A stretch of DNA of 33,688 nt from Parcubacteria bacterium DG_74_1 (GTDB lineage: Bacteria; Patescibacteriota; Minisyncoccia; Minisyncoccales; DG-74-1): assembly GCA_001303125.1 (NCBI GenBank), contig LJNE01000004.1, forward strand, positions 1 through 33,688, read 5' to 3'. Positions within the stretch are counted from its first letter, which is position 1; each line of letters starts with the position of its first letter. A program made the translations under genes and the position numbers. Shown here in pieces: positions 1 to 33,688 of this stretch. The notes under the pieces were generated by a model. That model was not told the DNA's origin and searched no databases. It saw nothing but the letters and a program-made list of their open reading frames with translations.

Positions 1-1
1 G

Positions 2-76
2 GTAACAAATTTAGAAGAAGAGCTGAAGACTATAAAGGCCCGAATTTCCGAACTTAAAGGACAAAATAAAAAATAA
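2..76 (+). CDS. 3' end of an upstream gene, likely the coiled-coil tail of a DUF5320-family protein (partial)
   Basis: Frame 2 reads VTNLEEELKTIKARISELKGQNKK* with TAA at 74-76, 1 nt before the next ATG. The tail resembles DUF5320 proteins, which neighbour NifX/DUF134 genes. Confidence 0.5.
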   Translation, partial: VTNLEEELKTIKARISELKGQNKK

Positions 77-77
77 A

Positions 78-416
78 ATGAAAGTAGCCATAAGTTCAAC
101 AGGCGAAAAAGTTACGGACAATGTTAGCGAAGTATTCGCAAGGTGTCCTTATTTTGTTGTTGCCGAGATTGAGAACGAAAAAATTCAAACAACAGAAATT
201 ATAGAAAATAAAATCGCAAATCAGTTAGGTCAAGCAGGTATTTCAGCTGCCCAATTAATGGCAGAAAAAGATGTTAAGGCCGTGATTACAAAAAATGTCG
301 GGCCGAGAGCCCTTGACGTATTAAATCAATTTCAGATAGGCGTTTATACTGGAGAAGGTGGTGTGGAGAAGGTTTTGCAAGAATTTATTGACGGGAAACT
401 TAAAAGAATAAATTAA
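78..416 (+). CDS. NifB/NifX (IssA/orange-protein-like) family protein
   Basis: MKVAISS start, FARCPYF motif, G-x-G-I-x-AAQL and VGPRA motifs, 112 aa. Confidence 0.85.
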   Translation: MKVAISSTGEKVTDNVSEVFARCPYFVVAEIENEKIQTTEIIENKIANQLGQAGISAAQLMAEKDVKAVITKNVGPRALDVLNQFQIGVYTGEGGVEKVLQEFIDGKLKRIN

Positions 417-417
417 T

Positions 418-765
418 ATGAAAATAGCGGTTCCGACGGATGAAAAAGGTTCTTTAGATGATAAAGTTGCCTTGCATTTCGGCAGGGCAAATAACTTCTT
501 GATTTATAATACAGAAACGAAAGGTTTCGAAATTTTTCCTAACCCCGAAGTTACAGGGGGAAAAGAATTTCCGCCAGATTTTTTGCATAGTCAAGGAGTA
601 AAAGCAATTATTGTTTTTGCTTTAGGGACATTGGCTCATCAGAAATTCAAAAACTATGCTATTAAAATGTATAAGGCAATCCAGGGCACCATTGCTGATA
701 ATCTACAAAAATTTGGAGATGGTAAATTACAGGAGCTGAAAGAAGAAGATGTAGACGTATTTTAA
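418..765 (+). CDS. Second NifB/NifX family protein
   Basis: MKIAVPT start, HFGRA motif, 115 aa. Confidence 0.85.
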   Translation: MKIAVPTDEKGSLDDKVALHFGRANNFLIYNTETKGFEIFPNPEVTGGKEFPPDFLHSQGVKAIIVFALGTLAHQKFKNYAIKMYKAIQGTIADNLQKFGDGKLQELKEEDVDVF

Positions 766-770
766 TTTTT

Positions 771-1964
771 ATGAATCAAAGGTGGATTAAAGAAATTCAA
801 TCAAGGGTTGAAAAAGTACCAATTAGTAGCGGCCGGTCTGATAAAGCCAGCAAGGTTAGTTTTGACGATTTAGTTTTTGTTCCTGCCCAACTGGCTAAGA
901 GACCGGTTGATTATTTCAGGGATGGGATTTCAGCAAAAACAATTATAGGGAAAAATAGTAAGAAGCCCATTGAACTTCAAACTCCGATAATCATTGGGGC
1001 GATGAGTTTCGGCGCCCTTTCCAGAGAGGCGAAAATTGCCTTAGCTAAGGCCTCTGCTTTAGCTGGAACGATAGAAAACACTGGGGAAGGGGGAGTTTTG
1101 CCGGAAGAAAGAGAATTTTCAGATAAGCTGATTATTCAATATTCCACCGGTAGATTTGGTATTACCGAAGAAATCTTGAAAAAAGCAGATGCCATTGAAA
1201 TAAAAATCGGCCAGGGAGCTAAGCCGGGACAAGGAGGTCTTCTTCTTGGAGAAAAAGTAACCAAGGAGATTGCCGAGGTCAGAAACGTTCCCTTGGGCAA
1301 AAATATCGCTTCTCCAGCTTATCATTTGGACATTAAAAATATTGATGATTTAAGGAAAAAAGTTGATTGGCTTAGAGGGCTTGCCGGCGGAGTACCTATT
1401 ATTTTAAAATTAGGGGCAGGGGATATAGAAGCAGATGTAAAACTCGCCGTCAGGGCTAACCCGGACGTAATTGCCATTGATGGCTTGGAAGGCGGAACTG
1501 GTGCTGCACCAGAAGTAATGCTAGTAGAAGTTGGTATTCCCGCTTTAGCTGCCTTGACGAAAGCCAGGCAAGTTTTAGGTAAATTAGGTGCTAAGCAGGA
1601 ATTATGGATAGGAGGAGGATTGAATAAAGGTGGAGATTTTGCCAAAGCTTTAGCCTTAGGAGCAGATGCGGTATTTTGCGCCTTCCCCTTGTTAATTGCT
1701 ATGGGGTGTACTTACTGCCAGCAATGTTATTCGGGTAAGTGTCCCAAAGGAATTACTAGTCAAGATCCAGAATTAAGAAAAAATTTAAATACTGAAGAAG
1801 CTTCCCAAAATGTTGCTAATTTTATTGAAAATTGTACTGAAGAGATAAAAGTGGTAGCCGGAGCCTGCGGAGAAGATAATATTCATAATTTAAACAAAAA
1901 TCATTTGAGAGCTTTAAATTCAGAGATTGCTAAAATAGCCGAGGTAAAATTGTGCTCAGACTAA
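771..1964 (+). CDS. Stand-alone FMN-binding glutamate synthase domain protein (archaeal GltB2-like) with Fe-S motif
   Basis: MSFGALS, NTGEGG, EIKIGQGAKPGQGG, IDGLEGGTGAAP, CTYCQQCYSGKCPKGI; no amidotransferase or GXGXG domain. Confidence 0.9.
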   Translation: MNQRWIKEIQSRVEKVPISSGRSDKASKVSFDDLVFVPAQLAKRPVDYFRDGISAKTIIGKNSKKPIELQTPIIIGAMSFGALSREAKIALAKASALAGTIENTGEGGVLPEEREFSDKLIIQYSTGRFGITEEILKKADAIEIKIGQGAKPGQGGLLLGEKVTKEIAEVRNVPLGKNIASPAYHLDIKNIDDLRKKVDWLRGLAGGVPIILKLGAGDIEADVKLAVRANPDVIAIDGLEGGTGAAPEVMLVEVGIPALAALTKARQVLGKLGAKQELWIGGGLNKGGDFAKALALGADAVFCAFPLLIAMGCTYCQQCYSGKCPKGITSQDPELRKNLNTEEASQNVANFIENCTEEIKVVAGACGEDNIHNLNKNHLRALNSEIAKIAEVKLCSD

Positions 1965-1992
1965 ACAAACAAGAATATTTAGTTAAATATAT

Positions 1993-2607
1993 ATGATAGA
2001 AATAAATCTCACGGATCAAAATTTCGAGCAATTTATTCAAAATTCAGAGAAGCCTGTATTGGTTGATTTTTGGGCCGAGTGGTGCATGCCTTGCTTTGCC
2101 TTAGGTCCAATTTTAGAAAAAGTAGCCCAAGAATATACTGAGAAAATTACCCTTGCCAAGGTTAATTTGGATGTCGCTCCTCAGATTTCCCAGAAATACA
2201 AAATTGAACGAATTCCAACCGTTATCCTGTTTAAGGGCGGGAAACCGATTATTGGATTCATCGGGGTAAGACCCGAGTCCTTAGTAAAAGAATTTTTGGA
2301 CGAAGCACTGAAAAAAGTCTCAGAAGCAGAAATTCCAGAAAATATAGAAGAGATAATAAAGAATTATCAAACATATGCCGAAGAGAACGGGTTTAAGTTA
2401 AATCCGGACAGAGAGACAGTAGAGAGATTACTGAAGGGGTTATTGGCTAATGAAAAAAAGTATGGAGCCAGATATTGTCCCTGTCGTAGAGTGAGCGGTA
2501 ATCGAGAAGAAGATAAGCCAAAAATCTGCCCCTGCCAGTGGCATAAAGAAGAGATTGAAAGAGACGGGCATTGCTTCTGCGGATTATTTGTGAAGAATTC
2601 TTATTAA
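1993..2607 (+). CDS. Thioredoxin fused to ferredoxin:thioredoxin reductase catalytic subunit
   Basis: N-terminal VDFWAEWCMPC...IPT thioredoxin; C-terminal YCPCR...ICPC...GHCFCGLF FTR catalytic-chain motifs. Confidence 0.9.
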   Translation: MIEINLTDQNFEQFIQNSEKPVLVDFWAEWCMPCFALGPILEKVAQEYTEKITLAKVNLDVAPQISQKYKIERIPTVILFKGGKPIIGFIGVRPESLVKEFLDEALKKVSEAEIPENIEEIIKNYQTYAEENGFKLNPDRETVERLLKGLLANEKKYGARYCPCRRVSGNREEDKPKICPCQWHKEEIERDGHCFCGLFVKNSY

Positions 2608-2620
2608 AAAAAATAAAAAG

Positions 2621-3253
2621 GTGAAAATTACTATTGTTTACGATAACACAGCTTTTAGAAAAGACCTGCAGGCTGATTCGGGCTTTTCTGCTTTAATTGA
2701 GGCAAAAAACACCCCTAAGATTTTGTTTGATACCGGAGCCAACGGAAAGACTTTACTAAACAATATGGAAAAATTAGGAATTGACCCTTTGTTGATTGAG
2801 GAAATTTTTATTTCCCATCCTCATCTCGACCATACTGGAGGATTGGCTGATTTTTTGGAAGTAAATTCTCAGATCAAAAAAATCTATGTTCCTTCTACTT
2901 TAGGATTAGCGGATGAAATTATTTTACAAGAACCTCAGAAAATTCACGAAAATATATTTTCCACGGGCGAATTAGAAGATATAGAACAAAGCATAGGAGT
3001 AATAGCCGAAAAGGGAACAGTTTTAATCGTCGGTTGTTCTCATCCATATATGGGAAGTATTTTAAATATCGCTAAGCAGTTCGGTAAACCCCGTGCAGTT
3101 ATTGGGGGAATGCATGGGTTTTCCGCGTTTGAACTATTTAAAGATTTAGAATTAATTTGCCCGACCCACTGCACGCAACACAAAAGCGAACTCAAAGAGC
3201 TGTATCCCCAAAAATATATTGAAGGCGGAGCCGGCAGAATAATTACCCTATGA
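2621..3253 (+). CDS. MBL-fold metallo-hydrolase (COG1237-like)
   Basis: GTG start; LFDTG, SHPHLDHTGG (HxHxDH), GCSH, GGMH, PTHCT. Confidence 0.85.
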   Translation: MKITIVYDNTAFRKDLQADSGFSALIEAKNTPKILFDTGANGKTLLNNMEKLGIDPLLIEEIFISHPHLDHTGGLADFLEVNSQIKKIYVPSTLGLADEIILQEPQKIHENIFSTGELEDIEQSIGVIAEKGTVLIVGCSHPYMGSILNIAKQFGKPRAVIGGMHGFSAFELFKDLELICPTHCTQHKSELKELYPQKYIEGGAGRIITL

Positions 3254-3819
3254 TTACGGAGAAAACAAAGGAAGAGCTCAAAAAGATTAAAAACGATGTT
3301 TTAAATTGTCAAAAATGTCCTCTATATATAGAAAGAGCTAAAAGTAAATTTTACCCGGTGATTGGAGAAGGAAGTTATCAGGCGAGTATAATGTTTGTCG
3401 GAGAAGCTCCGGGACTGAACGAGGCCAAGACGGGCAGGCCTTTTTGCGGGGCAGCCGGTAAGGTATTAGACGAGCTTTTAGAATCTGCTGGCATAAAAAG
3501 AGAAGATGTTTATATTACCAATATTCTGAAAGATAGGCCCCCTGAAAATCGAGACCCGCAGCCAGAAGAAATTAAGGCCTGCACTCCTTATTTGGAGAGA
3601 CAGATTGAGGCAATAAAACCTAAAGTTATTTGTCCTTTGGGCAGATATTCAATGAAATTTTTGATGGAGAAATTTGGATTAGGAAACCAATTAGAAGGTA
3701 TTAGTAAAATTCATGGTAAATTATTTGAGAGCAATAATCTTTTTCAGAAGATTACCATAATACCCTTCTATCATCCAGCTGTAGCTACTTATAATCCAAA
3801 ACATGAAGAGGATTCTTAA
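3250..3819 (+). CDS. Uracil-DNA glycosylase family 4 ([4Fe-4S]); 3' end probably mis-sequenced, true stop near 3852
   Basis: CQKCPL, FVGEAPG, GRPFCGAAG, RPPENRDP, YHPA; ATGA overlap with the upstream gene. Confidence 0.9.
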   Translation: MITEKTKEELKKIKNDVLNCQKCPLYIERAKSKFYPVIGEGSYQASIMFVGEAPGLNEAKTGRPFCGAAGKVLDELLESAGIKREDVYITNILKDRPPENRDPQPEEIKACTPYLERQIEAIKPKVICPLGRYSMKFLMEKFGLGNQLEGISKIHGKLFESNNLFQKITIIPFYHPAVATYNPKHEEDS

Positions 3820-3857
3820 AAGAAGATTTCAAAAATCTTGAAAACAATATAAAAAAT

Positions 3858-4411
3858 ATGGCTATCATCCTACCAAAACAGGTGTGGACCGGAGAAGGAG
3901 AGTTGCTTTTCCAAAAGGTCAGAGAAAAGTGACGGATTTTGAGCAGGCGAGAAAAATAGTAAATTCGTTAAAGAAAACCTTAGAGCGCTACGGTGGAGTA
4001 GGATTGGCCGCTCCTCAAATAGGCATTTCTCAAAGAGTGTTTATTGTGAATATTTCTCCGGATAATAACTACCGTCCGGATCTACCTAAAATTGGTTTCC
4101 GCGCTTTCTTGAATCCGGAAATTTTAGCAGTATCTTCGGAAACTAATTATGATATTGAAGGATGTTTGAGTATCTTTTACGGTACCCTTTATGGACCAGT
4201 AGCCAGAGGAAGTTATGTTAAGCTGAAATATTTGGATGTTAACGGAGAAGAACGGATAGAAGAAATTAATCAACCTTTTTATGCCAGAGTGGCCTTACAC
4301 GAGAATGATCACTTAGATGGCAAGATATTTTTACAGCGGATGAGTCTAGAGAATTTCTCAAAATTATCCTGGAATGAAGATTTAGACATAAGAAACAAAG
4401 GTTTAAAATAA
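3858..4411 (+). CDS. def: Peptide deformylase; apparent +2 frameshift near 3913-3928, likely a sequencing error
   Basis: GVGLAAPQIG, EGCLS, HENDHLDG. ATG 3858 gives MAIILPKQVWTGEGELLFQK in a different frame from the body. Confidence 0.85.
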
Positions 4412-4415
4412 CTTT

Positions 4416-5093
4416 ATGGCAGAACCTATTTTAAAAGTGAGAAATTTAAATGTAGATTTAGGGAAAGAAAAAGTAATTGAAGATTTGGACTTTGACTTAA
4501 ATGAGAAAGAAGTATTAATCATTTTAGGGCCGAATGGAGCCGGGAAAAGCGTTTTATTGCGCACTCTGCTGGGATTACACCAATTCCAGGGCCAAATCCA
4601 GTGGAAGAAAAATACCCACATTGGTTATGTACCGGAAAGTTTTGATGTTTCGCCGGACCTCCCCTTAAGTGTAAAAGAATTTTTTCAGTTTAAGAAAGCT
4701 AGCTTACAAGAGATGTTACAAGCTCTTCGGTGGATAGGCGTAGAAAATTTTTCTAAATTTTTAGAAAAAAGAGTAGGCGCCCTTTCTACTGGACAATTGC
4801 GTCGAGCTATTATTGCCTGGGCCTTAGTTGATAAGCCCGACGTTTTGCTATTAGACGAGCCGATGCTGGGGGTTGATATCCATGGCCGAGAGACTATTTA
4901 TGACACCTTGGTAAAGCTTTGGCAGGAGCAAAACCAGGCAATTATTTTGGTTTCCCACGAGATAGGAGAAGTTGTTAAAAAAGCTGATAAAATTCTGGCT
5001 ATAAACAGAAGAAAACTGTTTTTAGGTCCGCCGGAAAAAGTTATTACTTCTCAAAACCTAGCTAAAATTTATGGAGGAGCAATTTCTCTTTAG
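4416..5093 (+). CDS. Metal (Zn/Mn/Fe) ABC transporter ATP-binding subunit, ZnuC-like
   Basis: GPNGAGKS, IGYVPE, LSTGQ, LLDEP, VSH. Confidence 0.9.
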   Translation: MAEPILKVRNLNVDLGKEKVIEDLDFDLNEKEVLIILGPNGAGKSVLLRTLLGLHQFQGQIQWKKNTHIGYVPESFDVSPDLPLSVKEFFQFKKASLQEMLQALRWIGVENFSKFLEKRVGALSTGQLRRAIIAWALVDKPDVLLLDEPMLGVDIHGRETIYDTLVKLWQEQNQAIILVSHEIGEVVKKADKILAINRRKLFLGPPEKVITSQNLAKIYGGAISL

Positions 5094-5841
5094 TTTAATA
5101 ACAGGAATTTCTATTGGTGGGGTAGCTGGATATTTGGGATCTTTAATGATTACCAAAAGAATGGCTTTGGTGGGTGATGCCTTAGGCCATGTTGCCTTGC
5201 CGGGCGTGGCCTTAGCTTTGATTTATGGTTTTAGCGTTTCTTTAGGGGCTTTTCCGATTTTGCTTCTAGGTATTATTTTAATTTGGCTGTTTGAAATGAG
5301 AACGAAATTACCGATGGAAGCCTTGACTGGCGTTGTTTTTACAGCTTCCGTGGCTATTGCCTTTTTGCTTTTACCGGAGAGCCAGGTTTCTACTGCTTTA
5401 ATTGGCGATATTTCTCAGGTAGGGTTTTGGGACACTCTAGTTTCGCTAATATTCTGTATTGTTACCTGGCTGATTCTGTGGAAGATTTTTTCTAAGATCA
5501 TTTTAGCCAATCTCTCTGAGAATTTAGCCAAAGTAGAGCATGTGAAAGTCGAAAGATATAATTTTGTTTATTTAATCTGTATTGCTATTGTTGTCGCTTT
5601 GGGTATTAAAGTAACTGGCTCTCTGTTAATGGGAGCTATGGTTGTTACTCCAGCAGCGGCGGCTCGCAATTTTGCTCGTAATTTATCTCAATACTCTTAC
5701 GGAGCTTTGATAATTGGTGGCCTGAGTTGCGCTTTGGGGATTTTAGCTTTTAAATTTTTCGCCTTGCCAGCCGGTCCTTTGATTATTCTTGTTGCCACCC
5801 TTCTTTTTTTAATTTCTTTAATTTTTAAAAAATTAACTTAA
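5071..5841 (+). CDS. Metal ABC transporter permease, ZnuB/ABC-3 family
   Basis: RMALVGDALGHVALPG motif, multiple TM segments, PAAAAR. Confidence 0.9.
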   Translation: MEEQFLFSLITGISIGGVAGYLGSLMITKRMALVGDALGHVALPGVALALIYGFSVSLGAFPILLLGIILIWLFEMRTKLPMEALTGVVFTASVAIAFLLLPESQVSTALIGDISQVGFWDTLVSLIFCIVTWLILWKIFSKIILANLSENLAKVEHVKVERYNFVYLICIAIVVALGIKVTGSLLMGAMVVTPAAAARNFARNLSQYSYGALIIGGLSCALGILAFKFFALPAGPLIILVATLLFLISLIFKKLT

Positions 5842-5845
5842 ACAT

Positions 5846-6712
5846 ATGAAGATTGCCATAACCGGAGGAAAAGGCGGAGTGGGGAAATCAATAGTAGCGA
5901 CTTCACTGGCCGTGGAATTTGCCAGTAAAAATAGAACAATATTGATAGATGCGGATGCAGAATGTCCGAACGATCACCTCTTACTCTCCGTAAAAAGAAA
6001 AAAGTATGCCACTATTTATCAGTCAATCCCAAAATTTGATTATAGTAAGTGTAAAAAATGCGGCAGGTGCGCTCTTGCCTGTAAAAAAGAAGCTATTGTT
6101 TGGGTTAAAGGAAAATTTCCGGCTTTTGTAAAAGATGCCTGTATTGGTTGTTTGGCTTGTCAAGCTGCCTGTCCTTATGGCGCCATAAGAGAGACGAAAA
6201 AAGAAATCGGGAAGATTTATACCGGAAAAAACTATAACGTTAATTTAGTTTCCAGCGAACTTAAATTGGGAGAATTGGCTTCTGGAGAGGTGGTTGCCGA
6301 GGTAAGAAAACGCTCAGACGAAATCAATAAAAAAGTAAAGGCTAATATAATGATTATAGATTCTTCGCCAGGAATTGGCTGTCCAGTCATTGCTTCTTTG
6401 GTTGGTACAGATTATATAGTGGCCGTAACCGAGCCGACACCTTCCGCCCTGTTTGACCTGAAAAGGGTTTTGTATCTCGCCAATCACTTCAGGATTAAGC
6501 ACGGAATTGTTGTGAATAAATTCGATCTCACCAAAAAGTTTTATAGAGAAATTGAAAAATTTGCTAAAGAGAAAAAAATCCCAATCCTCAGCAGAATACC
6601 TTACAGAAAAGATTTCGTTACCTCCGTCATAAAAATGAAGCCCGTAGTTAAGATCAACCCGAAATATAAAAAAATGTTTAAAGAGATTATTGATAAAATT
6701 AATATAAAATAA
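5846..6712 (+). CDS. MinD/ParA-like P-loop ATPase with inserted 2x[4Fe-4S] ferredoxin domain (COG1149)
   Basis: GGKGGVGKS, DADAECPN, CKKCGRCALAC, CIGCLACQAACP, DSSPGIGCPV, VTEPT. Confidence 0.9.
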   Translation: MKIAITGGKGGVGKSIVATSLAVEFASKNRTILIDADAECPNDHLLLSVKRKKYATIYQSIPKFDYSKCKKCGRCALACKKEAIVWVKGKFPAFVKDACIGCLACQAACPYGAIRETKKEIGKIYTGKNYNVNLVSSELKLGELASGEVVAEVRKRSDEINKKVKANIMIIDSSPGIGCPVIASLVGTDYIVAVTEPTPSALFDLKRVLYLANHFRIKHGIVVNKFDLTKKFYREIEKFAKEKKIPILSRIPYRKDFVTSVIKMKPVVKINPKYKKMFKEIIDKINIK

Positions 6713-6713
6713 G

Positions 6714-7763
6714 ATGAAAGAAAAAATAGCTTTAATTTCGGTACTAGCAAATTTTGTTTTAGCCGGAGGAAAAATTGCCGTCGGTTTCTTTTCTCATTCT
6801 GCCGCTATCTTGGCAGAAGGACTTCATTCATTTATGGATATTTTCTCCTCAGCGGTCGGCTATATTGGAATCAAAATTTCCAAAAAACCTGAAGACGAAA
6901 AACATCCCTATGGTCATTATAAATTTGAGGTTTTAGCCGGAGTAATTATTACCTTGATTCTTTTAGCAACTGGTCTGGGGATAATGTGGGAAGCCTATAA
7001 GAATTTTTTAGCTCCGGAAAAAATTGAAATTGGCTATTGGGCCCTTGGGGTAATGCTCTTTTCAGCAGCCTTAAACGAAGTGATGGCTCGCTTGAAAATG
7101 CATTTCGGTAAAAAAGAAAACTCCATTGCTCTTTTGTCTGACGGCCTTCATTCGAGGGTTGATGTTTTTGCTTCTCTGACAGTTTTTGTGGGTTTGATTC
7201 TAGCGAGATACTGGATATTTATCGATTCGGCCCTGGCTTTTTTAATTGGCCTTTATATCATCAAAGAATCTTTCTCTTTGGGCAAAGAAGCAATTGATTC
7301 CTTACTTGACGTTTCAGCCGGTGAGGAAATAGAGAAACAGATAAAAACAATTACTGAGACAGAAGGCGTTGAAATGGCTTATTTAAAAACCCAGAAAAAA
7401 GGTTCGGCCGTTACCGCCAACTTGGAAATAAGGTTACCGAACAATTTAAATGTAGAGGAAGCAACCAAAATTTCCAATAGTTTGCGAGAAAAACTTATAA
7501 GAGAGATTGAGAGTCTTCAGTATGTTGTCATTCAAATTACCAGCCACCAAGTAGAAACCGGTTTTTACAAACCTGCTTTTGGTAGGGCTTTTGGCTGGCA
7601 AAGGAGAGGTAGGTTTAGAGGGGCATTTGCCACAGCAACGGGAGGAGGACCGGGCGGTTACTGTATCTGTCCCAAATGCGGTTATAAAATTATCCATCAA
7701 CGCGGCATTCCCTGCTCAAGCCTTACCTGTCCGAAATGTCAAACAAACTTAGTTAGAAAATAA
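6714..7763 (+). CDS. Cation diffusion facilitator (FieF-like) with C-terminal Gly/Arg-rich and Cys-rich extension
   Basis: HSFMD, HPYGHYKFE, HSRVD CDF motifs; tail GPGGYCICPKCG...HQRGIPC...CPKC. Confidence 0.9.
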   Translation: MKEKIALISVLANFVLAGGKIAVGFFSHSAAILAEGLHSFMDIFSSAVGYIGIKISKKPEDEKHPYGHYKFEVLAGVIITLILLATGLGIMWEAYKNFLAPEKIEIGYWALGVMLFSAALNEVMARLKMHFGKKENSIALLSDGLHSRVDVFASLTVFVGLILARYWIFIDSALAFLIGLYIIKESFSLGKEAIDSLLDVSAGEEIEKQIKTITETEGVEMAYLKTQKKGSAVTANLEIRLPNNLNVEEATKISNSLREKLIREIESLQYVVIQITSHQVETGFYKPAFGRAFGWQRRGRFRGAFATATGGGPGGYCICPKCGYKIIHQRGIPCSSLTCPKCQTNLVRK

Positions 7764-7780
7764 TTCGATAAACTTACCAT

Positions 7781-8059
7781 ATGGTCAGACCATTAAAACC
7801 AAGGAGGGTATTATTCGATCCAAGCGTAGTTTATTTCAAGCCCCGAGCTGTACCTCTATCACTGTTAGAAGAAGTTGATTTGAGTATAGACGAGCTTGAA
7901 GCTTTGCGGCTTTGCGACTTGAAAAACTTGGCACAGGTAGAAGCAGCCAAAAAAATGGATATTTCCCAAAGCACTTTCCAGAGGATTCTGACTTCGGCCC
8001 GGCAAAAGGTTGCCCAGGCCCTTACTGAAGGAAGGGCCATAAAAATTAGAAAGAGATAG
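7781..8059 (+). CDS. DUF134 (UPF0251) predicted DNA-binding protein
   Basis: RP-x-KPR, YFKP, DELEALRLCD, Q-x-EAAKKMDISQSTFQRIL-x-SAR-x-K-x-A. Confidence 0.9.
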   Translation: MVRPLKPRRVLFDPSVVYFKPRAVPLSLLEEVDLSIDELEALRLCDLKNLAQVEAAKKMDISQSTFQRILTSARQKVAQALTEGRAIKIRKR

Positions 8060-8090
8060 TCGCTGGCTAGTATCAAATAAAATTTCCTAC

Positions 8091-8119
8091 TTGACAGAGA
8101 TAATCCTTATAGCTTTAAT
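8091..8119 (+). promoter_or_regulatory. Putative sigma70 promoter for ferredoxin
   Basis: TTGACA (8091-8096), 17 nt spacer, TTTAAT (8114-8119); GGAG at 8120-8123 before ATG 8128. Confidence 0.5.
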
Positions 8120-8127
8120 GGAGCAAT

Positions 8128-8313
8128 ATGACCTGTAAGGTTGATAAAGAAAAATGTATTGGTTGCGGTCTTTGTTCCAATCTCTGTTCGGAGGTTTTTG
8201 AATTAACAGGAGATGGCAAGGCAACAGTGAAAGAAGGAGCAGATTTAGAGAAGAACAAAGAATGCGTTAAAGAAGCCAAAGAAAGCTGCCCGGTCGGCGC
8301 GATCGAGGCGTAA
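8128..8313 (+). CDS. Small single-cluster ferredoxin
   Basis: CIGCGLCSNLC ... SCPVGAI, 61 aa. Confidence 0.9.
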   Translation: MTCKVDKEKCIGCGLCSNLCSEVFELTGDGKATVKEGADLEKNKECVKEAKESCPVGAIEA

Positions 8314-8384
8314 TAGCTCTATGTTTTTCCAGGATTAACCAGAAAGAACCACCAATACTTTTTGGGAATTATTTGTTGGATAAT

Positions 8385-8407
8385 AAAATCGCCAGATTGG
8401 CGGTTTT
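8385..8407 (+). terminator. Hairpin / probable intrinsic terminator after ferredoxin
   Basis: AAAATCGCCA-GAT-TGGCGGTTTT. Confidence 0.5.
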
Positions 8408-8424
8408 ATGTTAAGATAAAAAAC

Positions 8425-9144
8425 ATGAAAAAGGTCTTATTAAAGATAGAAAGCCTTTGGTCAAAAGGGGATAGTGGAGAGATCTTGAGAGGAATTAACC
8501 TCAAACTAGGACCTGGTGAGACTCAGGCGCTTTTGGGTCCGAATGCTTCTGGTAAAAGCACTCTCGCCCAGGTAATCTTGGGGAATCCAAAGTATAAAAT
8601 AATTAGAGGGAAAATCTACTTCTTAGGGAAAGATATCACCCGGTTTTCACCGGAAAGAAGAGCAAAACTTGGGATGGCTTTGGTTTGGCAAATGCCGCCC
8701 ACAATAAAAGGCGTGAAATTATCTGCTCTTTTAGAGAAGATTTCAAAAGAAAAGATAGAAACTACTGAAGGAGAAGAACTTTTAGAAAGAGAGATAAACG
8801 TTGATTTTTCAGGCGGGGAGCGAAAAATCTCAGAAATATTACAAACTATTGCCCTAAAACCAAGGTTGGTTATTTTTGATGAAGTAGATTCAGGGTTAGA
8901 TATTAAAAAAATAGAAACTGTCGCAAAGATAATAAAAAGGGAGCTAATTTCGAGAAAAATAGCTATTCTAATAATTACCCATTCTGGGCAAATTTTGAAA
9001 TTTTTAAAGCCCGCCTTTACCAATGTTTTAGTTAAAGGCAGGATTATTTGTAAAGAAAAAAATTATAAAAAAATTTTAAAGGTCATTGCAAAATATGGCT
9101 ATGAAAAATGTAAAAAATGTCCATTTTTGGCAGGTAGACAATAA
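8425..9144 (+). CDS. sufC: SufC-like ABC ATPase of a minimal Fe-S assembly system (SmsC-like)
   Basis: GPNASGKS, FSGGERK, DEVDSGLD, IITH; C-terminal C-X19-C-X2-C. ATG 8425 preferred over TTG 8362. Confidence 0.85.
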   Translation: MKKVLLKIESLWSKGDSGEILRGINLKLGPGETQALLGPNASGKSTLAQVILGNPKYKIIRGKIYFLGKDITRFSPERRAKLGMALVWQMPPTIKGVKLSALLEKISKEKIETTEGEELLEREINVDFSGGERKISEILQTIALKPRLVIFDEVDSGLDIKKIETVAKIIKRELISRKIAILIITHSGQILKFLKPAFTNVLVKGRIICKEKNYKKILKVIAKYGYEKCKKCPFLAGRQ

Positions 9145-10006
9145 GATAAAAAACATTATTCAGGTTCCAGGGAATGTCATTTTGCCCAGTGCTCAAGCTT
9201 GGCGAAAATTTAACTGGGTAAAGAAATATTTTGATAAAGAGCCGAAAGAAGGTTATTTCATTTGGATTAAAAAACAAGTCGATTCTCCACTAGCTACTTG
9301 CATTAACATTGCTTCTCCAAAAGCTTCCCAGAATTTAACAAATTTAATGGTGGTTGAAAAAGGAATAAAGGTTAAATCAAATGTTATCTGTTCGGCGATT
9401 GGAAATAATTTATGTGGCAGTCACAGGGCGAGGGGCAAATTGATTCTTAAAAGCGGAAGTTCTTTAGAATATAATCATTTCCATCAGTGGGGCCAAAATG
9501 ATTTTGTCTCACCTGACTACGAATTTATTTTAGAAAAAAATTCCCGATTAATTTATAATTACAAAAATTCCTTTCCACCCAAAAACCTTCTTTTAAAAAC
9601 AATTATTCAGAGCGGTGAGGGTTCTTCTTCGAACCTAAACCTAGTTATTAATAGTTTGAATTCTAAAGTGGGAATTTTAGAAAATGTCAACCTTTCTGGT
9701 TTAAATTCTCAGGCAGTAATGAAATTGAGATTAGTTGGAAGAGAGAATAGCCAGACTGAAGCTGTTAGCGTAATTTCAGCCAAATCTCCTTCTCGGGGTC
9801 ACTTGGATTGCCAGGGCTTGGTAGTTAGCCCGAAGGCCAAAATGTCTTTAACTCCGAGATTGATTTGTCAAAATAAAGATGCCCAGTTAACCCACGAGGC
9901 TTCGATTGGAAAAATTTCGGAAGAAGAATTGACCTATTTAAGAATGAGGGGATTAACGGAAAAAGAGGCAATTAACCTGATTGTTGCAGGGTTTTTGAAA
10001 ACATGA
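9095..10006 (+). CDS. sufB: Short SufB/SufD-family scaffold (SmsB-like); start 9095 or 9101
   Basis: GHLDCQGL, THEASIGKI, YLRMRGL-x-E-x-EA, IVAGFL. Confidence 0.85.
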   Translation: MAMKNVKNVHFWQVDNKIKNIIQVPGNVILPSAQAWRKFNWVKKYFDKEPKEGYFIWIKKQVDSPLATCINIASPKASQNLTNLMVVEKGIKVKSNVICSAIGNNLCGSHRARGKLILKSGSSLEYNHFHQWGQNDFVSPDYEFILEKNSRLIYNYKNSFPPKNLLLKTIIQSGEGSSSNLNLVINSLNSKVGILENVNLSGLNSQAVMKLRLVGRENSQTEAVSVISAKSPSRGHLDCQGLVVSPKAKMSLTPRLICQNKDAQLTHEASIGKISEEELTYLRMRGLTEKEAINLIVAGFLKT

Positions 10007-11025
10007 ATAAAAAAGTAGCCTGCTTAATGTCGGGTGGTCTGGATTCTTCGGTGGCGGCAGCCCTCTTAAAGAGGGCTGGCTTTAATCTGGTTGGAGTTTT
10101 TCTGAGGCTCGCCGATTTGCCAAACTTTAAAGAGGGCGAAAAAAGAGCTAAAAAAGTTGCTAAAATTCTGAAGATCCCTTTTTTGTTTTTGGATTTGAAG
10201 AAGGAATTCAAGAAAAGAATTATTAATTATTTTTTAGAAGGATATAAAAGAGGAGTTACGCCTAATCCCTGCGTGGTTTGTAATAAAGAAATAAAATTTG
10301 GGCTTTTCTTGAAAAGGGCCTTTAAATTGGACGCCGACTATCTGGCAACCGGGCATTATGTCCGCCTGCGGCAGAGAAAATTATTAAAAGCAAAAGATAA
10401 AGAAAAAGATCAGTCGTATTTTTTGTGGATGTTAACTCAAAAAGAATTAAAAAGAATTTTATTTCCGATAGGAAATTATACCAGAGAGGAAGTTAGAAAT
10501 TTAGCTAAAGAACTTGGGTTGCCCTCCCTTTTAACTACCTCAAAATCAGTGGAAATCTGTTTTATTCCCAAGACCATCGAAGGTTTCTTAAGGGATCATC
10601 TAAAAACAAAAATTGGCCAGATTCTTGATGTCAAAGGAAAGATTCTGGCTGAGCATCAGGGGCTGCCTTTTTACACCATCGGCCAGAGAAAGAGGATTGG
10701 CTTATCCGGCGGGCCTTATTGGGTTTTAGGCAAGGACTTTAAGAAAAATATTTTGATTGTCAGTAAAAACGAAAAAGATTTGTATAAAAAAGAATTAATT
10801 ATTAAGAATATCAACTGGATTTCGGGCAAAGAGCCAAGGTTACCCCTGAAGGCAATGATCAAAATTCGTTATCGCCACCACCTCGCCTTAGCTGTAATAA
10901 GAAAAAATTTAAAACCCGCAACTTACAACCTAAGATTTAGTCGTCCGCAGCGAGCGATAACGCCTGGACAATCGGCAGTTTTTTATAAGGGTAGCGAGCT
11001 TTTAGGCGGCGGGATAATTTGCTAA
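10003..11025 (+). CDS. mnmA: tRNA 2-thiouridine(34) synthase, CxxC+C type
   Basis: MSGGLDSS, TPNPCVVCN, ATGHY, KDQSYFL, EICF, YTIGQR, RAITPGQ. Confidence 0.95.
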   Translation: MNKKVACLMSGGLDSSVAAALLKRAGFNLVGVFLRLADLPNFKEGEKRAKKVAKILKIPFLFLDLKKEFKKRIINYFLEGYKRGVTPNPCVVCNKEIKFGLFLKRAFKLDADYLATGHYVRLRQRKLLKAKDKEKDQSYFLWMLTQKELKRILFPIGNYTREEVRNLAKELGLPSLLTTSKSVEICFIPKTIEGFLRDHLKTKIGQILDVKGKILAEHQGLPFYTIGQRKRIGLSGGPYWVLGKDFKKNILIVSKNEKDLYKKELIIKNINWISGKEPRLPLKAMIKIRYRHHLALAVIRKNLKPATYNLRFSRPQRAITPGQSAVFYKGSELLGGGIIC

Positions 11026-11046
11026 ATTTTTATTACGTGGTATAAC
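11019..11046 (+). promoter_or_regulatory. Putative promoter of the exporter operon
   Basis: TTGCTA, 16 nt spacer, TGn-extended TATAAC. Confidence 0.4.
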
Positions 11047-11085
11047 TGAAAAGAAAGGTCAAGTTCAATAAAAGCAGAATAAAAT

Positions 11086-12588
11086 ATGTCTAAAAAAACA
11101 ATCGTTATTTTATTATTAGTACTTTTTGTTGGAATTATTGTTTATTTGTTTTTTGGAAGGGGTAAGCCACCAGAAAAAGAATTTTTTGTCGTTGAAAAAC
11201 AAGACCTAGTTCGAGAAATTAGCGTTGTCGGTAAAGTAAAACCGGCGGAAAGTCTCGATTTAGCGCTCGAAAGGACTGGAGTTTTAACTGGTGTTTTTGT
11301 AGAAACTGGAGATAAAATTGAAAGAGGAACTCTTTTAGCGCGGCTTGATATTAGCGATGCTGAAAAAACAATTAAAGACGCCGAGGTAGGGTTAGAAAAT
11401 GCAAAATTAGCCCTGGATAAAATAAATTTACAGCAAGAACAGCTATTAAGAGGTGATACCTTAAACAAAAATTATGAGGACGGACTGACTATTTTATCTA
11501 GTTTTTACGATGAAACAACTGCTATCTTAAATTCTTTAGACGATATTCTTTTCGAGGCCACGTTAGAAGAGGAAAAACAGAATATTGAGTATTATGCGGA
11601 ATACGATGAGCAATTTAGCAATGAACCTAAGCGTCTTTGGCGACTCTATCAAGAAGCGGAGAATTTAAACAAGGATGGCCTCATTGATTATCAGGTAGCC
11701 AAAAGAGGAGAGGGAGATGCTACCAGGAAAGCAATTAATTCAGGACAAAGTCTGACAGTAAAACTTGCTGAAATTATAAAATCAACAAGAGATATTATCC
11801 GTTATCTTCAAGATTATTTCGTAGAAGAGGATTTAGTCCATGAGAAACAGTCAATTATTAGCAGTCACGCCAACACACTTAGTCAATATGATTTAGTTAT
11901 CGATGATTATCTGAAGAACCTCACGACTATAGTTAATGCTATTAATGATTATTATGACAGAATAGAATCATTACCTCTTGATGTAAGAACCCAAGAATTG
12001 CTTGTAAAACAAAGAGAAAATGAGTTGGCTGACGCCAAAAACAATCTGGCAAAATATTTTTTATATTCACCGATTAATGGTGTAGTGGCTAGCTTGGATT
12101 TGAAAAGGGGAGAGATTGTGACGGCTAACGTCCCTGTTATTGAGCTTATTTCTAGCTCGCAGTTTGAAATAGTGGCCGATATTTACGAAGAAGATATTGT
12201 GAAGATAGAAATTGGTGCTCCCGTAGAAATCAGCCTGCCGGCTTTTCCCAAAGAAACATTTAAGGGAAGAGTAATTTTTATTGGTACGGCAGAAAAAATT
12301 ATTGATCGCGTGGTTTACTATGAAGCTAGAATAGTTTTTGATGAAGATTTACCAAAGGGAATAAAGCCTACCATGACAGCGGATGTTGTTATTCAGTCAG
12401 AGAGAAGAAAAAACGTTTTAGTTATTCCTGAAGAAGCCGTAAAGAAGACCGACGAGAAAACAACGGTTGAGGTTTTCCAAGACGGGGAAGTTAAAGAAAA
12501 AGAAATAGAAGTTGGCCTTGAAGGAGACGATGATATGGTTGAGGTTGTTTCGGGCTTAGAAGAAGGAGAGGAAGTAATTTTAGAGTAG
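11086..12588 (+). CDS. Efflux membrane fusion (adaptor) protein, MacA/HlyD family, with long helical hairpin
   Basis: N-terminal TM, V-x-x-GD-x-I-x-x-G lipoyl half, SPINGVV, EEDI, V-x-VVSGL-x-EGE. Confidence 0.9.
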   Translation: MSKKTIVILLLVLFVGIIVYLFFGRGKPPEKEFFVVEKQDLVREISVVGKVKPAESLDLALERTGVLTGVFVETGDKIERGTLLARLDISDAEKTIKDAEVGLENAKLALDKINLQQEQLLRGDTLNKNYEDGLTILSSFYDETTAILNSLDDILFEATLEEEKQNIEYYAEYDEQFSNEPKRLWRLYQEAENLNKDGLIDYQVAKRGEGDATRKAINSGQSLTVKLAEIIKSTRDIIRYLQDYFVEEDLVHEKQSIISSHANTLSQYDLVIDDYLKNLTTIVNAINDYYDRIESLPLDVRTQELLVKQRENELADAKNNLAKYFLYSPINGVVASLDLKRGEIVTANVPVIELISSSQFEIVADIYEEDIVKIEIGAPVEISLPAFPKETFKGRVIFIGTAEKIIDRVVYYEARIVFDEDLPKGIKPTMTADVVIQSERRKNVLVIPEEAVKKTDEKTTVEVFQDGEVKEKEIEVGLEGDDDMVEVVSGLEEGEEVILE

Positions 12589-12629
12589 GTAATGCCATCA
12601 ACGTTCTCGCTGGAAGCGAAGTTCTTATA

Positions 12630-13346
12630 ATGACATCAGAGCCTGTTATAAAACTGGAAAATGTCTGGAAGATTTATCAATTAGGAAAAGTAGAACTCGC
12701 CGCTTTAAGGGGTGTAAGCCTCGATATTAATCGAGGTGATTTTGTGACCATTATGGGTCCTTCCGGTTCTGGGAAATCCACCCTTTTGAATATGATAGGG
12801 AGTTTGGATTTCCCAAGTAAAGGGAAAGTCTTTTTAAAAGGAAAAGACATTTCTTTGATGTCAGAAAATCAATTATCTCAGCTTCGGGGGAAGACTATTG
12901 GTTTTGTTTTTCAGGAGTTTAATTTATTGCCAAATTTAGATGTTTTAGAAAATATCACCTTACCCATGGTTTTTCAGGGACTCAGTTTAGAAAAAAGAAA
13001 AGCCAGAGCCGAGGAGTTAGCTTTATCTCTGGGTTTAAAAGAAAGAATTTTACATCAACCAGCTGAGCTTTCTGGCGGGGAGCGTCAAAGGGTAGCTATT
13101 GCTCGGGCTTTTGCCAATAATCCAGAAGTAGTTATTGCCGATGAACCCACTGGTAATTTAGACTCTATTACTGGAAAGAAAGTAATGGAAATTTTAACTG
13201 ATTTTCACAAAAAAGAAGGGAAGACAGTAGTTGTTGTTACTCACGACCCCAATATCGCAGGTTATAGTGAAAAAATAGTCAATATTAAAGATGGCCAGAT
13301 TACCGTTAATCATCAGCAAGCAGCTGAAGTGTTATGGAGGCATTAA
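12630..13346 (+). CDS. ABC ATPase, MacB/LolD family
   Basis: GPSGSGKST, GFVFQ, LSGGERQRVAIARA, ADEPTGNLD, VTHD. Confidence 0.95.
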   Translation: MTSEPVIKLENVWKIYQLGKVELAALRGVSLDINRGDFVTIMGPSGSGKSTLLNMIGSLDFPSKGKVFLKGKDISLMSENQLSQLRGKTIGFVFQEFNLLPNLDVLENITLPMVFQGLSLEKRKARAEELALSLGLKERILHQPAELSGGERQRVAIARAFANNPEVVIADEPTGNLDSITGKKVMEILTDFHKKEGKTVVVVTHDPNIAGYSEKIVNIKDGQITVNHQQAAEVLWRH

Positions 13347-14563
13347 AAGAATATTTTCATATAGCAGTTAGAAACATTAAGACCAGGTCTTTAAGGAGTT
13401 GGTTGACTATTTTCGGAATTGTTATTGGTGTTTTTTTGATTATCAGCTTACTTTCTCTGAGTGAAGGATTAAAGGCGACTATTAACGAACAATTGCAGGC
13501 CTTGGGAGGGGAAATGGTTATGGTTATGCCTGGAGGAGATGAAGATATTTTTTCCAGCATGATGTTCGGAGGCGCCCAACTGGAAAGAGAAGACATAGAG
13601 GCAATTGAAAAAGTAAGCGGAGTAGATACAGTTCTTGGATACTCTTTTACCGGAACCACTGGAAGGTATGAAGATGAAGCAAAGCAGATTGCTATAGCCG
13701 GCATGGATCCTTGGAAGGAAAGTCTGGAGATATTGGGTATTTTCCAGGGCTGGGATGTGGCTGAAGGAAGATGGCCGGTCAAAGATAATGAGGTTGTAAT
13801 CGGTCAGGTGGTGGCCTATGATGTTTTTTCTAGAGAAATAAAACCCGGTTCCGAAATAATCATAAAAGGAAGAAAATTTATAATAACAGGAATACTGAAG
13901 TCGTTGGGAAGCCGACAGGACGACAGCATAGTTTATATGGCAATGGAATCTTACCAGGATGTAACTGGTGAGAAACGGGGGACAGCAGCTTACGCCATGG
14001 TTAAGCTTGAAGAAGGAGCAGATGAAAATATTGTAGCCGAGGACATAGAGGATACTTTGAGTAAAACAAGAAAGAGACGGTTTGGCAGTGATGAAGAGGA
14101 TTTTTCCGTCATTACATCCGAAAAAATGGGAGATATAGCTGGCAATATTCTGGGAATAATTCAGTTAGTAATATTTTTGTTTGCCAGCGTAGCTATTGTT
14201 GTAGGCGGTATCGGGATTACAAACAGTATGTTTACTTCGGTAAGGGAAAGAACAAGAGAGATTGGGGTAATGAAGGCTATTGGTGCCAAAAATTCAGCGG
14301 TTCTAATCATTTTTCTTTTCGAAGCAGGTATTATTGGATTTATCGGAGGAATTGGTGGAACATTACTGGGAGCTATTTTAGCTAAAGGAATTGAATTATA
14401 CGGGCAGGCGCACCCCGTATTTTATTTCACAGCCTCAATTACCCCCGGCTTGATTATATTCGGTTTGGTTTTTTCTTTTTTTGTTGGCTGTTTATCAGGG
14501 TTTATTCCAGCCAGATCAGCAGCTAAGCTTAAACCCGTTGAGGCCCTGCGCAGATTTGAATAG
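13334..14563 (+). CDS. ABC permease, MacB/FtsX family
   Basis: RSWLT-x-x-GIVIGV, GGIGI-x-N-x-M-x-x-SV-x-ERTREIGVMKAIGA, PAR-x-AA-x-L-x-PVEALR. Confidence 0.95.
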   Translation: MEALKEYFHIAVRNIKTRSLRSWLTIFGIVIGVFLIISLLSLSEGLKATINEQLQALGGEMVMVMPGGDEDIFSSMMFGGAQLEREDIEAIEKVSGVDTVLGYSFTGTTGRYEDEAKQIAIAGMDPWKESLEILGIFQGWDVAEGRWPVKDNEVVIGQVVAYDVFSREIKPGSEIIIKGRKFIITGILKSLGSRQDDSIVYMAMESYQDVTGEKRGTAAYAMVKLEEGADENIVAEDIEDTLSKTRKRRFGSDEEDFSVITSEKMGDIAGNILGIIQLVIFLFASVAIVVGGIGITNSMFTSVRERTREIGVMKAIGAKNSAVLIIFLFEAGIIGFIGGIGGTLLGAILAKGIELYGQAHPVFYFTASITPGLIIFGLVFSFFVGCLSGFIPARSAAKLKPVEALRRFE

Positions 14564-14568
14564 AAAAA

Positions 14569-15693
14569 ATGATTAGACTAGCTTCAATAATTACGATATT
14601 AATATTTCTGATACTTCCTTCTTTATCGCTGGCGGAAGAAGCTCCCGACCTTTATTTTTTTTGGGCAGAAGGTTGTCCTTTTTGTGAACAACAAAAAGAT
14701 TTTCTAAAGGAAATAGAAGAACAATATCCGAGAATAAATATTCGTCAGTATTCAACAGAAGAGCCCGGGAGTATAAATATTCTGATAAGGCTTGTAGAAG
14801 AGCACCCGGGGTCAGAAAGGTATTTAGGGGCAACCCCTATGACTTTTATCGGAGAAGATTTTTTTGTCGGTTTTAGTTCAGAAATAGGAAACGAAATAGA
14901 GAATTCAATAGAAAAATATTATCAAGAGACTGAGATAGAGAATGAAGAAAAAGATACATTTTATTTGCCGATTCTGGGAAACATAAATCCCGAGAAATGG
15001 CCCTTGGGAGGACTGGCTTTAGTGATAGGGTTAATCGACGGGCTCAATATTTGTTCTCTTGGAGCTTTAATCATAATTCTGATTTTAGTTTTTGCCCTAC
15101 ATTCCCGAAAATTAACTATTTTTTTCGGCGGATTTTTTATTTTTATTACTGCTTTAGTCTACGGTTTTTTGATTTTCATTTGGAATCAGTTATTTTCAGT
15201 CTTCCTTCCCTATATGTCTGCGATGGAAATGATAATTGGTTTAGCTGCTTTCCTTGGCGGGTTCTATTTTTTGAAGCAATTCTTTGATTTCAGAAAACAG
15301 GGGCCGGTTTGCCGGATCGAAGAGAATAAAATAATTAGTTCCCTTACTAAAAAGCTTGAAAATTCTTTTAAGGAGAAAAAGAGCAATTGGGCTTTATTAG
15401 GGGGAGTTATTTTTTTTGCTGCTATGGTTACCATAATTGAATTTCCCTGCTCAGCCGTGTTCCCGATTGTCTTTACTGGAATTTTAGCTCAGGCGAACCT
15501 TTCTATCGTTGCCTCTCTCTTTTATATTTTTATTTACCTGCTTTTTTACATGTTAGACGAAATAGCTGTTTTTTTAATCGCTGTTTTTACCAGAAAAATT
15601 TGGATTAATTCTGGGCCCTTTATGACTTGGATAAGCTTTATAGGCGCCCTGGTCTTATTTTTTATTTCCTATTATTATATTTTTGTTTTATAA
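14569..15693 (+). CDS. Exported glutaredoxin/thioredoxin domain fused to a CcdA/DsbD-like transmembrane domain
   Basis: Signal peptide, FWAEGCPFC, TP-x-TFIG; about 6 TMs with DGLNICS and EFPCS cysteines. Confidence 0.75.
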   Translation: MIRLASIITILIFLILPSLSLAEEAPDLYFFWAEGCPFCEQQKDFLKEIEEQYPRINIRQYSTEEPGSINILIRLVEEHPGSERYLGATPMTFIGEDFFVGFSSEIGNEIENSIEKYYQETEIENEEKDTFYLPILGNINPEKWPLGGLALVIGLIDGLNICSLGALIIILILVFALHSRKLTIFFGGFFIFITALVYGFLIFIWNQLFSVFLPYMSAMEMIIGLAAFLGGFYFLKQFFDFRKQGPVCRIEENKIISSLTKKLENSFKEKKSNWALLGGVIFFAAMVTIIEFPCSAVFPIVFTGILAQANLSIVASLFYIFIYLLFYMLDEIAVFLIAVFTRKIWINSGPFMTWISFIGALVLFFISYYYIFVL

Positions 15694-15745
15694 TAAGAAG
15701 GTGACTTTAAAGGTCGAGTAAAATTAGAAATTAATATTAAAGCGT

Positions 15746-16507
15746 ATGGAAGATTTAAAAGGAAAAGTAGCTATTGTTACCGGGGCTAGAAGGGGAATGG
15801 GAAAATCACACGCTCTGAAATTGGCAAAAGCGGGGACTAAAGTAACGGTTTCCGACATATCACAGGAAGAGTGCCAAGTGGTTGTTGACGAGATTCAAAA
15901 AGCTGGCGGCGAAGCTTTGGCAATAAAATGTGATGTCAGCAATAAAAAAGAGGTAGACCAAATGGTCCAAAAGACGGTTGAAAAATTCGGCAGAGTGGAT
16001 ATTTTAGTGAACAACGCCGGCATTTGTCAGTTCAAATCTTTCTTGGAAATGACAGAAGAAGAATGGGATAGGACTCTTAACATTAATCTCAGAGGATATT
16101 TCTTGTGCGCTCAGGCAGTGGCCAAAGAAATGGTAAAACAGAAGTCCGGCGCCATAGTTAACATTGCCTCCGTAGTTATGGGACAGATGGGCAAAGGCAT
16201 GGCCGGCCTTGCTCATTATTCAGCTTCTAAAGGAGGCGTTGCTGCCTTGACTAAGACTTTAGCCTTAGAGCTAGCTCCTTATAACATCAGAGTTAATGCC
16301 ATAGCTCCTGGGGCCATTGATACGCCGATGGCAGCTTCTACCAAAACGGACCCGAAGATACTGGAACAGACCCTAGCCATAATCCCTCTTCATAGAATGG
16401 GAGAAGCAAGGGAAGTCACTAACACCGTTCTATTTCTAGTGTCTAATGCCTCGTCTTATATTACAGGCTCTGTTATTGTCGTTGATGGCGGCTGGCTGGC
16501 CGGATAA
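15746..16507 (+). CDS. Classical SDR oxidoreductase (FabG-like)
   Basis: TGARRGMG, NNAG, YSASK, VNAIAPG, DGG. Confidence 0.9.
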   Translation: MEDLKGKVAIVTGARRGMGKSHALKLAKAGTKVTVSDISQEECQVVVDEIQKAGGEALAIKCDVSNKKEVDQMVQKTVEKFGRVDILVNNAGICQFKSFLEMTEEEWDRTLNINLRGYFLCAQAVAKEMVKQKSGAIVNIASVVMGQMGKGMAGLAHYSASKGGVAALTKTLALELAPYNIRVNAIAPGAIDTPMAASTKTDPKILEQTLAIIPLHRMGEAREVTNTVLFLVSNASSYITGSVIVVDGGWLAG

Positions 16508-16510
16508 TTT

Positions 16511-16547
16511 ACCCTGTTAAACAGTCACTAAGCAAATTTAACAAGGT
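16511..16547. repeat. Short palindromic element (ACCCTGTTAAA...TTTAACAAGGT)
   Basis: 11-bp inverted repeat with 1 mismatch; same arms as 20639-20676. Confidence 0.6.
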
Positions 16548-16549
16548 TT

Positions 16550-16753
16550 ATGTCAAAAATTACCGAAGACACAAGTTTAGCTGATGTTTTAGAGCATCCT
16601 GAAGCAGGAAAAATCCTGGAAAAATATAATTTGCCTTGTTTACAGTGCCCTTTTGCCAAAATCGAGGCAGAAAAATTGAAAATTGGTCAGGTTTGCCAGC
16701 AGTACGGGATTGAAACGAAAAAACTGTTGGAAGAATTAAACAAGATAGGATAA
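16550..16753 (+). CDS. DUF1858-like small CxxC protein
   Basis: KITEDTSLADVL..P..IL..Y.LPCLQCPFA..E...QVC..YGI...LLEELN. Confidence 0.75.
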   Translation: MSKITEDTSLADVLEHPEAGKILEKYNLPCLQCPFAKIEAEKLKIGQVCQQYGIETKKLLEELNKIG

Positions 16754-16764
16754 AATAAGAGGGC

Positions 16765-16811
16765 TTGACTATTATTCTTGCTTAAAATAAGCTAATATAA
16801 GTTGTGGATAA
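16765..16811 (+). promoter_or_regulatory. Putative promoter followed by a perfect DnaA box
   Basis: TTGACT (16765), 17 nt spacer, TAAGCT (16788); TGTGGATAA at 16803-16811 is the reverse complement of TTATCCACA. Confidence 0.5.
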
Positions 16812-16814
16812 CAA

Positions 16815-16894
16815 CCCGGTAGTGAAATTTTGACTCCCCTTGGCTATATTAATGCGTTGCGAAGCAAAACACTAGTCAAAATTCTACTACCGGG
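16815..16894. repeat. Long inverted repeat / leader hairpin
   Basis: CCCGGTAGTGAAATTTTGACT pairs with AGTCAAAATTCTACTACCGGG (19 Watson-Crick pairs, 1 GU, 1 mismatch). Confidence 0.75.
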
Positions 16895-16937
16895 AAAAGG
16901 TCGAGTTTGAAAATTTAATTTTAATATATTTTGGACT

Positions 16938-17099
16938 ATGGCAACAACAGCATATTGCGTAAAATGTAAAGCAAAAAGAGAAATGGAGAATGCAAGGGAG
17001 GTTACCATGAAGGGTAAAGGTGGAGTAAAAAGAAGAGCGATGACCGGAACTTGTCCCAAGTGCGGAACGAAGATGTTCCGAATTTTAGGGAAGGCCTAA
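16938..17099 (+). CDS. Small Zn-ribbon protein, DUF5679-like (53 aa; not in ORF track)
   Basis: MATTAYCVKCKAKREMENAREVTMKGKGGVKRRAMTGTCPKCGTKMFRILGKA*. Confidence 0.85.
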   Translation: MATTAYCVKCKAKREMENAREVTMKGKGGVKRRAMTGTCPKCGTKMFRILGKA

Positions 17100-17156
17100 A
17101 TATACAAAGAACAACGGGCACTGTCGCCCCAAAAATTTTGCAAGAAGAAATATAAT

Positions 17157-17196
17157 AAAACCGAGTTTAGGATTTACCTTGACCCGGTTTTGTTTT
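17157..17196 (+). terminator. Intrinsic terminator after the Zn-ribbon gene
   Basis: AAAACCGAGTTTAGG-ATTTA-CCTTGACCCGGTTTT followed by GTTTT. Confidence 0.6.
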
Positions 17197-17322
17197 CGAG
17201 TATTCTTGCTTATCAAGAGGTCTTGGACACTTTAGAGAAATATGATATAACTGTTTTGAGAACCGATAGAGAGACGGAGATATTAAAATTATAAGCGATG
17301 GTAAAAATTTAAAAATTATATT

Positions 17323-18408
17323 ATGAAATTTCCAATTTTCAAAACCAAAACAAAAGGAGTAACAAAGAAATTCAATTTAGCCGACCCGAAAGAGAGAGCG
17401 GCTTATTTTCAATCAAAGGCCGGGCTGGAAATTGCTAAATTGAGGAAATATTTAAGAAGAAATACTTTCATTGCTTATTTTCTAGGAAAGAAAAATTCCG
17501 GCAAGGGAACTTATACAAAAATGCTTGCCGAGATACTTGCTCCGGAGAAGATATCGCACTTTTCAATTGGCGATATGATCAGAGAAGTGGATGAAGAACT
17601 TAGGAATAAAAAAAGAAAAAGAGAATTATATTCCTTTTTGGAAAGAAATTATCGGGGCTGGCTCCCCTTTAAAAGAGTATTTTCTGCCTTAGAAAAGAGA
17701 AGCACGAAAACTCTTTTGCCGAGCGAGTTAATTTTAGCTCTGGTAAAAAGGGAAATATTTAGAAGAAAAAAGAAAACTCTTTTTATTGACGGTTTTCCTA
17801 GAGACCTAGATCAGGTTTCTTATTCTTTATTCTTTCGGGATTTGATTGGCTATCGAGAAGACCTAGACATTTTTGTTTTAATTGACGTTCCCGAAAGTGT
17901 CATTGATGAAAGAATTAAATGGCGAAGAGTCTGTCCTAGATGTCAGACCTCAAGAAATTTTAAATTACTTCCCACTTCAAAGATAGATTACGATAGGAGA
18001 AAAAAAGAGTTTTATTTAGTTTGCGATAATCCAAGTTGTCCGGCCTACCTGTCGGGTAGACAGGGAGTAAGAATGATTGCCAAAGAAGGAGACGAATTAG
18101 GAATAGCACCGATAAAAGAAAGATTAAAATTAGATGAGAAATTAATAAGACAGGCCTTTTCTCTGTACGGAATTCCCAAAATATTTTTAAGAAATTCTTT
18201 ACCCGTAAAGATTGCTAAAAAATTCGTTGATGATTACGAAATTACTCCCGAATATAACTATCAATGGGACAAAGAAGAAAACGAAGTAAGGATCATTGAA
18301 AAACCATGGATTATTCGGGACGATGAAGGAGTCCCATCCTATAGTTTATTAGCGGCGCCGGTAACAGTTTCCTTAATAAAACAAATGGCAGATGTTTTAG
18401 AGCTTTGA
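17323..18408 (+). CDS. Atypical long adenylate/nucleoside monophosphate kinase
   Basis: GKKNSGKGT P-loop, HFSIGDMIR, IDGFPR, LID RRVCPRC...CDNPSC; N- and C-terminal extensions. Confidence 0.8.
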   Translation: MKFPIFKTKTKGVTKKFNLADPKERAAYFQSKAGLEIAKLRKYLRRNTFIAYFLGKKNSGKGTYTKMLAEILAPEKISHFSIGDMIREVDEELRNKKRKRELYSFLERNYRGWLPFKRVFSALEKRSTKTLLPSELILALVKREIFRRKKKTLFIDGFPRDLDQVSYSLFFRDLIGYREDLDIFVLIDVPESVIDERIKWRRVCPRCQTSRNFKLLPTSKIDYDRRKKEFYLVCDNPSCPAYLSGRQGVRMIAKEGDELGIAPIKERLKLDEKLIRQAFSLYGIPKIFLRNSLPVKIAKKFVDDYEITPEYNYQWDKEENEVRIIEKPWIIRDDEGVPSYSLLAAPVTVSLIKQMADVLEL

Positions 18409-18409
18409 C

Positions 18410-18439
18410 TTGACTAATAGTTTGACTGAGAGGTAGAAT
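18410..18439 (+). promoter_or_regulatory. Promoter of the downstream ncRNA
   Basis: TTGACT (18410-18415), 18 nt spacer, TAGAAT (18434-18439). Confidence 0.55.
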
Positions 18440-18445
18440 AAAATT

Positions 18446-18583
18446 AGCCTTGTGTCTTCTAGCTAGATTCTGGTCAAACGTTCTTTTCGGGAGTCGGATA
18501 TGTTCTCCTTCTATCGGAAGAAGACTTGGACGCCCACTTAATAATTTTCCGGATTACGAACCTTCTAGAAGAAACACAGGGCA
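18446..18583 (+). ncRNA. ssrS: Probable 6S RNA (short)
   Basis: Closing stem GCCTTGTGTCTTCTAG / CTAGAAGAAACACAGGGC, inner GGGAGTC / GACGCCCAC helix resembling the 6S consensus, apical hairpin; own promoter and terminator; no ORF. Confidence 0.55.
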
Positions 18584-18584
18584 T

Positions 18585-18614
18585 CAAAAAACGTCCCTGG
18601 TCAGGGCGTTTTTT
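18585..18614. terminator. Bidirectional intrinsic terminator between the ncRNA and rpmB-tRNA
   Basis: AAAAAACGTCCCTG-GT-CAGGGCGTTTTTT. Confidence 0.75.
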
Positions 18615-18687
18615 GAATGATTGAAAAGTAAGTTCTTATATTTTAAAGATAGACAGTTAATAGAAGGTAATTTTTAGAGAGAAATTT

Positions 18688-18758
18688 TCGGGCCAGGGCG
18701 AATCGAACGCCCGCTTTACCCACCCCAAGGGCATGGACTACCATTATCCTATGGCCCG
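18688..18758 (-). tRNA. tRNA-Pro(GGG), CCA not encoded
   Basis: Reverse strand folds as CGGGCCA/TGGCCCG acceptor, GGAT/GTCC D-arm, TGCCC-TTGGGGT-GGGTA anticodon arm, GGGCG-TTCGATT-CGCCC T-arm, A73. Confidence 0.95.
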
Positions 18759-18768
18759 TAACCGAAGA

Positions 18769-18990
18769 TTATTTTTTCTTGGCTAGTGTTTTAATACATT
18801 TGGCGCAGGCCAAGATTCGTTTTCCAGCGAATTTTTTATAGGCCGGCTTTTTAACATCCGAAGGAATCTTTACCCATTGTAAGTTGGGATATTTTCTTTT
18901 TTTGATGGTTGGGTTATATTTTCCTCGGAGTTTTTTCAATCTCCAGACCATCGTGCCCCTCTTTTTGCAAATTTGACATTCTTTTGCCAT
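18769..18990 (-). CDS. rpmB: 50S ribosomal protein L28 (Cys-containing form)
   Basis: MAKECQICKK...KRKYPNLQ...CAKCIKT. Confidence 0.9.
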   Translation of the reverse strand: MAKECQICKKRGTMVWRLKKLRGKYNPTIKKRKYPNLQWVKIPSDVKKPAYKKFAGKRILACAKCIKTLAKKK

Positions 18991-19095
18991 ATAATCTAAT
19001 GTTAAAATTTTTTTAAAAAATTTACAATATATGTTATACTGATAACGTCCTGTGTTGGAAAAGATGAGGGTAGTGACTGATTTTATATTATTGTT

Positions 19096-19716
19096 ATGGA
19101 ATATATTTTTTTAATTGCCATTTTAATTTTTTCTGTAGTTATTCACGAAGTTTCTCATGGAGCAGTAGCCAACTATTTAGGCGATCCGACTGCCAAATAC
19201 GCCGGCCGCCTGACTTTAAATCCAATCAAACACTTAGATCCGATTGGTTCTGTTTTGGTGCCACTATTTTTAGTTTTGATGAAAAGTCCATTCTTGATTG
19301 GTTGGGCAAAGCCGGTGCCGGTGAATCCTTATAATTTTAATGATCAAAAATACGGTTCAGCCAAAGTAGCCTTGGCTGGTCCAGGAGCAAATCTGGCAGT
19401 CGCTTTATTTTTTGGCTTAACTTTAAGGTTTTTCCCAGGGATTGCTGTTACGCCTAGCCTTGTTTTAATCTTCAGCTACATTGTCTTCATAAATATTCTT
19501 TTAGCCATATTTAATTTACTACCAGTTCCTCCCCTGGACGGTTCCCATATTCTCTTTACCTTTTTGCCCCCACGTTTTGAAAGGTTCAAAATATTTTTGG
19601 GGCAATTCGGCATCTTTGTTTTACTTTTTCTTATTTTCTTTTTATTCCGTTACTTATTTTTGATTATCAACCTGATTTTTTATCTCATTGTCGGATACCC
19701 TTTCCCTGCTTTTTAA
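19096..19716 (+). CDS. Site-2 protease (peptidase M50)
   Basis: HEVSHG, GRLTLNP, AGPGAN, FNLLPVPPLDG. Confidence 0.95.
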   Translation: MEYIFLIAILIFSVVIHEVSHGAVANYLGDPTAKYAGRLTLNPIKHLDPIGSVLVPLFLVLMKSPFLIGWAKPVPVNPYNFNDQKYGSAKVALAGPGANLAVALFFGLTLRFFPGIAVTPSLVLIFSYIVFINILLAIFNLLPVPPLDGSHILFTFLPPRFERFKIFLGQFGIFVLLFLIFFLFRYLFLIINLIFYLIVGYPFPAF

Positions 19717-19719
19717 GTG

Positions 19720-19748
19720 TTGACTATTAAACTTAATCCTGTTAAAGT
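19720..19748 (+). promoter_or_regulatory. str operon promoter
   Basis: TTGACT, 17 nt spacer, TGn-extended TAAAGT ending 10 nt before the rpsL ATG. Confidence 0.6.
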
Positions 19749-19758
19749 TCAATTTATT

Positions 19759-20169
19759 ATGCCGACTATTAGACAACTAATAAGAAAAAGAAGGAAGAGG
19801 ATAAAAAAACGCGGCAAGACGCCGGCCTTAGGAGCTGGCTTTAATGTTTTGAAAAATCAGCCCAGAAAGTATCCTTCTCCATTTAAAAGAGGGGTTTGTC
19901 TTAAAGTTTTTACTGTTACTCCAAAAAAACCAAACTCAGCCATGAGAAAAGTGGCCAGAGTGAGATTGTCCAGCGGCCAAGAAGTGACCGCATATATTCC
20001 CGGGGAAGGTCATAATTTACAGGAGCATTCAATTGTTTTAATTCGCGGAGGAAGAGTCAAAGATTTGCCAGGGGTAAGATACCATATTGTCAGAGGAATA
20101 TTAGATACTGGCGGAGTGGAAGGAAGAAAACAGGAAAGAAGTAAATACGGAACGAAGCGTGAGAAATAA
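19759..20169 (+). CDS. rpsL: 30S ribosomal protein S12
   Basis: MPTIRQL start at 19759, [20 protein letters not shown]. Confidence 0.98.
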
Positions 20170-20170
20170 T

Positions 20171-20638
20171 ATGAGAAGCACAAAGAAAACCAAAAGAGAA
20201 ATAACTCCTGACCCTGTTTATAGCAGCGTTACCGTTGCCAAATTTATTAATCAGGTGATGCGCCGAGGGAAGAAAAGTATTGCCCAAAAAATTGTTTACG
20301 GGAGTTTTGATATTATAAAAGAAAAGACAAAAAAAGAACCCTTGGAGATTTTTAATTCAGCCCTCAGCAATGTTAGACCTTTATTAGAAGTAAAACCGAA
20401 AAGAATTGGCGGAGCGACTTATCAAGTACCGAGACAGGTACCTGATGAAAGAGGAGAGACACTGGCTATCCGTTGGATAATTCGAGCAGCGACATTTAAA
20501 AAAGGAAAATCAATGAAAGAAAAATTAGCTGGAGAATTAATCGAAGCGGCAAATAATACAGGAGTCGCTGTCAAGAAGAAAGAAGATACTCATCGAATGG
20601 CCGAAGCCAACAGAGCTTTTGCTCATTTCGCCTGGTAA
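20171..20638 (+). CDS. rpsG: 30S ribosomal protein S7
   Basis: [28 protein letters not shown]. Confidence 0.98.
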
Positions 20639-20676
20639 ACCCTGTTGAATTTAGTTTAACGACTATTTAACAGGGT
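20639..20676. repeat. Short palindromic element (ACCCTGTTGAAT...ATTTAACAGGGT)
   Basis: 12-bp inverted repeat with one GU pair; fills the rpsG-fusA spacer. Confidence 0.65.
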
Positions 20677-20683
20677 AAATTTT

Positions 20684-22798
20684 ATGCCCAGACAATATCC
20701 AATTGAAAAATATCGCGACATAGGCATTATTGCCCATATTGACGCCGGTAAAACTACTGCTACCGAGCGAATTTTGTTTTATGCCGGAATTTCCCATCGC
20801 ATTGGCGAGATTGATTTGGGAAACACTATTATGGACTGGATGGCCCAGGAAAGAGAAAGAGGGATTACTATTACTTCAGCTGCCACCACTTGTTTTTGGA
20901 CACCACTGGAAGCTAAAAGCCGTGAGCGGGGCAATCCATCCGAAATACGCATTAACATTATTGACACTCCCGGTCACATTGATTTTACGGCTGAAGTACA
21001 AAGATCATTAAGGGTTTTGGATGGAGCGGTGGTAATTTTTGATGGTGTGGCCGGAGTAGAACCTCAGTCAGAAACAGTTTGGCGGCAGGCGGATAAATTT
21101 AATGTTCCGAGAATTTGTTTTATTAATAAAATGGATAGAATGGGAGCCGATTTTTATAAAAGCCTAGAGTCTATCTGGCAGAAATTATCACCCAATGCAG
21201 TAGCTATGCAGATTCCCATTGGCGCAGAAAGTGCCTTTGAGGGTGTAGTTGACTTATTAAAGATGAAAACCCTTAAGTTTAAAGGAGATCATGGTGAAGA
21301 AGTAATAGAAGAAGATATTCCAGAAGATTTACTAGAGAAAGCCAAAGAATGGAGAGAAAAATTAGTTGAGAAAATTGTCGCTGAAGACGAAAAGACCCTA
21401 GAAAGATATTTAGCTCAGGAAGAAATTTCTATTGAGGAACTAAGAAATAGTTTAAGAAAGGCAACCATTAATTACCGGTTGATCCCCGTTTTTACTGGAT
21501 CGGCTTTAAAGAACAAAGGAATTCAGCCAGTCTTAGACGCTATTTGTTATTATTTACCAAACCCTACAGAACTTCCGTCAGTTAAAGGAATTGACCCCAA
21601 AACCGGAAAAGAGGCCGAGAGAAAACCAGCGGACGTAGAGCCCTTTTCGGCTTTGGCTTTTAAGGTTGCCACTGATCCTTACGTTGGAACATTAACTTAT
21701 TTCCGGGTTTATTCTGGAAATTTGAAACGGGGCGTCTACCTATTAAATACTACCAGTCAAGAAAAAGAAAGAATTGGTCGAATTTTGAGGATGCATGCCA
21801 ATTCTAGAGAGGAGGTGGAAGAAATTTTTGCTGGAGACATCGTCGCTACTGTAGGATTAAAAGCTACTTCCACCGGCCACACCCTTTGCGACCCGATGCA
21901 CCCCATTGTTTTAGAAAAAATTATTTTTCCCGAGCCGGTCATCGGTATTCGCATCGAGCCGAAAACCAAGGCTGACCAGGAAAAGATGAGTTTAGCATTA
22001 AAGAGGCTAGCCGAAGAAGATCCGACTTTTCAAATCAAAGGAGACCCGGAAACTGGTGAAACTATTATCTCTGGTATGGGCGAGCTGCATTTAGAAATTA
22101 TTGTTGATCGAATGAAAAGAGAATTTAATGTAGAAGGGAACGTCGGTCGGCCTCAGGTGGCCTATAAAGAAACGATTAAAGAAATGGCGGAAGCGGAAGG
22201 GAAATATGTTAGACAGACTGGCGGCCGCGGTCAATATGGCCACGTTTGGCTAAGAGTAGAACCAAAACAGAGAGGAGAAGGTTTTGATTTTATTGATGAA
22301 ATCAAAGGCGGGATTATTCCTCAGGAATTTATTCCGGCTGTGGAGAAAGGAATTAAAGAAGCTCTGGACAAAGGAATCTTAGCTGGCTATCCTCTGGTAG
22401 ATCTTAGCTGCGCCTTATATGACGGCTCCTTCCATGAGGTTGATTCCTCGGAATTGGCTTTTAAAATTGCTGGCAGTATGGCTCTTCAAGCAGCTGCTAA
22501 AAGAGCCAAGCCGGTTTTATTAGAACCGATAATGAGGTTAGAAGTTATTTCGCCCCAAGATTTTTTTGGCGATGTTATCGGGGATTTATCTGCTCGACGG
22601 GGGAGAATTGAAGAAACGAAAGACAGATTAAACCTAAAAGTGATTGATGCTAAGGTTCCTCTAGCTGAGATGTTTGGCTACGCTACTTCTTTAAGATCGT
22701 TGACAGAAGGAAGAGGAACTTTTACAATGGAATTTGATCGGTATGAAGTGGTTCCTAATAATATAATGCAAGAAATTATTGACGGCAAAAGACGATAA
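20684..22798 (+). CDS. fusA: Elongation factor G
   Basis: [30 protein letters not shown]. Confidence 0.99.
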
Positions 22799-22845
22799 TT
22801 ATTCACAATTTAACTATTGACCAAGCACTTAATCTTTGTTATAAA
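22799..22845 (+). promoter_or_regulatory. Internal tuf promoter preceded by a DnaA-box-like 9-mer
   Basis: TTATTCACA (22799-22807); TTGACC (22817), 17 nt spacer, TGn-TATAAA (22840); second candidate TTGACT-16-TAAAAT at 22896-22923. Confidence 0.5.
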
Positions 22846-23027
22846 TTACCTAAGTCTACTTACCGACCAGAAATAAAATTAGATTAAGTGTTCAGTTGAC
22901 TATTTTAAAAAGGTTAATAAAATAATAATATAATTAACGTAATTAAGTAACTAGTGATCGGTAACCAGTAATAAACAAATGTTAATAATTACTGGTTATG
23001 GTTTATCCGTTACTTGTTAATAAATTT

Positions 23028-24227
23028 ATGGCAGAGAAAGAAAAATTTGTTAGAGGAAAGCCTCACGTTAATATTGGTACCATTGGCCATGTCGCTCATG
23101 GAAAAACCACCTTAACTGCGGCTATTACTCATATTTTAAAATTAAAAGGATTGGCTGCCAAAGAATGGACAGTCGATGAAATCAATGCCGCTCCCGAAGA
23201 GAAAGCCAGAGGGTTAACTATTACTATTACTCACGTGGAATATGAGACTGATAAACGCCACTACGCCCATATTGATTGCCCCGGCCACGCCGATTATGTC
23301 AAAAATATGATTACGGGAGCTGCTCAAATGGATGGGGGTGTTTTAGTTGTTTCAGCTTCCGACGGTCCGATGCCGCAAACAAGAGAACATATTCTTTTAG
23401 CCAGACAAGTTGGCTTACCTGCTTTAGTAATATTTTTGAATAAATGCGATGCGGTAGATGATCCGGAAATGATTAATCTGGTAGAGTCAGAATTGAGAGA
23501 ACTTCTGAAAAAATATAATTTTCCCGGGGATGAGATTCCAATTATTCGGGGTTCAGCCCTGAAAGCCTTGGAGACAAAATCAGTTGACGAAGAGGCGGCC
23601 AAGCCAATTTTGGATTTAATAAAAGCAATTGATGATTATATTCCAGAACCTAAGAGAGAAATAGATAAGCCGTTTTTAATGGCGATTGAAGACGTTTTCT
23701 CAATTGCCGGCCGAGGAACAGTGGCCACAGGAAGAATTGAGAGAGGAGTAATTCATCAAAATGAAGAAGTGGAAATAGTAGGAATTAGACCAACAGCTAA
23801 AAGTGTGGCTGTTTCAGTTGAGATGTTCAGAAAAGTATTAGATGAAGGAAGGGCTGGAGATAATGTAGGGATTCTCTTACGAGGGTTAGAGAAAGAAGAT
23901 GTTGAGAGGGGCCAGGTTTTGGCAAAACCGGGTAGCATTACGCCCCACACTGAATTTGAAGGAGAGGTTTATGTTTTGACCAAAGAAGAAGGTGGAAGGC
24001 ACACTCCTTTCTTTGCCGGCTACAAACCCCAATTTTATTTCAGAACTACCGATATTACTGGAGATGTTACTCTGCCAGAAGGGACGGAAATGGTTATGCC
24101 GGGCGACACCATTAATTTAATAATTAAATTAATTGCGCCGATCGCCCTTGAAGAAAAACAAAGATTTGCTATTCGAGAGGGTGGGAAAACCGTAGGGGCA
24201 GGAGTGGTTACTAAAATAATTAAATAG
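23028..24227 (+). CDS. tuf: Elongation factor Tu (variant P-loop)
   Basis: [42 protein letters not shown]; start MAEKEKF at 23028. Confidence 0.98.
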
Positions 24228-24332
24228 CTCTCACAAATAGGAAACGGATTCAGAAGCGAACAAAAAGATAATTGATTAGTTTATTATCCGCTAAATATCC
24301 ACTTATAATTAGTGAAAGTTCTTTTGAAGAAG

Positions 24333-24674
24333 ATGGCCAAAAAGAAGGCAACAGTAATCAAAGAGGAAATTAAACCCAAGATCCGGATTAAATTACGGGC
24401 CTATGACAATAAGGTGATTGATAATTCGGCTAAACAAATTATTGAGGTAGCCGGTCGTTATGGAGTCGAGGTTTCTGGTCCGGTTCCTTTGCCTACCGAG
24501 ATTCATAAATACACCGTCAATCGTTCTTCTTTCGTACACAAAGATAGCCGGGAGCAATTTGAAACGAGAGTTCACAAAAGGCTAATTGATATCATTAGCC
24601 CAACTCCAAAAGTAATTGATGCTTTAATGAGCCTGACTCTGCCAGCCGGAGTGGATATTGAAATCAAAATGTGA
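24333..24674 (+). CDS. rpsJ: 30S ribosomal protein S10
   Basis: [33 protein letters not shown]. Confidence 0.98.
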
Positions 24675-24723
24675 TTTGTCAAGACCAATAAACACGGATA
24701 ATAACGCAGAAAGACACACGAGA

Positions 24724-24752
24724 TTTACAAAAATAAATTTTCGCTGTATAAT
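24724..24752 (+). promoter_or_regulatory. Promoter between rpsJ and rplC
   Basis: TTTACA, 17 nt spacer, TATAAT. Confidence 0.6.
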
Positions 24753-24867
24753 TTAAATGGTTAAAGTTAATGAATTTAAAATTTAATTTTTAATAAAAAA
24801 ATAACCATGGTAGATTGCCGGGTTATTACCCGGTTTTCTGTTATTCGTGTTGCTAGTTCTTATAAAT

Positions 24868-25500
24868 ATGAAGTTTATTCTTGGTCTGAAATCAGGCATG
24901 TCTCAAATTTTTGATGAAGAGGGGAATGTTATCCCGGTGACTTTGGTTGAGGCCGGCCCCTGTATTATTACCCAGATTAAAACCGAAGAGCCCCGAAGTA
25001 TCGCCAAAGGTAAATTGCCAGATAAGAAAGATAGCTATGAAGCAATTCAAATTGGATTTCAGAATTTAAAGAAGAAAAAAACAAAAAAAACACAAAAAGA
25101 TAAGCCATTCAGGCATCTAAGGGAATTTAGGGGCGATATAGACATTTCAAAATACAAAGAAGGAGATAAGATTGATGTTTCAATTTTTCAAGAAGGAGAT
25201 ATGGTTAAGGTTACTGGACTCTCCAAGGGCAAAGGTTTTGCCGGAGTGGTAAAAAGATGGCACTTTACCGGTCGACCAGCCACCCACGGAACAAAACATG
25301 AATTGAGAACCCCGGGTTCGGTTGGCTCTTCTTTTCCCGAAAGAGTAATTAAGGGTAAAAAAATGGCCGGTAGAATGGGTCATGAAAGAAGAACAATTAA
25401 AAACTTAAAAATAATAAAAGTTGACCCAGAGAAAAATCTAATCGCTGTTCAGGGTGCAGTGCCCGGAGTAAAAGGCGCTCTTCTTGAGATTCGAGGTTAA
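24868..25500 (+). CDS. rplC: 50S ribosomal protein L3
   Basis: G-x-K-x-GMSQ, PVT, SKGKGFAG, GKKMAGRMG, GAVPG. Confidence 0.98.
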   Translation: MKFILGLKSGMSQIFDEEGNVIPVTLVEAGPCIITQIKTEEPRSIAKGKLPDKKDSYEAIQIGFQNLKKKKTKKTQKDKPFRHLREFRGDIDISKYKEGDKIDVSIFQEGDMVKVTGLSKGKGFAGVVKRWHFTGRPATHGTKHELRTPGSVGSSFPERVIKGKKMAGRMGHERRTIKNLKIIKVDPEKNLIAVQGAVPGVKGALLEIRG

Positions 25501-25519
25501 CCATAAAATTTTGAAAATT

Positions 25520-26167
25520 GTGAAAACGATACTTTATAATCAGAGAGGCGAGGAGGTGGGAACAACTTTATTACCAAGAGAGATTTTTGATGTAGAAATA
25601 AATCCTGATTTAATACATCAGGTGATAGTTTCGCAGATGGCAAACCGGAGAAAAGTTGTTGCCCATACCAAGAATAGAGGAGAAGTTAGGGGTGGGGGAA
25701 GAAAGCCTTGGCGGCAGAAAGGAACAGGTAGAGCCAGACACGGTTCAATTCGTTCGCCTCTCTGGCGAGGAGGAGGAGTAACCTTCGGCCCAAGAAAAGA
25801 AAGAGTTTTCAAGAAAAAAATTCCGAAGAAAATGAAAAGAAAAGCCCTCTTTATGGTTTTATCGAGTAAATTTAAGAATAAGCTGCTGATCGTTTTAGAT
25901 GAATTGAAATTAGAAAAAGCCAAGACTAAGTTTTTAGTTAAATTATTCGAAAACTTGAAAACAAAAATTAAAAACTTTAAGGGAGATAATGCCTTGGTTG
26001 CCTTACCGGGTTATGATAAAAATATAATTTTGGCGGCCAGAAACTTTTCTAAAATCGATACACTCTGGGCCCGAGATCTTAATGCTCTAGATGTTCTTTC
26101 TTCTAAATATTTAATTCTCCCTAAAGATTCAATAAAAGTAATAAAAGATACTTTTACCAAAAGATAA
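25520..26167 (+). CDS. rplD: 50S ribosomal protein L4 (GTG start inferred)
   Basis: RKPWRQKGTGRARHGS, WRGGG-x-x-FGP. Confidence 0.97.
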   Translation: MKTILYNQRGEEVGTTLLPREIFDVEINPDLIHQVIVSQMANRRKVVAHTKNRGEVRGGGRKPWRQKGTGRARHGSIRSPLWRGGGVTFGPRKERVFKKKIPKKMKRKALFMVLSSKFKNKLLIVLDELKLEKAKTKFLVKLFENLKTKIKNFKGDNALVALPGYDKNIILAARNFSKIDTLWARDLNALDVLSSKYLILPKDSIKVIKDTFTKR

Positions 26168-26194
26168 TAAATTTAACAATAAGTTCATACTTAT

Positions 26195-26650
26195 ATGGGC
26201 ATTAGAGATATTTTTAAAAGAAAAAAAATAAAACCGCTTGAGGTTAAAAAAAAGGAGGCTAATGAGATTAAAACTCAACAAATAAAACCTGAACGAGAAG
26301 TAGACAAGGAGAAGGTCAAGGATAAGGGCCGGCCGTCGACGACAACAAAAACTCGGGAGGCAAAAATTACCAAAGCTTACCGTATTTTGAAAATTCCTCA
26401 GGTTACTGAAAAGGCAACTGATTTGACAAAGGAAAACCAATATATTTTTAGAGTCTTTCCAAGAACTAATAAAACAGAGATTAAAAAAGCGATTAATGAT
26501 TTGTACGGAGTAGATGTTTCAGATGTCAAAATTATAAAAGTGCCAGCCAAAAGAAGAAAGATAGGCAGAATTAGTGGCTGGCGAAAGGGATATAAAAAAG
26601 CAATTGTTAGATTAAAGGAAGGACAGAAGATTGAGGTTTTACCTAGATGA
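26195..26650 (+). CDS. rplW: 50S ribosomal protein L23 with basic N-terminal extension
   Basis: P-x-VTEKA, Y-x-F-x-V, K-x-EIK-x-A, KKAIV-x-L. Confidence 0.95.
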   Translation: MGIRDIFKRKKIKPLEVKKKEANEIKTQQIKPEREVDKEKVKDKGRPSTTTKTREAKITKAYRILKIPQVTEKATDLTKENQYIFRVFPRTNKTEIKKAINDLYGVDVSDVKIIKVPAKRRKIGRISGWRKGYKKAIVRLKEGQKIEVLPR

Positions 26651-26690
26651 AGATTAGAAAATCGAAATTTTAAATTTGAAGCAAATTAAA

Positions 26691-27482
26691 ATGACCAAAA
26701 CCCAAAACTCAAAAAAGATATTAACAAAGAAAAAACCGGAAAAAAAATTACTTCTATCTTTAAAGAAAAAAGCTGGTCGCGGAAGATCAGGCAGAATCAC
26801 TGTTCGTCATCGGGGTGGCGGAGCAAAACGGCTTTATCGCTTGATTGATTTTGGACAAGAAAAACTAGAGATTCCGGGAAAGGTCATTGCCTTAGAGTAT
26901 GATCCCAACCGAACAGCTTATATCGCTTTAATTGAATACGAGGACAGTGAGAAAAAATATATTTTAGCACCTAAAGACTTACAAACCGGAGATAAAATTA
27001 TTTGCCAGGAAGCGGCGGAGATAAAGATTGGCAATAGAATAAGATTAATGAATATTCCGGTGGGAGCTCAAGTTTACAATGTTGAATTAGAGCCGGGCAG
27101 GGGCGGAAAAATAGTTAAGGCAGCTGGAACTTCGGCCAAAGTAATTGCCCAGGAACCGCCCTATACTCATTTGGAGCTTCCCTCAAAAGAAATTAGAAAG
27201 ATACCTCAGCAATGCTTCGCCTCGATTGGCCAGGTCTCTCATCCCGAGAAAAGATTTGAGAAGATTGGTAAGGCAGGCAGAAAGAGATTGAAAGGCTGGC
27301 GACCGACTGTCAGGGGGACGGCAATGATTCCGCCTGATCATCCTCATGGCGGCGGCGAAGGAAGATCTCCCATTGGTTTAAAACATCCAAAAACGCCGTG
27401 GGGGAAACCTGCTAAGGGAGTAAAAACTAGAAGAAAAAAATGGACCGAGAGACTAATTATAAAACAGAGAAAACACCGATAG
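26691..27482 (+). CDS. rplB: 50S ribosomal protein L2
   Basis: [32 protein letters not shown]. Confidence 0.98.
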
Positions 27483-27519
27483 TAGAACGATTGGCGTTCG
27501 CTACGGGACAAGAAAAACT

Positions 27520-27849
27520 ATGACGCGTTCACTTAAAAAAGGCCCATACATTTACCAAAAATTATTAGAGAAAGTCAAGAAAACTAAACCCGGGGAAATT
27601 ATCAAGACCTGGTCTCGGGACAGTGTTATTACGCCGGAAATGATTGGTTTTACTTTCGGAGTTCATAATGGCCGAGAGTTTATTCCAGTTAAAGTGACTG
27701 AAGAGATGGTTGGTCATAAACTTGGCGAGTTTTCGCCGACCACCAAATTCTCCAGGCATGGCGGAAGAATGCAGAGAGAATTAGAGGCAAAAGTGACTGA
27801 AAAAGAAGCCGCCCAAATAAAACAGACACCAGAAGAAAAATCAGAATAA
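27520..27849 (+). CDS. rpsS: 30S ribosomal protein S19
   Basis: [22 protein letters not shown]. Confidence 0.98.
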
Positions 27850-27850
27850 T

Positions 27851-28366
27851 ATGTCGGTGACAGCCAAGCTCCCATATTTAAGAATCGCGCCCCGCAAGGT
27901 AAGAATAGTTGCCGATTTAGTGAGAAGAAAATCAGTTGAGGAAGCTCAGGCAATTTTGAATTTTACAACGAAAAAAGCAGCACCGATTTTACTTAAACTT
28001 TTGAAACAAGCTGTTTCCAGCGCCAAAACAAACTTACAATTAGAAGAAAAAAATCTTTATATTTCTAAAATTTTAATTGACGAGGGCCCAAAATACAAAA
28101 GATGGAGGCCGCGAGCCAGGGGAATGGCTACCCCAATTCAGAAAAGAACTTCTCATGTAACCATCGTATTAGATGAGGTCGTGAAAAAACCAAAAAAAGC
28201 TAAGAAGCTTAAAAAGGCCAAAGAAATTCGTCCCGAGCCCGCTAAAGAGAGAGAGTTTAAGAAAATACCGAGGATAGAAAAACCAAAACTAAAACCAGAA
28301 AAAGAAGAGAGAAAGCCAGTAATTGAAAGAGGTATAAGGAGAATTTTCCGACGTAAAGCCTTTTAG
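27851..28366 (+). CDS. rplV: 50S ribosomal protein L22 with basic C-terminal extension
   Basis: RIAPRKVR, PRARG, KRTSHVT. Confidence 0.97.
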   Translation: MSVTAKLPYLRIAPRKVRIVADLVRRKSVEEAQAILNFTTKKAAPILLKLLKQAVSSAKTNLQLEEKNLYISKILIDEGPKYKRWRPRARGMATPIQKRTSHVTIVLDEVVKKPKKAKKLKKAKEIRPEPAKEREFKKIPRIEKPKLKPEKEERKPVIERGIRRIFRRKAF

Positions 28367-28379
28367 TAAAACGTCCACT

Positions 28380-29048
28380 ATGGCTAAAAAAGTTCATCCA
28401 AAAGCATTTAGGATAAAACAAATAACTGATTGGGAGTCTCGAGGATTTTATAAAAAAGACTCTGGGAAGTTGCTGAAAGAGGATTTTGAAATTAGGCAAT
28501 TTTTGAAAAAGAAGATTGGGAAATTAGGGGTGGAGAAAATCCAAATTGAGAGAGCTACAGGGAAAATAAATATTATAATTTTTTCCGCCCGACCCGGTCT
28601 GATTATTGGTCGAGGAGGAGAGGGCGTAGAAGCCTTAAAAAAAGAATTAGAGGAGAAGATTTTGAAAAAAGGAAAAGCAGCCCTCGCTAAAAATAAGGTA
28701 ACTAAAGAAATAAAGCTGGAAATTAGAGAAATCAGAGATCCTTGGGCGTCAGCTGCTTTGGCTGCTCAATATATTTCACAGCAAATTGAAAAAAGAGTTC
28801 CTTATCGGCGAGTTTTAAAACAAGCCCTGGATAAGATTACGACAGTCAAGGGAGTTGAAGGGGCTCGGGTTCAAGTGGCTGGCCGATTAGATGGGATAGA
28901 GATTGCCAGAACTGAGTGGTTAAAAAAAGGTCGTCTTCCGAGGCAGACCTTAAGGGCCGATATTGATTTTGCTCAGGATACGGCTTATTGTACCTACGGA
29001 ACAGTCGGAGTAAGAGTCTGGATTTATAAGGGTGAACGCTTTAGTTAG
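28380..29048 (+). CDS. rpsC: 30S ribosomal protein S3
   Basis: KVHP, RPGLIIGRGG, GRLDGIEIAR, TLRADID. Confidence 0.98.
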   Translation: MAKKVHPKAFRIKQITDWESRGFYKKDSGKLLKEDFEIRQFLKKKIGKLGVEKIQIERATGKINIIIFSARPGLIIGRGGEGVEALKKELEEKILKKGKAALAKNKVTKEIKLEIREIRDPWASAALAAQYISQQIEKRVPYRRVLKQALDKITTVKGVEGARVQVAGRLDGIEIARTEWLKKGRLPRQTLRADIDFAQDTAYCTYGTVGVRVWIYKGERFS

Positions 29049-29136
29049 ATTAAGAGTTTAAATAATAAGATTTAAATTGCGAAGTGTTATTTCAGAAAAA
29101 TCGTAGAAATCTTTAATACCAAATTATAAACCCAAT

Positions 29137-29541
29137 ATGTTGATGCCTCGTAAAGTTAAACATCGGAAGTGGCGGAAAGGTGTTTGCAAAGGGATCGAGA
29201 CTCGGGCAACCGAACTAGTCTTTGGCTCCTTTGGCCTAAAAAGTTTAGGGACAAGACGAATTTCCGCTCGCCAGATTGAAGCTGCCAGACGAGCAATCTT
29301 GCGTTATCTGAAAAAAGGGGGGAAAGTATGGATTAGAATTTTCCCGGCAAAACCAGTTACTAAAAAAGGAATTGAGGTACCAATGGGTGGTGGAAAAGGG
29401 GCAGTTGATCATTACGTTTTTCCAGTTAAGCCAGGTCGAATTATTTTTGAATTAGAAGGAATAAAGGAAGAGACTGCCCGAGAATCCTTAAGAACAGCTG
29501 CTGATAAATTGCCAGTTAAAACTAAATTTATAAAAAAATGA
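29137..29541 (+). CDS. rplP: 50S ribosomal protein L16
   Basis: MLMP, RQIEAAR, WIRIFP, MGGGKG, KLP. Confidence 0.98.
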   Translation: MLMPRKVKHRKWRKGVCKGIETRATELVFGSFGLKSLGTRRISARQIEAARRAILRYLKKGGKVWIRIFPAKPVTKKGIEVPMGGGKGAVDHYVFPVKPGRIIFELEGIKEETARESLRTAADKLPVKTKFIKK

Positions 29542-29542
29542 G

Positions 29543-29645
29543 CCCCGTTAGAAACCTCATGGGATATTTATCGGGGACACTATTTACGAACAAGGATTTG
29601 CTTAAAGTTAACATCAGTTATATAAAAGCAGATTTTTAACGAGAG
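29543..29645. repeat. About 100-bp MITE/REP-like insert at the rplP-rpmC junction
   Basis: Starts CCCCGTTAGAAA and ends TTTTTAACGAGAG (a decayed inverse); arms resemble 16511 and 20639. Confidence 0.5.
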
Positions 29646-29824
29646 TGGAACTAGCTGAGTTACGACAAAGATCAAAAAATGAATTGCAAAAAATGCTTCA
29701 AAGTTCGCAAGAGAGATTGCGACAACTACGGTTTGATTTAGCTGCTGGCAAGATAAAGAATGTTAGGGAAGTCCGAAAAATAAAAAAGGAGATTGCCAGA
29801 ATATTAACCTTGTTAAAACAATAA
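29645..29824 (+). CDS. rpmC: 50S ribosomal protein L29 (GTG start; not in ORF track)
   Basis: [59 protein letters not shown]; syntenic position. Confidence 0.95.
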
Positions 29825-29828
29825 ACTT

Positions 29829-30059
29829 ATGCCGAAAAGACAACTAACAGGCACAATTATATCAAATAAAATGGCAAAGACGGTAGTGGTTAAGGTTGAA
29901 AAACTGAAGGAGTACCCGAGGTATAAAAAGAGATATAAATTTTCCAAAAAATATAAAGCCCATACCGACCAAAAACATCAAGTCGGCGATAAGGTCATAA
30001 TTGAAGAGTGTAGACCAATTAGCAAAGAGAAAAGATGGAGGGTTATTAGAAAAATTTGA
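29829..30059 (+). CDS. rpsQ: 30S ribosomal protein S17
   Basis: S-x-KM-x-KTVVV, KKYKAH, ECRPISK-x-KRW. Confidence 0.98.
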
Positions 30060-30079
30060 ACTATATTTAGACTATCACT

Positions 30080-30451
30080 ATGATTCAGCCACGCAGTATG
30101 TTAAAAGTTGCTGACAATACAGGAGCAAAGATTCTCCAATGCTTTCATGTCCTCGGTGGCTCAAAAAGAAAATATGCCCAATTAGGAGATGTTATTGTCG
30201 GAACAATAAAAAAAGCCGAACCAAGAAGATTAGTAAAAAAGCACGATGTAGTTAGGGCAGTAATTATTAGGCAGAAAAAATTCTTGCGTCGGCCGACAGG
30301 TATCTATATTCGATTTGATGATAATGCCTGCGTTATTCTGGAAGGAAAGACAAAAGCTCCTAAAGGAGGAAGAATTTTAGGGCCAGTAGCAAGAGAAGTA
30401 AAAGAAAAAGGATTCGAGAAAATAGCGGCATTGGCGGAAGAACTGATATAA
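30080..30451 (+). CDS. rplN: 50S ribosomal protein L14
   Basis: MIQ, VADNTGA, RFDDNA, GPVARE. Confidence 0.98.
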   Translation: MIQPRSMLKVADNTGAKILQCFHVLGGSKRKYAQLGDVIVGTIKKAEPRRLVKKHDVVRAVIIRQKKFLRRPTGIYIRFDDNACVILEGKTKAPKGGRILGPVAREVKEKGFEKIAALAEELI

Positions 30452-30502
30452 TGATAGATACAAGATTAAAGCGAGGTTCACATAAGATTATTTAGCATTT
30501 AT

Positions 30503-30856
30503 ATGAAGATAAAAAAAGGCGATACAGTTTTAATAATTTCAGGAAAAGATAGGGGCAAGAAGGGTAAAGTTTTAGAAGCTCTTTCAAAAGAAGGAAAAAT
30601 TTCGATTGAAGGTATAAACTTGATGAAAAAACATCAGAAACCAAAAAAAAGCGGAGAAAAAGGCCAGATTGTTCAGTTACCAAAACCAATTGATATCTCA
30701 AATGTAAAGTTAATTTGCCCAAAATGCGGAAAGGCTACTAGGATCGGGTACAAATTATTCAAAGAGCATCGCTCTTCTCATGCCTCAGCTGAAGCCTTGG
30801 CGGCAGAAGATAAGAAAAAATACAGAATATGCAAGAAGTGCGGACAAGAAATTTAA
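30503..30856 (+). CDS. rplX: 50S ribosomal protein L24 (Cys-containing, with insertion)
   Basis: KIKKGDTV-x-IISGKDRGK-x-GKV, ISNV, CPKC...CKKC. Confidence 0.97.
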   Translation: MKIKKGDTVLIISGKDRGKKGKVLEALSKEGKISIEGINLMKKHQKPKKSGEKGQIVQLPKPIDISNVKLICPKCGKATRIGYKLFKEHRSSHASAEALAAEDKKKYRICKKCGQEI

Positions 30857-30871
30857 AAATGGATCAATTAT

Positions 30872-31429
30872 ATGCTTAAACTAAAAGATAAATATAATAG
30901 TGAAGCAATTCCCGGAATGATGGAGAGGTTTAATTATAAGAATGCCATGGCGGTTCCTAAACTTGAAAAAACAGTGATTAATGTTGGTTTCGGAAGATTG
31001 ATTGCTGGTAAAAATTCCGACGAGCAGAAAAAGATTCAAAATGTCATCCTAGGGGATCTGAGCTTAATTTCTGGTCAGAAACCAGTTCTTAAGAAAGCCA
31101 AAAAATCAATTTCTGCCTTTAAAACAAGAAAAGGCCAAGTTATCGGAGCTACCGTTATTTTAAGAGGAAGAAAGATGTCTGATTTTTTAGAAAGATTAAT
31201 TCATATTGCTCTCCCCAGATTACGGGATTTTCAAGGAATAGAAACTTCTTCTTTTGATAAAAAGGGAAATTTAACTATCGGAATCAGCGAGCATATTGCT
31301 TTCCCAGAAATTTTACCAGAAAAGGCCAAAAACATTTTTGGTTTAGAGATAACAGTAGTTAGCACAGCGAGAACCCGTGAAGAAGGTATAGAATTATTAA
31401 GATTACTTGGTTTTCCAATAAAACAATGA
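30872..31429 (+). CDS. rplE: 50S ribosomal protein L5
   Basis: VPKLEK, SGQKP, ALPR-x-RDF-x-G, FPEI. Confidence 0.98.
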
Positions 31430-31611
31430 CGACTAAAGCGCAAATAGCAAAATCGCAAAAGAAACCAAAATATAAAAGTCGAGTTGTCAGACGCTGTTTT
31501 CGTTGTGGGAGAAAAAGAGGATATATGAGAAAATTTGGGTTGTGCAGAATTTGCTTTAGAGAATTGGCTAATCAAGGATTGATACCAGGAGTAAAAAAAT
31601 CATCATGGTAA
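31426..31611 (+). CDS. rpsN: 30S ribosomal protein S14, Zn-binding type Z
   Basis: RCFRCGR...CRICFRE...PGVKKSSW, 61 aa. Confidence 0.98.
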
Positions 31612-31626
31612 ACCGTTGATACAACC

Positions 31627-32013
31627 ATGGATCCTATTTCCGATATGTTAACTTCTATAAGAAATGCTCTGGCCGTGAAACATTCAACGGTTATTATTCC
31701 TTTTTCCAATTTAAAATATGAGATTGCCAAAATTTTTGAAAAAGAAGGCCTTGTTGAGAGAATTGAAAAAAAAGGGAAAAAATCAAAAAGGCTTATTGAG
31801 ATTACCTTGAAATATAGTGATAATGAACCGGCAATTTCGGGATTAAAGAGGATATCGAAACCTGGTCAAAGAATTTACTCTAATTGGAAGAAGATAAAAA
31901 GAGTTAAAGGAGGTTACGGAATGGCGATTATTTCTACTTCAAAAGGTCTAATGACCAACAAAGAGGCCAGAAAAAATAAAGTAGGAGGAGAGATGATTTG
32001 TGAGGTATGGTAA
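31627..32013 (+). CDS. rpsH: 30S ribosomal protein S8
   Basis: DPISDMLT-x-IRNA, SKPG-x-R-x-Y, STSKG, GGE. Confidence 0.98.
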   Translation: MDPISDMLTSIRNALAVKHSTVIIPFSNLKYEIAKIFEKEGLVERIEKKGKKSKRLIEITLKYSDNEPAISGLKRISKPGQRIYSNWKKIKRVKGGYGMAIISTSKGLMTNKEARKNKVGGEMICEVW

Positions 32014-32063
32014 CTATTCTATAGGCGTAGGGTTACCACAAGTAAAATCAAAAGATAAAAATT

Positions 32064-32609
32064 ATGTCAAGAATAGGCAGAAAACCTATTTTAATACCGG
32101 GAGACGCGGAAGTAAAGATTGAGGGCAATGTTATTATCGCCAAAGGTCCTAAGGGTGAGCTTTCTAAAGAATTTAGACCTGAAATTACAATTGAGATAAA
32201 AGAAAGCAGAATTTTTGTTTCACCCCGGATTGAAAACAAGCAAACCAGGGCGTTATGGGGTTTAACCAGAGCCTTAATATCCAATATGGTAAAAGGAGTG
32301 ACCGAGGGTTTTGAAAAAAAATTGGAGATAGAGGGTCTAGGCTTCAAAGCCCAAGTAACAGGAAATGACCTAGAATTGTTTATCGGATTTAGCCATTCTG
32401 TTAAAGTAAGAGCACCAGAAAATGTAAAGTTTACAGTTGAAAAAAATATTATTACTGTCTCTGGCCCCGACTTGGAAAAGGTTTCTCAGATTGCCGCCAA
32501 AATAAGAAAGACAAAACCAGCTGAACCCTATAAAGGCAAGGGAATTAAATATCTCGGTGAGGTAATTAGAAGAAAAGTGGGAAAGAAAGTGGTGACAACG
32601 GCCGTATAA
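32064..32609 (+). CDS. rplF: 50S ribosomal protein L6
   Basis: MSRIG, KGPKGEL, EPYKGKGI. Confidence 0.98.
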   Translation: MSRIGRKPILIPGDAEVKIEGNVIIAKGPKGELSKEFRPEITIEIKESRIFVSPRIENKQTRALWGLTRALISNMVKGVTEGFEKKLEIEGLGFKAQVTGNDLELFIGFSHSVKVRAPENVKFTVEKNIITVSGPDLEKVSQIAAKIRKTKPAEPYKGKGIKYLGEVIRRKVGKKVVTTAV

Positions 32610-32641
32610 AGTTATGTTTGCTGAATTTACAATTCGTCTCA

Positions 32642-32683
32642 CGTTGAGCGAAGCGAAACTAAAGATTAAGTTTTGCTTCAACG
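32642..32683. repeat. Palindromic element in the rplF-rplR spacer
   Basis: GAAGCGAAACT / AGTTTTGCTTC 11-bp stem plus CGTT/AACG. Confidence 0.6.
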
Positions 32684-32710
32684 ATCATCTCAATAAAAAA
32701 ATTTACTTCG

Positions 32711-33037
32711 ATGCTGAAAAAACAAGAAAAAAGATATAGGCGTCGTAAAAAAGTTAGAGCCAAAATATTCGGAACCGCAAAACTACCGCGTCTATCTGTT
32801 TTTAAATCTAATCAGTATATCTATGTTCAATTGATCGATGACGATAAGGGTAGAACGATTGTTTCAGCTAAGGGTAAATTGAACATCAAGCAGGCAAAAA
32901 AAACAGGAGAATTAATTGCCAAAAAAGCCCGGGAAAAAAAGATTGAGAAAGTAGTTTTCGATCGAGGAGGATACGGATACCATGGAAGAGTGAAAGCGAT
33001 AGCCGAAGGAGCTAGAGAAGGAGGACTTAAGTTTTAA
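32711..33037 (+). CDS. rplR: 50S ribosomal protein L18
   Basis: [16 protein letters not shown]-x-YHGRV, AREGGL-x-F. Confidence 0.98.
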
Positions 33038-33067
33038 TTTTGAATTCCAAATTTTAAAATTTAAATC

Positions 33068-33559
33068 ATGATTATTCAAAAAAATAAGTTTCTAGGAGAT
33101 AAATTTAGGAAAAAGGACGAATTTGAGTCCAAGCTTTTAGATTTGGCCAGAGTAGCCCATACTAGGGCCGGGGGAAAAAAATTAAGATTTAGGGCAATAA
33201 TCGTTACCGGAGATAAAGCTGGGAAAGTGGGCGTAGGTGTAGCTTCTGGGTTAGATGTCGCCCAGGCGGTGGAAAAAGCTACTTTTCAGGCAAAGAGAAA
33301 TTTAATTAAAATCCCAATTGTTGAAAATACTATTCCTCACGAAGTAGAGGCCAAATTTGGGCCAGCCCAAATTTTGCTTAGACCTCAAAGAAAAGGCCGG
33401 GGTTTGGTAGCCGGCGGAACAGTAAGAATTATCTGTCAGTTAGCTGGGATAAAAAATATTTCATCTAAGGTTTTAAGTAGAACCGGAAATAAATTAAATA
33501 ACGCTAGAGCAACCATAAAAGCGCTCAAAAAAATCAAATATGCAACTTCACGAAATTAA
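33068..33559 (+). CDS. rpsE: 30S ribosomal protein S5
   Basis: RV-x-x-T-x-x-GG, GD-x-x-GKVG, TIPHEV, G-x-GLVAGG. Confidence 0.97.
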   Translation: MIIQKNKFLGDKFRKKDEFESKLLDLARVAHTRAGGKKLRFRAIIVTGDKAGKVGVGVASGLDVAQAVEKATFQAKRNLIKIPIVENTIPHEVEAKFGPAQILLRPQRKGRGLVAGGTVRIICQLAGIKNISSKVLSRTGNKLNNARATIKALKKIKYATSRN

Positions 33560-33688
33560 GCCAATCCATAAATTAAAAAAGTCAAAACGCATTGGCCGCG
33601 GCGGTAAAAGAGGTACTTATTCTGGTCGGGGAATAAAAGGCCAGAAATCTAGGGCCGGCCGGAGGTTTAAGCCGGTTATCAGGGAATT
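33540..33688 (+). CDS. rplO: 50S ribosomal protein L15 (5' part, runs off the window)
   Basis: MQLHEIKP...KRIGRGGKRGTYSGRGIKGQKSRAG; overlaps the rpsE end by 20 nt. Confidence 0.95.
   Translation, partial: MQLHEIKPIHKLKKSKRIGRGGKRGTYSGRGIKGQKSRAGRRFKPVIRE

Follow-up and report, generated by a model that had tools for sequence, protein, structure and literature searches.

The 16 genes at the start of the DNA analysed here form a reshuffled mosaic of known modules, rather than one new self-contained system. In the reading that we favour, with a probability of about 0.55, the 11-kb run unites, in a way specific to this lineage, three modules for iron, sulfur and redox supply and is not one fixed operon. 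The modules are the Fd-SmsC-SmsB-MnmA unit, an ORP-like bracket of genes, and a GltB-like gene next to a thioredoxin-FTR (Trx-FTR) fusion, which recur separately in the 40 relatives compared. The comparison set comprised 41 genomes, this one (G000) and the 40 relatives, and the window is the whole stretch analysed, the 33,688-nt contig C4 of Parcubacteria bacterium DG_74_1, a sediment bacterium with a tiny genome. An earlier note on this DNA, which had proposed a single Fe-S gene island, is partly supported.

Organisation of the cluster

Sixteen ORFs, all on the + strand, occupy positions 78-11025 of the window. Both the ORFs and their families were confirmed, and the family names given in the earlier note proved correct, the MBL-fold protein being the sole gene left unnamed:

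78..416, +: NifX-like protein 1 (112 aa, one Cys; PF02579, 70.6 bits)
418..765, +: NifX-like protein 2 (115 aa, no Cys; PF02579, 64.4 bits)
771..1964, +: GltB-like FMN domain protein (PF01645, Glu_synthase, 371.7 bits; C-terminal four-Cys motif)
1993..2607, +: thioredoxin fused to FeThRed_B, the ferredoxin:thioredoxin(disulfide) reductase catalytic domain (PF00085, 99.1 bits; PF02943, 87 bits; three CxC pairs)
2621..3253, +: small MBL-fold metallo-hydrolase (PF00753, 38.6 bits; HxHxDH motif)
3250..3819, +: family-4 uracil-DNA glycosylase (UDG4), Fe-S type (TIGR00758, 207.7 bits, cut-off 125.3; Cys20, 23, 111 and 128; 3' end uncertain)
3884..4411, +: peptide deformylase, PDF (PF01327, 120.2 bits; start uncertain)
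4416..5093, +: metal ABC importer ATPase, ZnuC-like (NF007090, 145 bits, below the cut-off of 306; metal not assignable)
5071..5841, +: ABC-3 metal importer permease, ZnuB/SloB/AztB-like (PF00950, 155.1 bits; every NCBIfam match under its cut-off)
5846..6712, +: COG1149-type P-loop ATPase, Orp3/Orp4-like (CbiA, ParA and Fer4 families; inserted 2x[4Fe-4S] ferredoxin domain with two Fer4 motifs)
6714..7763, +: CDF transporter, MamM/MamB/MntE/FieF-like (TIGR01297, 235.7 bits; Arg-rich, Cys4-ribbon C-terminal tail at about 7650-7760)
7781..8059, +: DUF134 helix-turn-helix protein, presumed regulator (PF02001, 88.3 bits)
8090..8118, +: possible promoter-like element ahead of the ferredoxin gene (-35-like and -10-like hexamers 17 nt apart), read by eye and absent from the promoter scan output
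8128..8313, +: single-[4Fe-4S] ferredoxin, Fd (PF13370, 61.2 bits)
8425..9144, +: SmsC-type SufC ATPase (TIGR01978, 189.1 bits, below the cut-off of 212.8; longest ORF from TTG 8362)
9086..10006, +: SmsB-type short SufB/D-core protein (306 aa or fewer; PF01458, 88.5 bits; below the NCBIfam equivalog cut-off, 72.5 versus 650)
10003..11025, +: tRNA 2-thiouridine(34) synthase MnmA, C-type (NF001138, 373.3 bits, cut-off 284; CxxC...C motif, without the N-terminal CC motif)

The description of these genes as mostly overlapping or under 30 nt apart holds, with 12 of the 15 junctions overlapping or leaving a gap of at most 28 nt. The three larger gaps lie ahead of PDF (64 nt), Fd (68 nt) and SufC (48 nt, or 111 nt if SufC starts at ATG 8425). 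The genes are co-directional, as had been claimed, but this is not specific to the cluster, since all large ORFs up to position 33559 of the 33.7-kb contig lie on the + strand, including MacAB-like efflux genes and the S12, S7, EF-G, EF-Tu and S10 genes of the ribosomal str/S10 operons. The cluster starts only 77 nt from the contig edge, so its left boundary is not fixed; contigs of public runs reach 221 nt further leftward. An assembly chimera was rejected as the source of the arrangement, since contigs of four public runs, two of which may represent the source sample, bridge PDF to ZnuC and DUF134 through Fd to SufC. One base is missing in 4/4 public runs at each of positions 3798 and 3818 (within UDG4), 3831, and 3913 and 3925 (within PDF), which makes the window-derived UDG end and PDF start unreliable; in G001, a same-genus genome, the PDF orthologue is 186 aa long and overlaps UDG.

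Both the promoter scan (35 found versus 31.0 +/- 6.1 expected) and the terminator scan (17 versus 12.5 +/- 3.7) remained at chance level. Transcription may be divided among two or more units, judging by the promoter-like site ahead of Fd and the three larger gaps. RNA runs containing the stretch were not found among the public runs, and the DNA runs that contain it are labelled as marine sediment or seawater metagenomes, a habitat compatible with sulfide use.

The SMS scaffold and the Fe-S inventory

Judging by its motifs and structural matches, Fd-SmsC-SmsB-MnmA encodes a minimal SUF (SMS) scaffold of archaeal type. The C-terminal region of SmsC shows the pattern C-x19-C-x2-C, in which Cys209, 229 and 232 are invariant in 19/19 homologues and correspond to ligands C218, C239 and C242 of M. 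jannaschii SmsC. For SmsB, PDB matches were 4dn7 (3.9e-32), MJ0034 SmsB (1.8e-15), SufB (about 1e-12) and SufD (7e-5), and the protein is thus closer to the archaeal SufB*/SmsB structures than to either SufB or SufD.

SmsB is the only SUFBD gene found in the genome, and the SMS scaffold is the sole Fe-S assembly system found there: searches for SufB/D-core proteins, SufS and other class-V desulfurases, IscU and A-type carriers found no second SUFBD, no SufD and none of the others, although at 91.8% genome completeness these absences are not proof. Three Aminotran_5 matches were rejected as cysteine desulfurases, being DegT sugar aminotransferases. A full ISC/SUF system elsewhere, which would have spoken against the earlier note, was not found in this genome, and the only scaffold found sits in the cluster. 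Fe-S motifs occur in 7 of the 16 cluster proteins, while searching three families (Radical_SAM, Fer4_7 and HhH-GPD) over the remainder of the 585-kb genome gave a lower bound of five Fe-S proteins, all on other contigs (MiaB-like, AmmeMemoRadiSam, NrdG, Elp3-like and an FpoF/FrhB-like Fer4 protein). Of the 12 Fe-S proteins found, 7 fall within 2% of the genome length, but with at least five elsewhere the block is not self-contained.

Exchange of SMS and ISC next to mnmA

Across the 41 genomes, SMS and ISC hardly ever occur together. The short SmsB type is found in 12 genomes and a class-V desulfurase (E<=1e-20) in 25, and both are present in G003 only, whose desulfurase is split and whose IscU contains stop codons. 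MnmA is encoded in 41/41 genomes, whichever system is present; SmsB adjoins mnmA in 6 of the 12 SmsB genomes, and IscS-IscU does so in 11 of the 22 ISC-only genomes. The slot occupied by Fd-SmsC-SmsB-MnmA-MFP in G000 holds Fd-ArsR-IscS-IscU-MnmA-MFP in G001, and the DNA flanking the swapped slot is 81-87% identical between the two, with the Fd DNA 87% identical. This swap is one of two leads worth pursuing.

The ORP-like bracket and its cargo

Two NifX-like genes on one side, and the COG1149 ATPase, CDF and DUF134 genes on the other, enclose a variable cargo: GltB-like, Trx-FTR, MBL, UDG4, PDF and ZnuCB in G000; Trx-FTR, UDG4 and ZnuCB in G033; Trx, CMD, MBL, UDG4 and ZnuCB in G030, where MBL again lies beside UDG4; and Fd, Trx-FTR, SmsCB and UDG4 in G010. 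The order NifX ... COG1149-(CDF)-DUF134 occurs in at least 12 relatives. COG1149 is found in 14 of the 40 relatives (E<=1e-50) and DUF134 in 24 of the 41 genomes, directly 3' of COG1149 or CDF in G001, G005, G011, G012, G013, G018, G030, G032, G033, G036, G037 and G038. UDG4 lies within or beside ORP-like genes in seven genomes (G000, G010, G022, G030, G032, G033 and G038), and adjoins DUF134 in G028. ORP-like genes co-occur with SMS (6 genomes), ISC (7) or neither (3).

CDF is tied by domain fusions to NifX and also to a Cys4-ribbon protein. A CDF::NifX fusion has a full-length match in 9 relatives, is split across two contig ends in G036 and has divergent copies in G010 and G014, giving 12 relatives in total; the best 120 protein clusters listed for it are 64-97% identical. 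Relatives with the fusion have one free NifX gene and those with an unfused CDF have two, so that NifX-like protein 2 corresponds to the domain fused to CDF elsewhere. The CDF of G000 is 38% identical to the G033 fusion protein over residues 3-294, and its Cys4 tail is 49-53% identical to free proteins of 78-97 aa in the G030 and G033 clusters. The two NifX-like genes are the only PF02579 genes in the genome, and the first matches the Di-Nase end of MrpORP weakly (37.9 bits). The CDF-NifX-COG1149 module is the second lead worth pursuing.

The GltB-like gene is present in 8 of the 41 genomes, adjoining FTR in 5 of the 8, and FeThRed_B is present in 15 of the 41. A complete glutamate synthase was rejected for the GltB-like protein, as neither GATase_2 nor GXGXG was found in the genome. 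A TrxB-like reductase is present.

A synteny comparison, as the earlier note had proposed, did not find the 16-gene order conserved, since G001 splits the cluster genes over two loci. The gathering of genes nonetheless stands in part: the same families re-associate, in other orders, in relatives from several families, and some are fused. It is unlikely, though worth weighing, that unrelated small operons merely became adjacent in a compact, strand-biased CPR genome, with no common function or regulation beyond each sub-operon. The two loci of G001, the co-directional run into the efflux, str and S10 operons, the chance-level scans and the housekeeping-type nature of PDF, UDG and MBL would all fit such a juxtaposition, but it would not readily account for the varied permutations across genomes of different families, the repeated placing of UDG4 by ORP-like genes or DUF134, the fusions of CDF, NifX and the ribbon protein, or the concentration of Fe-S proteins.

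Somewhat less probable still is that the ORP-like, CDF and ZnuCB genes form a unit for Zn/Mn/Fe homeostasis, detoxification or a cell-division-linked role, leaving Fe-S work to Fd-SmsCB-MnmA. Its closest named families are ZnuC/ZnuB, MntE, FieF and MamB/M, the NifX proteins are nearly Cys-free, the equivalent positions in G001 are taken by a ZIP transporter and an ArsR regulator, and the Desulfovibrio ORP protein, in the available part of PMC6345978, binds a Mo/Cu sulfide cluster within a complex "putatively involved in cell division". The COG1149 ATPase, in contrast, has two [4Fe-4S] motifs and is the only Mrp/ParA-type protein found in the genome, the bracket encloses Fe-S enzymes and, in G010, SmsCB itself, and G005, G018 and G030 have the module yet show no SUFBD, desulfurase or IscU.

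Origin

For the proposed acquisition from anaerobic archaea or bacteria, nothing pointed to a recent import. GC is flat (0.345-0.413 in the cluster versus 0.337-0.437 in the remainder of the window), and the best 119 SufC homologues listed, its own protein excluded, are 63-88% identical and 217-265 aa long, the few that carry a source name being labelled as Parcubacteria lineages. A single self-contained, co-regulated island, laterally acquired and holding much of the Fe-S proteome, is thus highly improbable: SMS and ORP-like genes are characteristic of anaerobes, including anaerobic archaea, and the short SmsB type is patchy (12/41 genomes in the order, 4/121 in a class sample), but besides the flat GC, the unconserved order and the five clients elsewhere, the closest SufC and CDF homologues listed are abundant and of similar length, with the named ones labelled as Parcubacteria lineages, and the block has no sulfur or iron source gene that would confer self-containment.

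Proposed function

Gene identities, motifs, synteny patterns, domain fusions and absences from this genome are the direct observations from which we infer the following cluster chemistry, sulfide use and client hand-over for the joined modules. SmsC2B2 would be the only Fe-S scaffold of the cell. Like its M. jannaschii counterpart, it may use Fe2+ and free sulfide to assemble a [4Fe-4S] cluster held by the three conserved SmsC Cys, with ATP gating the cycle and ferredoxin as the likely reductant. Since no cysteine desulfurase was found, the neighbouring C-type MnmA (as defined in PMC7025502) would have to receive its cluster from SmsC2B2. It would then thiolate tRNA U34 using cluster-bound sulfide and not a persulfide relay, which the presence of SmsCB in place of a desulfurase and U-type scaffold would exclude as sulfur source.

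The bracket members are the two NifX-like proteins, the COG1149 ATPase (two [4Fe-4S]), an apparently Fe/Mn-type, Cys4-tailed CDF, DUF134 and the ZnuCB-type importer, for which no binding protein was found within the cluster. They probably form one membrane-associated metal or Fe-S handling complex, possibly co-regulated, that would buffer or pass on iron or iron-sulfide species; with one Cys in NifX1 and none in NifX2, classical Cys-ligated cluster carriage is unlikely. UDG4, MBL and PDF may be metal-dependent cargo carried inside the bracket. Finally, the GltB-like FMN/Fe-S oxidoreductase and the Trx-FTR fusion would constitute a ferredoxin-linked disulfide-reducing unit.

Comparison with known systems

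The block is not the one undescribed system that had been suggested, as its parts are of described kinds: SMS, ORP-like genes, FTR/FDR, C-type MnmA and UDG4. The SUF-like minimal system (SMS, SmsCB, or minimal SufB*C system), known from Methanocaldococcus jannaschii and further anaerobic archaea, shares with it the smsC-smsB two-gene unit, the Cys-x(19-20)-CxxC C-terminal region of SmsC, the short SufB/D-core SmsB and a genome in which no cysteine desulfurase, SufD or A-type carrier was found. Here, however, the host is a bacterium (Parcubacteria), SmsC and SmsB fall under the NCBIfam cut-offs, a ferredoxin gene and mnmA lie on either side of the unit, and IscS-IscU takes the same site in relatives. 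The iscS-iscU-mnmA clusters of 11 relatives likewise place Fe-S/sulfur-mobilising genes directly 5' of mnmA, but in G000 SmsCB replaces the desulfurase and the U-type scaffold.

The Trx-FTR fusion resembles the FTRc-like FDR of Methanosarcina and some bacteria in its FeThRed_B catalytic domain with three CxC pairs and, from the part of PMC6262447 at hand, in the expected electron supply from ferredoxin; it differs in being fused to thioredoxin and usually adjoining a GltB-like FMN protein.

As far as the accessible sections of PMC6345978 describe the ORP/MrpORP genes of Desulfovibrio vulgaris, the bracket shares with them MinD-like ATPases with two [4Fe-4S] motifs (Orp3/4-like), single-domain Di-Nase/NifX-like proteins (Orp8-like) and clustering in anaerobes. 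The genes here lack the MrpORP fusion and the sigma-54 regulator; instead, CDF is fused to NifX or a Cys4 ribbon, and ZnuCB, DUF134, DUF5320 and the enclosed cargo genes are present. The NifX-like proteins also share a Pfam family with IssA of Pyrococcus furiosus. IssA has a cationic tail; here an Arg-rich stretch lies on the CDF tail and is absent from the NifX proteins. According to the parts of PMC5524996 and PMC6345978 that treat it, IssA is a NifX-family thioferrate iron-sulfur storage protein, and it offers a precedent for the non-Cys binding of inorganic Fe-S species.

Composition and sequence quality of the gene block

The genome of Parcubacteria bacterium DG_74_1 comprises 584,570 bp in 13 contigs (91.8% complete), one of which, C4, is the window in full. 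Positions 78-11025 contain 16 open reading frames, all on the + strand. Pfam and NCBIfam searches bear out every family name given to them in the earlier note and add one MBL-fold protein. In order, the genes encode:

Genes 1-5, + strand: two NifX-like proteins, a GltB FMN domain, a fusion of thioredoxin and the catalytic domain of ferredoxin:thioredoxin reductase (Trx-FTR), and an MBL-fold protein
Genes 6-9, + strand: a family-4 UDG (UDG4), a peptide deformylase (PDF), a ZnuC-like ATPase and an ABC-3 permease
Genes 10-12, + strand: a COG1149-type P-loop ATPase with two Fer4 motifs, a CDF transporter and a DUF134 protein
Genes 13-16, + strand: a ferredoxin (Fd), SufC, a short SUFBD-core protein and MnmA

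Twelve of the 15 gene junctions are overlaps or gaps of at most 28 nt. The block is thus as tight and co-directional as had been described, although this is no special trait, because the remainder of the contig (a MacAB-like efflux set, SDR, S12, S7, EF-G, EF-Tu and S10) is likewise encoded on the + strand. GC content is flat between the block and the rest of the window, and the block may extend further to the left, as its first gene sits at the contig edge. Promoter and terminator scans of the stretch return no more than the chance level, and the repeat search yields short, low-identity matches only and no operator in common. Ahead of the likely smsC ATG (8425) and behind the ferredoxin gene, positions 8390-8402 contain a small GC hairpin and then a T-run; this might serve as a weak terminator or attenuator, although its stem has just 5 bp. 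Further downstream, positions 14569-15693 encode a 374-aa ORF between a MacB-like permease and SDR, for which Pfam gave no match at E<=1e-5.

The gene order is not an assembly artefact, as contigs from four public DNA runs span the junctions that differ from G001, the relative of the same genus. Contigs from all four runs have one base fewer at each of positions 3798, 3818, 3831, 3913 and 3925, which makes the UDG end and the PDF start doubtful in the window; probably, five surplus bases cut short the C-terminus of UDG and the N-terminus of PDF. The G001 proteins measure 198 aa (UDG) and 186 aa (PDF), and their genes overlap.

A probable minimal SUF scaffold and its clients

The smsC and smsB genes are adjacent, and searches with SUFBD, Aminotran_5 and Fe-S_biosyn gave no SufD, SufS or SufA. 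The C-terminal region of SmsC carries a C-x19-C-x2-C pattern (residues 209, 229 and 232) whose cysteines are conserved without exception in the 19 homologues aligned, hand-picked from the best 120 of 3,706 matches. Structure matches of SmsB, which is no longer than 306 aa, rank 4dn7 (3.9e-32) before the SmsB protein MJ0034 (1.8e-15), SufB (about 1e-12) and SufD (7e-5), and its score against the SmsB model NF052511 is 72.5 bits (cut-off 650). Since both proteins score under the NCBIfam equivalog cut-offs, they are divergent members of their families. On sequence grounds, the pair is probably an SMS-type system, that is, the archaeal-type minimal SUF scaffold SmsCB. Such systems, also called minimal SufB*C, are described as sulfide-using and as present in archaea and in certain bacteria that live anaerobically (PMC12192291; bioRxiv 2024.03.20.586028).

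No second SUFBD gene, IscU/NifU_N, A-type carrier (Fe-S_biosyn family) or Mrp/ParA-type protein besides COG1149 was found in the genome, nor was a cysteine desulfurase at its 91.8% completeness. Three Aminotran_5 matches were rejected as desulfurases, being DegT-family sugar aminotransferases. With SUFBD, IscU, A-type carrier and desulfurase not found elsewhere, the sole recognisable Fe-S scaffold of the genome therefore lies in the block. The same does not apply to its clients, so that the block is not the self-contained unit that had been proposed. A MiaB-like methylthiotransferase, an AmmeMemoRadiSam radical SAM enzyme, NrdG beside NrdD, an Elp3-like enzyme and an FpoF/FrhB-like Fer4 protein are encoded outside it, which makes at least five external clients, a lower bound drawn from the three client families searched. 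Seven of the 12 Fe-S proteins found are nevertheless within these 11 kb. A search of the genome for HhH-GPD glycosylases found none. The Elp3-type protein (contig C13:53436-54986, positions 1137-2687 of locus L010) is a full-length radical SAM/GNAT tRNA U34 enzyme (TIGR01211, 542.6 bits), and its presence together with MnmA in one genome hints at an archaeal/eukaryote-style wobble-uridine pathway.

Probable exchange of Fe-S systems beside mnmA

MnmA presents the PP-loop SGGxDS motif, a CxxC and a downstream Cys (NF001138, 373 bits; cut-off 284), and its N-terminal CC motif is absent. The C-type, Fe-S-dependent MnmA is defined by a PP-loop and a CxxC...C triad, and a variant without the N-terminal CC exists (PMC7025502). 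To judge from these motifs, the MnmA of the block is an Fe-S-dependent C-type enzyme.

Presence of MnmA and Fe-S assembly genes in the source genome and 40 relatives of its order (tallied by hand from search tables)
MnmA: 41 of 41 genomes
SUFBD core, any type: 14 of 41
Short SmsB type: 12 of 41
Canonical SufB with SufS: 2 of 41
Class-V desulfurase (E<=1e-20): 25 of 41
NifU_N: 25 of 41

Across these 41 genomes, SMS and the IscS-IscU (ISC) system are almost mutually exclusive. Matches to desulfurase or IscU turn up in just one of the 12 SmsB-type genomes, G003, and a desulfurase is found in 22 of the 27 genomes without SUFBD. SmsB adjoins mnmA in six of the 12 SmsB genomes, and IscS-IscU does so in 11 genomes. 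When genomes were sampled evenly across the class, the short SmsB type proved rare (4/121) and canonical SufBD commoner (22/121).

The clearest comparison is provided by G001, whose contig C7 carries, in this order, Trx-FTR, UDG, PDF, ZIP, Fd, ArsR, IscS, IscU, MnmA and MFP, versus PDF, ZnuCB, COG1149, CDF, DUF134, Fd, SmsC, SmsB, MnmA and MFP in the source genome, where the stretch from ZnuCB to DUF134 lies between PDF and Fd. DNA identity between the two is 87% in the Fd flank and 81% in the mnmA flank. The contents of this slot indicate that the site upstream of mnmA accommodates the Fe-S system of the genome, be it SMS or ISC, and, together with the adjacency counts, that close relatives have probably swapped one system for the other. 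The comparison also removes the idea of a single conserved gene order, since reshuffling occurs even within the genus.

G003 (C30:6699-6939, C26:2462-3426 and C97) looks like a transitional SMS/ISC state: the desulfurase is split across two frames, what is left of IscU between Fd and mnmA is two stop-codon-bearing fragments, and SmsCB lies on a different contig. Caution is due here, as the bin measures 1.0 Mb and its contamination is 5%. Two further relatives show peculiarities around mnmA. In the single-contig genome G034 (C1:347491-348086), the mnmA match contains in-frame stops (two TGA and three TAA in one piece, one TAG in another) and is possibly a pseudogene. G033 encodes a 440-aa MnmA with about 90 extra N-terminal residues (locus L013, 2900-4222) and, just upstream of smsC, a free ATP-cone protein (L013, 748-1035).

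The ORP-like bracket and the CDF fusions

The NifX-like, COG1149, CDF and DUF134 genes form a bracket, reminiscent of ORP clusters, that encloses variable cargo genes. COG1149 homologues (E<=1e-50) are present in 14 of the 40 relatives, NifX-like genes in 20 and DUF134, the family to which we take Desulfovibrio Orp5 to belong, in 24 of the 41 genomes. The recurrent order is NifX, a second NifX or a CDF with a C-terminal NifX domain, often an extra COG1149, COG1149, sometimes CDF, and DUF134. The source genome matches this pattern, with GltB-like, Trx-FTR, MBL, UDG4, PDF and ZnuCB as cargo. The cargo is Trx-FTR, UDG4 and ZnuCB in G033 (with SmsCB-MnmA and DUF5320 just upstream), Trx, a CMD/AhpD-like protein, MBL, UDG4 and ZnuCB in G030, and Fd, Trx-FTR, SmsCB and UDG4 in G010; in G001, G011 and G013 the bracket is compact and cargo-free.

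Fusion of the CDF transporter to a C-terminal NifX-like (Nitro_FeMo-Co) domain, exemplified by L013 5517-6758 of G033, occurs in 12 relatives (G033, G005, G010, G012, G014, G016, G018, G022, G030, G032, G036 and G038). Nine relatives have a full-length match to the G033 fusion, the copies in G010 and G014 are divergent, and that of G036 is split over two contig ends. Frames of 403-443 aa bearing NifX were considered as NifX::COG1149 fusions, which Pfam ruled out by identifying them as CDF::NifX. Among the matches listed, the architecture is common in Parcubacteria-labelled metagenome proteins, where it is annotated as CDF transporter only. An unfused CDF of about 350-377 aa is encoded in seven genomes, including the source genome, and five of these (the source genome, G001, G011, G013 and G037) have two free NifX genes.

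The CDF of the block, whose nearest models are MamM, MamB, MntE and FieF (all under cut-off), ends in a tail (approximately 7650-7760) that is 49-53% identical to a free Cys4-ribbon protein of 78-97 aa encoded between DUF5320 and NifX in two clusters:

L015 9335-9571, - strand: free Cys4-ribbon protein of G030 (E 8e-12 to the CDF tail)
L013 4777-5070, + strand: free Cys4-ribbon protein of G033 (E 4e-13 to the CDF tail)

Apart from faint DUF5320 and Zn-ribbon matches, no Pfam family was found for the free protein. A relationship of the tail to the DUF5320 protein of G001 was rejected for lack of similarity (E = 14).

Redox and housekeeping cargo

The family-4 UDG scores 207.7 bits against TIGR00758 (cut-off 125.3) and retains Cys20, 23, 111 and 128, which we take to be the ligands of its [4Fe-4S] cluster. 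ZnuC-like and ZnuB-like proteins score below their cut-offs (145 against 306 bits and 106 against 284 bits, respectively), and no metal-binding-protein gene (ZnuA) is found among the 16 genes. The GltB-like protein consists of an FMN domain and, at its C-terminus, a four-Cys motif, and is not a complete glutamate synthase, because neither the amidotransferase (GATase_2) nor GXGXG has a match in the genome. It occurs in eight of the 41 genomes, adjoined by the FTR gene in five of them, and in G027, G035 and G007 the GltB-FTR pair, or GltB alone, lies directly upstream of SmsCB or IscSU and mnmA. Complex prediction for the GltB-like and Trx-FTR proteins scored 0.00 in a run whose controls were not folded, which speaks neither for nor against a pairing. 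FTRc-like ferredoxin:disulfide reductases are described in both archaea and bacteria (PMC6262447). Trx-FTR is not the sole thioredoxin reductase candidate, as a TrxB-like reductase is also encoded in the source genome.

Interpretation

The proposal of one self-contained, co-regulated and imported Fe-S island holds in part: iron, sulfur and redox genes are gathered here, as fusions and recurrent neighbourhoods attest, but a single island of that kind they very probably are not. Composition and nearest homologues speak against import from other anaerobes and point to resident CPR genes; the closest homologues bearing a name (SufC and CDF) carry Parcubacteria labels among the matches listed. Nor is the system an undescribed one, since every part is of a described kind and the 16 genes are a mosaic of known parts. 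Under the reading we favour, this mosaic would comprise three modules that serve supply: the first is SMS together with ferredoxin and MnmA, the second a CDF/NifX/COG1149/DUF134 unit for metal or Fe-S handling, with ZnuCB, and the third a GltB-like/Trx-FTR redox unit. Metal-dependent housekeeping genes would be carried along with them. That sulfide supplies the sulfur, that clusters are handed over and that a complex forms at the membrane is proposed, not demonstrated.

A bolder reading concerns the second module. No SUFBD core, class-V desulfurase (E<=1e-20) or NifU_N was found in G005, G018, G025 and G030 (85%, 94%, 87% and 100% complete, respectively), and three of these four genomes without a known scaffold (G005, G018 and G030) contain the full ORP-like/CDF::NifX module. 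CDF, NifX, Cys4-ribbon, COG1149 and DUF134, with DUF5320, might constitute an autonomous, cysteine-free route for inorganic iron-sulfide uptake or buffering and for Fe-S delivery, which we consider improbable. If true, anaerobic ultra-small bacteria would have in this module one more minimal system for Fe-S supply, which would feed or back up SMS in the source genome and act as the sole system in G030, G018 and G005, a role suggested because they encode UDG4 and COG1149 yet no known scaffold was found.

The wider implications leave the view of the 16 genes as a mosaic of known parts unchanged. Fe-S assembly and tRNA thiolation without a cysteine desulfurase are an open question, studied so far in methanogens, for which a 0.58-Mb bacterium seemingly reliant on SMS alone, with an Fe-S-dependent MnmA next door, offers a bacterial test case. 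With IscS-IscU in the same place in G001, nature has in effect tried out the replacement of one proposed ancestral minimal system by the other. The CDF, NifX and ribbon fusions lead to the testable hypothesis that the poorly understood ORP-like genes of anaerobes form a membrane-linked metal/Fe-S handling complex, and the relatives with the module and without a known scaffold could point to a further supply route. An incomplete literature search found no report of a Parcubacteria genome with SMS as its only system, of SMS/IscSU exchange at one site beside mnmA, of CDF::NifX or CDF::ribbon architectures in ORP-like clusters, or of Fe-S biogenesis in CPR, SMS or SUF included.

Comparison with known systems

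In the Desulfovibrio ORP system, Orp3 and Orp4 are described as MinD-like ATPases with two [4Fe-4S] ferredoxin motifs (PMC6345978), and the COG1149 protein of the block contains CbiA, ParA and two Fer4 motifs within 288 aa. Orp3/4-like and Orp8-like parts are shared with that system (PMC6345978). In contrast to Desulfovibrio, the source genome has no MrpORP (a fusion of Mrp/NBP35 P-loop and Di-Nase), its matches to NF041136 being partial and of 34-61 bits (cut-off 450). The Desulfovibrio genes form two divergent operons with a sigma-54 enhancer-binding regulator (PMC6345978; PMC4641369), whereas those of the block are co-directional and none of the 16 encodes an enhancer-binding protein. As for SMS, PMC12192291 names C218, C239 and C242 as the [4Fe-4S] ligands of Methanocaldococcus (M.) jannaschii SmsC and sets SmsC apart by its C-terminal Cys region from SufC, which is without such a region. 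The SmsC of the block resembles the M. jannaschii protein in having a C-terminal CxxC and an upstream Cys that match this ligand pattern.
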